Below, piece by piece: positions 1 through 64,000 of a stretch of 64,000 nt of DNA. The notes under the pieces were generated by a model that was given only the letters and a program-made list of their open reading frames with translations, did no database searches and had not been told where the DNA came from. The position numbers and the translations under genes were made by a program. Source of the stretch: a virus. Lineage: Duplodnaviria > Heunggongvirae > Uroviricota > Caudoviricetes. The first letter of the stretch is position 1, and each line of letters begins with the position of its first letter. Location: the IMG/VR virus record IMGVR_UViG_3300000976_000008, positions 111,223 through 175,222 of that record. The stretch is one strand, 5' to 3'.

Positions 1-188
1 GTTCTCGAATAATCGATACCTTTTGTTTTCTTCCTATTAGATTTTTGTAGAAACTTTTCAGCATCCTCAAGCTGATAATCGTTATCATCAATCTCAAAAG
101 TGTAATCATCAACCCGTGTTACAGAAACACCATTGATAGTGCCAGAACCTTCTGTAATCGATTCTAGTTGTTCTCTAATCGATGTCAT
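1..188 (-). CDS. Hypothetical protein, truncated by the window edge (MTSIREQLESITEGSG...)
   Basis: ATG at 188 overlaps the TGA of the upstream gene (TGATG); frame stays open to position 1. Confidence 0.6.
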   Translation of the reverse strand, partial: MTSIREQLESITEGSGTINGVSVTRVDDYTFEIDDNDYQLEDAEKFLQKSNRKKTKGIDYSR

Positions 189-628
189 CACTCATCCATG
201 CTAGTACCAGAGTCATAATTTTCCTGCGACTCTAGAGCTTCCTCAGCCAATTCAACAGCACGAGCCATCTCTTCTTCAGAACCATTAGCAACAGTTATTT
301 TGGGATAATAGCTGAACCAACGCAACAGTTCTGAGATCTCAAATATGTCCGATTTCGCCTTCTCAGTTAGAAAAGTGTGGACATATTCGCTATTTATTAC
401 TAATACTGTCTCGCCGATCCGAAATTGTGGTAAAACGCTACTTAAGGCAATACGAGAAGCCATGACATCAGCCATATTAGCAGAATATCCACCCAAAGCC
501 CACCCGAATTCTCGCGTCTGTTCTCTCCCATGTTCATCGATAAAGAGCAAAACAACACCGCACCCGGACACCTGAGTGATTTCTCCATCATCTCGACAAG
601 CACCAGCAGCAATCAATTTCACTTTCAT
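188..628 (-). CDS. RNase H-like fold protein with degenerate catalytic residues
   Basis: KLIAAGAC..SGCGVVL..SANMAD..INSEYV aligns with RNase HI YTDGSC..GGWGxLL..TNNRME..TDSQYV; start moved to 628 (ATGA overlap with upstream stop). Confidence 0.6.
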   Translation of the reverse strand: MKVKLIAAGACRDDGEITQVSGCGVVLLFIDEHGREQTREFGWALGGYSANMADVMASRIALSSVLPQFRIGETVLVINSEYVHTFLTEKAKSDIFEISELLRWFSYYPKITVANGSEEEMARAVELAEEALESQENYDSGTSMDE

Positions 629-1107
629 AGTGTATCGCCGCAAGCATTATTGATAGTGGGATATTTTGAACCAGTTGTAGCCGAAAGAGCGTGTAAAGCT
701 TCAGCAACTACTTTCAAAACAGAATTCTTGGCAGATACCTTATCAGGAAGCCCACGAGAATTACCAAGCATGACCCAGATATTGTTTCCTTTCTTAACAA
801 CATCTTCTGGCAGCGAACCTCCTTGATTTTGAGCTTTGACATTCCTTTCATCAATAGAACGTTGAACAAACAACGCAATCGATTCAATTATTGTATAAGC
901 CAAGCTTTTAATTTGATTATCAACTTCGTCAAAATTTTGGTCGGGATCACCCGGAAGAAGATCAACAATAGAGGTAAGGAGAACAGCCAATTGTTGAGTT
1001 GGACCACCCATTATCAGCATATGGAGATGTACAGAATGTTTTAATTCATCTCTAGCTGTCGGATTCTTCTTATAAACAATAGAGCCTTGATTCATTTGGT
1101 CAACCAT
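625..1107 (-). CDS. Hypothetical protein
   Basis: 160-aa ORF in a co-oriented run, ATGA-coupled to the next gene. Confidence 0.7.
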   Translation of the reverse strand: MVDQMNQGSIVYKKNPTARDELKHSVHLHMLIMGGPTQQLAVLLTSIVDLLPGDPDQNFDEVDNQIKSLAYTIIESIALFVQRSIDERNVKAQNQGGSLPEDVVKKGNNIWVMLGNSRGLPDKVSAKNSVLKVVAEALHALSATTGSKYPTINNACGDTL

Positions 1108-1159
1108 TTCAAAGGAACATTATCCGAAAAACCGGTCACAGCTTTACACTCACCATCAA

Positions 1160-2578
1160 TTAATTTATCGGAGAAGGCATCTTAACATTCAACATATAAC
1201 CGCCGCGACTTGGAGAAAGAAACCTATCAAAAGAAAGCCCCCAAACCATTGGATCAAGCACATGTATATCTAGCAAGAAGCAGACCAGAGACCCACCAGC
1301 ACTCCCACGAGGGCTAAAAGGCCACCCTCTTTTCTTACCAAAACTCACCAGATCTCTAGTAATAAGGAAATAGCTGGCAAAACCTTTTTCAATGAATCTA
1401 TTCAATTCGATCTTCGCTTGTTGCAAATAGGTCACTTCACGACCATCGATTATAAACTTATCGTCTCGTTTATCCAAACCTCTCTTCTTCAGAGATAGAG
1501 CAACCAGTTTTCTAAGTTCATTGTCTTCGTCCTTGATTTCTGGAATCTTTGGGGATGTGTCAACATCAAAAGCTGTACAACGATCTGCTACCATCAAGGT
1601 ATTGTCACACATCGTCTCAAAGACACCATCATCCATTCCCTTCGAGTATCCATTATTCTTAAACTGAGACCACAATTCAGCTCGTGTTTTCATGAACTGT
1701 TCGTCACTGTTGACATGAAACAAGTCGGGTGAATCAATAGTAGTATCTTGAGCAACAGCCATCATGATTTTTTGAAGCATGAAGTCCTTGCGTCTAAGGT
1801 AGTGACAATCATTCGCTAAAACTGTTGGTATCTTATAATGATCAGCCATACCAATTAAAGAACGAAATACTATATCGTCATCTGGAATACCAGGCATTTG
1901 TAATTCGATATAGTAATCTTCACCGAAAGCTTTCTTGAACTTCTTAACCCACTTGGAAGCATCTTTGGCTCTATCAGACAAAGTCCTCTCACTCAGAACA
2001 TTGCCTTCTTTATCTGTCAATTGCTTGTATCTAAGTTCATGGGCGACAGGCCCATTCAAGCATCCAGAGAGAACGATCAATCCTTCTTTATATTCACATA
2101 ATTTATCGAACCAGATTCTATTCATCTGCATTCTACCCATACCAAACAATCCAGTCTCGTAAGCTTGAGTAGTCAACTTTATCAGATTATGAAATCCAGT
2201 TTTATTCTTACAAAGAACAGTGAGATGTCGATTCCTAAACAATCTCGCAGCAAGCTCTGGATTCTGTGCTCGCCAATCTTGGGAACGAATTTTAGTCCCT
2301 TGAGCAACCATCTTTCTTCGAAGCGGTTCATAATCATTAAAGTAGATCTCACATCCAGGAATATACTTAACACCTACTTTCTTAAAGGCTAAGTACATAT
2401 CCGGCACCGAAGCCATATGGCCATGTTCGGTCGCACTCATGGCAGGATAACCACGTTCAGAGCATTGTTGGGCATATTGCTCTGGAGTCGCTACACCATC
2501 CAACGCGGAAAACACAGTATGGTTGTGTAAGTGGACAAACTCAGTCGGTCCGCTATACTCTTCCGGTTCGAATGGCAT
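1160..2578 (-). CDS. dnaE: DNA polymerase III alpha (family C), N-terminal part only: PHP domain up to RGSAGGS
   Basis: FVHLHNHTVFSALDG, TEHGHM, IPGCEIY, GLIVLSGCLNG, ANDCHY, RGSAGGSLVCFLLDI..RFLSPSR; ends at TAA before the PDIDxD motif. Confidence 0.92.
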   Translation of the reverse strand: MPFEPEEYSGPTEFVHLHNHTVFSALDGVATPEQYAQQCSERGYPAMSATEHGHMASVPDMYLAFKKVGVKYIPGCEIYFNDYEPLRRKMVAQGTKIRSQDWRAQNPELAARLFRNRHLTVLCKNKTGFHNLIKLTTQAYETGLFGMGRMQMNRIWFDKLCEYKEGLIVLSGCLNGPVAHELRYKQLTDKEGNVLSERTLSDRAKDASKWVKKFKKAFGEDYYIELQMPGIPDDDIVFRSLIGMADHYKIPTVLANDCHYLRRKDFMLQKIMMAVAQDTTIDSPDLFHVNSDEQFMKTRAELWSQFKNNGYSKGMDDGVFETMCDNTLMVADRCTAFDVDTSPKIPEIKDEDNELRKLVALSLKKRGLDKRDDKFIIDGREVTYLQQAKIELNRFIEKGFASYFLITRDLVSFGKKRGWPFSPRGSAGGSLVCFLLDIHVLDPMVWGLSFDRFLSPSRGGYMLNVKMPSPIN

Positions 2579-3236
2579 CTACATTCTCCATAATTTCTTG
2601 TGGAATATTCAAAAACAACGGTATGTCTTTGCGTATGTTTTTAGCCATGACTCGATCGCAAAGATCATCATCAAAATCTGTTGTATCTGGAAATTCCGGA
2701 TCTCGAACTGTCTTACCTAAACGTAGAATTAGTTTTTCGAACACAGCGGTAGCATTGAGGTCTCTCAAAAAACAAAACCGCCACAACCTTCGTAACTGAT
2801 TATACAATTCCTCGTCACCGATCGAATCACGTATCGCATCAAAATTGCTTCGAAGCTGATCAGATTTTTCAGCTATCTCAGAAGGATCTAAAGACTCAAT
2901 CCAAAAAATCTTTCGATACTCACCAACCAATTTAGTCTGAAAAATCTCACTAGCAGTTGTTCTACAAATACGATCACCAATTCTTATTAAATCTCTCGCG
3001 TCATATGAGCATCGCAAACCGGAAGCAAATGCTTCAGCCATATCACAGACTGTACGATAAGAATATCGATGTCCTGTTTTTGATTGCAACCAAGAATCAA
3101 CGTTAGCAAAGTTCTGTTTGATAAGTCTAGAATCATACACAGAAGGATAACCGGAAGTCTTAAGATACCAAACTTCATTAGTTATCTCAAAAGCAATCAC
3201 ATCATTGTCAACAAAGCGAATTGATATGTTCATCAT
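2553..3236 (-). CDS. Hypothetical protein
   Basis: 227-aa ORF abutting dnaE; no motif recognised. Confidence 0.7.
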   Translation of the reverse strand: MMNISIRFVDNDVIAFEITNEVWYLKTSGYPSVYDSRLIKQNFANVDSWLQSKTGHRYSYRTVCDMAEAFASGLRCSYDARDLIRIGDRICRTTASEIFQTKLVGEYRKIFWIESLDPSEIAEKSDQLRSNFDAIRDSIGDEELYNQLRRLWRFCFLRDLNATAVFEKLILRLGKTVRDPEFPDTTDFDDDLCDRVMAKNIRKDIPLFLNIPQEIMENVDAIRTGRV

Positions 3237-4182
3237 AAGTAAACAGTCTATTTCAGTAATTGTGACAAATCACAATTACAACGAATTTTTATCAACCTGT
3301 TTAAAAAGTATCAAAAATCAAATTCTGAGACCAAAAGAAGTAATCGTAGTCGACGATGGTTCTGAAGAAAGTTGCGAAGAAATCGTCAAACAATTTGGTT
3401 TCACTTACGTCCGAACAGAATATCAAAATCCACTGAAAGCAAGAGAAGACGGATATAGAAGAACCACATCAGATTTTGTTTGCTTTGTAGATGCAGATGA
3501 TAAGATTCCAGAAGGATATCTCAAAGTAGCCGCATCAGCAATCGTAAATGAATATGATATAATAATATCGGACACAGTGGAATTCGGAGATTCAAACAAG
3601 ACCACATCGCTCTCATCAGAAATCCAACCCAAAAGATTGTGGCAAGTCAATTTCATGCACGTTGGCTGCCTAGTATCTAGAGTAGCAATAGAATTAAGCG
3701 ATGCATTTGAAGGACATCCAGATACAGCAGATTATCATGAAGATTGGTTCTTCTGGCGAAAGATAGTTGGATATGGGTTCAAATTCGCCAAGCAGGAAGC
3801 AAAGTACCATGTAAGGAAGCACGGTAGAAACAGATCAACCAAAATAGAAAAATCAGGATATCTATCCTCAAGAGCTGTCCATAGCTCAACAATATTTGAA
3901 ATAGCTCATGGCAACATTTCCGAAAAGAAAACCCTACAACTACTAAATGTTGCCGCACGAAAAGACAACTCAGATTATGTGTACATTGGTGCCAAGCAAG
4001 GTACTGAGAAAATCCCCCAACTCATGTCTGAATTAGGTCCGAATGTAGGAATGGTACAACACTCAAATTACAAGCAATTCGGATGTACGCTGTTAGTAGG
4101 CCCAGTTCTTAGAAGTTACATCTTCAAATCGCTAAAAGAACTACCGCTAGACCCAAAACTCGAAAGAATCGTCAAGATATGA
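3205..4182 (+). CDS. GT2 family glycosyltransferase
   Basis: SVIVTNHNYNEFL..VIVVDDGS..VCFVDADD (DxD); start may be 3226. Confidence 0.9.
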   Translation: MSTKRIDMFIISKQSISVIVTNHNYNEFLSTCLKSIKNQILRPKEVIVVDDGSEESCEEIVKQFGFTYVRTEYQNPLKAREDGYRRTTSDFVCFVDADDKIPEGYLKVAASAIVNEYDIIISDTVEFGDSNKTTSLSSEIQPKRLWQVNFMHVGCLVSRVAIELSDAFEGHPDTADYHEDWFFWRKIVGYGFKFAKQEAKYHVRKHGRNRSTKIEKSGYLSSRAVHSSTIFEIAHGNISEKKTLQLLNVAARKDNSDYVYIGAKQGTEKIPQLMSELGPNVGMVQHSNYKQFGCTLLVGPVLRSYIFKSLKELPLDPKLERIVKI

Positions 4183-5099
4183 ATCATTTTGCAACTATAA
4201 TCACGCAAAATCACTTCGATAAAGCACTGGCACTTCATGCCTCTCTAGAAGCATTCGAAGATGCCACACTACATGTACTAGTAGTAGACGCCTCGATAGA
4301 CACCCAAAAAATGGCCACACCCAATGTAATAATCTATCATCAAGAATGCTTAATGGGTGACATGGTCAACCAAATCATCATCACCAAATATCGCGGATTC
4401 GAAAATGACAGTCAAGTAAAGCTACCAAAAGATGGTATAATTAATTATTATGATTATCTAAGATGGGCACTCAAAGCATCATTCGTGCAAGAATTAAGTA
4501 AAACTCACGAAAAAGTCTTCTATTGCGACTGTGATCTCTATTTCTACAACGACTACACATTCATGGTCGAAGAAATGAATAACCATAATATAATGATCTC
4601 ACCGCACTGGAGAGAAATCACACCAGTAGCCAATACAGACTTCAGATATAATTACCTCCACGGATTATATAATGGAGGATTCTTCGCCGTGAATAAAGCC
4701 GACGCATTTCTCGATTGGTGGAAAGGTATGTGTGCAATAGAATGCACAGCAGAAAGCAAAAACGGAACCTATGTCGACCAGAAATACCTAGATGTAGTCC
4801 CTCTCTACTTCGAAGGAGTCAAGATCCTAAGACATAAAGGATGCAATGTCGCGGGATGGAATATTAATCACTTGAAAAGAACAGCAGAAGGAGAAAAGAC
4901 CAAAGTAGCAGGCCAAGAAATCATCTTCATCCATTATTCACCAGTGACAATTAACAAAATTGAAGACGGTCAAGACTACTTATTAAGAACGCACTTAGAT
5001 GAATATAAAAAGAAATTGCGAACCATCCAGGTAGATCTAGCAAGAAGAGGCTTGAAAATGTGTATGTCAGATAAAGAAATTGAAACTAGCTTAGTATGA
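4179..5099 (+). CDS. GT-A fold glycosyltransferase (GT8-like)
   Basis: FYCDCDLYFY (DxD), GLYNGGFFAV, DQKYLD, GCNVAGWNI. Confidence 0.75.
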   Translation: MNHFATIITQNHFDKALALHASLEAFEDATLHVLVVDASIDTQKMATPNVIIYHQECLMGDMVNQIIITKYRGFENDSQVKLPKDGIINYYDYLRWALKASFVQELSKTHEKVFYCDCDLYFYNDYTFMVEEMNNHNIMISPHWREITPVANTDFRYNYLHGLYNGGFFAVNKADAFLDWWKGMCAIECTAESKNGTYVDQKYLDVVPLYFEGVKILRHKGCNVAGWNINHLKRTAEGEKTKVAGQEIIFIHYSPVTINKIEDGQDYLLRTHLDEYKKKLRTIQVDLARRGLKMCMSDKEIETSLV

Positions 5100-6163
5100 A
5101 AATCTTTTACGATGGCTCTTCAGCTCAATTCTATAATAGGCAAACTATGTCGATACTTCGAGTATCGGATGCCTTCGAACCAAACGACATCACTTTCACC
5201 GGATGGGGGAAATCTTGGGCAGAACCAGATCTTATATGGGTCACCCAAGATAAACTGACAGATGAATTATTAGAAAGCGGCAAACCAATAATCATAGAAG
5301 ATTATAATAGTAGTCCAGACATTTATGAAAATGTCAGAAAAATCATGGACGAAAACACACAAGTAAGAGCCATAGTAAAATCAATGGCACTACGACGACG
5401 AACGGAATATAATCTAGAACAAACAAATTACTCAGCACATTGTCATCGGCTCATACATTCAGATAAAGACCTAGATCCTGAAGATTTTGGAACAGGACTC
5501 TCCGGACGTTACCTCAAGCATCATCAAAGAGAAAATGTCAGAGTGATGTGGAATTGGATTGCTTGGCCATTATTCAGACCAGCCCGTGGACCAGCAATTT
5601 CCTATTCAGCATTCCAATTCGATAAAACCGAATTCGAAAATAACAGGCAGTACGATGTTAATTTTATAGGAAACACATCGTTCGATTTAGGAACTGTGCC
5701 GCACGCAGGAAACAAGTACAGCCATTCTTGCATCGTCTTAAATAAACACAGGAAAAATGCTATAAAACAATTAGAAAGACTTAAATGCCCAAAATTAATC
5801 CAATATAGAAAAAGGATGCCAAGATTAGACTACTTGAAAAAGATGCAAGAATCCAAGATTGTTGTTTCCCCCTGGGGATGGGAACCAATGACATATAGAG
5901 ACTTGGAGGCAGTATTATGTGGTTGTGTGTTAGTCAAACCATATTCTCATTTTGTAGAAACATGGCCAGAACCATATTATGTGCCATGTAAAGAAGATTT
6001 TTCAAATTTGTCCGAAGTAACCCGCGAAATCTTAGAAAACTGGGATGATTACACAGAACGTCGAGTACGTGCATACAACGAACTAAAAGAAATAGATGAC
6101 CAAGCACTAGCAGGAAGATTCTCGACAATCGCAAAGGATTGTCTTTTCAAAGACGTAATTTAA
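5096..6163 (+). CDS. GT-B fold glycosyltransferase-like protein
   Basis: C-terminal YLKKMQESKIVVSPWGW..YRDLEAVLCGCVLVKP, typical of Glyco_trans_1_2/exostosin-like domains. Confidence 0.7.
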   Translation: MKIFYDGSSAQFYNRQTMSILRVSDAFEPNDITFTGWGKSWAEPDLIWVTQDKLTDELLESGKPIIIEDYNSSPDIYENVRKIMDENTQVRAIVKSMALRRRTEYNLEQTNYSAHCHRLIHSDKDLDPEDFGTGLSGRYLKHHQRENVRVMWNWIAWPLFRPARGPAISYSAFQFDKTEFENNRQYDVNFIGNTSFDLGTVPHAGNKYSHSCIVLNKHRKNAIKQLERLKCPKLIQYRKRMPRLDYLKKMQESKIVVSPWGWEPMTYRDLEAVLCGCVLVKPYSHFVETWPEPYYVPCKEDFSNLSEVTREILENWDDYTERRVRAYNELKEIDDQALAGRFSTIAKDCLFKDVI

Positions 6164-7355
6164 GGTCTTCGACCAGCTCTGGTACAACATCGCCAATAGA
6201 TGTACCTCGATTTTCATCAGTCAATTCAATATATCTGCGAAGCTTGTCACGCATCGCCTCATCATGTTGTGGCAACTTCAGATTCTTAATAACGTGACCA
6301 TATACTTTGGTTCGTTGCTTCTCGAACCCATCAATAAGACGTTGCCGCGTCTCAGGCATTAAACATTGCAGAGAGAGATAGGGAGGATCGATTACAAACA
6401 ATCTGTAATCGGAATTCAAATATCTTTTCCTCTTCTCAATCAATAATTGCCACCATTTAGTTATATCATGTAATGAGAAGATATTATATGCCATAACAGA
6501 TGTTAATAAAGAAAAACGAACATTTGGCATGATGCCAAATCTGCCAACAAATCTCTCAATCTGTTCAATACTACAATCTTGACCATATCGAATATATTCT
6601 TGGACGGCACCAATACCATCTACACTTATATCAAAGTGTACAGCTTTAGCCCTACCCAACAAATCATAAATCTCGTCGGCGTACGCTTTATCTGGCAATG
6701 TACCATTACTAACAATGTTGACAGTGATTCTCTTTAGAACGCCAGATTTGTGCAATTCTGAAAGGAGAACAGGGATGTCCGAATTCAACATCGGTTCCCC
6801 GCCTTTGATCATTATTTGTTCCAACTTGCTAAGATCCATCTTAGTCGCAACATCTTCTGTGATCAATGAACTAGGGGAGTGAACTTTGTGAGTTCTAAAT
6901 CTCTCATCGTCATCAGGACCTCTACGATCCTCGAAGCCGGACCGTAACAAAAATTGTTCTTGGCCAATCCAGCTAGAACTAAAACCAGCAGAGCAATGTA
7001 AACAAGCAAGATTACAAAGATTAGAGCTACTAAACTCAATATAAGTAATATCACGCCAATTATCGCTATAGAAAACACCACCGGGAACAAACTGCTGCCT
7101 AACACTCCAACCAGTATTTTCTTCACGATTCTTACAAGAGATGCACCCATCAGGCCATTGTCCCATCATCATTTGACGACGCAATTTAGACCACTCAGAT
7201 CCGTGAACAATATCTCGGATGCTAGAATTTTTCAAATTACCAAAATAGTCGCCTTCCCATACACAGCACGGTCTAACTCCCTTATTAGTATCCACCAAAA
7301 AACTGGTGAAAGGAGCTGTGCAAAGAGGCTCAGAATTTTTGTCGTCAATTATCAT
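6147..7355 (-). CDS. Radical SAM protein with N-terminal SPASM/Twitch domain
   Basis: CNLACLHC (CxxxCxxC), GGEP, N-terminal CTAPF..VRPCC..CISC. Confidence 0.9.
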   Translation of the reverse strand: MIIDDKNSEPLCTAPFTSFLVDTNKGVRPCCVWEGDYFGNLKNSSIRDIVHGSEWSKLRRQMMMGQWPDGCISCKNREENTGWSVRQQFVPGGVFYSDNWRDITYIEFSSSNLCNLACLHCSAGFSSSWIGQEQFLLRSGFEDRRGPDDDERFRTHKVHSPSSLITEDVATKMDLSKLEQIMIKGGEPMLNSDIPVLLSELHKSGVLKRITVNIVSNGTLPDKAYADEIYDLLGRAKAVHFDISVDGIGAVQEYIRYGQDCSIEQIERFVGRFGIMPNVRFSLLTSVMAYNIFSLHDITKWWQLLIEKRKRYLNSDYRLFVIDPPYLSLQCLMPETRQRLIDGFEKQRTKVYGHVIKNLKLPQHDEAMRDKLRRYIELTDENRGTSIGDVVPELVEDLKLRL

Positions 7356-8059
7356 CGTAACGTATCATTCAATTTGTATGCAGATGAATCAAAAACATGA
7401 TCCGTCACATTCTCACAAAGATGACAGGTCAATAAGCCTTCATTATAACAGATCTTAGCAAATTCATATTCATGACTCTTACCAACAACAGCATCTGGGT
7501 ATCCAAATCGCGAAAAAACATCCAAAACAGGTGCCGATTTGTGTACGCAAGGAGAAAGCCTAAAAGAAGGAGCTAAGAAATCACTCCTATAATAAGGCAC
7601 GTCATACCTTATACCAGATTTGGTTCTACACGAACTTTTGCAAATATCAAGTTTCTTGGCTTCGATCTGTTTCGATTCATCCCGCCAACTACAACCTCCG
7701 TGAAATTTATATAGGGAAACAGAAGTCAAAACAGGAAGATCATCAAAAATCTCAAGTGACCTAGTCAAGTGGTCACCTTCTATTACGAATGGGCGATCAT
7801 CTTCAATATGGACCCAATATTTCTCTTTAACTAATGAGAAAATATCTTTCACAGATTTATCATGGCCAGGTTCGTCTCGCCAAACATATTTGCAATCTGG
7901 AAAACTAGATTCCATCTTGCTGCGATCACTATCAGAAGAGCAATCGTCTACAATCACATATTCAGAAATTAAATGAGAATCAGTAAGAAGAACTAAAGAT
8001 GACATGGTCCGTAGGAAACAATCAAGCCTCCTACACGTTGTCATTGTGAATGTGAACAA
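7352..8059 (-). CDS. GT2-like glycosyltransferase
   Basis: FTMTTCRR..YVIVDDCS..WVHIEDD. Confidence 0.7.
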   Translation of the reverse strand: MFTFTMTTCRRLDCFLRTMSSLVLLTDSHLISEYVIVDDCSSDSDRSKMESSFPDCKYVWRDEPGHDKSVKDIFSLVKEKYWVHIEDDRPFVIEGDHLTRSLEIFDDLPVLTSVSLYKFHGGCSWRDESKQIEAKKLDICKSSCRTKSGIRYDVPYYRSDFLAPSFRLSPCVHKSAPVLDVFSRFGYPDAVVGKSHEYEFAKICYNEGLLTCHLCENVTDHVFDSSAYKLNDTLR

Positions 8060-8069
8060 ACTATACAGC

Positions 8070-8309
8070 TCAAAGCTTTAGAAATTTTCTTTTCAACAAT
8101 TTTGGCAAGCTTACCAAAAGATGGATTGCAGGTTGAACATAAAGCAAAAAACTCTCAATCGCCGATTCTGGTTCAGTTGAAGGCTCATCAACTTCAAAAT
8201 ATGTAAGAAGCTCATCTGGCATTTCTCGTTTTTCAGGGGGTGGAGCAGAAAAAGAGGCTACCGTTTCAGTTCCAACATTTCTCAGCCGAATCTTTTCTGA
8301 ATCGTTCAT
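8070..8309 (-). CDS. Hypothetical protein
   Basis: 79-aa ORF in a tightly packed minus-strand run. Confidence 0.55.
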   Translation of the reverse strand: MNDSEKIRLRNVGTETVASFSAPPPEKREMPDELLTYFEVDEPSTEPESAIESFLLYVQPAIHLLVSLPKLLKRKFLKL

Positions 8310-8569
8310 AATTCACTCTTATGCCTTAACACAGTTCTCTTACGAGATTGTGTAAATTCTTCCTCGGTCTCAACAAAATCGGCTTTAAGACGAGCATTTT
8401 CACTCTTAATCTCAGCCACAATAGCACGACGAAGAGGATCTGACGCATTGTTCAAACAAGAAGGATACAAATCAGAAAGTTTTAACCACCATTCGCCAAG
8501 TTCATCATTAAGAATCTCCCCGGCTTCCCCCAATTCAGAGGCCATAGTTCTGATTTCAGGTGAGTACAT
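8306..8569 (-). CDS. Hypothetical protein
   Basis: 87-aa ORF, ATGA-type overlap with the next gene. Confidence 0.6.
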   Translation of the reverse strand: MYSPEIRTMASELGEAGEILNDELGEWWLKLSDLYPSCLNNASDPLRRAIVAEIKSENARLKADFVETEEEFTQSRKRTVLRHKSEL

Positions 8570-8578
8570 TCTACCCTC

Positions 8579-9997
8579 TTAGAACATTTCAGCAGCTTTT
8601 AGGCATCCAGCCGCGACACTGTATAAAGGCTGCTTAGACTTGTAAATCTTACCAATATCGAACGGGACTTCTTTTTCCTTAAACTTCGCAGAAACTCTCT
8701 CAGCGAATCCAGGAGGAGAACTAGTACCACCAGCCATGTAGACATTAACTGCCCCATCAATCCTAGCCTTATCTTCATTCTCCACGAAGCCAGCAATAAC
8801 ACCGTCGACCACATTAGAGATCAATACATCGTAATGAATGCAGATATCTAATCCAACACGATCATCGGGTTCACTGTCCTTTTTCAGACTGATTTCATGC
8901 TTTCGTTTAGCAACAGTCGTCGGAGTCTCCTTAGATTTCTGCATAGATTGTGGGGCATCAGGGTCGTAGCCATGACGCTTAGCAACCTCAGTATCAATCC
9001 AATCGCCTGAGCCAACATAACAGAATGAATAAATCTCTTCACCCCATTTCACATAGCTGACTGTGACAGTACCCGCTCCCCAAGAGATGCCAATTCCAGT
9101 ACCATCACCACCTTCATCCATGTCGAGGACAATGGCGTGTGATTCCTTAATCGCACCTTTACGATCATCATAAGGACCAACCAAATCGATCTTAGCTTCA
9201 GTCTCGTATCCCTCGATAATCAGGTTGACAACTCTCTCATGATACTCAATATTGGTTGTCTTTTTATTGATTGCTGGTGCTGTGGTACAGTAGGTGATTT
9301 TTACTTCGTCACCAAAGCTACCAATCTCATTTTCCGCCATCTCAATGAGACCTTGGACGATACTTCCAAGGATCATCATAGCTTCTTCATCGGCGGCAAT
9401 CCCACCTTCCGCCATTGGACGACGAAGTGTGTCGTTTTTGGCGTAGGCGAATTCTTCGGCATCTTTACCGAGCACTACAATTTGATCGGTTTCCGGCATC
9501 TTAATCCATCGTGCCGCTCTCTTAGTTCCATCTGATCTCTGTTTGTTCGGATCAGAAAGAAGTTTCTCAATGAATTTAGTAGCTCTTTCGAATGGCCACC
9601 ATCCATTGATCTCAGAAATATATCCAATCTTGTCGTCTTCGCCTCTATAAGCGACTACAACTGTTTTAGTGCCAATATCAATACCGAGGTGACTCATAGC
9701 TACTCTTTTTCCAGTGAAAATATCCCCAAGTCTATTTACTTGTGGATTTTCTTCATGTTCTAAGGTCGAAACTCGACCAATTATATTAGTTTCAACCGCC
9801 ACCACTTGGCTTGCAACAACTTCCACTGTCTCCGGAATCGGTGTCTTTGGTTGCGGCTGCTCGTTTAGCGGTTTCTTCAGCACTAACTGATTTACTGTCT
9901 TTTGCTTTACTGGAGCTGTCTTGGTTGTCTGGCATTTGATTACCTTTGTTTCTTCGGACTTTACTTTAACTACTTTTGAGAAATTATGTATCGCCAT
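8579..9997 (-). CDS. Actin-fold ATPase (MreB/FtsA/ParM superfamily) with K/V/T/Q-rich N-terminal extension
   Basis: GIDIGTKTVVVA (phosphate 1), ISWGAGTVTVS (phosphate 2), VYMAGGTS (adenosine), PLYSVAAG (connect 2); start set at 9997 to avoid a 200-nt overlap. Confidence 0.85.
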   Translation of the reverse strand: MAIHNFSKVVKVKSEETKVIKCQTTKTAPVKQKTVNQLVLKKPLNEQPQPKTPIPETVEVVASQVVAVETNIIGRVSTLEHEENPQVNRLGDIFTGKRVAMSHLGIDIGTKTVVVAYRGEDDKIGYISEINGWWPFERATKFIEKLLSDPNKQRSDGTKRAARWIKMPETDQIVVLGKDAEEFAYAKNDTLRRPMAEGGIAADEEAMMILGSIVQGLIEMAENEIGSFGDEVKITYCTTAPAINKKTTNIEYHERVVNLIIEGYETEAKIDLVGPYDDRKGAIKESHAIVLDMDEGGDGTGIGISWGAGTVTVSYVKWGEEIYSFCYVGSGDWIDTEVAKRHGYDPDAPQSMQKSKETPTTVAKRKHEISLKKDSEPDDRVGLDICIHYDVLISNVVDGVIAGFVENEDKARIDGAVNVYMAGGTSSPPGFAERVSAKFKEKEVPFDIGKIYKSKQPLYSVAAGCLKAAEMF

Positions 9998-10325
9998 CGT
10001 CTTTGTCGACACGAGAGCCGAAGCCCCCTTTTGCTCTTGGCGGTTTTCTAAGTCTTGGTGCGATTTCTTCTGGTTTAAGGCTTCTAGCTGCTGGTGCTTC
10101 TTTTTTGCTTGCTCGTCCGCCCTCGCCCGTGACTTGTTGAGGTCGTTCTGTATAGCTTTGAGAGGGTCCTTGGGTCTTGACATTTGAGATCGCTTTCAAA
10201 AGAGACGAAACATCAAATTTAGAAATTGTCTCAATTGACTTGCAAACACAAAGTGTTAAAGCAGCAGCACATACCAAAATGCCTATCAAAAAAATAGAAA
10301 GAACTATTTCAAAACCAGACATCAA
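9984..10325 (-). CDS. Single-pass membrane protein with basic C-terminus
   Basis: N-terminal hydrophobic stretch IVLSIFLIGILVCAAALTLCV. Confidence 0.65.
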   Translation of the reverse strand: MMSGFEIVLSIFLIGILVCAAALTLCVCKSIETISKFDVSSLLKAISNVKTQGPSQSYTERPQQVTGEGGRASKKEAPAARSLKPEEIAPRLRKPPRAKGGFGSRVDKDDGDT

Positions 10326-11740
10326 GCATGACCAATTCTAATTAAAGGAATGCCTAGAGAAGTAGCTAACTTCCCCAATTGAGAAACACCATAATTAGAA
10401 TATTCAAATTCTTTCCTAGTAGCCTCAGAATCAGATAAGACAACACCACCGTCGTAATAATCTATTTTCGACGAATGGCTCTTACCATCAACAATCTTAT
10501 TATCACATCCAAACAATGAAATAGATTTAGGCCCAAGAAAAAGAGCAAAATTCAAGGCATGGTGTAAAGGATTATCAAAATTGCAAAATGGTGGCAATTC
10601 TGAAACCACAGTACCCCTAAGACTAGAAGATTCAAATTGATAGCAATCCTCAACCACATTAGCCGCAGGAACATATTGAGCAGTAGCCCTATCCCTGAGT
10701 TTCATCGGCAAAACGAAGTTCTTATCTTTATAATGAGTCCTCAATTCAATCGCAACATGAGATGAATTGGTGACCACATAATCCGATCCAATAACAATTC
10801 CCATATAATCAATAGAAATTATTATATCATTGCGATAAATCAAAGCAGGATCGATATCGTCAATAGATGAGCCAGTCCCAACAACAGCAATGGACTTATT
10901 GGACGCAGTATTTTTAAGATCAAATAAAGAACCCAATTCAGGCTGGTGTTTCTGTAAGAACCATTCAATTGAGTGGATAGATCGTGCTTGAAAATCAAGC
11001 AAATTCGAGAGACGACCTGTATCAATTCTAGAAGATTCCAAATTTCTTGCAGAAAAGAATCTACCAGAATACTTAGGAATCCAAATCTCCGCGATCCTTG
11101 CCAGATTTCTAATTGTATACGCATCATTTGAGGTATCTTGACGAACAGCGATATAACTATCATCCTCAACCTCAACACCGCCACCAAGCAACCAAGACCT
11201 CAACGAGATCTCAAGATCGTAACCAGATCCACGTTTCATCATCTCGTCGAAACCACCGAGACGTTCAAACCAATTTGAAGTTACGACAATACAGCTAGAC
11301 GATATAGATGGAGAATCAGAAGTTCCCATCGCAGGTCTACTATAAAGAGACAAGTCCCATCGCCAACCCCACCTCTGCCACGAAGAATTTTCGGTCGCCC
11401 AAAATTCAGTGTTCAAAGTATGAATGACAGGGCTAACGAGTTTCTTAGAATCTGCAACCCTAGCAATCAAAGGTTGAAGCCAATTCTGACTCAGTTTAGT
11501 AGTATCATTCAAGAACACCAATTCACTTGATCTGGCTTCTTTTGCTGCAGCATTCCAACAAGATGGCTTACCAGCGTGATCAGTATGAATCACACGAACC
11601 AAATCATTAGTATAATCAGACCCCGTATCATCACAAACAATCACTTCGTCGATTAAATGCGGAGGAGTCTTATCAAAAATCTCAGATATAGTATTATCTA
11701 TATATTTCGTATCTAAGAGATAAACTATAATCGAAGCCAT
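10322..11740 (-). CDS. GT27/ppGalNAc-T-like glycosyltransferase domain fused to a DUF115/sialyltransferase-like domain
   Basis: TPPHLIDEVIVCDD, NWLQPLIARV, LVSPVIH, WFERLGGFD..DLEISLRSWLLGG; C-terminal AVVGTGSSI..ISLFGCD. Confidence 0.7.
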   Translation of the reverse strand: MASIIVYLLDTKYIDNTISEIFDKTPPHLIDEVIVCDDTGSDYTNDLVRVIHTDHAGKPSCWNAAAKEARSSELVFLNDTTKLSQNWLQPLIARVADSKKLVSPVIHTLNTEFWATENSSWQRWGWRWDLSLYSRPAMGTSDSPSISSSCIVVTSNWFERLGGFDEMMKRGSGYDLEISLRSWLLGGGVEVEDDSYIAVRQDTSNDAYTIRNLARIAEIWIPKYSGRFFSARNLESSRIDTGRLSNLLDFQARSIHSIEWFLQKHQPELGSLFDLKNTASNKSIAVVGTGSSIDDIDPALIYRNDIIISIDYMGIVIGSDYVVTNSSHVAIELRTHYKDKNFVLPMKLRDRATAQYVPAANVVEDCYQFESSSLRGTVVSELPPFCNFDNPLHHALNFALFLGPKSISLFGCDNKIVDGKSHSSKIDYYDGGVVLSDSEATRKEFEYSNYGVSQLGKLATSLGIPLIRIGHA

Positions 11741-11754
11741 CTTTTTCCTCTCAT

Positions 11755-13584
11755 CTACGTACGCACACGATAACTACGTGTGCCCAACTGTATCTGAGGG
11801 GAATTGCCTACCAAATCATCCGAGCCAGACGTCGAAGATGCCGAAAATTCTTCGAATGGAGGCGGCGGGAAGGTTGGTGGTGTTGTTGGCGACGATGGCG
11901 GGGGTGTGGGTGGCGGTGTTGGAGGAGGGACAGGAGGTGGGACTGGTGGAGGAGGAACTGGCGGCGGAACTGGTGGCTCCTCTGGCGGTTCCTCCTCCTC
12001 ACCACACGGAGCGTCCTGAACATTTGGGCAATAGAAAAAATCATCCTGACAGCACTCAGAGGATGTCGGTTGCGGTGCGGTAACAATAGCATGTGGATAC
12101 TGGCCATCTCTAACAGAATCTGGGCCAAACCATGTTGCCGTCGAATCACAAGCCGGGATATTGGTGTCAGGAATCCAGTTGAATTTATGCCTATCATAAT
12201 GCCTCTGAGAAAAGCAACCAGCTTGAGGATTCCAATGCAAAAGATCTAAATCAGGAATATCATCCTCAGGAAGCTCAACAACATAACGGTTAATCCTCTT
12301 ACATTCTTCCAAAGTCATCTCAGCAGAAGCGAAAACGCTAGTCAAAGCATTTCCATCTGCAAGAGAATCAGAATCAGGAAGAAGAGCTATCTTATCATAA
12401 CACAGTTCAGCAAGAAGATCAGCACATAAAGTGTAAATGATCTCATTCTCGCAATCAAGTCTCGTATTCACAATCGGACAAGTTGCTCGAATATTTGTGC
12501 CATCAATAAGACACTCAACAATACGAACCCTACATTCGCCAGGGATACCTTTAGGACCCTTCGGACCACGCTGCCTCGCCTTCACACAAAAGTCGACACC
12601 CAAATCTTCCCACGAAGAACCCGTAGGCAAGAAAATAGAACCGCTGACAATACCCGTAGTAGGATCAAACTGAACCGACGAAGACGTTAACGTCTCATCA
12701 ATCTGAACAAAATTCACCGAAGAACTGACAGTGATCTTAGAAGGATCGACAGGATTAATATCAATAGTAATATCAGGAGTCGGAGAAAAAACAGCATCAG
12801 AATCGAAAATCGCAACCTGGCTAAGCTCTATATCACCAACATTACTCTTAGAAACACCCAAACTTCTTTGAAGGAAAAGATTTCTAGTCTCTTGAAATTG
12901 CGGAAGAACCTCATTCCTCGGATCATTGCCGCTAAAGAAAATAGCAAGATTGTCAAGCTGATCTACAGCAGTCGCACCAACACCACTAGTAACAGAAAAC
13001 AACCTGACAGAAACATCAGGAACAATATTACTAGGTAAAGTGACAGGACCACTTACTGTTAGTGGCGTAGGAACAAAAATCGCAAAATCTAAACGATTAT
13101 CAACAATCGCCGATGGCGAGTAACACAACTCAGGTGCACCAGGTGTACCATCAAGACCTTTATCGCCCTGCTCACCCTTAGGACCTTTAGAACCAGGACA
13201 AACCTGCTTCATCAGAATCTGAAAGAAACGACCCTTATCAATTTCAATTCTAAGACAATTTTCACCCTCTTGGCGAAAACGGAACAATTTGTCACTAGAA
13301 CGGAAATAATACCAGTAAGCATCTCTACCAGGCAAAAGCTTGAAAGGTCGCAAATCTGGATTACTATTAGAATATGATTCTAATCGTCGAAGATTCTCAA
13401 AGATGTCAGGCGTTACCAGACCATCATTATCTTCGGATACATCTGGTACCGAGCTAATTTTTCCGGCAGAAATCCAACCTTTAGATTCTGCATCAAATCG
13501 CCACCTATTGCCGTAAGCGTCGCATATTTCTTGCCCGTCCTGTCCATTTCGAGGCAGAGATGCTCTAATATCGCTAGCGGACAT
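11755..13584 (-). CDS. Collagen-repeat, Cys-rich, poly-Pro-tailed protein (probable virion fibre/structural protein)
   Basis: GxY runs GSKGPKGEQGDKGLDGTPGAP and GPKGPKGIPG; PPVPPPVPPPPVPPPVPPPTPPPTPPP tail. Confidence 0.7.
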   Translation of the reverse strand: MSASDIRASLPRNGQDGQEICDAYGNRWRFDAESKGWISAGKISSVPDVSEDNDGLVTPDIFENLRRLESYSNSNPDLRPFKLLPGRDAYWYYFRSSDKLFRFRQEGENCLRIEIDKGRFFQILMKQVCPGSKGPKGEQGDKGLDGTPGAPELCYSPSAIVDNRLDFAIFVPTPLTVSGPVTLPSNIVPDVSVRLFSVTSGVGATAVDQLDNLAIFFSGNDPRNEVLPQFQETRNLFLQRSLGVSKSNVGDIELSQVAIFDSDAVFSPTPDITIDINPVDPSKITVSSSVNFVQIDETLTSSSVQFDPTTGIVSGSIFLPTGSSWEDLGVDFCVKARQRGPKGPKGIPGECRVRIVECLIDGTNIRATCPIVNTRLDCENEIIYTLCADLLAELCYDKIALLPDSDSLADGNALTSVFASAEMTLEECKRINRYVVELPEDDIPDLDLLHWNPQAGCFSQRHYDRHKFNWIPDTNIPACDSTATWFGPDSVRDGQYPHAIVTAPQPTSSECCQDDFFYCPNVQDAPCGEEEEPPEEPPVPPPVPPPPVPPPVPPPTPPPTPPPSSPTTPPTFPPPPFEEFSASSTSGSDDLVGNSPQIQLGTRSYRVRT

Positions 13585-13585
13585 T

Positions 13586-13699
13586 TTATCCCTTTACGTA
13601 GCCATTCCCATCGCATTGGTGACATGTTTCTTTGGTGCCGTAACAACCATCTTGGGTTCCAGTACCATTGTGCCAACCGCACTTCTTACCATCAGCCAT
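13586..13699 (-). CDS. 37-aa Cys-rich peptide (MADGKKCGWHNGTGTQDGCYGTKETCHQCDGNGYVKG)
   Basis: Below the ORF-track cutoff; fills the gap between two co-oriented genes; CxxCxGxG motif. Confidence 0.45.
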   Translation of the reverse strand: MADGKKCGWHNGTGTQDGCYGTKETCHQCDGNGYVKG

Positions 13700-13731
13700 G
13701 AGTTTGATAGCCTATTCTAATTTTGTCGCCG

Positions 13732-14286
13732 TTATCCCTTGTAGTTCCAAACCTCTTCATTATATTCGCCGGAATTATTTACCACAAATCTAGCCAATAC
13801 AAATAAATAATCACTCAATCGATTCAGATAAGGAATTACTAATTCAAATTTCTTAATTCTATTTGGGTTTTCGATCCAATCTGTTTCATAGAGAAATTCT
13901 ACCGCCGATCTTTCTGCTCTCCTACAGACGCATCGAGCGACATGGATCTGGGATGGCCCATTTGGCAATATGAAATTGGTCAACGGAGGAAGTGTGCCCT
14001 CCATCTCGTCCATTTTCTTCTCAAGAAGATCTATCGATTCTTGAGTTATTCTTTGTTTGAAATTTTTAGGAGTAGAGTTAAGCTGTGCTCCAATTTCGAG
14101 TAAGTCTTCCTGCACTTTCTTGAGTTCATCTGCTCTGATGACTTGAGATCTTATTGCACCAATCCAGGCGTTTACTTCGTCTAATTCGCCTTGAATTATT
14201 ACTGCTGGATGTGATTTTCTTCTTGTTTGACCCTCGGAAAATGTTGTTCCTTCATCTCCGGTCTTCGTGTAGATCTTCATGTTCAA
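13732..14286 (-). CDS. pduO: ATP:cob(I)alamin adenosyltransferase, PduO type
   Basis: KIYTKTGDEGTT, GELDEVNAWIG, HVARCVCRRAER, YLNRLSDYLFVLAR. Confidence 0.93.
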   Translation of the reverse strand: MNMKIYTKTGDEGTTFSEGQTRRKSHPAVIIQGELDEVNAWIGAIRSQVIRADELKKVQEDLLEIGAQLNSTPKNFKQRITQESIDLLEKKMDEMEGTLPPLTNFILPNGPSQIHVARCVCRRAERSAVEFLYETDWIENPNRIKKFELVIPYLNRLSDYLFVLARFVVNNSGEYNEEVWNYKG

Positions 14287-14653
14287 GCTTATATTTTGGG
14301 GTTAACAGTTTTACAGTTTCGAAATTCTCGAAGGAATAATACTAATATAAAAATTCCTTCCCCGTCCTATAAAAATAAATGAGTTTCAGTTAAGAAAACA
14401 ATTAAATTTTAGGAGGGTTAGCGAGCAAAATCACCTAAGTGAAATCGTCACAACAAGATTACAGAAAAGCTCCGACACGCCGAATTTTAGTGGGGAAGGG
14501 TAAGTGTGTGTCGGTCGAAATCTGGTCTAATGCTCCTGCCGTCGTCAACTCCCGCCAGGGAGTCCGTTACACTCTATCAGTTTTGGTGCACTCAGGAACG
14601 TTCGAGTTATTTGATAAGCATTACTTTAACTGCTAGTGCTTCCGGTTTTACGC

Positions 14654-14821
14654 CTATGCCTGGTCTTTTGGAATTTTAGTCTTTTGGACTGTTGATTTTT
14701 TGACTGTTGTTTCTTTTAATGCAGATGGTACCCAAGCTGAGCCTGGCATACGTTTGCTGCGAAATTTTGACTGTTGTTTCTGTTGTTTAAATTGTTTCTT
14801 TTGTTTCAGGGTTAGTTTCAT
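14654..14821 (-). CDS. Possible 55-aa Lys/Gln-rich basic peptide (MKLTLKQKKQFKQQKQQSKFRSKR...)
   Basis: ATG at 14821 to TAG at 14654; A-rich coding strand like other genes here; explains the local TTTTGACTGTTGTTTCT repeats. Confidence 0.4.
   Translation of the reverse strand: MKLTLKQKKQFKQQKQQSKFRSKRMPGSAWVPSALKETTVKKSTVQKTKIPKDQA
14698..14781. repeat. 17-bp direct repeat TTTTGACTGTTGTTTCT (14698-14714 and 14765-14781), plus a degenerate copy near 14682
   Basis: Read directly from the sequence. Confidence 0.8.
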
Positions 14822-14944
14822 TGTTTAACGCATAGATCTGCCGCTGGTACACCAGGTAATTCTAACGCACTTATCAAACCTGTGGTGACTTTAGCCATGG
14901 GCAGCCAGTTCTCCAACCAGATCGGCCCTGCAATTTCCTTTAGA

Positions 14945-15064
14945 CCCGCCATCCGTGCGGGCTGATTGAAACGGGAAGCCTTCCACAAGGGTAGGACTTA
15001 CCACACCCAATTTCCAAGGTGTGGGTAGGAAATGTTTTCAAAACCCTAAAGCGTTTCAACCCGC
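14945..15064. ncRNA. Candidate structured RNA element (nested long hairpin), family unknown
   Basis: GCGGG/TTGAAACG (14957-14973) pairs with CGTTTCAA/CCCGC (15052-15064); AGGGT (14988) with ACCCT (15043); CCACACC (15001) with GGTGTGG (15018). Confidence 0.4.
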
Positions 15065-15172
15065 CAAAGCTAACAGACTCAATTTAACAGTGAAACAGTC
15101 ACTGCTATGTCGGTGGAGTTAGATAGCCACCGTCGTCATCCTAAATACAACATTAATGACGAAAGATAGAAA

Positions 15173-15577
15173 CTATATTTTGAGATCACTTTTGAAACGA
15201 CAATATTCGACAGTCGTTAATTGAGTCCAACTTTTAAGACTCTCAATATTAGCATAGAATTTTTTATCTTTTACCCCGTTCTGTGGGTCAAAGACTTGCC
15301 AACCATTCTCATCATCATTAGTGACAACAATTCGATGATTACCACCAACAACATTCAGACTAGGAACAGTAACAATCTGTACTTTATCGAAAATCAAATG
15401 GGTGAAAGAATGAAGAGTGGGCAAATATCCTAACCGCACCCACTGCATAAATTCACTTTTCAAATCAGATTCATCATCTAGATCGTGATAAATCGATTCT
15501 TGGTGACAGTTAGAAACCATCGCGATACACGCAGCAACGCATGCATCATCTTTGAACTGCTTCTGTAAGGTTATCAT
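15173..15577 (-). CDS. Peptidase C39-like (papain fold) protein
   Basis: Q..DACVAACIAMV (Cys), NHRIVV (His), VFDP (Asp). Confidence 0.65.
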   Translation of the reverse strand: MITLQKQFKDDACVAACIAMVSNCHQESIYHDLDDESDLKSEFMQWVRLGYLPTLHSFTHLIFDKVQIVTVPSLNVVGGNHRIVVTNDDENGWQVFDPQNGVKDKKFYANIESLKSWTQLTTVEYCRFKSDLKI

Positions 15578-16674
15578 AACTCGTTCTCTTCAAGTGCATA
15601 TTCTTGGTCGCCTTCATTGACAACCTCTGAGTGAACCCGATGAAGAACCTTTTCATCAAGCTCTTTAGTTCCTCTAGCATCTGCAGCAGTGAAAGCACTA
15701 AACAGACTACTGTACATTGAAGGATCAACACCCTTGGTAATTTGGGCTTTCTCTTCCTTCTTTTTATTAACATCCCACCATCGAACAATCCGAGCACCCT
15801 TTTCGATGAGTTCTTTCCTGATTGAATTTTTCTCGTCCTGAGTATACTCGCGTTGCAATCCAATGCGAATCATGTTATTGTAAACATCTGATTCAGTCTT
15901 CTCGGGAAGCTTATCATCCATGAAAGTGTGGAATTGTGGTGGAGCTATCTCATCTGGGAAGAATTTGCTTCCAGCCTTCCAGATGTTAATAAATTTGTGC
16001 GAATCTTCCTCTAAATCATAAACATAGAATCCGTGAGGAACGTCACCTTCATCGAATTTGAAAGGAATTGGAGAACCTGGATACCAACAGTTTTCACCGA
16101 TTTGCTGTTTACTATGGAAGTGACCAGTGTAGATTCGATGGAATGGAGTATCTTCGAAAGTGACGACAGACCAATCCTTTAATAGAAAACAAGTGTTGTA
16201 AAGTGCTCCGCGTACTCCAACATGCGTTAAGAGGCAATCACCCTCTTCTACCTGTTTCTCAATTCTTCTGACCACCTTCATAAACGATTTCTCATATGTG
16301 ACGAAGGGAAGAACCCAGAAACGTCTATCGTCTAGTCGAAGGAGTTTGACATCTTCAATAACCGTCAAATGCTGTCGAAGAGCCGTCAAACTGTTCACTT
16401 CCCACGAGTGCCGCAGAAACATGTCATGATTGCCGGGGAAAACAATCCAATTTTGTTTATACTTCTCTTTAGTTTCTTCGAAGAACTTAGCAACCGCTGA
16501 GAGAACGTCGATGCTAATTGAAGTCCTGTCATGAAACAGGTCCCCAAGTATTAAATTAGTATCGATCCCAGCAGAAGCGAAATATTCACGCTGAACTCTA
16601 CAAGCCCATAAAATGTCTTGGAGTCGTTCAGGAACTCCAAAATGGATATCTGCAGTAATTCCAACTTTTGACAT
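15574..16674 (-). CDS. sbcD: Mre11/SbcD/gp47-like metallophosphoesterase nuclease
   Basis: ADIHFG, GDLFHDR, PGNHD, THVG, YTGHFH, YPGSP. Confidence 0.92.
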   Translation of the reverse strand: MSKVGITADIHFGVPERLQDILWACRVQREYFASAGIDTNLILGDLFHDRTSISIDVLSAVAKFFEETKEKYKQNWIVFPGNHDMFLRHSWEVNSLTALRQHLTVIEDVKLLRLDDRRFWVLPFVTYEKSFMKVVRRIEKQVEEGDCLLTHVGVRGALYNTCFLLKDWSVVTFEDTPFHRIYTGHFHSKQQIGENCWYPGSPIPFKFDEGDVPHGFYVYDLEEDSHKFINIWKAGSKFFPDEIAPPQFHTFMDDKLPEKTESDVYNNMIRIGLQREYTQDEKNSIRKELIEKGARIVRWWDVNKKKEEKAQITKGVDPSMYSSLFSAFTAADARGTKELDEKVLHRVHSEVVNEGDQEYALEENEL

Positions 16675-16737
16675 GAAACTCTCTTTAACTGGAAGCTTTG
16701 TTTCGCAAAATATTTACAAACAATATCAGGCGAGCAA

Positions 16738-17052
16738 ATGATACTAAGAATAGTTGAAACATTCGACCACAAACAACTTGACGATAAACGTTCAATATTG
16801 ATCAGAGTCAGAAAGAATGATTCTGATTATGAAACAGCCATTCAAGACCCTGATTGTCCCAAAGAACTCTTAGAGTCATGCGTCATATCTAATAATGGCG
16901 TAAACTATAGAGATTTGGAAAAGAAGATAGTATCTTGGATGGACGAAAATTGGGTAGTCACAGATGTCGTACCAATTGAGAACGAAGCAACCTGCCTACT
17001 TCTCATGACGCCCGAATCAGAGTACGATGAGTACGAACATGAAAATCCATAA
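16738..17052 (+). CDS. Hypothetical protein
   Basis: 104-aa ORF starting the plus-strand block. Confidence 0.65.
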   Translation: MILRIVETFDHKQLDDKRSILIRVRKNDSDYETAIQDPDCPKELLESCVISNNGVNYRDLEKKIVSWMDENWVVTDVVPIENEATCLLLMTPESEYDEYEHENP

Positions 17053-18055
17053 AGGATTCCCATATCGGGAAAAGAAAAAGAAACGAACAAGAGAAGTCGA
17101 GGATCTCCGTCCGCACTTATTCGTAGAGATACCTTATAGAGGTACCGTACGCCGTTCTCAAATTGAAAAAGAAATAGATAGCAAAAGTACCGAAAGAAAC
17201 TTTTGCGTACCTAATCTCCAATACATCGAAGACCATGGTCGAGAGGAATGGGATAAAAATGATGCTCATACTCTTATCGACCTCTACGCAATGGTCGCCT
17301 GGAACAAATCAAAAGGCTTCCACGCAAAAATGAGCCGCCTAGTGACGCACTTCCAAAGCCTATGGAGAAGGCAAAAAGGAAAATGTGCCGTCACAGACCT
17401 CCCACTAATAGGTGGACCAGGACTCGGATGCTATGGAATCGGCATCGATGTTCTGAGAAGAAAACAAGGCCCCTCAAAAGGGAATATCAGACTTGTTTCA
17501 TTTCCAATAGCAATCGCTAGAACTTTTTCAATGCGAAGAAGTCAAGAACTGGAAATGCCTAAAAAGGGTTATTACAAAAATCAACCAATAGCCCACATTA
17601 TCGCCCACAATATGTTCTGGAAATTAAAGAAAGAACAACCATTCAAAAACCTTCCAGTACAAATATCATTTCCTGAACAAGGGAAGAGATCTTATGGTCG
17701 CCCACCATATCTAGTAGTATTCTCCTGGGATCTACCAAAGACGAACCACGCCCTAGACCAGAATCGATACCATTCAGAATCTGAATTCTGCAAAGTTGCC
17801 ATCGATGGAGAAGTGATAAAAATCGATGGTTTGATGGCGGAATTCGCTCATGCTCATGAATATAAGACGATAAAACTCTCATTAGGCGATCCAACTATAG
17901 ATGTATTCCAAATAATTATCGAAGAGGCGAAAAAGAATTTCTCGGTGGGTCTAGCTAGAAGTTTAATGCTTAGGAATCATATCTCTGACGACAACTACGT
18001 AACTAACAAGATTAGGAGAATCGTCGAGAAATATTCAGGCCAAAGTTGTCGATAA
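17027..18055 (+). CDS. Hypothetical protein with a degenerate HNH-like segment
   Basis: LWRRQKGKCAVTDLPL..IGIDVL..KGNIRLVS resembles phage HNH-like nucleases; C-terminal LGDP motif. Confidence 0.5.
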   Translation: MSTNMKIHKGFPYREKKKKRTREVEDLRPHLFVEIPYRGTVRRSQIEKEIDSKSTERNFCVPNLQYIEDHGREEWDKNDAHTLIDLYAMVAWNKSKGFHAKMSRLVTHFQSLWRRQKGKCAVTDLPLIGGPGLGCYGIGIDVLRRKQGPSKGNIRLVSFPIAIARTFSMRRSQELEMPKKGYYKNQPIAHIIAHNMFWKLKKEQPFKNLPVQISFPEQGKRSYGRPPYLVVFSWDLPKTNHALDQNRYHSESEFCKVAIDGEVIKIDGLMAEFAHAHEYKTIKLSLGDPTIDVFQIIIEEAKKNFSVGLARSLMLRNHISDDNYVTNKIRRIVEKYSGQSCR

Positions 18056-18077
18056 ATAGGGATTCTTCAAAGATATC

Positions 18078-18593
18078 TTGGAGAATCAAATGCTAAAAGT
18101 CGACCTAGTATCACTCGCTGACGGTCAATCGTACCGCGACGTTGAAATCTGTGAAGACGAAGATCTCGATAAACTCGGAATCGAAAGAGTCTTCGAAAAT
18201 TGGACCAAATGTCTATTCGCAGATAATAAATGCCTTATCGTCCACCATTGGAATATCAAGGTGATAAGAATCACGCGAGAAATCAAGAGAATTCCAAATA
18301 CTACAAAGCTGAATCGATTAATTCTTTTCGGTGACATAATCTACCAAGACGTATCGCTCGTCAAGAGTGAAGATTGGGAAGCACACGGAATCCCAGAATT
18401 CTTTACCAAAAGAGACGGTATCGCAGGACAAATGGCTTGGGTCTGTCAAGAAGGGACCTTCGTCACACACGATACTAACGTGATAAGTCTGGTAAATGAT
18501 GATCCGAGAAAGAAGGGTATTACCTCTTCTGCTCAATCAAGAAACGTTGTAGAATCAGAAGTTGATACCGTAAACGGCAAAATATCACACTAG
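18078..18593 (+). CDS. Hypothetical protein
   Basis: 171-aa ORF with TTG start. Confidence 0.6.
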   Translation: MENQMLKVDLVSLADGQSYRDVEICEDEDLDKLGIERVFENWTKCLFADNKCLIVHHWNIKVIRITREIKRIPNTTKLNRLILFGDIIYQDVSLVKSEDWEAHGIPEFFTKRDGIAGQMAWVCQEGTFVTHDTNVISLVNDDPRKKGITSSAQSRNVVESEVDTVNGKISH

Positions 18594-18650
18594 ATTTCTT
18601 CCAATTCTTGCGATAGTATTGTAAAAGAATCGCAGTATAGGAAGAAATCA

Positions 18651-20471
18651 ATGCTTGATGATGAGACGCAGCAGGAACCGCCACGTCCACAGCCACGGTT
18701 CGATCTAGATGCCATCGATAAACACTTCCCCATGGCAGATTATAGACCTGGGCAAAAAGACGCTATCGAATTTGCCGCTAACGCATTCAACAATGGCAAA
18801 AGAATCGTCATCATCGAAGCACCAACAGGCAGTGGTAAATCAGCCGTTGGTATGACATTGTCAGATATGGTAAATGACTCATATTACCTGACAATCACTA
18901 AAATCCTTCAAGACCAACTTGCTGAAGACTTTGGTGTAGACACCGATTACCACGACCCAGTAGTAGAACTAAAGGGTAGGAATGCATACCCCTGCACATT
19001 TTGGGATCGCAACGGAAAATCCTTAGTACAAAAGAAACTATGGTCTCAAGATGAATTGACCCAACTAAAGAACAAACACGGAAATTGTGGCGACGGCTTT
19101 TGTAGGACCAAGTATAACCAAGACACAGGCCCAAACGCCAAGAAAATCCGCAAACACAAATGTGAAAAATGCTTCCAAAGCAGAGCAAACGATGAAGGAT
19201 TTGTTGGCGACGTCAAAATCCCAAACGGATCACTTAGTAGCTTACCACCAGGCTTTAAATATTCGACGTGCCCATATTACGAACAAGTTTTCAAGGCAAT
19301 AAGCAGTCGAAAATGCGTGATGAATTTCTCAAGCTTCCTGTTTCAGACGAGCTTAACTAAGAGATTCAATAAGCCTAGAAACTTAATGGTTATTGACGAA
19401 TGCCACAATGTCGAACCAATCCTTCTCGACTTCGTATCTCTAACAATTTCTGACCAGCAATTGCAGAACCATGGGATTATCATCCCAGAATTAGAGACCG
19501 CAGACGCATATGCAGTGTTCTTCGATGACGTAAAAGTTGAAAGAACTCTGATTGAGATCATCAAACAAGCCCAAGCTGATGAAAAGAATAGAATCATAGA
19601 TGATCTATCTAGGACTCTCAAAAAATACAAAACCTTCATGGAACATGTCACCACGACAGGAGCAGAATGGGTTTGTGAATATGAAGAGAAAGTGAACCAA
19701 AACGGAGATGGTCACAGAACTGTAACACTTAAACCAGTCTACGCGATGCAATTTCCAGAAGATCTTCTCTTCCAATATGCAGATAAGATTTTGATGTTAA
19801 GTGCGACTGTCCTCGATGTGGGAGTGATGTGTCGATCACTTGGTGTCGATCGAAGTGAAGTTGCCGCTTTCCGAATGAAAAACAGATTTCCAGTGGAGAA
19901 TCGACCAATCTATATTAAGAGTGTCGCCAAGATGACAGGCGGCAAGTCTAAAATGGGAAGCTGGATGCCTAAACTAGTTAAGGAAGTTGAACGGATAGCT
20001 GCAAAATATCCAGATGAAAAAGGTATTATTCATACTCACAACTTCGCTATCATGGACGGCTTACTACAACGGTGCAATAAGGCGACCAAAGATAGATTGT
20101 GTCACCAAAGATCATTCCGCGACAAATCCGAAATGCTGGCCCATCATGCTAAGACACCACGGAATATCTTAATCGCACCAGCAATGCATGAGGGGATCAA
20201 CCTCATAGGTGACTTGAGTAGATTCCAGATTATCTGTAAAGTCCCATACGCTAACTGCTTCGACAATGAGCAACTGGCCAGGCGGGTCGAAGTAGATAGG
20301 AAATACTACGATTGGCTTACGGCACTAAAATTAGTCCAATCTTATGGTCGTAGTATTCGAAGTATTGACGACCATGCTGATACCTATATTCTCGATGAAT
20401 CAATCGAAAGATTTCTTAGAGTAGCAAAGAAAATGCTACCAGATTGGTTCCTAGAAGCGATCGAAGATTAA
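18651..20471 (+). CDS. SF2 DinG/XPD(Rad3)-family helicase
   Basis: Q motif YRPGQ, EAPTGSGKS, DECH, SAT, EGINL, QSYGRSIRS; Cys-rich Fe-S-type region. Confidence 0.9.
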   Translation: MLDDETQQEPPRPQPRFDLDAIDKHFPMADYRPGQKDAIEFAANAFNNGKRIVIIEAPTGSGKSAVGMTLSDMVNDSYYLTITKILQDQLAEDFGVDTDYHDPVVELKGRNAYPCTFWDRNGKSLVQKKLWSQDELTQLKNKHGNCGDGFCRTKYNQDTGPNAKKIRKHKCEKCFQSRANDEGFVGDVKIPNGSLSSLPPGFKYSTCPYYEQVFKAISSRKCVMNFSSFLFQTSLTKRFNKPRNLMVIDECHNVEPILLDFVSLTISDQQLQNHGIIIPELETADAYAVFFDDVKVERTLIEIIKQAQADEKNRIIDDLSRTLKKYKTFMEHVTTTGAEWVCEYEEKVNQNGDGHRTVTLKPVYAMQFPEDLLFQYADKILMLSATVLDVGVMCRSLGVDRSEVAAFRMKNRFPVENRPIYIKSVAKMTGGKSKMGSWMPKLVKEVERIAAKYPDEKGIIHTHNFAIMDGLLQRCNKATKDRLCHQRSFRDKSEMLAHHAKTPRNILIAPAMHEGINLIGDLSRFQIICKVPYANCFDNEQLARRVEVDRKYYDWLTALKLVQSYGRSIRSIDDHADTYILDESIERFLRVAKKMLPDWFLEAIED

Positions 20472-20911
20472 TGAACACAGAGAATAAAATAAAGAAAGCT
20501 TTAGACTGGTTCAAAATGCTTGACACAGGTCAGAAAGATAAAGCTTTCGTTCAATTGGTCGAGATTGCATTTGAGAGCGAGCATCTAAATATCTATGACG
20601 AAAAGGAAGTAGAAGAAGCGATAGAAGAAGGCTCCAAGCAATCGAAGGCTGAATTGTCTGCACCATATTACCGGTCATGTGGTGACCCGATAATTGAAAT
20701 CGAAAAGAAAAAACCTGTGCCAGGTAAGTATTCTGTCAACGCATCAATCAGTGGTTCAAAATACCTAGGAACTGTTGATGCCGAATCGGAAGAAGATGCT
20801 ATTCAAAAAGGCTACGATTTAGACACAGCCTATTGTTCTCTCTGCCACGAATGCAGCGGAGAATGTGAAGACCCTCATGTCGACGAAATCCACGTATCAT
20901 TAATGCAATAA
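20444..20911 (+). CDS. Hypothetical protein with Cys/His-rich C-terminus
   Basis: CSLCHECSGEC; likely start 20471 (TAATG overlap). Confidence 0.6.
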   Translation: MVPRSDRRLMNTENKIKKALDWFKMLDTGQKDKAFVQLVEIAFESEHLNIYDEKEVEEAIEEGSKQSKAELSAPYYRSCGDPIIEIEKKKPVPGKYSVNASISGSKYLGTVDAESEEDAIQKGYDLDTAYCSLCHECSGECEDPHVDEIHVSLMQ

Positions 20912-21087
20912 TGGACCCAAAAGACTTAAAAGGCAAGATGTTTGTTATTGATTTCGTCCCATATCGTGTGAAAAATGTCACGATTAATGATAAACAAGTC
21001 ATCTTAGATATTACAAATATTGAGGATGAAATTGATAGCAGATTATCATCCTTGAAGGACGGTTTAGATGACCAAAAGATGCGGTGA
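20911..21087 (+). CDS. 58-aa hypothetical protein (MDPKDLKGKMFVIDFVPY...)
   Basis: Below the track cutoff; TAATG overlap with the upstream stop; fills the gap. Confidence 0.55.
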   Translation: MDPKDLKGKMFVIDFVPYRVKNVTINDKQVILDITNIEDEIDSRLSSLKDGLDDQKMR

Positions 21088-21544
21088 TTGCCAACTGTGT
21101 TGTACTTTGATCCCTGTTAAGGAATTGAAGAAACCTGGTAATTCGGTGTGTGAACACCAATGTGCATCAGGATGTGGTATCTATACCGATAGACCGCAAG
21201 AATGTAGGACATATCAATGCCTATGGCGATCTGAAGAAGAATTCCCAGATGAATACAGACCAGATCGTATTGATTGCGTCATCGACCTTCACGAGACATC
21301 AATAGGTCTCGCAGTATTTTGTCACCAAATGAGAGAGGGTCAGTGGCAAGAAGAGAACATCTATGGTCTATTGATTAGAATCGCCAAGTATAATGATTGT
21401 TGGATCTGTGCTGTATATGGTGATAAAGTGGCAATGGCCTTCCCAGAATGGGCTTCTGAACAGCAAAAAACCTTCGATGCTGAAATAGCAAAAGGGAAGA
21501 CCGAACTAGACTTTTACGGTGAGATAATCCATAAAGATGAATGA
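21068..21544 (+). CDS. CxxCxxCC cysteine-cluster (YkgJ-like) protein
   Basis: CGDCQLCC..CEHQ..GCGIYTDRPQECRTYQCLW. Confidence 0.8.
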   Translation: MTKRCGDCQLCCTLIPVKELKKPGNSVCEHQCASGCGIYTDRPQECRTYQCLWRSEEEFPDEYRPDRIDCVIDLHETSIGLAVFCHQMREGQWQEENIYGLLIRIAKYNDCWICAVYGDKVAMAFPEWASEQQKTFDAEIAKGKTELDFYGEIIHKDE

Positions 21545-21857
21545 GTTACTACCTTGCCCGTTTTGTGGCGGAGAAGCTGAATTTGTACGCCTTGGTGACA
21601 AACGAGTCTCATGCCAAGTAAAATGTACTAATTGTGGTGCCTCTCATGAAAGCTCTGATGAGGGTGAGCATAATGGTTCTTCTTGGAACATGAGAGATGA
21701 AGCTTTCATTACTAGAGCTAGCATTAATTGTATGAGATACGTACAATATGCCGATAATGAAAGTAGAAAGCTGAAATGTTCACTCTTCCCATACATAGAC
21801 GGATGGGACCCATTCGCACAATGTATCAGGAAAGCTTTGAGGCTAACCAATAATTAG
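21537..21857 (+). CDS. Lar-family restriction-alleviation-like zinc-finger protein
   Basis: ELLPCPFCGGEA..VKCTNCGA. Confidence 0.7.
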   Translation: MNELLPCPFCGGEAEFVRLGDKRVSCQVKCTNCGASHESSDEGEHNGSSWNMRDEAFITRASINCMRYVQYADNESRKLKCSLFPYIDGWDPFAQCIRKALRLTNN

Positions 21858-22349
21858 CTTCTCATCAAAAGAGTCTTCTGGATAAAGCACTATTTCGACA
21901 CCAGCCTCTTCAAATTGAGCCTTAGCTAAAGTGAATTCATATTCCCATCGATTTGGATCAGCTGCCGCAGTTACGTCAATGAATTTTGGCTCTTTTGATA
22001 CGACTCTTTTGATGCCTGATTGGATCATTACTCCGGCACATCTAGCACAGGACATAAATGGCCAAGTATAGAGACATGACCCAATAATATCACTCTTGTG
22101 TGGAGTATTGATCATAGCATTCACTTCACAGTGAATAATCATTCTATACTTTAGTTCGTGTCTCTTTTGATATCTCTCATCGGTATCATCAACACCTTGG
22201 GCGAAACCATTGAATCCAGAACTGACGAAACTGCGATCAGGTTTGATGATTACTGCACCCGTTTGAGTAGAAGGGTCTTTGGACCAACTTGCTACGAGAC
22301 GTGCATTATCGATGAATCGTCTATCCCACTTTTCGTTAAGCTTTTCCAC
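21843..22349 (-). CDS. dCMP deaminase (ComEB/gp-cd-like)
   Basis: SKDPSTQTGAVI, GFNG, HCEVNA, PFMSCARC. Confidence 0.9.
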   Translation of the reverse strand: MEKLNEKWDRRFIDNARLVASWSKDPSTQTGAVIIKPDRSFVSSGFNGFAQGVDDTDERYQKRHELKYRMIIHCEVNAMINTPHKSDIIGSCLYTWPFMSCARCAGVMIQSGIKRVVSKEPKFIDVTAAADPNRWEYEFTLAKAQFEEAGVEIVLYPEDSFDEKLIIG

Positions 22350-22415
22350 GGAAATTCCTTTGAATACCGAATTCTAAGATACGTATTTAAAGAACGAATC
22401 TTAGAAGGCAGTTAA

Positions 22416-24257
22416 ATGCTAGAATTAAAATCTGTAGCCTGGCGAAACTTCATGTCGTATGGCGACTATGAAACTACGCTAGAATTAGATCAACTTGGTC
22501 AGTGTCTAATAACAGGCCAAGTAAACGATGATGATAAATCATTACTCCAAGCTAGCACAAATCCCTTATCGGCATGTCGATCGAATGGTGCCGGGAAATC
22601 TACTGTTGTCAATGTGATTCAATGGGTTCTCTTTGGCAGGACAATGCACTCAGCAAGTCCTGGTGACAAAGTGATCAATTTCTTCACCGGAAAGAATTGC
22701 TGGGCCAAAATCACCTTCAAGAATGGTGATAGTATATTACGCACCAGAAAAGTGGGAAATCACAGTGAATTACATTATGTGAAGGACGGTAACGATACCA
22801 GTCTTACTAGTGATACACTATCAACTGCTCGAAATCAGCAAAAACAACTCAATAGGGAATTCGGCCTTGATTGGGAAGTATTTTCCGGTTCCGTATTCTT
22901 CAATCAGTATGGCAAACCCTGGATGGAGATGGCCGACTCAACACGCAAGAAAGCTATTGAGAGAGTTCTGCATGTTGATAAATTCGCATATTATGCTGAA
23001 AATGCGAATAGTAAATGTCAAGTCCTCGATAAACAAATTGAGGATAGACGCCGCAAGATAGAAACCAACGGAGAGGCCATCGGGAGGGCCGAGAATAATA
23101 TCGAAAGGCTACAGAGGGCATCCGACAACTACGGGGCCAGCAAAAAAGAAAGAATGAAAGAAAGGCTACAACAAGCCGTCCAAGAAAAAGAGAAACGAGG
23201 TGCCATAGAAAAGCCAGACCTCGATAAACTCAAAGGGAAATGGGCAATTGTTGACAAGATCGAAGCAAGAATCTCCAAAATCCAAAAAGATGATATAAAT
23301 CGGTTGAATCGAGAAATATCTTCAACCGAAGGGGATATAGATTCCCTTAAATCCAAAATAAAGAGATGGGAGGCAAAATCAGGGAAAGTATGCAACGCTT
23401 GCGAACAGCCAGTACCAGACACGCATACCGCCGCAAAAATTGAACCAATCTCTGAAATGCTCGAAGAAAAGCAAGAAGAACTCAAGACCAAGAAAGAAGA
23501 GCTGGCAAAAGTTCGAAAAATGCTCAAGGTCGCTGAAACCATGCTACAAGAGCGTAAGCCAGACATGACAATGCGTGCCGCCAAAGACCTTCATAGCTCA
23601 TGGGATAGACACACTTCTGCGATTAAAAGGCTAACTGCTGAAGTAGCAGAAATCAAGGCTGAGACTAATCCCCATACTGAAGCAATTGCGGAAGCTAAAG
23701 GGCGAGTTGAAAAATATAAAGCCGATATGGTGGTTCTTGAGAAAGAGATCGAAGAAGATACTTATCTCAACCGACACTATAAGTATATTTATAAAGCCTA
23801 CAACGATCGAACCAAGATCAAGAGCTTTGTCTTCAAAGAGCATATTCCTTTCATCAATAGTAGATTAAGGCATTATCTCGATGTTTTCGGTCTCGATATC
23901 CAGTTAGAACTTACTCCAGCACTCGGTATCAAGAGTAATATGTGGGGATATGAATTCGAATCTGGTGGTGAGAGAAAAAGGACCGACGTGGCCTTCATGC
24001 TCGCCATGTTCGATTTCCACGAACAGATGTATGGGCGGCAATGCAATATACTGGTCTTGGACGAAGTTGATGGCCGTCTCGACGATGATGGAATAGAATC
24101 ATTAATCGACATCATCAAAAGCGATCTCGCTCCTAAGGTGGAGACCGTGCTAATTATTTCACATAGGAATATGATGCATGACACATTCCCATGTGAGTTG
24201 AGGGTTGCGAGAACTGATAGATTTTCGCAAATTATCCAAGCTGGTATTGGCGTCTAG
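22416..24257 (+). CDS. sbcC: Rad50/SbcC/gp46-like SMC-family ATPase
   Basis: NFMSYG, NGAGKS (Walker A), coiled coil with CNAC hook, ESGGE signature, LVLDE (Walker B), ISH. Confidence 0.92.
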   Translation: MLELKSVAWRNFMSYGDYETTLELDQLGQCLITGQVNDDDKSLLQASTNPLSACRSNGAGKSTVVNVIQWVLFGRTMHSASPGDKVINFFTGKNCWAKITFKNGDSILRTRKVGNHSELHYVKDGNDTSLTSDTLSTARNQQKQLNREFGLDWEVFSGSVFFNQYGKPWMEMADSTRKKAIERVLHVDKFAYYAENANSKCQVLDKQIEDRRRKIETNGEAIGRAENNIERLQRASDNYGASKKERMKERLQQAVQEKEKRGAIEKPDLDKLKGKWAIVDKIEARISKIQKDDINRLNREISSTEGDIDSLKSKIKRWEAKSGKVCNACEQPVPDTHTAAKIEPISEMLEEKQEELKTKKEELAKVRKMLKVAETMLQERKPDMTMRAAKDLHSSWDRHTSAIKRLTAEVAEIKAETNPHTEAIAEAKGRVEKYKADMVVLEKEIEEDTYLNRHYKYIYKAYNDRTKIKSFVFKEHIPFINSRLRHYLDVFGLDIQLELTPALGIKSNMWGYEFESGGERKRTDVAFMLAMFDFHEQMYGRQCNILVLDEVDGRLDDDGIESLIDIIKSDLAPKVETVLIISHRNMMHDTFPCELRVARTDRFSQIIQAGIGV

Positions 24258-24298
24258 GAAAATATATAATAGGTCTAGCTTTAACTATTGGGCTTCCT

Positions 24299-24826
24299 AT
24301 GGATTCCTACGCAATCGACAAAATCAAGCACGTCTCGAATACTGAAGTTATTCGACGTTTATTGATAAAATATTTCATTGATAAAGGGTTCGCCGAGAGC
24401 TTTGATAGGCAATTGCACCCAAGTCTAATCCAAGATCTTCCAGCAGTAATTCCTATGCTGATGAATAAGCTGGAAGTTGTCCCATATGCTGAAGAAGTTG
24501 ATACTTCTATTGGGAAGGCCAAGATTGGATGGAATCTTTTTGTTCTTGGCAACCAGCGGATGTATCTGGGGGAGACCCACCATAATAATCTAAAGGACTT
24601 AGCCCGTCAGATTCATACGGGGCTTATTATGCCGGAAGGTGCTTCTTCAGCACGTAAACAAACTACCCCAAGACGCATCGTTTCTTTTATTACGAGGGTC
24701 TTGGGGAATCATACTGCAGGATTTGTTGATCTTTCTCCGAGTGCTATCCCTGCTAGTGACCAGGGACAGCTATACGGGAGTAAGGGAATGCCGCAGCAGT
24801 TTGTTACTCGCGGTGGATATCGATAA
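24299..24826 (+). CDS. Hypothetical protein
   Basis: 175-aa ORF. Confidence 0.7.
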   Translation: MDSYAIDKIKHVSNTEVIRRLLIKYFIDKGFAESFDRQLHPSLIQDLPAVIPMLMNKLEVVPYAEEVDTSIGKAKIGWNLFVLGNQRMYLGETHHNNLKDLARQIHTGLIMPEGASSARKQTTPRRIVSFITRVLGNHTAGFVDLSPSAIPASDQGQLYGSKGMPQQFVTRGGYR

Positions 24827-24851
24827 TCAGACGAATTGATTACTTCTTGAA

Positions 24852-25157
24852 TTAAGTCGCTGGTTGGCGAGATTCGAGATCGACAGTCGTGGGTGACATG
24901 TCGATATCCTTCAATCCCATGACGACGAAGCCCGGTTGCTGCTGAAAATCAGTCATGTAGCTGACGATTTTTCGGAGTCCGCGACCCGTGAAGTTCTCTA
25001 TCTGTGGTAACCATTCGCGTATGTCCAGAATGTCTCCCACGCGATAATCGCGATCGTTTTTGCGAATCTCGAACGGCTTTTCGCCGTCCCAGATTTTTGC
25101 GAAGTATTCGGGCCAGCACTTCAAGACATGGACGCTGGGGCGTTTTGGCTGGTTCAT
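24852..25157 (-). CDS. ASCH/DUF3850 domain protein
   Basis: HVLKCWPEYF..GEKPFEIRKNDRDYRVGDILDIREW. Confidence 0.85.
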   Translation of the reverse strand: MNQPKRPSVHVLKCWPEYFAKIWDGEKPFEIRKNDRDYRVGDILDIREWLPQIENFTGRGLRKIVSYMTDFQQQPGFVVMGLKDIDMSPTTVDLESRQPAT

Positions 25158-25164
25158 ATCTACT

Positions 25165-26676
25165 TCAATTTGATTGTGGTACTAATCCGTGGACTAGACA
25201 CACGTTGCGGATTACTTCCATTTGGATCGTCACAGATCGTGTCGTAATTCCCAAGAATTTGGCGATATGATTCTTTTTAGGACGATCATCTCCGTGTTCG
25301 TCTGAGAATCTGTTGTAAATCTCTCCAAGTCCGCATTGGATGTCGAAGATGTCTTGACAGACTCCTTCTGGAAGCGATTCTCGAACAGCTACGATTACGT
25401 CATTTGTGTCGATAACTGCTACGTGATCGTCTTGGTTCATCTTTTCTGCCCCGATGGTCCGGAATGAGATTTGGCTGATGGTGAAATCTCCATCAGCGTC
25501 TCCGGTGCCGGTTGAATTGTTGTCCAAAACCAGCACGTGTTCCGGTCTGGAGACCAAAGCTTTAAGCTCTCCAGCCATCTTGTTTTCGATAACGTGGATC
25601 TCTCGCCGATCACACTGTATCTCAACGCCACTGGTTTTTCCTTTTTTAACCAATACGGCTAGTTCTGCTGTGAATTCGGGGGGAGTTAGTAGACCCACAA
25701 CGGCGATTGTGTATTTTCCTCGCTTCGGACTGTCTTCTTTGCAGTAGTGGAAGTCAATCTTCATCTTTTTGCAGAGTGCTAGGATCTCTTCTACGATAAT
25801 CTCGTCTGCTCTGCCGCTGATTTCTCGCGGTTCTTTGCGATGCTCTTTGCGGCTGTTTTCAGCGAGTTGTTGCCGGAAGTAATTCCAGACGAATTCTCCG
25901 AAGAATTTGGACAATTGCTTATCGTCACTGAGGATTTTGTTGGGGTCGGAGTATTTCTTATCCCCTTTGGTGTAAGCAATTGGCGATTCGGATTTTGGTG
26001 CTCTTTGAACTGGTGTGAAGTTCTTGTAGCTATCTTGGAATTCCTTGATGGTAATATATGACCCAACTATTAGGTCCGTATCACCGGCTTCAATCACCCT
26101 CGTCTTTTTGCAATTTGGGCAGTCGATCTTTTGGCGATCGATGTTTCTGACGACTTTTTGCTGAGTGACCCAGGTACTTGATCCACAATTTTCGCAGTGG
26201 AATGTATACTTACGATGGTAGAGAAGTTCTACTGTAGCTTTCCAGACTGCCACTTGGAATTCGATGTCTCCGCACCGTTTATCACTTGAGTAGTCGGCTC
26301 CAATTGTGTTGCCAAGTTCGTCGATCACTCCTGCTCGGTGCTTTGCCATTGCTGGGTGACCTGAAACGTACTGAACGACGTCTGAAACGTGCTTTTCTTC
26401 CTCTGGCGTCAGAGATTTCATTGTTACGTTGGCCAGAGATCCGCGTAGGTATAACTCAGGCATCTGTCTAACAAGACCCATGTTGATTGTACTTTCAGTT
26501 GTTTGTTGAGATGAAACGTTGCAAACTGCGAAGTAATTTTTGGAACTCTCGACACATACATCTGTATTGTGGAAAGAACCATCCGGTAATTTGTTGCAAA
26601 AGGTAGGCGATGAGTCAATATTGCGATAGCAAGGTTTTGGAACGCAACTGGTTCCAATGGATTGTGTCCTCGGCAA
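25165..26676 (-). CDS. Divergent sigma70-like factor with Zn-ribbon insertion (true start probably downstream of 26676)
   Basis: Region-2-like EFQVAVWKAT and FFGEFVWNYFRQQL; CENC/CPNC insert; C-terminal HTH KNHIAKFLGITTRSVTIQMEVIR. Confidence 0.55.
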   Translation of the reverse strand: MPRTQSIGTSCVPKPCYRNIDSSPTFCNKLPDGSFHNTDVCVESSKNYFAVCNVSSQQTTESTINMGLVRQMPELYLRGSLANVTMKSLTPEEEKHVSDVVQYVSGHPAMAKHRAGVIDELGNTIGADYSSDKRCGDIEFQVAVWKATVELLYHRKYTFHCENCGSSTWVTQQKVVRNIDRQKIDCPNCKKTRVIEAGDTDLIVGSYITIKEFQDSYKNFTPVQRAPKSESPIAYTKGDKKYSDPNKILSDDKQLSKFFGEFVWNYFRQQLAENSRKEHRKEPREISGRADEIIVEEILALCKKMKIDFHYCKEDSPKRGKYTIAVVGLLTPPEFTAELAVLVKKGKTSGVEIQCDRREIHVIENKMAGELKALVSRPEHVLVLDNNSTGTGDADGDFTISQISFRTIGAEKMNQDDHVAVIDTNDVIVAVRESLPEGVCQDIFDIQCGLGEIYNRFSDEHGDDRPKKNHIAKFLGITTRSVTIQMEVIRNVCLVHGLVPQSN

Positions 26677-27389
26677 CTCCTGAGCTTGATCCTTTCCGGA
26701 ACGCAGGAATCTTGTGGACCAAAATTGTTGGCACGGTTAAAAAAGATGACGGGAGTGATCTTTTAAAGAATGGGAAGCCGTTGGACGATCCTTCTTACCC
26801 AACTCGTTCACATTGTCTCGCTTTTGGTCACCCAATCTATTTCAACAGTTACAACGGCAAACCGCAGTCATCGGGCCTCATCTTTGTTGATGAAGAATCC
26901 CGATCGATTGAAATAAAGCCTTTATCAGATGAGTTACACCTCCTATCGGACTCTTGGGTCCACAATTTTGATCAGCCTCTTAACCAACAGACATTTATTC
27001 CACACATCGAAGTCAACAAATACTTCAAAGAGATGGCTTCTGAAGTAGCTTGGCACGCAATTCTTTCAGATATTGATAAGATGTGCCAAGGAATAGCGAT
27101 GAACTTCAAGCAGGGTTCTGAAGAAGAACGTATGGATCTTGCCAACGAAGCTCTTTTGCAAGTGACAAACAAACTTGTCAATAAGAAATTGGTATACACA
27201 CCAGGCAGAGCACCGGTATTCAACTTGCTCACGACGACAATTTTCCGGTGCATGTATTCTATAATGAATCGGCGTAATAATAGAAAACGCGGTCAAGCGA
27301 GACTATTGGAAGAAGCCGAAGCAGGAATTCTACCGAATGCACGACGGTCTCTGAGAATTCCAAAAAGACGACCCATTAAATCAAACTAG
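26610..27389 (+). CDS. Sigma70 region-2-only factor (gp55-like architecture)
   Basis: IDKMCQGIAMNF..EERMDLANEALLQV..YTPGRAPVFNLLTTTIFRCMYSIMNR. Confidence 0.55.
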   Translation: MSQYCDSKVLERNWFQWIVSSATPELDPFRNAGILWTKIVGTVKKDDGSDLLKNGKPLDDPSYPTRSHCLAFGHPIYFNSYNGKPQSSGLIFVDEESRSIEIKPLSDELHLLSDSWVHNFDQPLNQQTFIPHIEVNKYFKEMASEVAWHAILSDIDKMCQGIAMNFKQGSEEERMDLANEALLQVTNKLVNKKLVYTPGRAPVFNLLTTTIFRCMYSIMNRRNNRKRGQARLLEEAEAGILPNARRSLRIPKRRPIKSN

Positions 27390-27404
27390 GGCCGATCTGT
27401 CAAT

Positions 27405-27428
27405 GCCGGGGAGATACTTCACCCCGGT
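27405..27428 (+). terminator. GC-rich hairpin after the sigma-like gene (possible terminator)
   Basis: CCGGGG-N10-CCCCGG followed by AT-rich sequence; no classic U tract. Confidence 0.4.
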
Positions 27429-27526
27429 ATATATCTTAAATACGTTCGAATGCTCCTCGCAACTAATTGAATGTATTGGAATAGAAACAACTATAGAAAT
27501 GTTCTAAGGATATATGAAAGCTGAAT

Positions 27527-27784
27527 ATGATACAAAAGCATCCCACGGAGGGAGAACCACCGCAGGATGTGTTACAAATTTTCGAAACTAACCAAGAAGC
27601 AATAATTATTACGCTGAACCCAGACCATACGTCTGAAGGCGAATTTAATATAGAGTGCTTCATGAAACTTGAAGATGATAATGGGAAATTATCCCAATAT
27701 CTTGCAAGCATCCTAGAAAATTTGCTGGCAAAAGATGGTAAACCAAGTAGTAACATCGAGACTGAGGCCACAACTAGTCCGTAA
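27527..27784 (+). CDS. Hypothetical acidic protein
   Basis: 85-aa ORF. Confidence 0.5.
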   Translation: MIQKHPTEGEPPQDVLQIFETNQEAIIITLNPDHTSEGEFNIECFMKLEDDNGKLSQYLASILENLLAKDGKPSSNIETEATTSP

Positions 27785-28694
27785 AAACACAGTTGTGAAG
27801 ATACCACCGACTGTCAAAGCAGTGGTAAAAGCACTCAATAAACCGGTTGCTACTCAAGAACAAGTCAAAAAGGCGAAACAAAAAGCCAAACTACAAGCTC
27901 AACCTAAACCAGTGCGAAAAGTCCCAGTAGTAGCACAACTTGGGGCAGTAGTTCAAAAGAAAACAAGACGGAACGTAAAACGCCGACGAAAACCTCAAGT
28001 CAAGTACGTGACTAGGGATGTTTCATCTGAATCCTTGAGCAAGATTAGAAAACTGCAAGGAATCGGCACCAACAAAATACTAGTAATTGTTGGCAACGGG
28101 CCATCTATTTCAGAAGCCCCACTAGAGAAATTGGCTAATATTGACAATATAGATATACTGTCAATAAACCAGCCAGATAAGAGAGTATGGCCAACTAAAT
28201 ACTGGGCTTTTTTTGATAGCTCCCAACTAAAAAGACACAAAGAGTTGTGGAATAATTATGATGGTACCATATTTAATAGTACCGCAATAAAAAATCAAAA
28301 AGATCTCTCAATGCAATTTAAGAACATTGGGGGCCAAGGCTTCAGTAGAGATCTTTCCTCAGGACTTTATATAGGAAGATCCTCGGTCTACGCATCGATG
28401 CAATTAGCATTATGGATGAATTATTCGCACACATACATCTTTGGATGCGATATGAATCCAGAAGGATTAGATGGAAAACTCCACTTTTATGGGGTAAATC
28501 CGGATGTAGATCCTAAGAATCGAGCTGATAGATTCGCAAAAGAAGCTGAACATTATGACGTAGCAGCTCGTGTATTGTCAGAGGAAGAACGTAGCAAGTT
28601 TACATTTTGCTCTGATTACAATCATTGGGAATTCGTAAGCAAATTCAACAGAGCCAGTCATAAAGATGTTTCTAGAATATTGAATAATGACTGA
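27735..28694 (+). CDS. Basic N-terminal tail plus DUF115/GT42-like (sialyltransferase-fold) domain
   Basis: VIVGNGPSI, LSINQ, SSVYASMQLALWM..YIFGCDM..HFYG. Confidence 0.7.
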   Translation: MVNQVVTSRLRPQLVRKNTVVKIPPTVKAVVKALNKPVATQEQVKKAKQKAKLQAQPKPVRKVPVVAQLGAVVQKKTRRNVKRRRKPQVKYVTRDVSSESLSKIRKLQGIGTNKILVIVGNGPSISEAPLEKLANIDNIDILSINQPDKRVWPTKYWAFFDSSQLKRHKELWNNYDGTIFNSTAIKNQKDLSMQFKNIGGQGFSRDLSSGLYIGRSSVYASMQLALWMNYSHTYIFGCDMNPEGLDGKLHFYGVNPDVDPKNRADRFAKEAEHYDVAARVLSEEERSKFTFCSDYNHWEFVSKFNRASHKDVSRILNND

Positions 28695-28771
28695 AAAAGA
28701 GAAGATAGAACAAGATCTTGAAGACATCTATCTTCAAATTAGCACAAACGAAGACGTATTGGAAGAACAAC

Positions 28772-29161
28772 ATGAAAATCTACGTCGGCAGCAGTCTACT
28801 TAATTCTAAACGAGTTAAGGAAGTACAACAGCGTTTTAAAGATGCTGGTTGCATTATAACTTATGACTGGACTGTTCACGGTCAAGTGACCGATGAAGAA
28901 TTATTGGCTAAATATGCTGTTGCAGAATTGCAAGGCGTAAAAGAAGCTGATATATTTTTCATGCTCTTGCCTGGCAGAAACGGCACGCACTTTGAGATGG
29001 GTGTAGCCCACGCAAGTGGCAAGAAGATAGTGATGCTCATCGAACAAGATCAAGAATTGAAGACATTCTATTATCTTGATGGTGTCGAACGTTTCACCGA
29101 AGAAGATCTTGCATTTGATTACGTTATCGATTTCTTGAAGAATATGGAAATTGCTGGATGA
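28772..29161 (+). CDS. Nucleoside 2-deoxyribosyltransferase/NMP N-glycosidase fold protein
   Basis: MKIYVGS..VKEADIFF..GTHFEMGVAHASGKKIV (catalytic Glu retained); start set at MKIY. Confidence 0.8.
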   Translation: MKIYVGSSLLNSKRVKEVQQRFKDAGCIITYDWTVHGQVTDEELLAKYAVAELQGVKEADIFFMLLPGRNGTHFEMGVAHASGKKIVMLIEQDQELKTFYYLDGVERFTEEDLAFDYVIDFLKNMEIAG

Positions 29162-29859
29162 TTTTTACCAGACTAGAAATAGATGTAATGCAAGCCAATG
29201 AATTGGTTGATGCATCAGAATTGGCGGCTAAACACAAATTTCCAGCATTAGTCGTGCACCAAGATTTGGCCTCTGAAGCACAAATAATTCGTGGTCGAAT
29301 TCGCGGCAGATACAAATTGATAACACCTATTGATTGGCCTAAAGGAGAAACTTACGGTCAAAATAAATTGAGAGGTTTATCAACAGACGCTCTAGATAAT
29401 GATGGATTTGAGATTCTGCTGACTGGTGAGAGAACCGTAACTGAGACACGCAGAGAAGCGAAAGATATCTCAGAATTCGTGAAAACACACATCGATCAAT
29501 CTTTAGAAGTGCGTTTCGTGCTTGGAACAAATTTGCGAACAGAAGAAAATATTCGCAATATGTGTATTGCTTTGCAAGATGTAAGGATGCCAGCCTTTGT
29601 AAGAAACGATACAGCTCTAAAATTACAAGTTAGCAGAGCTAATCCTGATGTTCATAAAGCTAATATGGGAATCATCACCGAATATATGAGAGTCCCAATG
29701 AAAATCAGTGGTAATATTAATAGTGTGCGTGCCATAACATCTTGCACAAACGCAAAAAGATTCGCTGTCAATCTACTTCAAGCAAAAGGTATAACTAAGG
29801 AGTTCCTGCAACAGCCGGAAGAACTTAGAGCCTTGCTTGATTCAGAAGATGGAAAATAA
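29158..29859 (+). CDS. DeoC (deoxyribose-phosphate aldolase)-like TIM barrel, divergent
   Basis: ITPIDWPKG..K ~ TVIGFPLG..K; PMKISGNI ~ VKASGGI; FVRNDT where DeoC has FVKTST. Confidence 0.55.
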   Translation: MIFTRLEIDVMQANELVDASELAAKHKFPALVVHQDLASEAQIIRGRIRGRYKLITPIDWPKGETYGQNKLRGLSTDALDNDGFEILLTGERTVTETRREAKDISEFVKTHIDQSLEVRFVLGTNLRTEENIRNMCIALQDVRMPAFVRNDTALKLQVSRANPDVHKANMGIITEYMRVPMKISGNINSVRAITSCTNAKRFAVNLLQAKGITKEFLQQPEELRALLDSEDGK

Positions 29860-30181
29860 ATTAATTATTTGCCCATACTGTAGCAACAGCGTAAGCGAAG
29901 TAGACTCGAACAACTACTATTGTGTATGTTGCGAGAAGAATCTCAGATTTACGTTCGAAACCCAAACATTGCTATATAGGAACTTTAAGCCTATTTCTGA
30001 GGAAATTCCAAAAGTATTTGAAATAGGTGAGGAGGTGCTCTTTGCTAATAGAGAGCATCCTTGGTACAACAAATTAGGGATAATTTGTGAAAGGAAACAC
30101 AAACAGTATCGAATTGAAATCAACGGCAAAAAACTTTGGGTGCCCAACGAATGGGTAAAAGAGAATCAAAATGGACATTAA
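29837..30181 (+). CDS. Zn-ribbon plus KOW/SH3-like small protein
   Basis: CPYC..CVCC; FEIGEEV..GIIC..YRIEINGKKLWV. Confidence 0.55.
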   Translation: MIQKMENKLIICPYCSNSVSEVDSNNYYCVCCEKNLRFTFETQTLLYRNFKPISEEIPKVFEIGEEVLFANREHPWYNKLGIICERKHKQYRIEINGKKLWVPNEWVKENQNGH

Positions 30182-30551
30182 TCTAAAGGGCCGGATTAAT
30201 GAATTGGGGCAAGACTCCACTTTGTTAACCAGACATGATGATTGGCTTGAAACTCAAAGAGCTTCTTTGCAGGGCGACTTAGAAGATAAAGCAACTCAAC
30301 TAAAAGCTGTACTGCTAGCACAACGAATCAAACGTGCTCTTCAACAAAAGAACCTTGTAGCAGTCCAACAATTGATCAAATCAAACGATGGGGACGTTGT
30401 TGATATAGTGATCAATATAATGAAATTGCCAGACGCACTATTGGCATTAAGAACAGAAACCACCGAATTAGATAAAGCCAACGCTCAGGCACAAATCTTC
30501 GGATGGGATAGAGATGGTTACGATACCGTCACGTCTAGTAAACTGAGATAA
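30171..30551 (+). CDS. Hypothetical helical protein
   Basis: 126-aa ORF. Confidence 0.65.
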   Translation: MDINLKGRINELGQDSTLLTRHDDWLETQRASLQGDLEDKATQLKAVLLAQRIKRALQQKNLVAVQQLIKSNDGDVVDIVINIMKLPDALLALRTETTELDKANAQAQIFGWDRDGYDTVTSSKLR

Positions 30552-30615
30552 GCAATAATCACATTGTAAGCTCCGACCAATTCAACAGTATTGATCTTGG
30601 TAAGGAGAGAAAACA

Positions 30616-31779
30616 ATGCAAAATCGCAGTTTTAATGTAGTAACAGACGGTGCTTGGGGCAGTTGCGGTAAAGGGCTTATAACAACAGCTCTAGCATCAA
30701 AGCATCAGCCAGAAATAATTTCGACCACAAATATGGCCAACGCAGGCCATACCGCCGTTTATGATGATGGTCGGAAATTCATAGCCAAAGTCTTGCCATC
30801 AGCTGCTGCACTCCGAAAATGGGTCGATGGTTATGATCCCCACATCGTTGTAGGAAGCACAGCTGCATTTACTATTGAGCAGCTTCATAAAGAGATCCAG
30901 GAAACAGGGTCCAATTATCAGTTAACTATCCACGAGAGAGCAGGGATAATAACTGAAGCTCAACGCCAAGCAGAACAAAGCTTGAAAACCGGCACCAAAC
31001 ATCTAGCAAGCACAATGCAGGGATGTGGTGCATTCCTCGCCGACAAGGTGATGAGAAGAAAAGAGCTTAAACTCGCCAGCGACTACGAAGAGCTAAAAGC
31101 TTACATGCCATCAAGCATGGGAAGTAAAATCGATAATGTCGAATCCGAAATAAACCGAAGACTCGAAGGAATGAGTCTCCCGATGGCACTGTCGACACTG
31201 GTCAAAGAATTCGATATGACCATTCTACACGAAGGTGCCCAAGGTTTCTCTCTCGACATCAACCACGGTTCGCACTATCCTCAATGCACAAGCAGAGGAA
31301 CAACCGCGATACAGAACCTATCTGATATGGGATTACCCCACACAATGATGGGAGACGTTTATCTCGTAATCAGACCGTACCCGATTAGAGTCGGCAATGT
31401 TGTCGAAGAAGGGAAAACTGTTGGTCACTCTGGTGATTGTTATGATGACCACAAAGAGACAACATGGAGAGAAGTTGCTGAATCTGCAGGTGCACCACCA
31501 GAAGTGATGGATGGTGAATTAACCACAGTAACAAAGAGACTGAGAAGAGTCTTCGAATTCTCCGAGAAGCAACTCAAAGAAGCTGTGCTTGTAAACGGTG
31601 CCACCAAGATAGCATTGAATTTCGCCAATTATCTTGATTGGTCATGCTATGGTACCAACGAATACGAAAAATTGCCTAAGAAAGTCACTGAATTCATCTG
31701 CAAGGTAGAAGATGTTGCTGGTATTCCAGTGACTGTTGTAGGAACAGGACCACAAAACAACCATGTCTGCTTCATCTGA
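30616..31779 (+). CDS. purZ: PurZ-type 2-amino-deoxyadenylosuccinate synthase (adenylosuccinate synthetase family)
   Basis: WGSCGKG (Ser replacing PurA Asp13), NMANAGHT, EGAQGFSL, PIRVG, ELTTVTKRLRRVF, LNFANY; strong AAGGAG RBS. Confidence 0.85.
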   Translation: MQNRSFNVVTDGAWGSCGKGLITTALASKHQPEIISTTNMANAGHTAVYDDGRKFIAKVLPSAAALRKWVDGYDPHIVVGSTAAFTIEQLHKEIQETGSNYQLTIHERAGIITEAQRQAEQSLKTGTKHLASTMQGCGAFLADKVMRRKELKLASDYEELKAYMPSSMGSKIDNVESEINRRLEGMSLPMALSTLVKEFDMTILHEGAQGFSLDINHGSHYPQCTSRGTTAIQNLSDMGLPHTMMGDVYLVIRPYPIRVGNVVEEGKTVGHSGDCYDDHKETTWREVAESAGAPPEVMDGELTTVTKRLRRVFEFSEKQLKEAVLVNGATKIALNFANYLDWSCYGTNEYEKLPKKVTEFICKVEDVAGIPVTVVGTGPQNNHVCFI

Positions 31780-31866
31780 GCTTGAACTAATTCTTGTAGC
31801 ATATAGCCATTGCTATGCTGGTGTTGTTGAATCTTCCTATGAGACGCCTGGAGCTTTTCGATTCGA

Positions 31867-32697
31867 ATGGGTGAGACAAGTAGTATATCCGGATCGAGTA
31901 ACAGAAGGTTACTCAGAGTCGCCGCTTACTTGGAAGAAGCGGGGGAAGATCCCGAAACAGCCTGTGACAACCTCTTAGAGTTAGACATACCCTATATCGC
32001 ATTGAAGCAGGTCTGGACCGACAATATAGGCAGAATACCAGATCCTGCTTGCCAAAAACTCCAAAAAGTCATCCAATCGAAAAAGATGACAGTAATAATG
32101 CTCGCCACCGAACTAGGCGAAGTGTCTGCTGACGAATTGAAAAGCGTCAGAGATGAAGAAATAGAACGAATCTTCAATAGGGCAGCATACTTCCAAGCAC
32201 CATTTATAAGGATTGGTATAGGTAAATCATGTTCTGTTGATTGCCACGATGAAGTAAATGAATGGATGAATAGAATAACTCATAAAGCCATCCAGTATAA
32301 TGTAACACCAGTTATAGAGATAACTCACAATTCATTTGTCGATAAACCAAGTGATATAGCAACGATATTGTTGACACATAAACGTTGGAAACTCCTGTAC
32401 GATCCCGCCCAATACATTCTTCGCAAGAAACAAGACCCATTTATTAAGTATTGGACGTTGCTTAAGTCTAACACTGCTGTAATTGATGTTAGGGATCTGA
32501 AAATAGGCAAAGGATTCAAAGCACCAGGATTTGGAGATTCAAGGATTGGGGATACAATAAAAGACGCCATAGATTCAAATTACGATGGTTGGTATGTAAT
32601 TGAACCATCCCTCGGAAGAAGACATGGTAGTGCACTTTCTAAGAAAGAGACGTTCACTCAAGCCGTAAGTGCATTTGATGTTCTATTAGAGCAGTAA
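31867..32697 (+). CDS. Xylose-isomerase-like (AP_endonuc_2) TIM barrel with partly degenerate metal sites
   Basis: YIALKQVWTDNI, PVIE, LLYDPAQ, IDVRD, PGFGDSRI, GWYVIEP. Confidence 0.7.
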   Translation: MGETSSISGSSNRRLLRVAAYLEEAGEDPETACDNLLELDIPYIALKQVWTDNIGRIPDPACQKLQKVIQSKKMTVIMLATELGEVSADELKSVRDEEIERIFNRAAYFQAPFIRIGIGKSCSVDCHDEVNEWMNRITHKAIQYNVTPVIEITHNSFVDKPSDIATILLTHKRWKLLYDPAQYILRKKQDPFIKYWTLLKSNTAVIDVRDLKIGKGFKAPGFGDSRIGDTIKDAIDSNYDGWYVIEPSLGRRHGSALSKKETFTQAVSAFDVLLEQ

Positions 32698-32731
32698 TCA
32701 AACCTAGTGTAGAACAATATCGGAGCAAATA

Positions 32732-32947
32732 ATGGCAGTCAATCTAAACGAAACCGTCCAAAAGATCAAACAAGTTGGTTCTCAAAACGTAAGATCAACA
32801 CCTATGCCGGGTGAAGATGTTGTAAATGGCAAATACCAAATCGAAGTCAACGAAAATGGTGTTTGGTCTGCAATAGCAATTGGGGTATCAAAACGGATCG
32901 CTGAAGATATAATCAGCCAAGCTGTTAACCGGACAATTCTGGGATAG
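32732..32947 (+). CDS. Hypothetical protein
   Basis: 71-aa ORF with GGAG RBS. Confidence 0.65.
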   Translation: MAVNLNETVQKIKQVGSQNVRSTPMPGEDVVNGKYQIEVNENGVWSAIAIGVSKRIAEDIISQAVNRTILG

Positions 32948-32954
32948 AGAATTC

Positions 32955-33398
32955 TTGGCTAAAAGAGAAAAAATCTCATCGGTCTTAGAGCTATCTAGAT
33001 ACAAAGTTGGTCAATCAACTTGGTGGGTCGTCCTACGTCCAGTAGAAGAACCACCAGAAATAGGCGAACGATATCAATGGATGGAAGAATACCATCCTAA
33101 GGTCCTATACAGTAGAGGGCCATATCAGAAACTTTGGAAAAATAAATCCAAACTCCCCAAATTACATCATAAAGACTTTTATTCAATAGTACCAATATTA
33201 GTCTCAACATTATCTGTTGAAGAATTTGCTATTGAAGAAGTTGTTAGAAGTAGAGAAACAGGGGAATTCTTCTATTCAAATGATGAAGATGAATGGATGC
33301 CAGAATCTGATCTATTCTGCACTAACCAAGCAGCTAAAAAAGAGCAAAAGAGAATAATAAAATTGCTCAAACGTTGGACTGATAAACAGGAACTGTGA
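32955..33398 (+). CDS. Hypothetical protein
   Basis: 147-aa ORF. Confidence 0.6.
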   Translation: MAKREKISSVLELSRYKVGQSTWWVVLRPVEEPPEIGERYQWMEEYHPKVLYSRGPYQKLWKNKSKLPKLHHKDFYSIVPILVSTLSVEEFAIEEVVRSRETGEFFYSNDEDEWMPESDLFCTNQAAKKEQKRIIKLLKRWTDKQEL

Positions 33399-33424
33399 TT
33401 TGCGTAATTAGTGTAAACTAACCG

Positions 33425-33883
33425 TTGAGCAAAATCATGGCAAATAAGCAGAAACACCCCACATTATTCGTTCTTGAAGGTTCTGTTCGAGAATACGAAG
33501 ATGGCTCGATGCTAGAGCTACACACGCAGCTGACATCCGAAGAGTGGGATCAGATAGTCAAAGACACAATAGAATATAAGGTCTTTGTAGAAACTCTAAA
33601 GACTACCGGGATGCCACTTCTCAAAGAAGATTGGGAAGAAGAAGATGAATGGTATCTCCTACAACTAGATGTCGCAATATCAAGAATGCGGAACATAGAT
33701 GCATTGCTTGTCTCTTCCCACGATCAGGAACGGTTACAGAAGCTCTATAAGGAAAAAATGGAGCACAATGCCGCAGAAGTAGAAAAGATGGTCGAGAAAC
33801 AAAAAGAAGAAAGCAAGAAGATGTTTCTCGAAAAGTATCCGGATGGTACCGGACCAAATAGTACCGTAGTTTCTGACCTCTAA
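33425..33883 (+). CDS. Hypothetical acidic protein
   Basis: 152-aa ORF. Confidence 0.6.
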   Translation: MSKIMANKQKHPTLFVLEGSVREYEDGSMLELHTQLTSEEWDQIVKDTIEYKVFVETLKTTGMPLLKEDWEEEDEWYLLQLDVAISRMRNIDALLVSSHDQERLQKLYKEKMEHNAAEVEKMVEKQKEESKKMFLEKYPDGTGPNSTVVSDL

Positions 33884-33930
33884 AGTTAATCTACACAAAT
33901 CTACTGTAGATTCTTGAAGAGGTAAAGTAA

Positions 33931-36900
33931 ATGTCAACAGGAACTGCAGGCCCATTCGAGCATATAAAAAGGCCAATTTGTGGCGAAGCCGCAGAAATAA
34001 GCCAATCTACATTCGTAGAACTAATCTCAATAAAAGAAGTCTACACAAGGGCAATATATAGGGATAATCCCAATGTATGTGTAGCACTGAGACGCTTAGC
34101 TTTTGGAAAAACTCCAAGAGAATTACCAGAGCCACCCCCAGAGAGAGGGTTTGAAATCCTCCCCGCACCACCATTACCTAGGAATACAATTCCTATACCA
34201 GTTGGTGGGAATAATACCCCAGTGCCAACACCGACACCGGGCGGAGGTTCTGTGCCGGGAGGTCCAATATTCACCAGCCAATCCGCAGAAGAGAAAATTG
34301 CAGGATTAGGAATTGCTAAAGCAAGCGTTGAATTCAGAGACCTAATAATTAATAATGAATCATTTGCAACTACTCAAATGAGTAATTGTGCCATGATTGC
34401 CGGAGATAATGCACCACCAATTACGCCAGCAAATTGCCCAGAAAGTGACTGTAACGTAGATGCGGCATTCTCCATCGATATCAGCGGAAGTATGCAAAGT
34501 GCGATCGACGCTGTAAAAATTGGTGCTGCCGAAATGGCAGACCTTATTTCATCTGTCTCAAATGGCAGTTATAGGTTCGGACTAAGTCACTTCGGACAAT
34601 CTGATAATGGTGGTAATTTACTCGTACCACTCCCACTCACAGACCAGCAATGCCAGAATATAAATCTATTCCAAGCTAATGTTGATAATCTAACTGTGAG
34701 TGGTGGACACGAACCATGGCACCAAGTCCTAACATATGTCCAAGATAATAAAGACACAGAATGGACATTTAGAGATAACAGTGATGCCAGAATTGTTTTC
34801 GTAATCACCGACGAAGCAAGTGATGTAAAAGCTGACGAAGCATTGGCTGCCGCAATAGAAATGGGCAGATGTGGAGTCAGATGGGTGGGAATTTGGACCG
34901 AAACAAGGCACCCAAACACGCTTACATCAACAGGTTCGATGCAAAGTCAAGGAGCTTCAACCTACGGTGAATTTTTCGATATGCTGGCCGCAGCATCTAA
35001 TGGCCTATGGGTACACTCACCCAATGGTATTGATATGCTCCCATTGATGACTAGTTTCATTCTAAGTGTCTGTGGTAGCGTAGTAAGAGAAATTCCAGAA
35101 TGTCCGGGCGGTGAGGATAAAGTAACAAACGGTAAATTCGAAACAAGCATCGCCGGATGGAATGATGAAACAACTGGTGCCGGATCAGTAGATTGGGACG
35201 AAACAACAGAATCGATGAAATTATCCGGGATTGCTAGCCAAGAAATAGCGGGGCTAGCACCAGGTGATATCGCTATTATGGGTTTTGGCATCCATTTAGA
35301 ATCAGCCACTGTAGGCGGAATCTTAGAATATCGACTTGAAAGCGGTTCTGGTGATATTTTAGAATCTGCTCAAATATTATCGAGTGACCTAGGAGTGGGC
35401 CAAGATAATGTTATCAGGTTTGATCTTCAAACGACCATCCAATTAGACGGGGCTATCAAGATAGTCTTCGATTCAGAAGTGGGATCAATTACTGATTTCT
35501 ATGTTGATAATGTTCTCCTTTGTGTCTTAAAGGAAGACGATTGCGGTCCCGGATCTAGGAATCTGATTCAAAATCCAAACTTCGATGAAGGTATAATCGC
35601 TTGGAACGATTCATCGAACACCCCAATCACACCTCACACAGATCCTGAGGTGTGGGACAGTTTAACTCAATCAATAATTGTCAGTCTTACCGGTGAACCA
35701 GAAGTAAGAACTGATGTAACTGATCTAAGACCGGGTGAGAATTACAGTCTAAACTTTGAACTCTCTTCATTTGAGCCAGAAGTTATTGAAGAACTTGAAT
35801 TCATCTATGGTATACTAGATGCTTCGAACAATGTGATAATTGAAAACACCATCACTCGTGGAGATGCTGATCCACCACAAAGATTACAAGTTGACTTCAT
35901 AGCTCCAGCGGATGGATTCTGTAGAGTGTTTTTCAAAGGTGGAACAACAAGTGGTGTTGTTAAACTACGAAACATTTTACTATGCGACACATCTGGAGAT
36001 TGTGAAGAAGGCTTTGATAAAGTCTCGTTCGACGACTTTGAAACAACTAGAGGAGCTTGGGCTGGAGGACGACATGACCTTCTAGAAAAGTACATCATAC
36101 TTGAAAGTGCTGGTGGTGATGACAAGCTACAACAAACATTCACTTCACTAGAACCTGGAACCACTCTACAAGTCAGTTTCAGCTCACTGAATGTAGGTTC
36201 TAACAATCTGTTGATAGAACTTCATTCTGGCGGTGTTATCAATCAAGATTCTATAACGAGTGCTGGATCATATGTATACACTATAGTGGTGCAGGATACT
36301 GGTATTGTTTCGGTAATAGTCCAAAATCTTGATACAGCAGAAAGTGCTGTAGACAATATTCTGGTTTGCTCCCAAGCATCACCTGATTGTGATGGAAGCA
36401 TAACAGATGTAGAACTGATGGTTGAATGGGACGGTATTCCAAGGAGCCCAGTTAATATTTTCAATGCGATAGCAAGGTATACGATCAGAAACCCGAATGA
36501 TCCATTCGATTTGACGACCGAAACGCATATTGCTAACACAGAGGGTGTTTTAGGACTTTCATCTTGCGACACATGGAAACAAGAAGGTCAAGGTGGCAAC
36601 CCACAAGCAAATGTTCTTGCTTTTGGGCTTAACAACGCTGCTGCAGCAGCAGTAAATGAGGGAGATGAAGCAAATGTCTCCTCAAGAGGAAACTGGATTT
36701 GGTCGATTCCGAATTCGGGTAGCATGCAAGATGTTCTGAATGTTTCATTCCCTGCTCCACCAGCTGGGTTGATTGAGAGCGTTGAATTTTTCCTATTGAC
36801 GCAACAAGCAACACCAAGCGGTAGCGGCACTAGCCCCATTCTTCCCCCACCACTTTCTTGTAGCCCAGATCCAGCTCAAGATCTTCAAATAACCATTAGG

Positions 36901-39741
36901 TATAAGAATAATAGGAGCTTGCAGAGAGAATTCACTCAGAAAATTGGATTGAATGAATTATTGATACAATCGACAGACTTCACTTCCGGTTCTCCTTGGG
37001 ATACTATCTCTGGTGTTGGTAATGGTAAAAAGGGAAGCACAGCTCGATGGGAATCGTTCATATTCGAATTAGATGCTGCAGACGGGAGTGGATTAGATCA
37101 ATGTACGCCTCCTTTATTCTTTTCAGCATCTGGTCAAGGAACATTAGAATTTCCAGATTTTAGCCTCACAAACAGTAGAGGAATTTTTGTTGATTCGTGT
37201 TTGGCAGAGATCGATGTTACTAATATAGCCGCTGGTGAAAATACCAATGAGGTTCAAATAGTTGTACTCCCTTCTCCAACCGGTGGATTCTGGAACCTTT
37301 CCTTCGATTTTGGAACTGTTGAAACTACTCCAAATATCCCTTGGAATGCTACTGCTTTACAAGTTCGAAATCGTTTGGTGACCTTAAGCAACATCAATAC
37401 TGTTAATAATATTGAGGTATCTGGTGCGGGATCTCCGACTGACCCTTATTTGGTCACGTTTAAAGGTGCATTGGGATCTCAAGATCATAATCTTCTAATT
37501 GCAGATGGTTCAAATTTAGCTGGGTCCGCGTCGGCTATCATCGCAACAACCAATGATGGTAGTGTCAATGAGAGGCAAATCATTGAAACAACAACGAGCA
37601 CAATCCAAAACTTAGAGATCACTTTCAATGGCGAAACAACTATACCTCTACCATTCAATAGATCCTTAAAAAATGCACAAACAGCTTTAGAAGGTCTATC
37701 CACGATCGGTGTTGGAAATGTTTTAGTAACTGGTGATACTACCGATCGTGAATCAAGCTATTCTGGAAGATTAATAGTTGATTTCATTGGAAGTCTAGGT
37801 GGCCAAAATGTCTCTTTAATGACAGTGGAACCATCCGCTAATTATTCAAATAGTCTTGCTTGGCAAGGCGGTTTTGCTCCAGGAGGAGGAATCAATGAAC
37901 GGCAACAGATTACGGTTGAAGCGTTCGGAGGCAGTTACGTTCTCAGAGTCTTTGATGTTGGAGGAACCGTCCCCGCAGTTGATATCGGAACAACAACCGA
38001 TGGGAACACATCAAATGTTGACTGTTATGATATTACTTTTGGCGGCACTCTCGAAGGGCAGAACATCGACCTGAACACCTTCTTTAGCCCAGATAGTGGG
38101 CCAGCACCGTTTTCACATTCACAACAAAATATTCAAAATGGAGAAGCTGGAACAAACCCAATACCAGAAATCCAAAGACATTGCTTTACATGGTTGTTGG
38201 GTGACGGCGGGATTGGGACAGATGACTCACTATTTGGCTTAGAATCACCAAGTGATCCAATATTCATCGATATACTTGATACTGTTGGCCCAACCCCACT
38301 CGTCAAAGGAATCGATTCTTCAGTAGCAATTGCAGCATACTTAGAATCAGCGTTGGCGGTACCAGCAAACAGTATCACTGTCGTAGCAAGTAGCTTATCA
38401 AACGCTGTAAATGAAGTTCAAACAGCAACCGTTACTGGAGCACCTATTGGTGGAACATTCGCATTAGTTGTTGAAGGCCAAGAAACAGTACCAATCTCTT
38501 TCTCAGCACCAGCGATTGATGTTCAGAACGCAATAAACAGTTTATCAAACGTCTCAGATGTGGCAGTAGCAAAATCTGGCACACTGCCAGCAGATGTGAT
38601 ATATACGATCACATTCCAAGGTGAAGATGGCGGCAAAAACTGGCAAACAATTGTTGGTAAAGCAGATAATCTGGCCAACGGTAGTGCGTTCGCCGACACA
38701 GCTCCAATACCATATAATGCTTCTGCTCAAATGGTAAAAGATGCTTTGGTTGGGGCTGCAATATGGTTGTCCGATAGCGATTTGGATATAACTAGAGATT
38801 CAGACACAGATAACATCTACAAATGGACAATCGAGTGGGCTGGAAACTATTTGAGAGAGAATATTCCTCAAATGCAAATCAGTGGTGCCCAATTGGCTGG
38901 TGGAGATATTTTTGTAAGTGAAAATCTCAAAGGCACTGGCAGCAATGATCAACAGAGATTGAGAATTGTCAACGCAACGGGGGGTTCATTCACATTATCT
39001 CTAACGATCGATGGAGTAACTGACGAAACAACATCTATCCCATGGAACACAACAGCTGAAGGATTAAAAGCTCAGTTATTACAATTAAGCTTCTTTGACG
39101 CACCTGGTCAACTAGATGTGGTTGATGAGTATCCCGATAGATTACCACCAAGTCCAATCAATGCATCATTTGTGATAATATTCCAAAAGAGATTTGGTGA
39201 TATCCCATTGCTGGTTCCAACATTCCAAGAATCTCTACTTTGTGACCCAATTGTTTTACCACATGTTGATCCTGGTCCATATGGCTATCCTGTCCCGATT
39301 GATGATAATGAGGAATCATGCCAATCTGGCTTCCAGTTGCAAAGACCAGCCGAAAGTGAAGGAGCAATAGAAGAGATAGAATCTTGCTGTGATTCGGGTT
39401 CTATCAGCGATACTGCAAATCAATCTTCTAGATTACAACTAGAAAGAGATCTGTTTGATCCCAATAGAAAAGCTGGCGATCGGTTGTTGACGGTTAGAGA
39501 TCTCGCAAAATTAAAAGGATTGCAGATAAATAATTATGTCCCATATATCAGAGATTTTATTACAAATGATCTAGCTCCAGTGTCATGGCATACTATTGTG
39601 AAACCAAAGGATAGTTTCATTTTGATAGAGGGGCATCTCACAACACGACGTGGAAGAGAAAGAATTTCTAATTATCTGAGTAGCAATCGAGAAATATTGC
39701 CATCAAGATTCGTTTGGAATTCGATGAGCAATAATTTGTAA
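33931..39741 (+). CDS. 1936-aa vWA-domain protein with carbohydrate-binding-like modules and internal repeats (probable virion/adhesion protein)
   Basis: MIDAS DISGS..VITDE; N[GP]xF[ED]..W modules; five N[ED][VRQ]Q-initiated repeats at 37246, 37567, 37894, 38410, 38944. Confidence 0.75.
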   Translation: MSTGTAGPFEHIKRPICGEAAEISQSTFVELISIKEVYTRAIYRDNPNVCVALRRLAFGKTPRELPEPPPERGFEILPAPPLPRNTIPIPVGGNNTPVPTPTPGGGSVPGGPIFTSQSAEEKIAGLGIAKASVEFRDLIINNESFATTQMSNCAMIAGDNAPPITPANCPESDCNVDAAFSIDISGSMQSAIDAVKIGAAEMADLISSVSNGSYRFGLSHFGQSDNGGNLLVPLPLTDQQCQNINLFQANVDNLTVSGGHEPWHQVLTYVQDNKDTEWTFRDNSDARIVFVITDEASDVKADEALAAAIEMGRCGVRWVGIWTETRHPNTLTSTGSMQSQGASTYGEFFDMLAAASNGLWVHSPNGIDMLPLMTSFILSVCGSVVREIPECPGGEDKVTNGKFETSIAGWNDETTGAGSVDWDETTESMKLSGIASQEIAGLAPGDIAIMGFGIHLESATVGGILEYRLESGSGDILESAQILSSDLGVGQDNVIRFDLQTTIQLDGAIKIVFDSEVGSITDFYVDNVLLCVLKEDDCGPGSRNLIQNPNFDEGIIAWNDSSNTPITPHTDPEVWDSLTQSIIVSLTGEPEVRTDVTDLRPGENYSLNFELSSFEPEVIEELEFIYGILDASNNVIIENTITRGDADPPQRLQVDFIAPADGFCRVFFKGGTTSGVVKLRNILLCDTSGDCEEGFDKVSFDDFETTRGAWAGGRHDLLEKYIILESAGGDDKLQQTFTSLEPGTTLQVSFSSLNVGSNNLLIELHSGGVINQDSITSAGSYVYTIVVQDTGIVSVIVQNLDTAESAVDNILVCSQASPDCDGSITDVELMVEWDGIPRSPVNIFNAIARYTIRNPNDPFDLTTETHIANTEGVLGLSSCDTWKQEGQGGNPQANVLAFGLNNAAAAAVNEGDEANVSSRGNWIWSIPNSGSMQDVLNVSFPAPPAGLIESVEFFLLTQQATPSGSGTSPILPPPLSCSPDPAQDLQITIRYKNNRSLQREFTQKIGLNELLIQSTDFTSGSPWDTISGVGNGKKGSTARWESFIFELDAADGSGLDQCTPPLFFSASGQGTLEFPDFSLTNSRGIFVDSCLAEIDVTNIAAGENTNEVQIVVLPSPTGGFWNLSFDFGTVETTPNIPWNATALQVRNRLVTLSNINTVNNIEVSGAGSPTDPYLVTFKGALGSQDHNLLIADGSNLAGSASAIIATTNDGSVNERQIIETTTSTIQNLEITFNGETTIPLPFNRSLKNAQTALEGLSTIGVGNVLVTGDTTDRESSYSGRLIVDFIGSLGGQNVSLMTVEPSANYSNSLAWQGGFAPGGGINERQQITVEAFGGSYVLRVFDVGGTVPAVDIGTTTDGNTSNVDCYDITFGGTLEGQNIDLNTFFSPDSGPAPFSHSQQNIQNGEAGTNPIPEIQRHCFTWLLGDGGIGTDDSLFGLESPSDPIFIDILDTVGPTPLVKGIDSSVAIAAYLESALAVPANSITVVASSLSNAVNEVQTATVTGAPIGGTFALVVEGQETVPISFSAPAIDVQNAINSLSNVSDVAVAKSGTLPADVIYTITFQGEDGGKNWQTIVGKADNLANGSAFADTAPIPYNASAQMVKDALVGAAIWLSDSDLDITRDSDTDNIYKWTIEWAGNYLRENIPQMQISGAQLAGGDIFVSENLKGTGSNDQQRLRIVNATGGSFTLSLTIDGVTDETTSIPWNTTAEGLKAQLLQLSFFDAPGQLDVVDEYPDRLPPSPINASFVIIFQKRFGDIPLLVPTFQESLLCDPIVLPHVDPGPYGYPVPIDDNEESCQSGFQLQRPAESEGAIEEIESCCDSGSISDTANQSSRLQLERDLFDPNRKAGDRLLTVRDLAKLKGLQINNYVPYIRDFITNDLAPVSWHTIVKPKDSFILIEGHLTTRRGRERISNYLSSNREILPSRFVWNSMSNNL

Positions 39742-39925
39742 TATATCGTTGTTTTAACCAATATCTAGAATTCCTATCACCCTAATATCTAGATATAATA
39801 TAAAGTAGACTTTTCTTCTAGTCTCAAGATCAGATAAGACCATTATATCCTACAAATGATAAGATAATATTATTGTTGGGGAAGGAAAGAACGGCTACAG
39901 CTCGTGGCCCGGTTTCCCTATTCTC

Positions 39926-40303
39926 TTGGGTGTTTTGGTGTTTAATTCAAATATTTCTGCCACTTTGCTGGCAACTATAGATGTTACGACTGTAGTCATC
40001 GTAATCGGTTCTGCACTAGCCGCAGCCGCATCAATTGGATTTTTGATATGGCACTGGGGCAGCTCTCTTGGCACTCAAATCCAAGAAGCAATTTCCAGAA
40101 TTAAGAACTTAGAAAAGAATGATATATCTCAAGATGAACAACTCAAAAATCTTGATGAATGGAATCGCGAATATGAAAGAGTTCATGGGTCAGTTAAACC
40201 ATCTGAGCGTGGTGCTTCTATTAACATCACAACAGAAGGGCCTGGTACTCAGGTAAATTCAACTGCTGGTAGTGGTAGCATTAACGATAGCCGGAACAGG
40301 TAA
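39926..40303 (+). CDS. Membrane protein with coiled coil (holin/XhlA-like layout)
   Basis: TM segment VVIVIGSALAAAASIGFLIW followed by RIKNLE..QLKNL. Confidence 0.5.
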   Translation: MGVLVFNSNISATLLATIDVTTVVIVIGSALAAAASIGFLIWHWGSSLGTQIQEAISRIKNLEKNDISQDEQLKNLDEWNREYERVHGSVKPSERGASINITTEGPGTQVNSTAGSGSINDSRNR

Positions 40304-40308
40304 GAGTA

Positions 40309-40893
40309 ATGAACTCTTCAGTCTACGGACTATTCAGCACTATCATAACATTTATATCAATATGTGTTGGCGGATTTACAATCGTTATCAGAGTTGATAA
40401 GATACCAACACCAATTGAAATAGCTGCAGCAGAAGAAGCGGAACGAGTTGAACGCATTCTTATAGCTCGTGACCCTATCAATCCTGATAGTAAGGAAGAT
40501 GCTAAAAAGATCCTAAGATATACAAGGGAACCATTGCTATTAAAAATAGATGAAAATGGGCGAAAATTGTGGCGTGTCCAATTTAACCTCAACAAATTGA
40601 AATCAGTTAAGTTAGCTGAAAATGTTGATTCAATAAAATTCGTCGATGGTCGTGTCCTCATGGTATGTGAAGACACCTATTTCAGAATTTTAAAAAAGAC
40701 ACAAACTTGCGGTAACTCAGATCATTTAGAAGAACATGAAGTAACAATTTATCTTGAAAACAATGAATTGCATTTTCAAGCACAAAAAGAACAAGATGAG
40801 AATTGTTGGGTTATCGTCAAGTATACAGCCAAAGACCAAGATACCGCATATTGGTTAAAAGGTGAAGCTGAAGGAGTTGAGTGGGTCGAATGA
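40309..40893 (+). CDS. Membrane-anchored protein, paralogue 1 of 3
   Basis: TFISICVGGFTI; DGRVL..DTYFR; QDENCW. Confidence 0.75.
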   Translation: MNSSVYGLFSTIITFISICVGGFTIVIRVDKIPTPIEIAAAEEAERVERILIARDPINPDSKEDAKKILRYTREPLLLKIDENGRKLWRVQFNLNKLKSVKLAENVDSIKFVDGRVLMVCEDTYFRILKKTQTCGNSDHLEEHEVTIYLENNELHFQAQKEQDENCWVIVKYTAKDQDTAYWLKGEAEGVEWVE

Positions 40894-41471
40894 ATCCCAT
40901 AAAACGAATCATTGCCGGAATGGCATGTGTGTTCACATTTATATCTATAGGCGGATTTACTATTGCTTTAGAAATCAACAATAAAAGTATACGAATTGCT
41001 GAAAAATTAGCCAAAAAGAAGGTAGATGCTGAGATACTCTCAGCTAAGAAAAAATCTGAAGAAGACAATAATAAACCAATCAACGCTGAAAAAGCAGCAA
41101 CAATAGCTAGGCCAACTAGAAAATCATGGCTACAAGGGATTAATGAAGACGGAGTTCCAGTATATGAGAGATCAGTAAATCTGAGAGAGATAGAAGACTA
41201 CATATATCTAGCTCAATCTTGTTATGAGCTTCAAGAAATTGATGGAAGAATTTTGGCTCATGATGATGACAAATATCATCGAGTTACTATGGATATGCTC
41301 AATAAACCATATTATGGAAAAGACCCCAACACAAAAGTCTTCATAGAACTCAAGCGAGGCAAACTATATGTTCATTTTGATGGTGTAACTCAAGATGAAA
41401 ATTGTTGGATCAATTTTAAATGGGCTTGCCCCTTTCCATCTGGAAGAATGCCAGATAGGATTGAAAAATGA
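40881..41471 (+). CDS. Membrane-anchored protein, paralogue 2 of 3
   Basis: TFISIGGFTI; DGRIL..DKYHR; QDENCW. Confidence 0.75.
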   Translation: MGRMNPIKRIIAGMACVFTFISIGGFTIALEINNKSIRIAEKLAKKKVDAEILSAKKKSEEDNNKPINAEKAATIARPTRKSWLQGINEDGVPVYERSVNLREIEDYIYLAQSCYELQEIDGRILAHDDDKYHRVTMDMLNKPYYGKDPNTKVFIELKRGKLYVHFDGVTQDENCWINFKWACPFPSGRMPDRIEK

Positions 41472-42199
41472 AGATTCTCAGAGCTATTCTTTCATTCATC
41501 ATAGTATTTGTTACAATATGTGTTAGTGGGTTTGTTGTCAGTGTTGATATCAGCACCCAAAAACAATTAACATTAGAAGCCACAAAAAGACCTACAGGCC
41601 CAGAATATACTCCTCTTATTAAGAAGCATGCTATCCATATAACGAAAGGCACAGAAAAAATTAGACAAATTGGTTCTGAAGATGGTTATAGAATCGTAGA
41701 GTTATACATGAATCTGAAAGGAGGACCAACTAATGCAGATATAATTATTAGCATCGAAGGGTTAGTTGAAATTCTAGAAGCAGATGGTAGAATTAAACTA
41801 AAAACAGATGATTTATATCATCGGTTTACAGAAGATGGCGTTTATTATGAAGACGAGGAAAATCCGAGAGTCTGGTCAGAAGTTTCTAATAATATAACTT
41901 CTTACTATGGCGATGGTGCAATTCAAGATGAATATTGTTGGATATATCTTAAATATAAAATAGAAAATTATATCGAAATATTTGTGCCTACCGAAAAGGA
42001 TCTCGCACAAGATAAATCAAATCCAAATAATCCACAATATTTGCAAGAGAGAAGAAAGAAGCATGAAGAATACTTAAAATGGAAACGTAAAAGAGAAGAA
42101 TGGAAGGCTTGGAAAGCATGGAAAGACGCTCAAGATGCTGAATCCAAAACTAATTCGGACACCAACTCACCAACAAACGAGGATAAAAATGAGCGATGA
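41468..42199 (+). CDS. Membrane-anchored protein, paralogue 3 of 3
   Basis: VTICVSGFVV; DGRIK..DLYHR; QDEYCW. Confidence 0.75.
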   Translation: MKILRAILSFIIVFVTICVSGFVVSVDISTQKQLTLEATKRPTGPEYTPLIKKHAIHITKGTEKIRQIGSEDGYRIVELYMNLKGGPTNADIIISIEGLVEILEADGRIKLKTDDLYHRFTEDGVYYEDEENPRVWSEVSNNITSYYGDGAIQDEYCWIYLKYKIENYIEIFVPTEKDLAQDKSNPNNPQYLQERRKKHEEYLKWKRKREEWKAWKAWKDAQDAESKTNSDTNSPTNEDKNER

Positions 42200-42671
42200 C
42201 AAAGGCGTAAATGTCAATTTCAATATTGGCGAAGGATCTCAAGTTAATGCCCCCATCTCTGGAGACGTTAACAGTCCGTCTAACACATACTCTGTCGGAG
42301 AGACGGATCAGATTGCTAAATTCTTCGAGTCTCTTAAAGTAGAACTTGAAAAGGATGAAGCGGAAGCACGATCAGTCTGGGAAGCACCGGTCACTGAACT
42401 TAAAGCATTGGCTGCAGAAACTCCAAGCGAACCAACACCGCCAGCAGCGATGGCGGAAAGTGCTGATGGCGGTACAGCAGAGCCGATGAGCCTCTTCTCA
42501 GGAATTGAAGAAAGATGCGTCAGTTTGATCGAAAGTATCAAACCATATGCTGGCACAATTGCTCGTGCTGTGGCTATCTTCGGAACTGAGGTATTGAAAT
42601 CAATGGCCTCGAAGAATCCGATTATTTCAGGAATTGTCGCCGTCGCTGAAGAATTTTCAGAAGACGATTAG
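42135..42671 (+). CDS. Hypothetical protein (likely start 42189, MSDDKG)
   Basis: GAGGA RBS upstream of 42189. Confidence 0.6.
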   Translation: MLNPKLIRTPTHQQTRIKMSDDKGVNVNFNIGEGSQVNAPISGDVNSPSNTYSVGETDQIAKFFESLKVELEKDEAEARSVWEAPVTELKALAAETPSEPTPPAAMAESADGGTAEPMSLFSGIEERCVSLIESIKPYAGTIARAVAIFGTEVLKSMASKNPIISGIVAVAEEFSEDD

Positions 42672-43303
42672 TAACCAAATTCGACATTGATGTACTTGAA
42701 CCCTAGATTTTGGAGATGAATTAACGCTTTGTCCCCGATATCTGGGGCCATCAAGTATCCAAAGACATCAAAACCATCGGTTTGTAAGACCTCGACATAT
42801 CTTCTAACTTGACCACAATCTGATATAGTGGCTTTCCTTCTCTTTACTTCAATTACATGCTTTGTTTGGTCGAATTCAGTACCCAATATATCAATAGCAC
42901 CGTGCTCAGTCTTAAATTCTCTGACTATACTGAAACATTCAATGTCAAAATAGTCGGGCCAATCATTAAAGACCTTTAAAACGAGTTCCTTTTCGGTTCG
43001 TCTAAGTTTAACTGAATCTTCAGACCAATCTTCAAGATTAGAAAATGTGATGACCTTATCAATGAAGATACTGATCTTCTCACTCTTCTTAGCAAAAACG
43101 AGAGTATCACCATCCTTGATCTCTCCAGATACTAATATAGCACCTGACCCCAAGTAATTGCGGGCCGGAATAAGTCCTCCAGCGTGTACGGAAACAGATC
43201 CGTCATTCTTCCTCATCAAGAGGAAATTGCCTGGTCCAAGAAGACCCAAAGCACGGCCATTATATTCTACTCGACCGTGGAAGTAAAGGATGAAACTGGG
43301 CAT
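42668..43303 (-). CDS. nucS: NucS/EndoMS-family endonuclease
   Basis: VEYNGRA..L..G..LLMRKNDGSVSVH; E..REFKTEHGAIDIL..VIEVKRR..GQVRRY..GYLMAP. Confidence 0.85.
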   Translation of the reverse strand: MPSFILYFHGRVEYNGRALGLLGPGNFLLMRKNDGSVSVHAGGLIPARNYLGSGAILVSGEIKDGDTLVFAKKSEKISIFIDKVITFSNLEDWSEDSVKLRRTEKELVLKVFNDWPDYFDIECFSIVREFKTEHGAIDILGTEFDQTKHVIEVKRRKATISDCGQVRRYVEVLQTDGFDVFGYLMAPDIGDKALIHLQNLGFKYINVEFGY

Positions 43304-43315
43304 CCTTTATATACA

Positions 43316-44617
43316 CTAGACACCGTCACCATACCACTGTTGTTGGAAGTTCTGTTCTGGTACTTGACTTTGGGTGGTAGGTGCTGCAGTGGGTTGGGGA
43401 TCACCAAGTTTGAATAATTTGAATGCAGATCTGAGTGAACCACTCAACTGTTGAAGCTGCTGTTGTGCAGTTGGATCGTTTGAGCCAGCAGCTTTCAATT
43501 CCTTAAACTTCTGATATGTCTGGATTATTTGATCCGGTGTCAATCCATTTGCTGATAGTGTCGCGTTGAACTTTGTTCTCAAATCATCGGCCAAAATTTG
43601 AACCGCTAATTTAGCTCCTCTTTCGTTTGCGGATATAGCGGCTTGAGCTGTTGCTTGAGATGCAGCATGTTGAGGATTTGCTATCGCACTACCAACTTGG
43701 GTTGCCCCATTTTTCAGTGCTTGCTTCAATCTTTGAACAAGTTGATTTTCGGAGATAGGCGGCATTGGGACACCATATTTATGACCAATTTTCCGCATCA
43801 TCATGTTTCCAATGTATCCTATATTAGAAACTATTCTTGAATCTTTCAGAAGATGAGAAGCAACTGGGTTGAAACTTTCCAACCCCAATTTAGATTGAAG
43901 TTGAGCAAATTTCTTGATTAAAGTTTGTAATTCTTGCCGATTTCCTTCTGGTGTCGCCGCTGGTTGTCCTGGAACGACGGGTGCGGAGGGTGCGGCGGAT
44001 TGAGGTGCTGCTTGAGGTGCTGCTTGAGGTGCTGCTTGAGGTGCTGGAGCTGCTTGCCCTTGTGGTGCAGCTTGACCAAGCATGTCTTGCTGCACTTGCT
44101 GTTGTACTCTTGTTTTCATCTCTTGGTCAGAGACATTGAAAACACCAAACAATTCTTGCCACCATACTGCGTTTTCTAATAGAGATACTTGGTCAGCATT
44201 TGCTTGTCTTATTAGTCTATTAACTGCATTTATTCCGCCACCATTTGGTGCCATGAATTTGAGCAGTGTGTCAAGATCGTTTGATGGGCCGGGTGTTAAA
44301 CTGGCTCTTAATTTTTCTATTCCAGCTTGCAGAATCTGGGTTAGTGAGTTTTCAGAAAGAAGTTTTGTATCTGCGACTGACTCTAGGAATATATAAGATA
44401 GTGATGGTGGATCTTGGTAATAATTAGAATTACCTTTTAGTCTATGGATCGTACTTTCAACTACGGTCGCATTGCTACCTTCCAACATTAGCCTCAAACC
44501 AATGGTCGAAAAGTCATTTGTTGTTGTTATTGTTGAAAGTTTCATGTTGTATTTTTGAGGATGAAGATGAAATTCCCAATAATTATTATTTCTTATGGTG
44601 CCTTTGGGTTTGACCAA
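43316..44617 (-). CDS. Hypothetical Gln/Ala-rich protein
   Basis: 433-aa ORF containing an (APQA)n linker. Confidence 0.7.
   Translation of the reverse strand: MVKPKGTIRNNNYWEFHLHPQKYNMKLSTITTTNDFSTIGLRLMLEGSNATVVESTIHRLKGNSNYYQDPPSLSYIFLESVADTKLLSENSLTQILQAGIEKLRASLTPGPSNDLDTLLKFMAPNGGGINAVNRLIRQANADQVSLLENAVWWQELFGVFNVSDQEMKTRVQQQVQQDMLGQAAPQGQAAPAPQAAPQAAPQAAPQSAAPSAPVVPGQPAATPEGNRQELQTLIKKFAQLQSKLGLESFNPVASHLLKDSRIVSNIGYIGNMMMRKIGHKYGVPMPPISENQLVQRLKQALKNGATQVGSAIANPQHAASQATAQAAISANERGAKLAVQILADDLRTKFNATLSANGLTPDQIIQTYQKFKELKAAGSNDPTAQQQLQQLSGSLRSAFKLFKLGDPQPTAAPTTQSQVPEQNFQQQWYGDGV
44001..44046. repeat. 12-bp tandem repeat TGAGGTGCTGCT, 3 full copies plus a partial copy (codes APQA)
   Basis: Read directly from the sequence. 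Confidence 0.9.
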
Positions 44618-44986
44618 AAGAAATTATTCATCGTTGAAGAGGATGGCGTGATGTTCTTGCCCGTCTTCAATGATCCAATTGTCGCAGCACAATTTCAATC
44701 TAGCATGCAGAAAAGATTATCTGGAGTTGGTGATGATCGACGATTGATGACACAGCTTTGCGAGAAGCCAAATTTCGCAAAAGACATGCTCACAGTAATT
44801 GCCTCTGTGGCACCAGAGCTTACTAGTGTAATATTTGATCCGTCTCCGCCAGAGGGATTAAATGAAGATGCCAAAAAAGCTGGTGTGCAGGCATTGAATA
44901 AAATAGTTCCGATTGAAGATGTGATTCAGGAACTTGATGAATTGTTGGAGGATTCTAAATCTGGTTCAGATGGGATTTCTGAATAG
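44555..44986 (+). CDS. Hypothetical protein (weak SseB-like motif)
   Basis: GVMFLPVFND..AAQF. Confidence 0.45.
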   Translation: MRMKMKFPIIIISYGAFGFDQKKLFIVEEDGVMFLPVFNDPIVAAQFQSSMQKRLSGVGDDRRLMTQLCEKPNFAKDMLTVIASVAPELTSVIFDPSPPEGLNEDAKKAGVQALNKIVPIEDVIQELDELLEDSKSGSDGISE

Positions 44987-45123
44987 TCGAAAACAGTGTA
45001 CTCACCTGAACACTCAAAGTAACTGGGGATTTTTTTCTCAGATTTCTCTACTTCTTTGAACTGAATCGTGGCATCATCTTCCTCTAAAGATATTTCTATC
45101 TCGATTGGTTCTGGATCAGTCAT
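44926..45123 (-). CDS. Small acidic hypothetical protein
   Basis: 65 aa, convergent overlap with the previous gene. Confidence 0.4.
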   Translation of the reverse strand: MTDPEPIEIEISLEEDDATIQFKEVEKSEKKIPSYFECSGEYTVFDYSEIPSEPDLESSNNSSSS

Positions 45124-45295
45124 AGATTATCTACTTGAGATAAATCGGATTTGGTTTTAAACGGATTTCTCCCGTATCCTAAGAGTACGAGGTCTTTGGT
45201 GTTCAAATTCAAGAATGAGAACGTTGGGAAACGTTTGTCTCTCTGTATATTTTTAGTTCTAATATTTATTAGCGAATATATCATAGAGAATAGAA

Positions 45296-45733
45296 TTGAA
45301 CAACACCGGTTCCCTAGGCTTCGGAAATATGTCAATGGAACGATCTTTAATAAGCAGCTGGATTCGACAAGCACGTTATCGAGCGAAGCGGCAAAATATC
45401 CACAGCGATTTGAAAATAGAAGATGTAGAAGCAACTATCGCTCACTACAACAATTGTTGTGTGTATTGTGAAGCAGAAATTGAGACACTTGACCATCCCT
45501 TTCCGTTAACAGATACATCCCCCAATATTGCCTCAAATGTTGTCCCTTGTTGCAAGAAATGTAAAAGTCTCAAAAAGAGCAATGATTTGGTTTGGATGTT
45601 TACAGAAAAGCACTTGGAACAAGAATTATATCTAACCATTTTGCAGAATATGTTCAATTGCCGAGATGGAGACAAAATCAAAGAACATGTCAGATGCGTC
45701 ACCGGAATAGGTGAGAAATCAGAAGAGGAATAA
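45296..45733 (+). CDS. HNH endonuclease
   Basis: CVYC..TLDHPFPL..NVVPCCKKCKSLK. Confidence 0.85.
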   Translation: MNNTGSLGFGNMSMERSLISSWIRQARYRAKRQNIHSDLKIEDVEATIAHYNNCCVYCEAEIETLDHPFPLTDTSPNIASNVVPCCKKCKSLKKSNDLVWMFTEKHLEQELYLTILQNMFNCRDGDKIKEHVRCVTGIGEKSEEE

Positions 45734-45993
45734 TGTCTAGAACACCCTATCCAGGATACGCACCAAGCTACAAAGTGGTAGACGAAACGGGAGGTTTCAC
45801 TAGGAATTGCATAATCCTAGAATTGTTGAGCGTGGGAAAATTGGGTCCTGCAGAGATGAGCCATATCCAAGAACAGCTTGAAGCATTCGTGGCGGGTCTA
45901 AGCAACCGCATGTCAAGTGTAGAGAACGCCAAAGTAGTTCTCCCAGATCAATTCGATCCGAAACTCAGAGAAGGTCTTCGGATCTCTGGTTGA
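45733..45993 (+). CDS. Hypothetical protein
   Basis: TAATG-coupled to the HNH gene. Confidence 0.65.
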   Translation: MSRTPYPGYAPSYKVVDETGGFTRNCIILELLSVGKLGPAEMSHIQEQLEAFVAGLSNRMSSVENAKVVLPDQFDPKLREGLRISG

Positions 45994-46083
45994 AAAATAT
46001 ATCTTCTTGACCCAATGACTGTATTTTAAATATTAACGGATTATTTCCGTTGGAAACATGTCGTTGTAACAAGGAGAATTCAT

Positions 46084-46938
46084 ATGACGGCAGCGAAAGC
46101 CACCAATTCTGGTGGCAGGAAAAAATTTCCAAACGGGCAGAAAGTGCAATTGCTCAATCTTCTGGGCACTATAGACACCCATATATATATGGTTGTTCCA
46201 GAAGAGCTACCAGACGGTGAGGAAAGCTCCGAACCAATCACTGAAGTGAGGGCAGACCGTAAGGGACACGTTCCTGTTAAACGGGTAAACGGTCAAATGT
46301 CCCAAAAAGTCCACTTCAGACGTATTCTACCATTGGATTCAGACGGAAAAGCAAGCGTCATAGAATCCAACGATAAATACCGTGCAATTTGCCCAAAATG
46401 CGGAAATGTATTCGATGTTGTGCCGAGTGATAATACAATCACCTGCGATACACATGGCGAATTCACACTGAAATGGTTGGGAGTCAAACCAATGAGCGAT
46501 GAGAAAGAAGCTGCTGCAGGTACAACAACTGCACCAGAGGCACCAGTAGCAGCAACTGAAACTGCAACAACTGAAACTGCTGCACCAACGACCGAGAAGA
46601 AATCGCGTCCAGCGAAGAAAGAACCAGTAGTGGTCGATTTCGCTGTTCTTAAAGCCCTTGATGGTGTAGAACTTTGGACTAAGAAGAACGTGAAATTCGA
46701 TCACCCAGATGTCGATGTCCAAGCTCACGTGCTTCTCCTGACCGGAGACAGTCCTCGAAAGTATTGTTTCAACACATACAACAATGCACTCGGCAAGAAG
46801 GCTAAGAAGCTCTACGTCGAAGAGTTTCTGGCAAACGAAGAAGTGGCCGGTTCAAAGCGGTCCCGTCCTTGGTTCGATGTCAAGAACATCGAGAAAGAAC
46901 GCACCGACCTTGGTAAGAAGGGTTACGAACAACCTTAG
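46084..46938 (+). CDS. Two-domain hypothetical protein with Zn ribbon and Ala/Thr/Glu linker
   Basis: CPKC..CDTH; AAAGTTTAPEAPVAATETATTETAAP; AGGAG RBS. Confidence 0.7.
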   Translation: MTAAKATNSGGRKKFPNGQKVQLLNLLGTIDTHIYMVVPEELPDGEESSEPITEVRADRKGHVPVKRVNGQMSQKVHFRRILPLDSDGKASVIESNDKYRAICPKCGNVFDVVPSDNTITCDTHGEFTLKWLGVKPMSDEKEAAAGTTTAPEAPVAATETATTETAAPTTEKKSRPAKKEPVVVDFAVLKALDGVELWTKKNVKFDHPDVDVQAHVLLLTGDSPRKYCFNTYNNALGKKAKKLYVEEFLANEEVAGSKRSRPWFDVKNIEKERTDLGKKGYEQP

Positions 46939-46973
46939 CACGACGGCTTTGGTTAACCCAGTAGGAGGGGCAA

Positions 46974-47171
46974 ATGCTAGTCTTATCTCGCAAAAAAGAT
47001 GAGAAGATCATTATTGGTGGTGGTATCACCATCATGGTCATCGAGATCCGGGGAGATAAAGTGCGGCTAGGAATAGACGCACCAAGAGAAGTCTCCGTAC
47101 ACCGAGAAGAAGTCCAGAAGGCCAAAGAACGAGAAGAAGCTGAAGCTGAGGCCGAATCTGGACAGGCATAA
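46974..47171 (+). CDS. csrA: Carbon storage regulator CsrA/RsmA homologue
   Basis: MLVLSRKKDEKIIIG..ITIMVIEIRGDKVRLGIDAPREVSVHREEV; AGGAGG RBS. Confidence 0.95.
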   Translation: MLVLSRKKDEKIIIGGGITIMVIEIRGDKVRLGIDAPREVSVHREEVQKAKEREEAEAEAESGQA

Positions 47172-47206
47172 CCGCCAAAGTAGACTCCCGAGGATAGAGC
47201 CAACGA

Positions 47207-47503
47207 ATGACCTTCGTTGGCTCTATCTATATCGGAGGAATGATGAGCGATCAAGAATCAGACCTAAAATATAGTATATATGTACTACGGGGTATGATAA
47301 ATCAATTACCCGATCTCATATCTAAGCCGATGGAGGACCAACTTGACGTGGTCTCCAAGAATATACAATCAGAATTCAACGAAATCGCCAGCAAACTAAG
47401 AGCAGGGTTAGAGGATGCAACTCTTGCTGTGAAAAGCTTAGAATTCGACCTAGCATGCACTAAAAGAGAACGAGATACACTAAAAGAACGTCTCGGAGAG
47501 TGA
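47207..47503 (+). CDS. Coiled-coil hypothetical protein
   Basis: LEFDLACTKRERDTLKERL; likely start near 47240. Confidence 0.65.
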   Translation: MTFVGSIYIGGMMSDQESDLKYSIYVLRGMINQLPDLISKPMEDQLDVVSKNIQSEFNEIASKLRAGLEDATLAVKSLEFDLACTKRERDTLKERLGE

Positions 47504-47519
47504 CGAAGAGCCTCTTTTG

Positions 47520-47540
47520 CTATCGAGAAGCACTCGATAG
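47520..47540. terminator. Perfect 8-bp hairpin in the intergenic gap
   Basis: CTATCGAG-AAGCA-CTCGATAG; no clear U tract. Confidence 0.35.
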
Positions 47541-47617
47541 GTATAACAGCGTAAAGCTCAGAAAAGTCAAAAGAAAAGCTAAAGTATATATATGATAATT
47601 ATATACAGAGGCTAAAA

Positions 47618-48562
47618 ATGGATCTCAAAGAGAAAAGAATAGTCGTAACAGGCAGTAATGGATTCCTAGGAACACACGTAGGAAATCGCCTAAAAGAAAT
47701 CGGCTGCGAAGGAAACGTATTCGGAGTAAGATCCGCACAATACGATCTCACGACCAAGCAAGGTGTCACAGAAATGTACGACACCTTGCGTCCAGATATA
47801 GTAATTCATCTAGCAGCAGTCGTTGGAGGAATAGGAATAAATAGGGAAAAACCTGGAACATTCTTTTACAAAAACCTCATTATGGGAACATTCCTAATCG
47901 AAGAAGCAAGACTTAGGAATATAGACAAATTCATAGCAATAGGAACCGTCTGTGCTTACCCAAAAGAAACAGAAGTACCATTTAAAGAAGATGATCTCTG
48001 GGAAGGATATCCAGAAGAAACAAATGCCCCATATGGGTTGGCAAAGAAAATGATGCTTGTTCAGCTTCAAGCATATAGAGATGAATTCGGATTCAACGGA
48101 ATCTATCTATTACCAGTTAATCTCTATGGTCCAAATGACAATTTCGATCCTCGATCATCTCATGTTATCCCAGCACTAATCAAAAAATGTATCGATGCCC
48201 GAAATTGTGGTGCAAAATCAATGCAAGTATGGGGAGATGGTCAAGCAACCAGAGAATTCCTATACGTCAAAGATGCTGCTAGAGGGATAGTCTCAGCTGC
48301 TGAAAATTACCAAGGTAAAGAACCTGTCAATTTAGGAACAGGATCTGAAATAAAGATAAGAGACCTCATAACCCTCATCGCAAAAGAAACAGACTATACA
48401 GGAGAAATTGTCTGGGACAAATCCAAACCAAACGGCCAAATGAAACGAAGACTCGATACAACAAGAGCTGAAAAAGAATTTGGATTCAAAGCAGAGATGA
48501 AGCTAGAGGAAGGAATTAGAGCCACAATATCTTGGTACGAAAATCAATGCGAGTCCAAATAG
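47618..48562 (+). CDS. fcl: GDP-L-fucose synthase (GDP-4-keto-6-deoxymannose epimerase/reductase)
   Basis: [68 protein letters not shown]. Confidence 0.95.
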
Positions 48563-49044
48563 AAGTAGCCCCAGGCGAACTAATCGACAAACTCACTATT
48601 TTGCAAATTAAATTAGGTAAAATAACAGACAAAACCAAATTGCGGCATGTCAGAAATGAGTTTAACACTCTCAATGAATCAGTCGATCGATTAAAAAGAT
48701 CTTTAAGTGGTAAAAGACAACATGAAGTAGTTGCCAAGATGGGTACCTTCATGAAACAACTAGCAGATGTCAATCTCAAAATTTGGAATATAGAAGACCA
48801 AGTAAGAGATTGTGAATCTAAAGCAGATTTTGGACCAGAGTTTGTAGAGGCAGCTAGGTCAGTCTATCTCACTAATGATAAACGGGCTTCAATCAAGAAG
48901 GCTATCAATAGTCTATTCCAATCTGACATTCAAGAAGAAAAATCCTATACAGAATATCGAGAAGCACCCTTAAAAGACTCAAAAACAAACGTAGATAAAG
49001 TCAACCAACAAATTAAAGAGCACTCACGAAGAAATAAGAAATGA
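48532..49044 (+). CDS. DUF6165-like hypothetical protein
   Basis: [37 protein letters not shown]. Confidence 0.7.
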
Positions 49045-49754
49045 CAAAGTTGACGGCGATGGTATCGCTTTACAATAGCGGAGATTGGATCGAAAACCGA
49101 CTAAAAAATCTGCTAGAAAGCAGCATCGCGTCAGAAACAGAAATCTGGTGCTTAAACGCAAATAGCCCAGATGAACGAGATCACGAAATACCAACGCGAC
49201 TCGCTAAAACAAATTCAACAATAAGATACGAAAAGCTTCCAGAAAGAAATACAGTATATGAAGCTTGGAATTATATAATTTCGAACTCAGACAGCGAATT
49301 CGTAACTAATGCAAACACAGACGATTTGGTGATGCCAAATTGTTATAGCACGCTAATAAAGAGCATCCAGAACACAGATCACGCTCTAGCATATTGTAGT
49401 TGGTACACAACTAGTAAACCAAATCAGTCATGCGACAATCTGACAGAAGCCTCATCAGACGGTAGACCAGGCCACTACGCCGGAATCATCGAAGAAGCGG
49501 GAGTGGGACACTTCCCATTATGGAAGAGGTCTCTACACAGTGAATTAGGCTTATTTGATACAAGCTATCAAGCACTGGCCGATGCAGAATGGTGGGCAAG
49601 AATCCACTATGTCGGTAAGAAAAAACTCCTTTGGGTAGACCAAAATCTTGGCGTTTATCTATGGAGAGATGGTAATAATCTCTGGAACAGAGCTATAAGT
49701 GAGCAAGAATGGCAGAAGTATCACGAGAAGATAGCGGAATACAAGTCGGCATAG
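49041..49754 (+). CDS. GT2 family glycosyltransferase
   Basis: AMVSLYNS, TVYEAWN, FVTNANTDD, GLFD..ADAEWW. Confidence 0.85.
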   Translation: MTKLTAMVSLYNSGDWIENRLKNLLESSIASETEIWCLNANSPDERDHEIPTRLAKTNSTIRYEKLPERNTVYEAWNYIISNSDSEFVTNANTDDLVMPNCYSTLIKSIQNTDHALAYCSWYTTSKPNQSCDNLTEASSDGRPGHYAGIIEEAGVGHFPLWKRSLHSELGLFDTSYQALADAEWWARIHYVGKKKLLWVDQNLGVYLWRDGNNLWNRAISEQEWQKYHEKIAEYKSA

Positions 49755-50545
49755 AATCATCACATGGATTCGGTGACGGACTTTTCAACGTACCACTTGT
49801 GGAAGCCATCAGTCAAAAGCACGGCGTACCAGTAACCGTAGCCGTTAGCAACCACTGTGCTGACGCATTTGCTAATTATCCTTTCATAAAAGTTCTCAAA
49901 ATAGCCGGTATGAACTTCGGCATGAAGCATTTTGAAGAGAACGAATTTGATTATGCATATCAAATCACTCAGAATGTGAAATTTTACAAATTTAGAGAAG
50001 CTGATCCAAATCACTCATTGATTGATACCCCTAAATTGGTCGGCGAAGAGTTGGGTTTGACATTTGATCAAAGACCTCTATTCTCCCCAACAGCAAGAGA
50101 GATGGAGGTTGGTGCCGGGATGTCTTCTGGCATGCCAACCATAGCAATCGAATCTGTTTATAAGTCACAACAAAGTTGGGCAGGAAGAAGACACATAGAA
50201 AAAATCTTTGACCATTTCAAAGAAACGCACCGTATTCTTTGGCTAAGTAATGAAGGTGCCCCAGATCACAAGAATGTAGATGATATGCTAAGACTCTCTA
50301 GGAGAGAGTGTATCATGTCCCTCCAACACTGCGAATATTTCTTCTCAGTAGGTTCTGGATTCTTTTGTGCCTCGTTAGCACTCCCAAGAGAGCTACAGCC
50401 AAAAAACGTTGTATGCCTGTGGACAGATTCGTTATATCGATACGAAAAAGTTCTGAAGGAAAAGGGCTGGCATCCTGAAATCACTTGGATAAACAACGAG
50501 CAAAAATTAGAAGATGCTCTATCCTTCATAGGCAAACTGGTATGA
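49709..50545 (+). CDS. GT9-like (GT-B) glycosyltransferase
   Basis: HGFGDGLFNVPLVEAI; SRRECI..QHCEYFFSVGSG. Confidence 0.7.
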   Translation: MAEVSREDSGIQVGIESSHGFGDGLFNVPLVEAISQKHGVPVTVAVSNHCADAFANYPFIKVLKIAGMNFGMKHFEENEFDYAYQITQNVKFYKFREADPNHSLIDTPKLVGEELGLTFDQRPLFSPTAREMEVGAGMSSGMPTIAIESVYKSQQSWAGRRHIEKIFDHFKETHRILWLSNEGAPDHKNVDDMLRLSRRECIMSLQHCEYFFSVGSGFFCASLALPRELQPKNVVCLWTDSLYRYEKVLKEKGWHPEITWINNEQKLEDALSFIGKLV

Positions 50546-51570
50546 CTAAAAAGGTAGTTCTCAAAAGACAAGAGATAAAGAAGAAAAAACAGCCCATAAT
50601 CAAAAGAATCGGCGGAAAGAAGCCGGAAAAGAAGGTAGCAAAACCCACTAGAAGACTACCAAATTACAAAAAAGCCGGAAACGTTAGAACAAGAATCTGC
50701 GTTATTCAAACCGGCAGCTGGGGTGATAACATCAATAGCACGTTGATGTTTAAGCCGTTGTTGGAAAAGTTTACAGATTGCACCATAGATGTCCACACAT
50801 CGACATATTATGCATCAGCTTTTAGAAACAACTCATATATCAACAAATTGATTGAATATGAGGCTGACACCAAGAATGATGCCCTCCACCTGACACTAAC
50901 GATCGACCCACACGTCCAAGAATGTGGATACGATCTAATATTGTCACCACATCCGATGTTCAACCCGGATAAATGGAGCAGTTTGCAACACCCAGATAGA
51001 GGTGATAATATCATTTATGCTTGGGTCAGAGCATTAGAAGAAAATGATGTGCCTTATACCTTTCCATTAGAAACGATAATGGAACTCGATGACGAAGAAA
51101 TTTCTAATGTTGACAATTTCCTCGCATCTATAGAGAATTTCAATATCTCAAGAAATATTCTCATGGAAGTCCATGGTGAATCTGGACAGACCTTCTGGGA
51201 CCCAACATGGACTGTGAAAGTTGGAAAGTATCTTCTTGATGATCCAAAGACAAACTTGTTTGTCAGTAGGAAAAACGACAGCTCCGATGTAAAAGCCCTA
51301 TCAGACTACGCTCCTGGAAGAGTATTCTTTGTTGGTGGTTTAAGTATTAGAGAATGTGGCGAATTGTTCAATCGTTGTTATGCATTCTTTAGTGTGTCAA
51401 GCGGATTATCCAATGCTTGTAACACGAATTGGTGTAGAAATGATGTCAAATGGTTCGAGACAGTCAATAGCACATCTGTAACAAGTGCACCAATAAGAGA
51501 AAAGGGCAAAGTATTCTGGTTAGAAAATGACCAAGAAGCTTTCATAAAAATGCTGGATGATAAACTCTGA
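50485..51570 (+). CDS. GT9-like glycosyltransferase with basic N-terminal tail
   Basis: GSWGDNINSTLMFKPL; LSIRECGELFNRCYAFFSVSSG. Confidence 0.7.
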   Translation: MDKQRAKIRRCSILHRQTGMTKKVVLKRQEIKKKKQPIIKRIGGKKPEKKVAKPTRRLPNYKKAGNVRTRICVIQTGSWGDNINSTLMFKPLLEKFTDCTIDVHTSTYYASAFRNNSYINKLIEYEADTKNDALHLTLTIDPHVQECGYDLILSPHPMFNPDKWSSLQHPDRGDNIIYAWVRALEENDVPYTFPLETIMELDDEEISNVDNFLASIENFNISRNILMEVHGESGQTFWDPTWTVKVGKYLLDDPKTNLFVSRKNDSSDVKALSDYAPGRVFFVGGLSIRECGELFNRCYAFFSVSSGLSNACNTNWCRNDVKWFETVNSTSVTSAPIREKGKVFWLENDQEAFIKMLDDKL

Positions 51571-51997
51571 CACACTACGAGCAATAGTCGCAGGGTTGTT
51601 TGACGATATCCAACCCAATATTGGCAAGCGATTAACCTCGCAAGTAGCACTTGGTCACAATAAAATCTATATAAATCAAAAGAGTGACAGAAGATATTGT
51701 GCCGCCACCTTCACTACTGGTAGAAAGAAAATGTATCTCAAATGTAAGATGCTATTCTTCACTAAGGCATATGTGGAAGATTCTGTTCGAAAAATAGACC
51801 TCTATAATGGCAAGCATTTGGTATCGATGGCTGAATGGTTAGTCTGGGAAGCAACAGATGGTCTACGAGCTGGCTACGCACTAGGCAGAGATAGGATCAA
51901 ATTTGAAGACAGACCAATTTTCTGGAGAGATCGATACAGACGAAATAAGAAGAACATCAAAAGTAATGAAAAGCAACTGCACTTATTTTATTCTTGA
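51557..51997 (+). CDS. Hypothetical basic protein
   Basis: 146-aa ORF within the operon. Confidence 0.55.
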   Translation: MINSDTLRAIVAGLFDDIQPNIGKRLTSQVALGHNKIYINQKSDRRYCAATFTTGRKKMYLKCKMLFFTKAYVEDSVRKIDLYNGKHLVSMAEWLVWEATDGLRAGYALGRDRIKFEDRPIFWRDRYRRNKKNIKSNEKQLHLFYS

Positions 51998-52977
51998 TCA
52001 GAAGGATCGCTATGAAGATTCATTTAGTGTATGCTGGCGAATGCGACGATCAACGTCTACAATCACCATATGGGATAACTAGGAATCTATACAAATACCT
52101 CAAGGAAAGAGCAGAAGTAGAATACCATAAGTGGGATTCTACAATGATGCCCGAAATAAATCCAGAAGATATAGTAATCGGGCATCCTCATTACGACGAA
52201 AATACAGTAATTCAGCGAATCTTCAAAGAAGATGTAGCTTGTAAAGCAAAATGCTTAATCCATCCTCTCCATACCGCAAGGGTAGAGGATAATATGCCAT
52301 TTGATTCTATGGCAAGGAAAGCTGACAAGATCTTCTCGATCTGCGGCCCTTACTGGTACGACACTATTGAAAGTACACCTTTCAAACACTGGAAACCCAA
52401 AATAACTAGGTTAGATATGGCAGTGAATACAATCCACTATCCATATCTAAGAAAACAATTCAACAAACCCGGACTTCGTAAACTAGTCTATATAGGCAGT
52501 TCTACTCCCCATAAGAACTTGGGGTTTATGGTTGAAATAATGAAAAGAATCTCTGGCACCAAGCTTTATTGGTATGGAGGTTCATCGGATCACCCTCTCG
52601 CACAACTCAAAAATGTGCAAACTACAGGATGGTCTATTATGAATAAAACAGTCGCTCGACGAATAATCGATGATGCTGACATAATGATCAACACAAGTAT
52701 TTCAGATGCAAACCCCACAACATTACTCGAAGCAAGGGCATGGGGATTAATAACTGCTTGCACTCCACAATCGGGGTATTATAATGATCCATTTTTCGAC
52801 GCTCTTGATTTGGATGACTTAGACGGTTCAGTCGAAACAGTAAGAAATCTAATATTCAATGTTCCATCTGAAGAATTATTAGAAAGAGCAGAAAAGTCAA
52901 AAGATGAAATCGTCGCAAAATACACTTGGGACAGATTCTGCCAAACGATCTGGGACGAAATCAAAACTTATAATTAG
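51994..52977 (+). CDS. GT4-like (GT-B) glycosyltransferase
   Basis: YIGSSTPHKNL; ADIMINTSISDANPTTLLEARAWG. Confidence 0.8.
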   Translation: MIRRIAMKIHLVYAGECDDQRLQSPYGITRNLYKYLKERAEVEYHKWDSTMMPEINPEDIVIGHPHYDENTVIQRIFKEDVACKAKCLIHPLHTARVEDNMPFDSMARKADKIFSICGPYWYDTIESTPFKHWKPKITRLDMAVNTIHYPYLRKQFNKPGLRKLVYIGSSTPHKNLGFMVEIMKRISGTKLYWYGGSSDHPLAQLKNVQTTGWSIMNKTVARRIIDDADIMINTSISDANPTTLLEARAWGLITACTPQSGYYNDPFFDALDLDDLDGSVETVRNLIFNVPSEELLERAEKSKDEIVAKYTWDRFCQTIWDEIKTYN

Positions 52978-53134
52978 ATTCTACGATAGGCCATGTGATA
53001 AATGTGAATTTCCACTGGTTCTCCCTATCTCACCTATTCTCGAAGATGAACCAGATGTCGGATATCATATCCCAGGTGGTGGATTTGTTTGCTATTCATG
53101 CATGAAAAATCTAAAAAGATACAAGATCCAATAA
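52904..53134 (+). CDS. Small CxxC/CxxC protein, paralogue A
   Basis: FYDRPCDKCEFP..CYSC. Confidence 0.5.
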   Translation: MKSSQNTLGTDSAKRSGTKSKLIIRFYDRPCDKCEFPLVLPISPILEDEPDVGYHIPGGGFVCYSCMKNLKRYKIQ

Positions 53135-53322
53135 TAATTCTATATGATAGAATTTGCACAAAGTGCGAAATGCCATTCATAATTCCAGATTTTGGTAACA
53201 ATGTGGATTATAAGATAAAATTATGCTGGGAGTGCTTAGGAAAAACGCTCGACGCCACTGCTGGAACACTAATTAATTATGTTGATGACACAATTTATAC
53301 TGTGAACACCAAACCCCAATAG
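53089..53322 (+). CDS. Small CxxC/CxxC protein, paralogue B
   Basis: LYDRICTKCEMP..CWEC. Confidence 0.5.
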   Translation: MLFMHEKSKKIQDPIIILYDRICTKCEMPFIIPDFGNNVDYKIKLCWECLGKTLDATAGTLINYVDDTIYTVNTKPQ

Positions 53323-53333
53323 TACCTAAACCC

Positions 53334-54059
53334 ATGACTCATCCTTTCAACAGCAAAAAACAATGGGTAGGTTCCCCAGTCGATTATAGGATTGGAGATG
53401 CTGCAGATAAAGCTCTATCCGAAGTCAATGACAATAAATATTGGCGAGAAGGACTTGGCAGTATAGAGGTCGATAAGGAGAGATGGGATCAAGCTCAGAA
53501 GTATGAATTAGACACTTGGATGAAACATGGTACGGCAAGTCAAGACGATAGAGACCATGTCCATATCGAAGGTTTCAATAGCTATGTAGATATTCCCATC
53601 GAATTGGGAAAATTGGTTGAAATAGGTTGCGGGCCATTCACACAATCACATAATATAGTTCAAGGGCGAACTGTTGATTCAGTCACCCTCGTTGACCCAT
53701 TGATCCTTAAATATTCGAAGCATCAAAACTGTCGATATTGGTCGTTTGATAAAAAACCAATAATGGTAAATTCTGCCGCCGAAGATTTCACAGAAACGGG
53801 ATTTGATACAGCGATTTGCATCAATGTGTTAGAGCATGTCAGAGATGCAAATTTGGTTATGAATAACCTAGTAAAATGCCTTAATCCTGGCGGATTGCTT
53901 ATTTTTCATGATCGTGTTTATGACGGCCTCGATATTACTAGAATTTACGATATCGGGCACCCAATTAGAATTACCAGTGCTTTTTTGAACCCATTCTTAG
54001 ATATGTTCAAAAAAGTCTACCAAAATGATGATTACTTCATAGGTATCAAAAATGGCTAA
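53334..54059 (+). CDS. Class I SAM-dependent methyltransferase
   Basis: VEIGCGP, FDTAICINVLEHV, LNPGGLLIF. Confidence 0.85.
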   Translation: MTHPFNSKKQWVGSPVDYRIGDAADKALSEVNDNKYWREGLGSIEVDKERWDQAQKYELDTWMKHGTASQDDRDHVHIEGFNSYVDIPIELGKLVEIGCGPFTQSHNIVQGRTVDSVTLVDPLILKYSKHQNCRYWSFDKKPIMVNSAAEDFTETGFDTAICINVLEHVRDANLVMNNLVKCLNPGGLLIFHDRVYDGLDITRIYDIGHPIRITSAFLNPFLDMFKKVYQNDDYFIGIKNG

Positions 54060-54669
54060 GCCAAAAGCGGTAAATTGGACACTGATTGACGACCCGATGA
54101 TGTATACCATCGTGGACGATCTGCTGAAGAAATACCATGGTGGTAAGAATAATATTCAAGAAATCCACTGCCTGCTCATGTGGCGGGATAATGTGAAGAT
54201 GGACCAAGATGGCTATGTCTGGTTGGCTGATATTGCTAAGTCAACCGACAAGATGAGAGAACTCAGACCGCATGATATGATTATTGGTATCAATAGGGAT
54301 GCATGGTCTATCCTCGATCACCAACAGAAAAATGTAATCATAGATAGCCAGCTAGAGAGAATTGCAATCTGCCTTGATAAGGAAGAATGCGAGAAGGAAG
54401 ATGATAGATCAAGAAAGATTTATCGTCTTAGAAGGACCGAAGTTATCGACGATGCAACTATGAACCGTCGCCATGCTCTAACACTCGGCAGAGTGCAGGA
54501 TTATGTTAGTGATAAATTTACGACAGCAGGAGCCGAAAAGGGAAGCTACGTAGATCAGGTTCTGAACGGCAACGAAGATAACAACAGCGATAATGAAAAG
54601 GAAGGCGACGCTGATGCTGGGCAGGAAGAAAACCTGCAAGGGGAGGCAAAAGAGAGCCTCACAGAATAG
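54052..54669 (+). CDS. Phage putative-metallopeptidase-like protein lacking HExxH
   Basis: DMIIGINRDAW..LDHQQKNVIIDSQLERI, where the family has DHELxH. Confidence 0.5.
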   Translation: MAKPKAVNWTLIDDPMMYTIVDDLLKKYHGGKNNIQEIHCLLMWRDNVKMDQDGYVWLADIAKSTDKMRELRPHDMIIGINRDAWSILDHQQKNVIIDSQLERIAICLDKEECEKEDDRSRKIYRLRRTEVIDDATMNRRHALTLGRVQDYVSDKFTTAGAEKGSYVDQVLNGNEDNNSDNEKEGDADAGQEENLQGEAKESLTE

Positions 54670-55027
54670 CAGGAATAACAAACTGGGTTTTCCCCAAAAC
54701 CCGATTCATGGTCAAATTTGCAAAATAAATTCGATAGAGTACATTTACTCTGACGAAATGCAAAATTGGATCAGAGCAGACCCCATAATAAATAAGATCT
54801 TGCGGATAATCTTCCGAGACGAATTTAGAATCGTCTTCGATGGACAGGTGGAGGTTCCGAACTGCGAGTGTGCCAAAGTAGTAGTTGAGCAAAACGGGGA
54901 TACAAAAGTTACGTTCGAAAGCGGAATCTCCAAAGACGGAGAATGTATTCTAGATAAGAACGTTTTCGAAAGCATCTTCGTCGTGCATTGGACTCAAAAA
55001 CAACCTTGGTACACTACAGGATCATAG
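54593..55027 (+). CDS. Hypothetical protein with FPxNPxxGQ motif
   Basis: LGFPQNPIHGQICKINSIEYIY..W. Confidence 0.45.
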   Translation: MKRKATLMLGRKKTCKGRQKRASQNSRNNKLGFPQNPIHGQICKINSIEYIYSDEMQNWIRADPIINKILRIIFRDEFRIVFDGQVEVPNCECAKVVVEQNGDTKVTFESGISKDGECILDKNVFESIFVVHWTQKQPWYTTGS

Positions 55028-55257
55028 AACGCACGAATAAATCTATTCATCTAGATGAGAACATAAATGTGCCGAACACCGAATGTGTCAAAATTGATGT
55101 GTCTATAAATAGAATGGGTACTTGCGAAACATTTGGCGGAGATTTAGTCTATGTTATCACTTTTGAAAATGACACCACCAGAAAAGCAATTTTGGCAGAA
55201 GTAATCGTGGAAGAATATGCGAGATCCGACCGAATCCAAATAATGAATTGGATATGA
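54988..55257 (+). CDS. Hypothetical protein
   Basis: Fills the gap before rnhA; start uncertain. Confidence 0.4.
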   Translation: MDSKTTLVHYRIIERTNKSIHLDENINVPNTECVKIDVSINRMGTCETFGGDLVYVITFENDTTRKAILAEVIVEEYARSDRIQIMNWI

Positions 55258-55742
55258 TAGACAGCGAAGTAATAATTTATACAGATGGTAGCTGCTTCCC
55301 AAATCCGGGTCCTGGAGGGTGGGGAAGTATATTGCTATTTGAAAATGACGAAAGAAAATTTGAGAAAGAGATTTCCGGTGGGGACCGGGAAAGCACCAAT
55401 AATAGAATGGAAATGCAAGCTGTAATTGGTGCCCTAGAAGCTTTGAAAAGACCATGCAACGTAAAGATCTATTCAGATAGTCAGTACGTTGTAAAAGGTG
55501 TGGGTTGTTGGATAAACGGCAGCAATATTCATCCAACAGGATGGATGGTAGGCTGGGAACGAAGAGGTTGGAAACGCAAGGATGGACCACTGAAAAATAG
55601 TGACCTCTGGAAAAAACTCCATGAACTAGTATGCCGCCAAGAGAGCGTCCAAATGGTCTGGGTAAAAGGCCATGACGGAAACGAACTCAATGAAAGATGC
55701 GACGTACTTGCCCTTAAAGCTAGGACTGAACTCAATGTATGA
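55248..55742 (+). CDS. rnhA: Ribonuclease HI
   Basis: YTDGSC.PNPGPGGWG, TNNRME, SDSQYV, KNSDLW, WVKGH, NERCD. Confidence 0.95.
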   Translation: MDMIDSEVIIYTDGSCFPNPGPGGWGSILLFENDERKFEKEISGGDRESTNNRMEMQAVIGALEALKRPCNVKIYSDSQYVVKGVGCWINGSNIHPTGWMVGWERRGWKRKDGPLKNSDLWKKLHELVCRQESVQMVWVKGHDGNELNERCDVLALKARTELNV

Positions 55743-56244
55743 CACAGACGAACATCTTGAAAACCTCATTAGGCATATCGAACTTGTAAGAAATGCCTGC
55801 ACTCTCCTTGGTCGAAGATTGATCAAAAAAGGAAGAGTGGATATAGGTCGCCTGCTCATAGCACGTGGACACGTCCACGATGCTACCAAATTCCAAGGAA
55901 TCGAATGGGATTATCTTCATTCAGGACCAGACACACCAAAGGAAGAACTAAAACTCGCAATTAAACAGCACGTCAGAACTAATTCTCACCACCCAGAATT
56001 TCATGGTGGGTTGGAGAAAATGCCAGAGCTAGACGTAGCTGAAATGGTTTGTGACTGGTATGCACGTGCTCAAGAATTCGGAACAAGTCTGAGAGACTGG
56101 ATCTCTAAAGACGCAATTCAACGTTATCGAATCGAAGTAGACGGCACACACCACGAAATGATCAACAAATATGTTGACATGCTGCTTCAAGACCCATTCA
56201 ACAAGTCAGTCGAAGCGAAAGAAGTACAAGAATCGGTTATATAG
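55672..56244 (+). CDS. HD-like phosphohydrolase (DUF5662-like); likely start 55738
   Basis: RHI..VHDATK..H..NSHHPE..EMVCDW. Confidence 0.7.
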   Translation: MTETNSMKDATYLPLKLGLNSMYDTDEHLENLIRHIELVRNACTLLGRRLIKKGRVDIGRLLIARGHVHDATKFQGIEWDYLHSGPDTPKEELKLAIKQHVRTNSHHPEFHGGLEKMPELDVAEMVCDWYARAQEFGTSLRDWISKDAIQRYRIEVDGTHHEMINKYVDMLLQDPFNKSVEAKEVQESVI

Positions 56245-56479
56245 TCCTCAAACTAGTTGACTTCTTAGAGATTAACCAATACGAGTTAATCATAGTACCT
56301 GGTGAATATACCAACAAATCTTGGTTCTTAAGAGACGAACTGGACCAAGCAGAGGATATACTCGCATATGAAGTGAAATCTGACGTATTTAAAAGCGAGC
56401 ATCGAGTTGTAATTACAAGACAAGACAAAACACAACTCGAATTATACCTCATAGGTACAGAAATCAGGGACAAAATCTG

Positions 56480-57055
56480 ATGCTGCGACTCAAACGACTA
56501 AGTAAGAACGATCTTGATCTCCCAAAATACGAGACAGATCAATCATCCGGCATCGACTTCGCAGCATGTCTAACAAGAACCTGCAAACTTGTAAACCACA
56601 GGCTGAAAGAAAAGACGAAATTCCTAACGGTCAATAATACTGCCGGTAGGACGAGACACTCATTCGTCGAAGATGAAGCACCAGAAATTCCTCAAACCAG
56701 CAATAATGGTGAGGAAATCATACTTGATATCAGGTGTGGAGAAACTATCATGGTCCCACTAGGGTGGGCCTGTGGATTTGAAGAGAATTTCGTCATGCAA
56801 CTGCATGTCAGATCATCTATCGGTTTGAATGGTCTTACTCTTGCTAACTCTACTGGGATTATCGATTCTGACTATCGCGGTGAACTCTTCGCTTGCCTCT
56901 ATAACAGAACAAGTGCACCGATTCAGATTACGCACGGGCAAAGAATCGTCCAAGCCATCATGTTGAAATGCGATCAGATGGATATCCGAGAAGAAGCAGA
57001 ATTGATGGAAACTGCTCGCGGCGAAGGCGGATTCGGTTCAACTGGAACGGCGTAA
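56480..57055 (+). CDS. dut: Trimeric dUTPase with an insertion between motifs 1 and 2
   Basis: SGIDF, RSSIG, GIIDSDYRGE, RIVQ, RGEGGFGSTG. Confidence 0.93.
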   Translation: MLRLKRLSKNDLDLPKYETDQSSGIDFAACLTRTCKLVNHRLKEKTKFLTVNNTAGRTRHSFVEDEAPEIPQTSNNGEEIILDIRCGETIMVPLGWACGFEENFVMQLHVRSSIGLNGLTLANSTGIIDSDYRGELFACLYNRTSAPIQITHGQRIVQAIMLKCDQMDIREEAELMETARGEGGFGSTGTA

Positions 57056-57367
57056 AAATCTCACCACTTCTAATGAGAATGCGTCTGTCACTTCGCCAGC
57101 TTCATAAGCTTCACCAATATTTCTGATTTTAAGAACCCAATCTTCCAAATCAGAATTAGGCTTGGCAAAATCAAAGAAGTGATTCTTCTGACCACCAATT
57201 ATGGTGACGATGCCGCCCGATCCGGGATCGGCAATATAGAACAGTTTTCTCCACTTTTGACGTTCTGAGTCATAGAAAGTGGATGGGATTACGCAATCCA
57301 CAATCTCGCCATATGGTACATCGTATTCATCGAGAATCATCAGCAGAAGATTTAGTTCAACATTCAC
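57038..57367 (-). CDS. Hypothetical protein, [DE]P-helix family
   Basis: FFDFAKPNSDLEDWV. Confidence 0.6.
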   Translation of the reverse strand: MNVELNLLLMILDEYDVPYGEIVDCVIPSTFYDSERQKWRKLFYIADPGSGGIVTIIGGQKNHFFDFAKPNSDLEDWVLKIRNIGEAYEAGEVTDAFSLEVVRFLRRSS

Positions 57368-57797
57368 TTAAATCTTCTCCGAGAATCTCTGCAAGCTTGT
57401 CAAGTATCGGTTTTATAGAAGAACCTGGTTCAGAAAGATCGAACTCAGCCAAGAGTTCTCTGGGGAAAACACCAGGGCCTGTAGATGATGTATTCCAAGA
57501 TTTAGAATATCGCACAATCTTAAAAGATTGGTCGAAAACAACTTGACATCGATTCAATCCTCTGGTTATTTCAATGCATGGATCGCCATCGATCAATATC
57601 CTATCGACTTTCGCCTTAGGAAATTTCTTGCTGATCCCATCAGAGAGAGAAAAGACTAGTGAATGCGTTAATCCCATAATTGGACCGTACGGAATTCGAA
57701 CCCGTGACTCCTCACCCCACCCAGGATCGATGCCAGCCCACGCAGGAAAATTAACCTCATGTGGCTGGCGATCCCGGTAGTTGCTGCGGCACAGCAA
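57357..57797 (-). CDS. Hypothetical protein, [DE]P-helix family
   Basis: EFDLSEPGSSIKPILDKL. Confidence 0.55.
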   Translation of the reverse strand: MLCRSNYRDRQPHEVNFPAWAGIDPGWGEESRVRIPYGPIMGLTHSLVFSLSDGISKKFPKAKVDRILIDGDPCIEITRGLNRCQVVFDQSFKIVRYSKSWNTSSTGPGVFPRELLAEFDLSEPGSSIKPILDKLAEILGEDLSEC

Positions 57798-57820
57798 TAC
57801 CTCTCACTGCTAACGGCCCA

Positions 57821-58243
57821 TCAATTACCGAGGCCACCTTTCAATCCTGGGTCAGGGACCTTGGATGGATTGATTGCAGGAATCTCGCGATCCCCACCAC
57901 TGATATGGCGGTAAACACCATCAAGAATTTCCTTCGTGTTGATGAAATTCAAGGGAACTCCATCCTTTGAAAGGATTTGACCATTTTCGAGGTCAAGGAT
58001 GACCTTGAGATCCATTCGACCAGCACCTTTTCCACGACTTACCCAAGTTGGTGTCGTGAAATTGCGGCACATGATCTTCGCTTTGATGATCACGTCACTG
58101 TTCGGATCGTTGATCGGCAGGCCATTTCGAGAAATGATGTCTGCAACGCATGTCTCGATATGAGCACTAACGCAGCGTACCGGCTCCAAGCGAACCTGAG
58201 TACCCTTTTCAATTCTTTCGCGGTCTTGGTGTGTCAGCGGCAT
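57821..58243 (-). CDS. Hypothetical protein
   Basis: Start reassigned to MPLTHQD, preceded by a GAGGAG RBS. Confidence 0.65.
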   Translation of the reverse strand: MPLTHQDRERIEKGTQVRLEPVRCVSAHIETCVADIISRNGLPINDPNSDVIIKAKIMCRNFTTPTWVSRGKGAGRMDLKVILDLENGQILSKDGVPLNFINTKEILDGVYRHISGGDREIPAINPSKVPDPGLKGGLGN

Positions 58244-58326
58244 TGGATCACTCCTCAATTGGGGATTGTTACAATAATATTTTGCAACAATTCTCATTGT
58301 GTTAATAGAACACGGAGTACCAAAAC

Positions 58327-58836
58327 ATGAGAAAATCAAGAGAAGAATCAAAGAAACAGAAGCAATTCACATTCATGGTGGCTAAGTGTATAGTAGAATT
58401 GCTTGACGCATCAGAGCTTGATAACAAGTATTGGAGCTATACCCTCGTCAAAGAACCAGTGAATGAAGCATTCTACGAAGTATCAATCGACACAAGAGAA
58501 TCTTCCAGTACACCATGGTATTGTGACGAAGCAACTAAAGAATCAATGCTTGGCACAAGAATGCCAAAAAACAAATACCATACGCTCCATGATTATTTTT
58601 CATCCTACTATCTCTCCTGGCAATCTCCAACAGAACTCACCATCGAAAGAATCCAATCAGATAAGATGAGTTTTAATGTAGGATGGAATGAAGTGTCATT
58701 CGAATATTTTGCATTTAGTCTAGAAGAAACAGACTGCTTCGAAAAAATCGCAAGGCAAATTGAGAAATGGGAAAACGACCCCAAAACTTCATCTGGATCT
58801 TCGCAAAAATTCAGGAGAGTGCACGCAAATGGATAA
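58327..58836 (+). CDS. Hypothetical protein, possible [DE]P-helix family member
   Basis: FAFSLEETDCFEKIARQI. Confidence 0.6.
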   Translation: MRKSREESKKQKQFTFMVAKCIVELLDASELDNKYWSYTLVKEPVNEAFYEVSIDTRESSSTPWYCDEATKESMLGTRMPKNKYHTLHDYFSSYYLSWQSPTELTIERIQSDKMSFNVGWNEVSFEYFAFSLEETDCFEKIARQIEKWENDPKTSSGSSQKFRRVHANG

Positions 58837-59132
58837 GAAGATTCAGGCTTATGGGGGAGATGCACCACGGTCGAGACCCATTTAGATATGAAATGATTCG
58901 TGAAAGATCTACAAAGCATGGTGAAGATCTGACTAAAGATGAAGCTTGTTGTATCACATATTCAGCAAGATGTCCCGATTGCAACGGTTTCCTTCTTAGA
59001 GGACCATCGGGCGGAGCCAGCGTCAACATGCTATGTGGGATTTGCCCATCTAGGTTCAATATGGCTGATGGTTATCCTATGGGCGAACGCATAACAACAC
59101 CATATATTCGAATAATGTCTAATGCTGAATAG
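58767..59132 (+). CDS. Zn-ribbon hypothetical protein (likely start near 58850)
   Basis: CPDC..LRGPSGGASVNMLCGIC..RFN. Confidence 0.6.
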   Translation: MGKRPQNFIWIFAKIQESARKWIRRFRLMGEMHHGRDPFRYEMIRERSTKHGEDLTKDEACCITYSARCPDCNGFLLRGPSGGASVNMLCGICPSRFNMADGYPMGERITTPYIRIMSNAE

Positions 59133-59508
59133 AAAAATTCACGCTGTCGTACGCCTACTAAAAATAGAACCGCATGATGGTGTACTGTATAAAAGCGGCA
59201 AAAGATGGATGGATAAAGCAGGAAATGTTCGCCAAGCAAAGAGAAAAGTCAAAACAGCAGAATTTATCAATCTAGAAGCTCATTTAGACGGCAAGAATCT
59301 CCATAATGCTGGATTGCAAATAAGTGACCCGATATCAGATACTGCAATCATATGCAAGGAAAATCGTAAATGGTTCTTACTTCATGATGAAACAGAATAC
59401 AAGATTATTTGCTGGATAGACCTACCTGGCCACAGCGGAAAATCGCCTATAACCAGAAGGAAAGAAGGCAATTTAGTGTATTTTCTTAGTGAGAATACCG
59501 ATGAATGA
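59122..59508 (+). CDS. Hypothetical protein
   Basis: 128-aa ORF in a coupled run. Confidence 0.6.
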   Translation: MLNRKIHAVVRLLKIEPHDGVLYKSGKRWMDKAGNVRQAKRKVKTAEFINLEAHLDGKNLHNAGLQISDPISDTAIICKENRKWFLLHDETEYKIICWIDLPGHSGKSPITRRKEGNLVYFLSENTDE

Positions 59509-59854
59509 TGAAGAATTTCTCCAAGAACTCTATGACGAACTAGAAAGTCTGAACTTTTCAGTTAGACCATCCAAAATTCGTACACTTGAAGGATATGACG
59601 AAGGTGTTGAAATTCAAGTTGAAGACACAATGGGGAAATATTATACCATACGAAAAGGTGGGGCCAAATTAAGAGTTTCGAGTTGCCATAGAAAAATGTC
59701 TGGGATTCGAGTGACGGAAGATGGTATAACTTACGATCTTCAAGAACCAGAATCAATAGAAAGAGCAATCTACCACTTACATCAGAAATGTGAAATAGGT
59801 AGAGAAGTAAGAGAAACACTCCATGAACACAAATTCAAGCCGAGTGATAGCTAG
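59489..59854 (+). CDS. Hypothetical protein, [DE]P-helix family
   Basis: EEFLQELYDELESLNF..TYDLQEPESIERAI. Confidence 0.6.
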   Translation: MRIPMNDEEFLQELYDELESLNFSVRPSKIRTLEGYDEGVEIQVEDTMGKYYTIRKGGAKLRVSSCHRKMSGIRVTEDGITYDLQEPESIERAIYHLHQKCEIGREVRETLHEHKFKPSDS

Positions 59855-60323
59855 AGCATCCCTACTAGGAATCTACAAACTAGTAAGATGTGAAAGTAGC
59901 GTTGTAACGATGCTTGGGAGCAAACCAGTCCCAAATCCGGCAACCCATGAGATGCACCTATGGTCTAATGTATATTGGCAATGTGTATTATCAGCGAACA
60001 GCAAACACGAAGATGGAAATTCTCTTAGAAGTGAACATAAACTTCCTCTAGAAGATCCAAATCTCAAATTCGCTCCCACACTAACCTTAAGTAAGAAATT
60101 CAAAGACCGATATCCTCAAAGCCAATTAGTAGTATACAATGACAAACTCTTCCACGTCGTAACTTGGACTGACGTACTTGGGAAAGGTCATGGTAGACAA
60201 TCCGGATTTACTAGGCAAAGGGCAAAAAGGTTAGTAGTGTACTTATATGAAAGAAGCCATGAAGACTATCTAGAAATCATGGAAACTATCAAACTTCAAC
60301 ATATTACACTGCTAGGACTATAA
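59823..60323 (+). CDS. Hypothetical protein
   Basis: 166-aa ORF. Confidence 0.55.
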   Translation: MNTNSSRVIARASLLGIYKLVRCESSVVTMLGSKPVPNPATHEMHLWSNVYWQCVLSANSKHEDGNSLRSEHKLPLEDPNLKFAPTLTLSKKFKDRYPQSQLVVYNDKLFHVVTWTDVLGKGHGRQSGFTRQRAKRLVVYLYERSHEDYLEIMETIKLQHITLLGL

Positions 60324-60529
60324 TGGAACGCGACGGTCAGCAAATAATTGCATATTTAGGTGAAGATCGACAAATCTATATGCATAACCCTGGTAAATTC
60401 TTATGCGAATTCCCAGCAAGGGTAATAAGAATGGGTGGAAAACAAGTGATCCATGTGACTGATGTTCCTGACAAATTTGATGGCGGAATGGTCAAAGCTC
60501 CCGCAGGATACGAACTAAGCGGATTCTAG
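60323..60529 (+). CDS. Hypothetical protein
   Basis: TAATG-coupled. Confidence 0.6.
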   Translation: MERDGQQIIAYLGEDRQIYMHNPGKFLCEFPARVIRMGGKQVIHVTDVPDKFDGGMVKAPAGYELSGF

Positions 60530-60674
60530 AAGGTATCTCCTTTGCCTTCCCTTTGGCTCTATTAGCCAAATCCAGCACTGAGTATGTTTTTGTTAGAGTG
60601 AACACCTGAGCCAAGAAAAAGCCTACAACAAAACCTAAGAAAACACGACAGTTTTTTCTCAGGGGATATAGGAA

Positions 60675-61010
60675 ATGACACTCAGGAGTGCCAGAAGAAC
60701 CACAGCAGCAGTAATCTTTTTTGCCGCACTAGTCACACTCGCATGGGACGTTTACGTCTACATTGACACAGGAATCCATTCAACGATCAGTCAAGTATTA
60801 ACAGATTGGATCGGATCAAAGAGTGCAGTGCCCGCAATAGGAATAGGATTCCTATGTGGAATTATGTTCTGCCACCTATGTGGATGGATAATGATTCCTA
60901 CCGGCACGCTGAAAAGGCTAGCGGCGGAAGAGGAAGAAAATGAACGCAAAAGAGTTGCTAAAAAAGCTGCGGATAAATCATCTAAAGAAGCAGGCGGCAG
61001 AAAAGCTTAG
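60675..61010 (+). CDS. Two-TM membrane protein with charged tail (holin-like layout)
   Basis: AAVIFFAALVTLAW and AIGIGFLCGIMFCHLCGWI; basic/acidic C-terminus. Confidence 0.55.
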   Translation: MTLRSARRTTAAVIFFAALVTLAWDVYVYIDTGIHSTISQVLTDWIGSKSAVPAIGIGFLCGIMFCHLCGWIMIPTGTLKRLAAEEEENERKRVAKKAADKSSKEAGGRKA

Positions 61011-61554
61011 TGCTAGATACAATGTTCCTCTACGTGGTCCTGTGGGCACACAAGGATTTAAAGGTGCCAAAGGCCCACCGGGCAACGTAAAAGGAAAACC
61101 AACCACCAAAGAAGTCCAAGATCTCGCCGCAAAATACAAAATGGAGGACATGCAGCTTAAGAGGTCAGTAAATGCAACCAGAACCCTTGACGACATCTAT
61201 ACTGGTTCCAATGCCTCAATAGTCAATTATATAACCATCAGAACAGATGACTACTACAAAAGAAAAGCAATAAATGAACTGACCGCAGATACAGTTCTAG
61301 CCATCGGAGAAGAAGTCAAAAGCAGAAATAAAGAAATCCTGCTATTCCCATACAATATAGCAGAATATCCTTATCAATTCCTGGTGGGTACTCACAGAAT
61401 CGCCGCATTTAACTTAGATGACACTCTTATAACAGCACTTCTATACGTTACTCCAGCAGGACGATCAATAAAAGACGCATTTGATATCTGTCAAGAAGAG
61501 AGCATGGAAGAATTCATCGACAATGTGTGCGTAATAGCAGGTGCAAGATGTTAG
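60940..61554 (+). CDS. Hypothetical protein with a short collagen-like stretch
   Basis: GPVGTQGFKGAKGPPG. Confidence 0.6.
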   Translation: MNAKELLKKLRINHLKKQAAEKLSARYNVPLRGPVGTQGFKGAKGPPGNVKGKPTTKEVQDLAAKYKMEDMQLKRSVNATRTLDDIYTGSNASIVNYITIRTDDYYKRKAINELTADTVLAIGEEVKSRNKEILLFPYNIAEYPYQFLVGTHRIAAFNLDDTLITALLYVTPAGRSIKDAFDICQEESMEEFIDNVCVIAGARC

Positions 61555-61700
61555 CGTGCATCTGCGGATTCACAATCGAGATACTTGGGGCAATTGGGCT
61601 ATTTGGACTAGCTGGAATCAGCTCATTCTGCACCCACATCTATAACAGATACAACCAAAAACGCTGTTGCGTCAAAGAAGGTTGTAAGGATTCTGCATAA
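61548..61700 (+). CDS. 50-aa membrane peptide with Cys-rich tail (MLACICGFTIEILGAIGLFGLAGISSFC...)
   Basis: Below the track cutoff; overlaps the upstream stop; one TM helix. Confidence 0.45.
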   Translation: MLACICGFTIEILGAIGLFGLAGISSFCTHIYNRYNQKRCCVKEGCKDSA

Positions 61701-62058
61701 AGCCTAGCAGATTATCAAAGAAATCTGGGTCCGAAATTTCTAAAGCGAACCCTTGCCCGCTATTGGCCATCGTCCCATTGGTCATATCTTCCAATTTAGC
61801 GAATCGAGCATAAAGCTGATCCTTTTGGTCGAAGTACATTTCAACAGTAGCGACACAACTATGAGTATAGACAAAAACTTGTAGTATAGTTGTGAGATTG
61901 AGTGCATTGCCAATCTTCTTGGTCTTATACTTCTTTTCTTCCAAGAATTCTTTAATAACGCTTAGCGTACGCTCATTTGGTGAATCTTCGGCAACAAAGC
62001 CTTCAATCATCGCCATTGAAAGGTATCCAGTGAGAAAATTGTTCGTAAAAGTCCTCAA
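61672..62058 (-). CDS. [DE]P-helix family protein
   Basis: ALEISDPDFFDNLL. Confidence 0.65.
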   Translation of the reverse strand: MRTFTNNFLTGYLSMAMIEGFVAEDSPNERTLSVIKEFLEEKKYKTKKIGNALNLTTILQVFVYTHSCVATVEMYFDQKDQLYARFAKLEDMTNGTMANSGQGFALEISDPDFFDNLLGFMQNPYNLL

Positions 62059-62347
62059 AACAATTGGGATTCGCTAATTCAATGACACGCTTGTTCTTTT
62101 CGTAGTCATACATTTTCAAGATCATATTGTGATGCGTCGGAATCCCATTCGCCCCAGAGACTATCCTCGTCTTACCAAAACACAGTTCTCCATCTTTAAA
62201 CTGCATGTGCCAAATCATGAAATTGCCAGAGACGGTCTCAGTATAGATCTTCAAGCATCCTTCATGTTCACAAACATGCAAATCTTTGCTAAGCAAGAAA
62301 TAGTAGAAATTATCTAAGATACTATCTTGTAGGGTATCAATATCCAA
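62003..62347 (-). CDS. [DE]P-helix family protein
   Basis: VIELANPNCFEDFY. Confidence 0.65.
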   Translation of the reverse strand: MDIDTLQDSILDNFYYFLLSKDLHVCEHEGCLKIYTETVSGNFMIWHMQFKDGELCFGKTRIVSGANGIPTHHNMILKMYDYEKNKRVIELANPNCFEDFYEQFSHWIPFNGDD

Positions 62348-62630
62348 TGATTTTGGCCAATTTTTCGAAGAATTTTGGATCTGCTATGTCGAGAGTTTGT
62401 TTGCGAGGCACCTCAAAATCATTTTTCATCACTTTACGAACCGTGACAATTGTCCCTTCTAAATTGAGATAACATTCAGTGACCCACTCAGTCATCCGAC
62501 AATTTGGCATACTGACCTCGACGTATTCGCCGACGCATTCGCCATCATCCCCATAGGTTATGTGTTCAAAACGTGGAAAGCCGTTCGTTTCAACATTGAG
62601 AAGATCAGCTAATCTCTTTAGCAAAATCAT
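62337..62630 (-). CDS. [DE]P-helix family protein
   Basis: TLDIADPKFFEKLA. Confidence 0.65.
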   Translation of the reverse strand: MILLKRLADLLNVETNGFPRFEHITYGDDGECVGEYVEVSMPNCRMTEWVTECYLNLEGTIVTVRKVMKNDFEVPRKQTLDIADPKFFEKLAKIIGY

Positions 62631-62991
62631 CCCCCATCATCTCATCAATCCAAGCCCTTATGAGATCTAACGATTCAGGGTCTTGCATATTGAAATATCG
62701 ATGAAACATCGTCGTTTCTCTAGAGAAATCAACAAGATTCAAAACTGTTGAAACACCAGCGAATGATCCGTATATTCGAATATGGACAGGTTCAGGCAAT
62801 TTTGGGTGTGTAGCAATCACCATAGGAGTGGCACCTGGTAAACCACTATTTGGATCATTCTTGTTTGTATAGGAAACCTTAAAGTCGTCATCCAGGAACA
62901 TCTGGATGCCCCGTAGGATTTCCTCTTCTTCTCTGCCCACTGTTATTTGTGCTCTGATTGTAAATTGTCTTGTTTTTCTGTTTGCAATCAC
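62605..62991 (-). CDS. [DE]P-helix family protein (start uncertain)
   Basis: EILRGIQMFL..YFNMQDPESLDLIR. Confidence 0.6.
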   Translation of the reverse strand: MIANRKTRQFTIRAQITVGREEEEILRGIQMFLDDDFKVSYTNKNDPNSGLPGATPMVIATHPKLPEPVHIRIYGSFAGVSTVLNLVDFSRETTMFHRYFNMQDPESLDLIRAWIDEMMGDDFAKEIS

Positions 62992-63073
62992 TGCAGATTC
63001 TGTGCCCTCGATTTTCAGATCTGAATAATTTCTGACATTTAAGGCATTTCCTTTGTTCTCTACCTCTCGTCAT
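62888..63073 (-). CDS. Small Zn-finger protein
   Basis: RKCLKCQKLFRSENRGHRICSDCK. Confidence 0.55.
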   Translation of the reverse strand: MTRGREQRKCLKCQKLFRSENRGHRICSDCKQKNKTIYNQSTNNSGQRRRGNPTGHPDVPG

Positions 63074-63479
63074 CTTCTGCCTCAGTTTCTATCCATTCGT
63101 CACGCCATACTGTCCCATTGATGAGAAACTCCTTTAACTCATCTAAAAATTTGGGATCTGATGGTTCAAAAAACATTTTTATGTCTGATTGAGATCTTGA
63201 GAATTTATTGCTTGCCAATGTAGTATTCCAACGACAAAGAATCTTATTATCTTCCCAAGAAACAGTAGCAGGATCGTTTCGTACTTTCATCTGCCCATGG
63301 GAGACATATATGTATGGCGGGTTTGAGAGATCTTTGTCGTTTAGAACGGCGAAGAAAAATTGTGAAAGATATTCACAAATGCCTCTTAGTATCGTTTCAT
63401 TCTCCGCCATCTTCTTCTCCGTAAGATAAGATGTAGGTGAGCAAAACATCCAAACTGTTTGGTTCTGCGATGTCAACAA
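63060..63479 (-). CDS. [DE]P-helix family protein (likely start MAENE)
   Basis: TILRGICEYL..FFEPSDPKFLDELK. Confidence 0.65.
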   Translation of the reverse strand: MLTSQNQTVWMFCSPTSYLTEKKMAENETILRGICEYLSQFFFAVLNDKDLSNPPYIYVSHGQMKVRNDPATVSWEDNKILCRWNTTLASNKFSRSQSDIKMFFEPSDPKFLDELKEFLINGTVWRDEWIETEAEDDER

Positions 63480-63687
63480 TCGACACCGCTAAGACAACAC
63501 ACAGATCTACAATGGTCCAAACCATGAGATTGCGTTTACCATCTGGTGTATATTCAACATAAAGCTGGGGCTTAAGATTTTTCTTATTCACCATTATTTT
63601 ATCAGCAAGGCCACCAGAAATATAGTGAGCATCTAAACCATTGTCAACCAGCATCTGATGAACAGATTGCAACAAAGGATCAGACAC
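63397..63687 (-). CDS. [DE]P-helix family protein
   Basis: PLLQSVHQML..IVDIAEPNSLDVLL. Confidence 0.65.
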   Translation of the reverse strand: MSDPLLQSVHQMLVDNGLDAHYISGGLADKIMVNKKNLKPQLYVEYTPDGKRNLMVWTIVDLCVVLAVSIVDIAEPNSLDVLLTYILSYGEEDGGE

Positions 63688-63997
63688 GTGCCCTCCTAAT
63701 ATACGCTATCAGTTTTTCCTCTGAATCAGGATCAGCAGGACTGAAAACGAACCCACCATATTTCTTACCATGAGAATAATCTCTTAAGGTCCAACCAATT
63801 AAATCATTCTCATTCCCATGATAGCCTCTTTGAATATAAACACCGCCAACATCAAAAGGCCCCATGCTTTTATCCACTTGAATCTGATCTGGCGAATCGT
63901 TATTTCCACACACATACTTCACATCAAAGCCATACTCTAGAATCATCTCATAGAAAGCGTAGAGCACTTCGTCATTGTGCGGCAAGATGTCGGACAT
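63680..63997 (-). CDS. [DE]P-helix family protein
   Basis: EVLYAFYEMI..VFSPADPDSEEKLI. Confidence 0.65.
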   Translation of the reverse strand: MSDILPHNDEVLYAFYEMILEYGFDVKYVCGNNDSPDQIQVDKSMGPFDVGGVYIQRGYHGNENDLIGWTLRDYSHGKKYGGFVFSPADPDSEEKLIAYIRRARV

Positions 63998-64000
63998 GAG

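What the first reader, a model, noticed from the sequence alone, without database searches (positions are those of the whole stretch)
28772..29859. NDT-fold glycosidase plus DeoC-like barrel upstream of purZ: candidate DatZ-independent route for removing dAMP
Seen: two ATGA-overlapping genes about 0.75 kb upstream of purZ, same strand. The first keeps the NDT catalytic Glu (GTHFEMGVA); the second has DeoC-like motifs (DWPKG..K, MKISGNI). Established: NDT-fold enzymes of the Rcl/DNPH1 and MilB type cleave (d)NMPs into base plus (deoxy)ribose-5-phosphate, and deoxyribose-5-phosphate is the DeoC substrate. Z phages must deplete dATP. Inference: the pair could destroy dAMP or swap bases instead of using DatZ. 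Caveat: the DeoC Schiff-base Lys appears replaced (FVRNDT vs FVKTST), so aldolase activity is doubtful.
Basis: inference. Interest (0 to 1): 0.72.

Follow-up and report, generated by a model that had tools for sequence, protein, structure and literature searches.

The report
Base-splitting enzyme plus re-tooled aldolase
A 408-kb uncultured phage that carries the key enzyme for putting 2-aminoadenine (Z) into DNA also keeps, just upstream, a coupled gene pair: a nucleotide base-splitting enzyme of a kind already shown in 2026 to destroy dAMP, and an undescribed relative of deoxyribose-phosphate aldolase whose catalytic lysine sits on a different strand of the barrel.

Summary
Two genes overlap by ATGA (28772-29161 and 29158-29859, + strand) 757 nt upstream of a PurZ-type gene.

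Gene A is an NDT-superfamily N-glycosidase with an intact Tyr4/Glu52/Glu75 triad. Its residues point to a 2'-deoxynucleoside 5'-monophosphate substrate.

Gene B has no Pfam or PHROG family. It is a remote homologue of DERA (VIA-align Z 23; hhalign 94%). The Schiff-base Lys is Arg149 in 130 of 135 family members. The neighbouring Lys (K201 equivalent, K182) is kept. One nested clade has the reverse arrangement, with Lys on beta6 and none on beta7. A catalytic amine therefore seems preserved, so an altered aldolase is as likely as a dead one.

The pair lies in a conserved block of a huge-phage lineage. Of 42 contigs with the barrel, 39 have an NDT gene directly upstream and 41 have a PurZ-type gene downstream.

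The genome has no HD/DatZ or MazG gene. It has two dUTPase-family genes.

The NDT idea is already published (DmtZ, NAR 2026), but this protein is not a DmtZ orthologue. The barrel is new. No substrate was tested.

This scan has already reported the same module on three other genomes.

The parts
28772..29161 (+). Gene A, 129 aa: NDT-superfamily N-glycosidase with triad Tyr4/Glu52/Glu75 and the subfamily motif T-Y-D-W-T-x-H-G
   Evidence: Pfam PF05014 31.9 bits, cut-off 28.8. PDB sequence hits to BcmB and MilB CMP N-glycosidases, E 4e-5 to 3e-4. AF2 pLDDT 96.3. Foldseek hits to BcmB, NDT, DNPH1 and MilB. Invariant residues in 17 orthologues.
29158..29859 (+). Gene B, 233 aa: DERA-derived TIM barrel of an unnamed family. 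Arg149 sits at the Schiff-base Lys position. Lys182 sits at the K201 position, Glu85 at D102 and Arg119 at K137.
   Evidence: No Pfam or PHROG hit. AF2 pLDDT 92.4. DERA 6d33 Z 23.2, rmsd 2.3 A, 203 residues aligned, against Z 16.8 for the next family. hhalign against a DERA alignment: 93.9%, E 1.6e-7. Residue statistics.
27735..28694 (+). Conserved upstream neighbour, 319 aa: basic N-terminal tail plus a weakly MptE-like/DUF115-type domain (G-N-G-P-S motif). It is the most constant partner of the pair.
   Evidence: Pfam PF01973 E 2.4e-4, below cut-off. Present next to the pair in nearly all loci. Weak, non-significant Cst-II sialyltransferase hits, E 0.05.
29837..30181 (+). Small Cys-rich (zinc-ribbon-like) ORF between gene B and purZ, conserved in many relatives
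30171..30551 (+). Small helical ORF between gene B and purZ, conserved in many relatives
30616..31779 (+). PurZ-type adenylosuccinate-synthetase homologue with N-terminal G-S-C-G-K-G (Ser at the PurA Asp13 position)
   Evidence: PHROG 1211 E 1.8e-61 and Pfam PF00709 E 1.3e-35. Best GenBank phage matches are PurZ phages: SH-Ab 15497 37.6%, phiVC8 33.4%. The Ser motif is kept in 36 of 41 relatives read.
31867..32697 (+). Xylose-isomerase-like/AP_endonuc_2 TIM barrel directly after purZ. It is found in the closer relatives only.
   Evidence: Pfam PF01261 E 5.7e-10
56480..57055 (+). Divergent second dUTPase-family gene. It lacks the usual D-A-G-x-D-L motif and is a candidate dATP/dGTP pyrophosphatase that could feed gene A. 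This role is inferred only.
   Evidence: Pfam PF00692 E 4e-18. A second, canonical copy lies elsewhere in the genome. Alignment with a DutZ domain.

Best explanation
The two genes form a translationally coupled, two-step deoxynucleotide-disposal module.

Step 1, gene A. An NDT-superfamily N-glycosidase cleaves a 2'-deoxynucleoside 5'-monophosphate into free base plus 2-deoxyribose 5-phosphate (dR5P). It would do so through the usual covalent Glu75 intermediate, with Tyr4 and Glu52 completing the triad.

Step 2, gene B. A protein descended from deoxyribose-phosphate aldolase takes the dR5P. Its Schiff-base lysine on strand beta6 has been replaced by arginine, but the neighbouring beta7 lysine (K182) is kept. 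Most likely K182 now carries the amine chemistry and Arg149 supplies the adjacent positive charge, so dR5P is still cleaved or otherwise consumed.

Context. The genome has a PurZ-type gene, two dUTPase-family genes and no DatZ- or MazZ-type gene. In that setting the module would be the sink for dAMP, running dATP to dAMP to adenine plus dR5P. That would be a functional analogue of the published DutZ/DmtZ route, assembled from different proteins.

Shown here: folds, homology, residue mapping, gene coupling, lineage-wide conservation and absence of the classical helper families. Inferred: every substrate, the direction of chemistry in gene B, and the link to Z-DNA.
For: Gene A:
- It passes the PF05014 gathering score and has the NDT fold.
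- Tyr4, Glu52, Gly71, His73 and Glu75 are invariant in 17 orthologues.
- The Tyr occupies the position where MilB has Phe17. The F17Y change switches MilB from CMP to dCMP (PMC4081090), which argues for a 2'-deoxy substrate.
- The residue 6 before the catalytic Glu is Arg or Gly (my reading of the alignment). From my own knowledge, nucleoside-specific NDTs have an Asp there that binds the 5'-OH. Gly71 aligns with MilB Gly99, which contacts the phosphate. Both points argue for a 5'-phosphate substrate.

Gene B:
- DERA fold, Z 23.2, and homology at hhalign 93.9%, E 1.6e-7.
- All 8 DERAs in a joint alignment show D/K/K/K where this protein has E85/R119/R149/K182.
- K182 is kept in 126 of 135 members. 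The 5 members with Lys at 149 all lack Lys at 182. They form a clade with support 1.0, nested inside the family, with a coherently swapped residue set.
- The beta7 S-G-N and beta8 motifs resemble DERA's phosphate-binding loops.

Coupling:
- ATGA overlap.
- An NDT-type gene lies directly upstream of the barrel in 39 of 42 contigs. It comes in two divergent NDT types that occupy the same slot.

Z context:
- A PurZ-type gene lies downstream in 41 of 42 contigs, with the Ser signature.
- No HD, YfbR, HD_3 or MazG in the complete 408-kb genome.
- Two dUTPase-family genes.

Precedent: DmtZ, an NDT-family dAMP hydrolase and dR5P transferase working with DutZ in PurZ0 phages (PMC12884076). NDT (PF05014) is also enriched in dZ phage metagenomes (bioRxiv 10.1101/2025.10.22.683976).
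Against: - No substrate was tested and base specificity is unknown. Gene A lacks the Asp12 that the DmtZ paper ties to dAMP recognition; Leu10/Asn11 stand there.
- Gene A's closest sequence relatives are CMP glycosidases, not purine enzymes.
- Arg cannot form a Schiff base, and use of the K201-equivalent lysine as nucleophile has no precedent that I know of.
- 4 of 135 family members show neither Lys149 nor Lys182. The only invariant lysine is K70, whose position in the pocket I could not inspect.
- The barrel occurs without an NDT gene in three contigs (L207, L208, L215) and in a rearranged genome.
- The pair occurs without an adjacent purZ in L219, L008 and G122.
- None of about 214 GenBank phages with a PurZ/PurZ0-type match has either protein.
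- Co-location extends over a 15-kb syntenic core, so it may simply reflect one lineage's genome order.
- Whether these phages contain Z at all is unproven.
Confidence: 0.42

Rival explanations
1. Gene B is not an aldolase. The DERA scaffold has been re-used for different chemistry on a phosphorylated sugar or nucleotide, for example isomerisation or elimination. Alternatively it acts as a non-catalytic binder or regulator. Gene A would still cleave dNMPs.
For: The Schiff-base Lys is Arg in 130 of 135 members. Five pocket positions differ from DERA at once. The pocket holds many conserved charged residues: E7, D59, K70, E100, R119, D151. HMMER profiles do not connect the family to DERA or to Pfam DeoC. 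Four members lack both lysines.
Against: Strong purifying conservation, and the coupled Lys149/Lys182 swap, suggest that one amine is needed. The phosphate-loop motifs are kept. The constant pairing with an enzyme predicted to release dR5P fits a dR5P consumer.
Confidence: 0.25
2. The weakly MptE-like gene, the NDT gene and the barrel form a module of their own that has nothing specific to do with Z-DNA. It could be general sanitation or recycling of host-derived deoxynucleotides, or a step in another base or sugar modification. In that case purZ is merely a neighbour in a conserved replication and nucleotide-metabolism region.
For: The weakly MptE-like gene is the most constant neighbour. In the complete genome G122 the trio stays together while purZ lies 185 kb away. 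L219 and L008 show the pair or the barrel with no purZ in the visible flank. In L221 the barrel sits next to a dCMP deaminase, and in L008 next to a dUTPase/DCD gene. Synteny runs from SbcC-like to VWA genes, so linkage alone is weak evidence.
Against: Every sufficiently long relative examined has a PurZ-type gene, including G122. The family was not found in any GenBank phage, nor in the pattern-limited scan of prokaryotic genomes. It is therefore known so far only from the PurZ-bearing lineage. Published NDT enzymes in Z phages act on dA or dAMP.
Confidence: 0.2
3. Gene A works mainly as a transferase that swaps bases at the monophosphate level (dAMP plus Z base giving dZMP plus adenine), as DmtZ can. 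Gene B does not consume its product.
For: DmtZ shows about 20% transfer in vitro. Pro67 is invariant in the subfamily. The DmtZ paper links a conserved Pro (Pro57) to water exclusion in transferases.
Against: No source of free Z base is evident in the genome. Equivalence of Pro67 to that Pro was not established. The tight coupling to a dR5P-type barrel fits hydrolysis better.
Confidence: 0.08

Closest known systems
DmtZ (with DutZ) of PurZ0 actinophages Ghobes and Wayne (Poubanne et al., Nucleic Acids Res 2026, PMC12884076)
   Same: NDT-superfamily fold. Tyr / acid-or-amide / Glu catalytic triad. Encoded by a phage with a PurZ-type gene that lacks DatZ. A dUTPase-family paralogue is present in the genome. 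The predicted product is dR5P.
   Different: Not an orthologue: 23% identity over 86 residues, E 0.079, against the DmtZ domain of Arthrobacter phage Riovina. No tblastn match in 50,697 GenBank phages. The Asp12 equivalent is absent. Glu52 replaces Asn77. It is not fused to the Dut gene. The PurZ here is nearer the PurZ group (33-38% identity) than the PurZ0 phages (27-29%). The host phage is a 408-kb DnaE-type huge phage. It is paired with a DERA-like gene, which DmtZ phages lack.
Deoxyribose-phosphate aldolase, DERA/DeoC (EC 4.1.2.4; e.g. PDB 6d33, 1jcl)
   Same: Same TIM-barrel fold along its whole length (Z 23, rmsd 2.3 A). Detectable homology. The F/W-P-x-G loop after beta3 is shared. The K201-equivalent Lys and the S-G-x loop on beta7 are shared. 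There is an acid at the D102 position.
   Different: 14-16% identity and no Pfam DeoC hit. The Schiff-base Lys167 is Arg, K137 is Arg, D102 is Glu. The beta6-alpha6 loop is longer and carries invariant Asp151. The family is virus-only as far as searched.
MilB, BcmB and BlsM CMP N-glycosidases, and DNPH1/Rcl dNMP N-hydrolase
   Same: These are the best sequence and fold matches of gene A. The P-G-T-H-x-E-x-G-x-A catalytic segment is shared. They act on nucleoside monophosphates.
   Different: Gene A has Tyr where MilB has Phe17, which predicts deoxy rather than ribo substrates. It lacks the P-F-(R/K) cytosine/hmC cage. It has its own T-Y-D-W-T-x-H-G loop.

Membership tests
Nucleoside 2-deoxyribosyltransferase superfamily (Pfam PF05014) | Sequence match above the curated threshold | tested here: met
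   31.9 bits against a 28.8 cut-off; found again in the genome search
Nucleoside 2-deoxyribosyltransferase superfamily (Pfam PF05014) | Flavodoxin-like NDT fold | tested here: met
   AF2 pLDDT 96.3. Foldseek hits to BcmB, NDT, DNPH1 and MilB, TM 0.6-0.7.
Nucleoside 2-deoxyribosyltransferase superfamily (Pfam PF05014) | Catalytic Glu nucleophile with the Tyr and acidic partners | tested here: met
   Glu75, Tyr4 and Glu52 are invariant in 17 orthologues. Glu75 aligns with the catalytic Glu of BcmB and MilB. The middle residue is Glu rather than Asp or Asn.
DmtZ (dAMP hydrolase / dR5P transferase) | Membership of the monophyletic DmtZ group (sequence relatedness) | tested here: not met
   E 0.079 and 23% identity to a DmtZ domain; no tblastn match in GenBank phages
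DmtZ (dAMP hydrolase / dR5P transferase) | Asp12 proposed to read the 6-amino group of adenine | tested here: not met
   Leu10/Asn11 stand at that place (definition)
DmtZ (dAMP hydrolase / dR5P transferase) | dAMP-specific hydrolysis and transfer to Z base | not testable with these tools
   Needs an enzyme assay
DERA / DeoC class I aldolase (PF01791) | Sequence match to the family model | tested here: not met
   No Pfam hit for the protein or for 10 distant relatives. No PDB hit by sequence or profile. Homology is seen only by profile-profile comparison.
DERA / DeoC class I aldolase (PF01791) | DERA-type (beta/alpha)8 barrel | tested here: met
   Z 23.2, rmsd 2.3 A, 203 residues aligned; Foldseek E 1e-11
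DERA / DeoC class I aldolase (PF01791) | Schiff-base lysine on beta6 (E. coli K167) | tested here: not met
   Arg149 in this protein and in 130 of 135 family members
DERA / DeoC class I aldolase (PF01791) | Second lysine on beta7 (K201) and the acid on beta4 (D102) | tested here: met
   K182 and E85 align to them. The acid is Glu instead of Asp.
DERA / DeoC class I aldolase (PF01791) | Retro-aldol cleavage of dR5P | not testable with these tools
   Needs an enzyme assay
PurZ (2-aminoadenylosuccinate synthetase), for the neighbouring gene | Ser in place of PurA Asp13, and closest relatives are PurZ | tested here: met
   G-S-C-G-K-G; PHROG 1211 E 1.8e-61; best phage matches are PurZ phages; criterion

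The most novel reading that the evidence does not exclude
Gene B founds a virus-only family of class I aldolases whose catalytic lysine has moved from strand beta6 to beta7, and back again in one clade. Together with a non-DmtZ NDT glycosidase and a divergent dUTPase, it would make up a third, self-contained adenine-exclusion route (dATP to dAMP to adenine plus dR5P to triose plus acetaldehyde). That route would let DnaE-type huge phages build Z-DNA.
Probability: 0.25. Interest if true: 0.78.

Novelty: new variant of a known kind. Interest (0 to 1): 0.6.

Why it matters
Z-DNA has so far been demonstrated only in small siphoviruses and podoviruses that use DatZ/MazZ or DutZ/DmtZ helpers.

If this module works as inferred, a whole lineage of 100-400-kb phages would solve the same problem with a different glycosidase and with their own enzyme for the sugar-phosphate by-product. 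No described Z system has such an enzyme.

Gene B is also a natural experiment in enzyme evolution, independent of the Z question. It is a DERA scaffold in which the Schiff-base lysine is replaced while a neighbouring lysine is conserved. A clade with the reverse arrangement offers ready-made swap mutants. DERA is an industrial biocatalyst, so a variant with a relocated nucleophile could have practical interest.

Tried and rejected
- A complex prediction of gene A with gene B (own alignments) scored 0.00 in both runs, so the tool gave no verdict. It counts neither for nor against binding (a first attempt did not complete).
- hhalign of the family against the single E. coli DERA sequence gave nothing useful (probability 0.13%). 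It worked only after I built a 31-sequence DERA alignment.
- HMMER profile searches of PDB sequences found no DERA.
- tblastn of both proteins against 50,697 GenBank phages found no match.
- A pattern scan of 185,579 prokaryotic species genomes found no relative of gene B. The scan depends on a few patterns, so it is not proof of absence.
- The word-indexed homologue search for gene A found only two relatives. I took its orthologues from the loci instead.
- C-terminal extensions of longer gene B relatives carry no recognisable domain, so no informative fusion was found.
- Gordonia phage Archimedes genes 51 and 52 were checked as possible DmtZ and are not NDT-like.
- I considered gene B as a substitute for PurB (adenylosuccinate lyase). 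The genome has no Lyase_1 gene, but nor do known Z phages as far as I know, and nothing in the fold supports the idea, so it stays speculation.
- I considered a link between the CMP-glycosidase-like hits of gene A and a CMP-sugar transferase-like neighbour. I rejected it as the main reading because Tyr4 predicts deoxy substrates.
- The literature search found no paper on an NDT plus DERA-like pair in phages.

Full report
**What is there**

The window is part of a 408,349-bp virus record that CheckV rates complete. At 28772-29161 (+) lies a 129-aa gene, and at 29158-29859 (+) a 233-aa gene. The stop of the first and the start of the second share ATGA at 29158-29161. A PurZ-type gene follows at 30616-31779, after two small ORFs.

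**Gene A**

- It passes the Pfam gathering score of Nuc_deoxyrib_tr (31.9 vs 28.8 bits) and hits three PHROG NDT families.
- By sequence its nearest solved relatives are the CMP N-glycosidases BcmB and MilB, and BlsM. The P-G-T-H-x-E-x-G-x-A segment aligns residue for residue.
- An AlphaFold model built on 17 orthologues has pLDDT 96.3. It matches BcmB, bacterial NDTs, DNPH1/Rcl and MilB about equally. The superfamily is therefore certain and the subfamily is open.
- In the orthologues Tyr4, Trp33, His36, Glu52, Gly55, Pro67, Gly71, His73, Glu75 and Phe99 are invariant. The Tyr / acid / Glu triad is thus intact.

Two published structure-function rules bear on the substrate.

- MilB has Phe17 at the Tyr position, and F17Y reverses MilB from CMP to dCMP (PMC4081090). 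An invariant Tyr4 therefore predicts a 2'-deoxy substrate.
- In MilB, Ser97 and Gly99 (six and four residues before the catalytic Glu) contact the phosphate. Here those places hold Arg or Gly (Arg in 11 of 17, by my count of the alignment) and invariant Gly71. From my own knowledge, nucleoside-specific NDTs have an Asp there that binds the 5'-OH. This predicts a 5'-phosphate.

Base specificity cannot be read from the sequence.

**Gene B**

- It has no Pfam or PHROG family and no sequence or profile hit in the PDB.
- It has 123 close homologues on large metagenomic contigs. Only 220 representative clusters match among 1.84 billion proteins. Ten distant members checked are also family-less in Pfam.
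- The model (pLDDT 92.4) matches DERA structures along its whole length: Foldseek E 1e-11 and VIA-align Z 23.2, rmsd 2.3 A, 203 residues, 15% identity. The next fold family scores Z 16.8. The ESM Atlas agrees.

To map residues I collected 30 DERAs of 30-100% identity from proteobacterial genomes and ran hhalign against a 135-member family alignment. The result was probability 93.9%, E 1.6e-7, over 175 columns. An independent joint MAFFT alignment places D/K/K/K of all 8 DERAs used opposite E85/R119/R149/K182.

This holds for 130 of 135 family members.

**A lysine that moves**

- K182, the equivalent of DERA K201, is kept in 126 of 135 members.
- The five members with Lys at 149 all lack Lys at 182 (Ile, Val or Thr there). 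They also carry Asp85, Cys or Ile119 and Glu151, instead of Glu85, Arg119 and Asp151.
- In a tree rooted with DERAs these five, plus one sister sequence, form a clade with support 1.0 nested inside the family. The root branch is long, so polarity is tentative.
- The local alignments around beta6 and beta7 are unambiguous.

One active-site lysine is thus almost always kept, on one strand or the other. That fits retained amine catalysis better than a dead enzyme.

Two caveats apply. Four members have neither lysine. The only strictly invariant lysine is K70, and I could not place it in 3-D.

**Context**

- The pair lies in a conserved block: SbcC-like, p175, a minus-strand zinc-ribbon protein, p259, a weakly MptE-like gene, NDT, the barrel, small ORFs, PurZ, and in closer relatives an AP_endonuc_2-type barrel.
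- I anchored a survey on the weakly MptE-like gene, which returned 44 IMG/VR contigs. The barrel is present in 42 of them.
- An NDT-type gene lies directly upstream in 39 of the 42. It comes in two divergent types that occupy the same slot: PF05014-like proteins of 120-150 aa, or PF15891-like proteins of 190-220 aa.
- A PurZ-type gene lies downstream in 41 of the 42. Wherever the N-terminus could be read, it has G-S-x-G-K-G (36 of 41).

The exceptions matter.

- Three contigs have the barrel without an NDT gene.
- One genome has the block broken up (L181 and L024).
- The complete 395-kb genome G122 keeps the weakly MptE-like gene, the NDT gene and the barrel together, but has purZ 185 kb away.
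- Fragments L219 and L008 show no purZ in the visible flank.
- The minor Lys149 type also occurs in the full block (L222).

Every relative found has all the genes, and synteny extends well beyond them. Co-occurrence therefore cannot separate functional linkage from shared ancestry.

**Z-pathway setting**

- The PurZ-type gene has Ser at the PurA Asp13 position and matches PHROG 1211. It is closest to PurZ of Acinetobacter phage SH-Ab 15497 and phiVC8. It meets the criterion used in PMC12884076.
- The genome has no HD, YfbR-like, HD_3, MazG or Lyase_1 gene.
- It has two dUTPase-family genes. One is canonical, inside a 367-aa protein. One is divergent, at window 56480-57055, and lacks the D-A-G-x-D-L motif.

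This resembles the PurZ0 solution published in 2026. There DutZ makes dAMP from dATP, and DmtZ, an NDT-family enzyme, splits dAMP into adenine and dR5P and can transfer dR5P to Z base. A preprint also finds NDT enriched in dZ phage metagenomes.

Gene A is not a DmtZ orthologue, however (E 0.079; no GenBank phage match). It also lacks the Asp proposed to read adenine. None of the roughly 214 GenBank phages with a PurZ/PurZ0-type match has a relative of gene B.

**Verdict**

A dNMP glycosidase feeding a DERA-derived partner is the best reading, at about 0.4.
- The Z-specific role is plausible but untested, and the glycosidase half of the idea is already in the literature.
- The barrel is the new element: an unnamed, apparently virus-only DERA offshoot with a relocated lysine.
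- The same module was reported earlier in this scan on three other genomes, with the same general reading. The residue mapping against a DERA profile, the lysine swap clade, the two interchangeable NDT types and the anchored survey are added here.

Noticed in passing
window 27735-28694: The constant upstream neighbour has a very basic, Lys/Val/Pro/Gln-rich N-terminal 100 residues, followed by a domain with an I-V-G-N-G-P-S motif and an H-F-Y-G motif. It gives weak MptE-like/DUF115 hits and non-significant Cst-II sialyltransferase hits. It may be a CMP-sugar-type transferase or a pyrophosphokinase with a nucleic-acid-binding tail. It stays with the NDT/barrel pair even where purZ has moved away.
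   Followed up: partly
window 55672-57055: A DUF5662 protein is directly followed by a divergent dUTPase-family protein that lacks the D-A-G-x-D-L motif. A canonical dUTPase domain sits in a 367-aa protein elsewhere in the genome (G000 384837-385223). Two Dut paralogues are also seen in PurZ0 phages such as Gordonia phage Archimedes.
   Followed up: partly
L218:12632-16327 and L212:14612-16876: In two related contigs the PurZ-type reading frame is 1232 and 755 residues long (stop to stop). It contains large insertions at conserved motifs. One begins with Cys right after the motif ending A-G-H and ends in H-N followed by Thr, which looks like an intein. L218 appears to hold two such insertions.
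   Followed up: partly
L019:9346-10008 (= L003:5355-6017): In one 354-kb relative the NDT-type protein carries an N-terminal extension of about 90 residues with several C-x-x-C pairs (zinc-ribbon-like).
   Followed up: no
L008 (JGI 3300031952 contig, 22 kb): This is the most distant family member. Its locus has proteins of strikingly odd composition, rich in His, Thr, Pro, Ile, Asn and Lys. There the barrel sits next to a dUTPase/DCD gene and a weakly MptE-like gene, and an 800-nt stretch after it has no called gene.
   Followed up: no
L221:381-1461: A Lys149-type barrel gene overlaps the start of a dCMP/cytidine deaminase-family gene on a 1.9-kb contig. This is another nucleotide-metabolism neighbour.
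   Followed up: no
window 42668-43303 (-): A NucS/EndoMS-like endonuclease gene (both NucS domains).
   Followed up: no
window 24852-25157 (-) and 26610-27389 (+): Small conserved genes of the syntenic block, between the SbcC-like gene and the weakly MptE-like gene, have no family. The 503-aa minus-strand protein at 25165-26676 has a zinc-ribbon signature.
   Followed up: no

Follow-up and report, generated by a model that had tools for sequence, protein, structure and literature searches.

A PurZ-type synthetase in huge phages with a split DnaE polymerase and the probable use of 2-aminoadenine in their DNA

PurZ enables some small phages to substitute 2-aminoadenine (Z) for adenine in their DNA. 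To our knowledge, the phages with Z genomes reported to date are all siphoviruses or podoviruses of small size (~40-80 kb). Z phages pair the synthetases PurZ or PurZ0 with DatZ/MazZ or DutZ/DmtZ, in addition to a PolA-type DpoZ or a PrimPol. It has been reported that Asp13, the catalytic base of PurA, is 99% conserved in that family (PMC12884076). It has also been shown experimentally that DmtZ, a member of the NDT family, is a dAMP hydrolase of Z phages (PMC12884076). In the literature searched, no link was found between PurZ and either DnaE or jumbo and huge phages. DnaE, pol III, DeoC and jumbo phages all go unmentioned in the metaGPA preprint, and a paper on polymerase swapping (PMC11348598) mentions neither PurZ nor adenylosuccinate. 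The lineage described here may represent the first huge phages with Z-DNA.

In this study, a 64,000-nucleotide stretch of DNA (the window) from the genome of an uncultured phage (408,349 bp, CheckV 100%) was analysed. The features identified are listed in Table 1. The purZ-type gene is an intact open reading frame that starts with ATG and is preceded by a ribosome-binding site (AAGGAG) 8 nt upstream. Its 387-aa product matched the Pfam profile PF00709 (1.3e-35, residues 9-341) and the PHROG profile phrog_1211, annotated as "2-aminooxy adenylosuccinate synthetase" (1.8e-61). The top match in the PDB was phiVC8 PurZ (6e-36), nearly equalled by Pyrococcus horikoshii PurA (1e-34). Judged from these matches, membership of the PurA family is far beyond chance. 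The initial annotation had identified a PurZ signature in three motifs. All three, GAWGSCGKG (residues 12-20), ELTTVTKRLRRVF and LNFANY, were found in the translation, and they align with QWGDEGKG of E. coli PurA, with the aspartate loop and with TKLD, respectively.

Table 1. Positions of the purZ-type gene, its neighbours and related features (window coordinates, except those with the prefix C1)
Feature	Position	Strand	Evidence
N-terminal (PHP) half of split DnaE-type family C replicative polymerase	1160..2578	-	PF07733 in two separate frames
Second, catalytic DnaE half, just ahead of the window	C1:108070-110832		PF07733
NDT-superfamily protein, ~129 aa from ATG (ORF opens at TTG 28718)	28772..29161	+	PF05014 2.3e-7
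DERA-fold (DeoC-like) TIM-barrel protein, 233 aa, ATGA overlap with the NDT gene	29158..29859	+	AF2 fold
Two small conserved ORFs, 114 aa (Cys-rich motifs) and 126 aa, flanked by the DERA-fold gene and purZ	29837..30551	+	homologues
PurZ-type succino-amino-deoxyadenylate synthase, 387 aa, huge-phage clade	30616..31779	+	PF00709, phrog_1211, active-site signature, RBS
Sugar-phosphate isomerase/epimerase-like TIM barrel, directly 3' of purZ	31867..32697	+	PF01261 5.7e-10
Divergent second dUTPase-family paralogue, 191 aa	56480..57055	+	PF00692 65.8 bits

The positions that correspond to F12, S14, T262 and N294-Y298 of phiVC8 PurZ read W-S-T-N-F-A-N-Y. Serine thus replaces the catalytic Asp13 of PurA (phiVC8 S14, S-2L S23). 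It was found in this column in 118/118 close homologues and in all of the 148 aligned rows (for the most part representatives of the nearest 50%-identity clusters) except E. coli PurA. Relative to the crystal structure of S-2L PurZ, 27 of 29 ligand-contact positions are identical; the pocket differs from that of characterised PurZ at Y21 (W), G130 (A) and Y203 (Q). Residues S23, N49, A50, T132, Q190, R240, V241, TTVT, R280, N305, F306, N308, G335 and P336 are invariant over the 118 homologues. The same is true of the tip of the aspartate loop (ELTTVTK, with Thr at phiVC8 T262) and of R240-V241 with the PurZ-specific loop insertion that follows (PIRVGNVVEEGKTVGHSG). A structural rationale has been given by which the R-V loop insertion disfavours ribonucleotides, that is, the 2'-OH (PMC8342488). 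The ATP-type nucleotide site N-F-x-N/Q-Y (phiVC8 F295, N297, Y298) is matched by LNFANY, which replaces the GTP-type (N/T)KxD. The Ser, the Thr at T262 and N-F-x-N-Y are shared with phiVC8, S-2L, SH-Ab 15497 and PMBT28; the corresponding positions of E. coli PurA hold D, G and T-K-L-D, and Wayne PurZ0 has D-N-L-E-A where the 387-aa protein has N-F-A-N-Y. In the alignments, neither the nucleotide site of the PurZ0 type nor the GTP site and catalytic Asp13 of PurA were found. Every functionally characterised signature residue of PurZ is kept, and on this basis the assignment as PurZ is well supported.

The NCBIfam model for PurZ (NF038379, amino_Aden_PurZ) gave 221.9 bits, which is under its cut-off of 300 bits; phiVC8 scores 397 and Wayne 367. 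The score with the archaeal-type PurA model NF003295 was nearly the same (208.4 bits against a cut-off of 368), and TIGR00184 gave 134.8 against 395.55. Two bacterial PurA sequences served as the only root of the PurA/PurZ/PurZ0 tree that the initial annotation had proposed, with no archaeal PurA among the rows. The careful tree resolved PurA, PurZ0 (100/100) and 55 other rows (95/54). The 387-aa protein is excluded from the PurZ0 clade; where PurZ and PurZ0 part, it lies on the side of PurZ and at a distance from PurA with its Asp, with a uniting branch of moderate support (95/54). It belongs to a clade of eight huge-phage rows (100/98) nested in one of 25 rows (100/99), which is separate from the five-row clade of characterised PurZ. 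The 25-row clade includes a 43-kb contig in which genes for PolA and DUF5664 are found near that for PurZ, a classical Z context. As far as the tree can tell, this is a large PurZ clade without previous characterisation. The assignment as PurZ is supported by the signature residues, all of which are present, and, within the moderate support of the uniting branch, by the side of the tree; it has to be qualified in that the NCBIfam PurZ cut-off is missed and the protein lies outside the experimentally characterised clade.

A total of 1896 homologues were found at E<=1e-10. The best 120 of the 1896 share 59-77% identity with the 387-aa protein, and many of these 120 are on contigs of 150-440 kb. 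The purZ-type gene was found at 22 IMG/VR loci. Only one locus, a contig of a Lentisphaeria MAG, was detected among the representative genomes of 185,579 species, and the family is essentially viral. Several homologues contain inteins, which are typical of strongly constrained proteins. No near DNA relative of the genome was present among 50,697 phage records. The carriers are best explained as uncultured huge (~150-440 kb) T4-like phages with a split DnaE holoenzyme.

The split DnaE (Table 1) is shared by 9/9 related huge-phage records. It had been noted earlier that DnaE was the only polymerase visible. This is correct within the window; the complete genome adds a minimal family-A polymerase of 444 aa, located ~15 kb upstream of the window and 46 kb from purZ. 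Its PolA-like palm scored 39 bits in total, and it is the sole PolA-like gene of the genome. DpoZ (a full PolA with a 3'-5' exonuclease domain, near purZ) is absent, and a tblastn search with a DpoZ query gave nothing. PrimPol is not part of the polymerase set of this phage, the replicase being DnaE.

The absence of datZ, mazZ and dpoZ, first remarked on for the flanks of purZ, was confirmed there and extends over all 408,349 bp. Searched by tblastn with DatZ, MazZ and DpoZ of Bhz9, the genome gave no E value better than 0.18. The profiles phrog_7076, phrog_801, PF13023, PF03819 and PF01966 were negative over the 408 kb, so that DatZ, MazZ, HD_3, HD and MazG are absent from the complete genome by profile search. 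DatZ and MazZ were found in none of the nine related huge-phage records, and the related records were negative for HD_3, HD and MazG as well; the absence of DatZ, MazZ and DpoZ is lineage-wide. A Z-cluster (purZ with datZ and mazZ/DUF550 in synteny) was not found in the genome, and PurB, dNMP kinase (DNMK) and a D12 adenine methylase are likewise absent from it. In one relative (L005), a D12-class adenine methyltransferase (Dam-like, MethyltransfD12) is encoded near the purZ cluster.

Several neighbouring genes encode candidate enzymes of nucleotide or sugar metabolism. The AF2 model of the NDT-superfamily protein (pLDDT 95.6) matched BcmB/MilB CMP N-glycosidases, DNPH1/Rcl and NDTs in Foldseek. 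Of its catalytic triad, Tyr/Asp(Asn)/Glu, D60 is nearly invariant and Y4 and E75 fully so; synteny of the gene with purZ is kept in 17 of 23 related loci. The protein is a candidate for either a (d)NMP N-glycosidase or a deoxyribosyl(-phosphate) transferase and may correspond to DmtZ in function. Membership of DmtZ itself was rejected because there was no tblastn match among the 50,697 phage records and an hhalign comparison with the Wayne DmtZ domain was weak (E 0.016, probability 2.9%). A DmtZ-type fusion or adjacency to dutZ was also rejected; the two Dut genes are 25 kb and >200 kb distant.

The 233-aa protein encoded next was modelled by AF2 at pLDDT 86. The top 50 PDB structure matches of the model were all deoxyribose-5-phosphate aldolases (TM 0.7-0.8, E to 1e-11), and an Atlas structure search also yielded DeoC. 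A profile search of the PDB gave no match, and hhalign with E. coli DeoC aligned only ITPIDWPKGE with the N-terminal motif TVTNFPHGN. With no sequence-level link to DERA, the assignment is drawn from the fold. The gene is present in 9/9 related huge-phage records, with R149, K182 and E85 conserved. By strand register and motif only, strand 148-151 reads F-V-R149-N (followed by D-T) where E. coli DeoC has F-I-K167-T-S-T; K182 and E85 correspond, by the same register and motif, to K201 and D102. R149 is invariant, and K155 follows six residues on. The position of the Schiff-base lysine (E. coli K167) thus appears, in the model, to be occupied by an invariant Arg.

Homologues of the two small ORFs are placed identically at 9-13 related loci; neither ORF gave a match in Pfam or PHROG. 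The isomerase-like protein was matched in the Atlas to sugar phosphate isomerase/epimerase clusters (feature score 0.96, TM 0.84). Its gene is syntenic in 15 of 23 loci, and its link to the pathway is uncertain. At the loci L027 (395 kb) and L028 (43 kb) different genes surround purZ, so the NDT/DERA synteny is not universal over the wider clade. The synteny of the neighbours may reflect mere vertical inheritance in one collinear phage lineage.

A canonical Dut is encoded elsewhere in the genome (C1:384837-385223). In the divergent paralogue all five Dut motifs are readable, with an insert of ~45 aa after motif 1, and the same type was identified in five related genomes (G001, G003, G004, G006 and G009). 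It is a candidate dNTP pyrophosphatase; a DutZ-like role would be speculative. Kinship with DutZ was considered and rejected: the nearest isolates have ordinary phage dUTPases (31-34% identity) and belong to non-Z phages, which lends no specific support to it. One Nudix gene was also found in the genome. It is plausible that the NDT-fold glycosidase, the second Dut paralogue and the Nudix gene form an alternative helper set.

The reading that we favour, and consider probable, is that of a PurZ-type enzyme of huge DnaE phages with Z-DNA the likely outcome and adenine excluded without the classical helpers. The enzyme would convert dGMP, aspartate and ATP (or dATP) to N6-succino-2-amino-2'-deoxyadenylate, from which host adenylosuccinate lyase and host kinases would produce dZTP. 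The NDT-fold N-glycosidase or transferase encoded upstream of purZ would destroy or convert dAMP, assisted by a dNTP pyrophosphatase, for which the Nudix protein and the second Dut paralogue are the candidates. The use of dATP by PurZ itself would also contribute to the exclusion of adenine. Because the lineage has a PurZ-type enzyme, 2-aminoadenine is probably put into the phage DNA and is probably present in that of the virions. A bolder version, which we hold tentatively and rate somewhat below even, is that a widespread lineage of uncultured phages of 150-440 kb, with a bacterial-type split DnaE holoenzyme, has fully Z-substituted genomes and none of the known helpers (DatZ, MazZ, DUF550/DUF5664, the DutZ-DmtZ fusion, DpoZ, PrimPol). 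Adenine would then be excluded as the monophosphate by an independently recruited NDT-fold glycosidase and a non-canonical DERA-fold protein. This would be a third, convergent solution for Z-DNA and the first to rely on a family C polymerase. The DERA-fold protein seemingly lacks the Schiff-base lysine, so a simple drain from dAMP to dR5P and on to cleavage is not secure, and the methyltransferase of L005 would be odd were no adenine left.

The lack of a known dATP-specific hydrolase and of a Z-selective polymerase in the genome would suit a true PurZ that makes dZ nucleotides while the genome is substituted only in part or not at all. The product would then serve another use, such as consuming the dGMP/dATP set free from host DNA, unbalancing the pools to the disadvantage of the host or its defences, or a modification specific to one stage. 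Full substitution in S-2L depends on DatZ (PMC8342488), which is needed because the S-2L polymerase is unselective (PMC8342488). In E. coli, purZ with partial helper sets led to partial replacement only, and the Dam-like MethyltransfD12 near the cluster of L005 points the same way. However, the 60-77% identity, the invariant active site, the depth of the lineage and the tolerance of inteins suggest a core function, all Ser-type PurZ phages examined have been treated as Z-genome phages (PMC12884076), and candidate adenine-removing enzymes are encoded. Incomplete or absent substitution is on balance unlikely, though it is the alternative to be taken most seriously.

The pocket differences (Y21W, G130A, Y203Q) in an uncharacterised clade could instead indicate a PurZ-fold enzyme with another 6-oxopurine substrate or product, for example one that converts GMP to 2-aminoadenylate for RNA or a cofactor, or that leads to a further-modified purine. 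The NDT-fold, DERA-fold and isomerase-like neighbours would then belong to a separate pathway of nucleotide-sugar remodelling, in keeping with the three sugar or sugar-phosphate-type folds that flank purZ and with the Arg at the Schiff-base position of the DERA fold, which implies non-canonical chemistry. We regard this as improbable: V241 and the insertion, which would exclude a 2'-OH, and the contacts to the guanine 2-amino group are conserved, and such an enzyme is without known precedent. Less probable still, to the point of being very doubtful, is auxiliary purine synthesis by a short archaeal-type adenylosuccinate synthetase that acts on IMP (or dIMP) to supply more (d)AMP, with no link to Z. 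Nucleotide-metabolism AMGs are often found in huge phages, and both the NF003295 score (208 bits) and the P. horikoshii match in the PDB (1e-34) come near those for PurZ. Yet every PurA model cut-off is missed by a wide margin, Ser stands for Asp13 in all 118 homologues and in the 148 aligned rows bar E. coli PurA, N-F-A-N-Y stands in place of the GTP-specifying (N/T)KxD, the aspartate loop has Thr for Gly, and the protein contains the R-V insertion, which disfavours a 2'-OH.

If Z-DNA is indeed made by these huge phages, as we favour, Z-genomes would reach 400 kb and be common among environmental huge phages, and a bacterial-type Pol III alpha would be seen to copy Z-DNA. The exclusion of adenine would be a new, independently evolved solution, which would extend the picture of "functional convergence" (PMC12884076). 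The PurZ clade, the NDT-type enzyme and the replicase would be new enzymes for making Z-DNA, and there would be a concrete marker for modified genomes in metagenomes.

Among known systems, the PurZ enzymes of Vibrio phage phiVC8, cyanophage S-2L, Acinetobacter phage SH-Ab 15497 and Salmonella phage PMBT28 (PDB 6FM1/6FKO, 7ODX) are alike in fold and active-site signature. The 387-aa protein shares only 32-38% identity with them, belongs to a separate major clade and scores under the NCBIfam PurZ cut-off. Its genome is ~10 times larger than those of the classical PurZ phages, with no datZ/mazZ Z-cluster, no DpoZ or PrimPol, and a DnaE replicase. The archaeal short-form PurA (Pyrococcus horikoshii, PDB 5K7X/2D7U; NF003295) is similar in length, in its deletions relative to bacterial PurA and in overall score, but its catalytic Asp and GTP site are missing here. 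The best isolate match (37.7%) is the "PurA" of Bacillus phage vB_BpsS-140. Both are Ser-type PF00709 proteins with N-F-A-N-Y and long loop insertions, and in vB_BpsS-140 there is likewise no classical Z-cluster beside the gene. That phage differs in being a 55-kb siphovirus, and its protein belongs to another basal clade and has Ala for Thr at T262.

A similar helper logic is seen in the PurZ0 systems that Arthrobacter phage Wayne and Gordonia phage Ghobes encode (DutZ and DmtZ; PMC12884076): as here, DatZ and MazZ are lacking, an NDT-superfamily enzyme is encoded near the synthetase, and dUTPase-family genes are present. In contrast to those systems, the synthetase has an ATP-type site, PurZ0 forming a separate clade (100/100). 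The NDT protein has no detectable sequence kinship with DmtZ and is neither fused nor adjacent to a Dut, the Dut paralogue is closest to ordinary phage dUTPases, and the replicase is DnaE rather than DpoZ-1. The helper set of this huge phage is reminiscent of the DmtZ/DutZ strategy in PurZ0 phages, from which, however, it does not derive.

The gene that we call purZ is an open reading frame of 387 codons without interruption, with an ATG start and a Shine-Dalgarno sequence (AAGGAG) 8 nt 5′ of it. The three motifs that the initial annotation had reported in its product (GAWGSCGKG, ELTTVTKRLRRVF, and LNFANY) were all found in the translation. The protein matched Pfam PF00709 (adenylosuccinate synthetase; 1.3e-35) and phrog_1211 ("2-aminooxy adenylosuccinate synthetase"; 1.8e-61). 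Its top match among solved structures was phiVC8 PurZ (6FM1/6FKO, 6e-36), followed by Pyrococcus PurA (1e-34) and S-2L PurZ (7ODX, 2e-32). Because the E-values for PurZ and Pyrococcus PurA are nearly equal, overall similarity does not separate PurZ from archaeal-type PurA for this protein. It scored 221.9 bits with NCBIfam NF038379 (PurZ; cut-off 300, passed by phiVC8 PurZ with 397 bits and Wayne PurZ0 with 367 bits) and 208.4 bits with NF003295 (archaeal-type PurA; cut-off 368); by curated HMM criteria it thus belongs to neither family.

The residues distinguishing PurZ from PurA have been established through structures and mutagenesis. At positions aligned with phiVC8 F12, S14, T262, and N294-Y298, the query reads W-S-T-N-F-A-N-Y, and the corresponding strings are F-S-T-N-F-C-N-Y in phiVC8 PurZ, F-S-T-N-F-A-N-Y in SH-Ab 15497 PurZ, F-S-T-D-N-L-E-A in Wayne PurZ0, and W-D-G-T-K-L-D-V in E. 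coli PurA. Ligand contacts in S-2L PurZ are made by Y21-S23, N49, A50, T132, Q190, R240, V241, T273-T276, R280, N305, F306, Q308, G335, and P336, and a 2′-OH is disfavoured by V241 and the insertion after it (PMC8342488). Of 29 S-2L ligand-contact positions, 27 have the same residue in the query as in characterised PurZ; departures were seen at Y21 (W; a backbone contact), G130 (A), and Y203 (Q). In S-2L numbering, S23, N49, A50, T132, Q190, R240, V241, the TTVT stretch, R280, N305, F306, N308, G335, and P336 are invariant in 118 close homologues. The loop insertion after R-V is present in the query and is longer than that of S-2L. Asp13 is reported to be 99% conserved in PurA, and Ser to be universal in phage PurZ/PurZ0 (PMC12884076). 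In our alignment, drawn mostly from the nearest 50%-identity cluster representatives of a 1.84-billion-protein library, this column is Ser in all 148 rows other than E. coli PurA, two further rows being gapped.

Two trees agreed, a quick one built from 145 rows and a careful one from 61 (IQ-TREE, LG+C20+F+G4 PMSF; ultrafast bootstrap/SH-aLRT support). Together with the active-site residues, they support the PurZ assignment of the initial annotation. In the careful tree, four PurZ0 sequences (Wayne, Nubia, Galactica, and Typher) form a 100/100 clade, and all other Ser-type sequences, including the query, are its sister (95/54), with a root that is less secure because it was placed by two bacterial PurA sequences without archaeal PurA. 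Characterised PurZ (phiVC8, S-2L, SH-Ab 15497, and PMBT28) forms a 100/98 clade within a clade of 13 rows. The query lies in an eight-row huge-phage clade (100/98) inside a 25-row clade (100/99), which also takes in the PurZ of L028, a 43-kb IMG/VR contig. Close to purZ, that contig encodes a full PolA bearing an exonuclease domain as well as a DUF5664 dATP/dGTP diphosphohydrolase domain, a classical Z-phage context. Since the query shares this clade on the non-PurZ0 side, it appears PurZ-like by descent as well as in its active site, but in a major clade apart from characterised PurZ.

At E≤1e-10, 1896 homologues were detected; the best 120 share 59-77% identity with the query, and many of these lie on contigs of 150-440 kb. 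Twenty-two related loci were found in IMG/VR, on contigs of up to 395 kb, two of which carry direct terminal repeats and are estimated to be 100% complete. No protein of a cultured phage exceeded 38% identity, and the purZ region shared no DNA with any phage record searched. Representative genomes of 185,579 prokaryotic species yielded a single PurZ-clade locus, L045 (44% identical), on a 76-kb contig (JBAZJM010000002.1) of a Lentisphaeria MAG; the family is essentially viral. The L045 PurZ groups as sister to one encoded on a 429-kb contig, and L045 probably represents either a phage fragment caught in the bin or an indication of which host that other lineage infects. The same MAG carries a normal PurA on another contig. 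Several PurZ-clade homologues (P0121, P0126, and P0138; 750-1200 aa) contain one or two inteins with LAGLIDADG homing endonucleases, and in one related locus (L031:6869-10504) the N- and C-terminal parts of purZ are split by about 3 kb.

The source record is one IMG/VR sequence of 408,349 bp (CheckV completeness 100%), of which the window covers C1:111223-175222. DnaE had been described as the only visible polymerase; its PHP/N-terminal half is indeed the only one encoded in the window, but the genome also has a minimal family-A polymerase. The earlier remark that DatZ and MazZ are missing beside purZ holds for all 408,349 bp, which gave no match to DatZ (phrog_7076, HD_3) or any HD domain, nor to MazZ/DUF550-DUF5664 (phrog_801) or MazG. 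PurB, a T4-type dNMP kinase, and a D12 adenine methylase are also absent from this genome. In nine related huge-phage records, DnaE is split in all nine, and none has HD_3 over the cut-off or DUF5664. A 356-kb relative carries an HD-domain gene (G007:C1:305502-305876, 43 bits) adjoining its DnaE pieces, whereas the genome studied here has none; members of the lineage may not all share one helper set. The 40-kb contig L039 has a PurZ-like gene (50% identical) with full-length DnaE, NDK, DnaB, and DNMK, and an adenosine-deaminase-family gene (PF00962; L039:8934-11158) overlapping the purZ start, possibly another route to adenine-nucleotide removal. A 429-kb contig combines its PurZ-like gene with pol III clamp-loader subunits, RNR, and ThyX. 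Taken with the split DnaE of the nine records, these contigs make PurZ with a family C replicase and no classical Z-cluster a recurrent arrangement rather than a one-contig oddity.

Positions of genes discussed (window coordinates unless stated otherwise)
Feature	Position	Strand	Remark
DnaE-type replicase, PHP/N-terminal half	1160-2578	-	replicase encoded as two genes
DnaE catalytic half	shortly before window start		
Minimal family-A polymerase, 444 aa	about 15 kb before window		not DpoZ-like
SMC/Rad50-like ATPase	22416-24257		PF02463, AAA_23
NDT-family gene	28772-29161		PF05014 match
DERA-fold gene, 233 aa	29158-29859		predicted structure
purZ	30616-31779	+	
1936-aa protein	33931-39741		weak VWA domain
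Divergent dUTPase-family gene	56480-57055		insert after motif 1
367-aa frame ending in canonical dUTPase domain	G000:C1:384831-385934 (own genome)		outside window

Around purZ, 17-19 of the 23 related loci keep one gene order: an SMC/Rad50-like ATPase is followed by three unknown genes, the NDT-family gene, the gene for the 233-aa protein, and two small ORFs, and then by purZ and a PF01261 TIM barrel resembling sugar-phosphate isomerases/epimerases. In most related loci, collinearity with the purZ region extends to a block made up of the ATPase and the genes after it. The NDT-family protein, modelled with a pLDDT of 95.6, has a predicted fold resembling the CMP N-glycosidases BcmB and MilB, the dNMP N-hydrolase DNPH1/Rcl, and nucleoside deoxyribosyltransferases, and its catalytic Tyr, Asp, and Glu are conserved. 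NDT domains are enriched in restriction-resistant, presumed dZ contigs (bioRxiv 10.1101/2025.10.22.683976). In PurZ0 phages, DmtZ hydrolyses dAMP to adenine and moves deoxyribose-5-phosphate onto the Z base (PMC12884076). No relationship between the NDT-family protein and DmtZ was detectable, so the same job, if done here, would mean independent recruitment. The 233-aa protein had no family match in profile searches; its model (pLDDT 86) predicts a deoxyribose-5-phosphate aldolase barrel, the top 50 PDB matches all being DERA. Equivalents of K201 and D102 are retained (K182 and E85), and by strand register and motif an invariant Arg (R149) appears to stand at the position of the Schiff-base Lys (F-V-R-N-D-T versus F-I-K-T-S-T in E. 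coli). The protein may not be an aldolase. A simple drain, in which dAMP would yield deoxyribose-5-phosphate for cleavage, is therefore attractive but not secure.

The genome also carries one Nudix gene and two dUTPase-family genes, one canonical and one divergent; the divergent paralogue recurs in the lineage and is closest to ordinary phage dUTPases. The first 230 residues of the frame that ends in the canonical domain are Cys-rich and resemble a homing-endonuclease or zinc-finger region. Either a fusion or in-frame continuation from a preceding gene may account for this frame. The 1936-aa protein has weak tail sheath and major tail PHROG matches, and a giant ORF is kept at its place in relatives.

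What is seen in the genome is a PurZ-signature enzyme, intact and strongly conserved, together with a DnaE replicase and a conserved NDT-fold enzyme beside purZ; none of the known Z helpers was found. We propose that PurZ would convert dGMP, with ATP or dATP, to dSMP. In a T4-like phage such as this, dGMP could come directly from host-DNA breakdown, which would make MazZ dispensable. Host PurB and host kinases would carry dSMP to dZTP, and the NDT-fold enzyme would destroy or trans-glycosylate the dAMP released from host DNA. A Dut-family or Nudix pyrophosphatase would lower the leftover dATP, and so would PurZ itself, as has been shown for S-2L PurZ (PMC8342488). DnaE would then put Z opposite T merely because dATP is scarce, a principle already established for S-2L, whose PrimPol is non-selective (PMC8342488).

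Several observations count against this proposal. No dATP-specific enzyme is recognisable in the genome, a Dam-like methylase lies near the purZ cluster in one relative, and synteny of the purZ region could be plain vertical inheritance. The missed curated PurZ cut-off, the placement in a clade apart from characterised PurZ, and the three differing pocket residues also weigh against it. Z nucleotides might be used partially or non-genomically, which we regard as rather unlikely. A variant substrate or pathway seems improbable to us. Least credible is an ordinary PurA-like metabolic gene, a reading that every discriminating residue contradicts. We consider the enzyme likely to be of PurZ type, and we lean modestly towards substantial Z in virion DNA.

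Nothing in the literature searched joins PurZ or 2-aminoadenine with jumbo or huge phages or with DnaE, and a 2026 jumbo-phage review lists uracil, deazaguanine, and acyl-adenine modifications, Z not among them. The PurZ-based Z pathway is known; as predicted from sequence, what would be new is its configuration: the PurZ clade is a new one, the genomes exceed those of known Z phages about tenfold, the replicase belongs to family C, and the helpers would form a different set that seems to be convergent.
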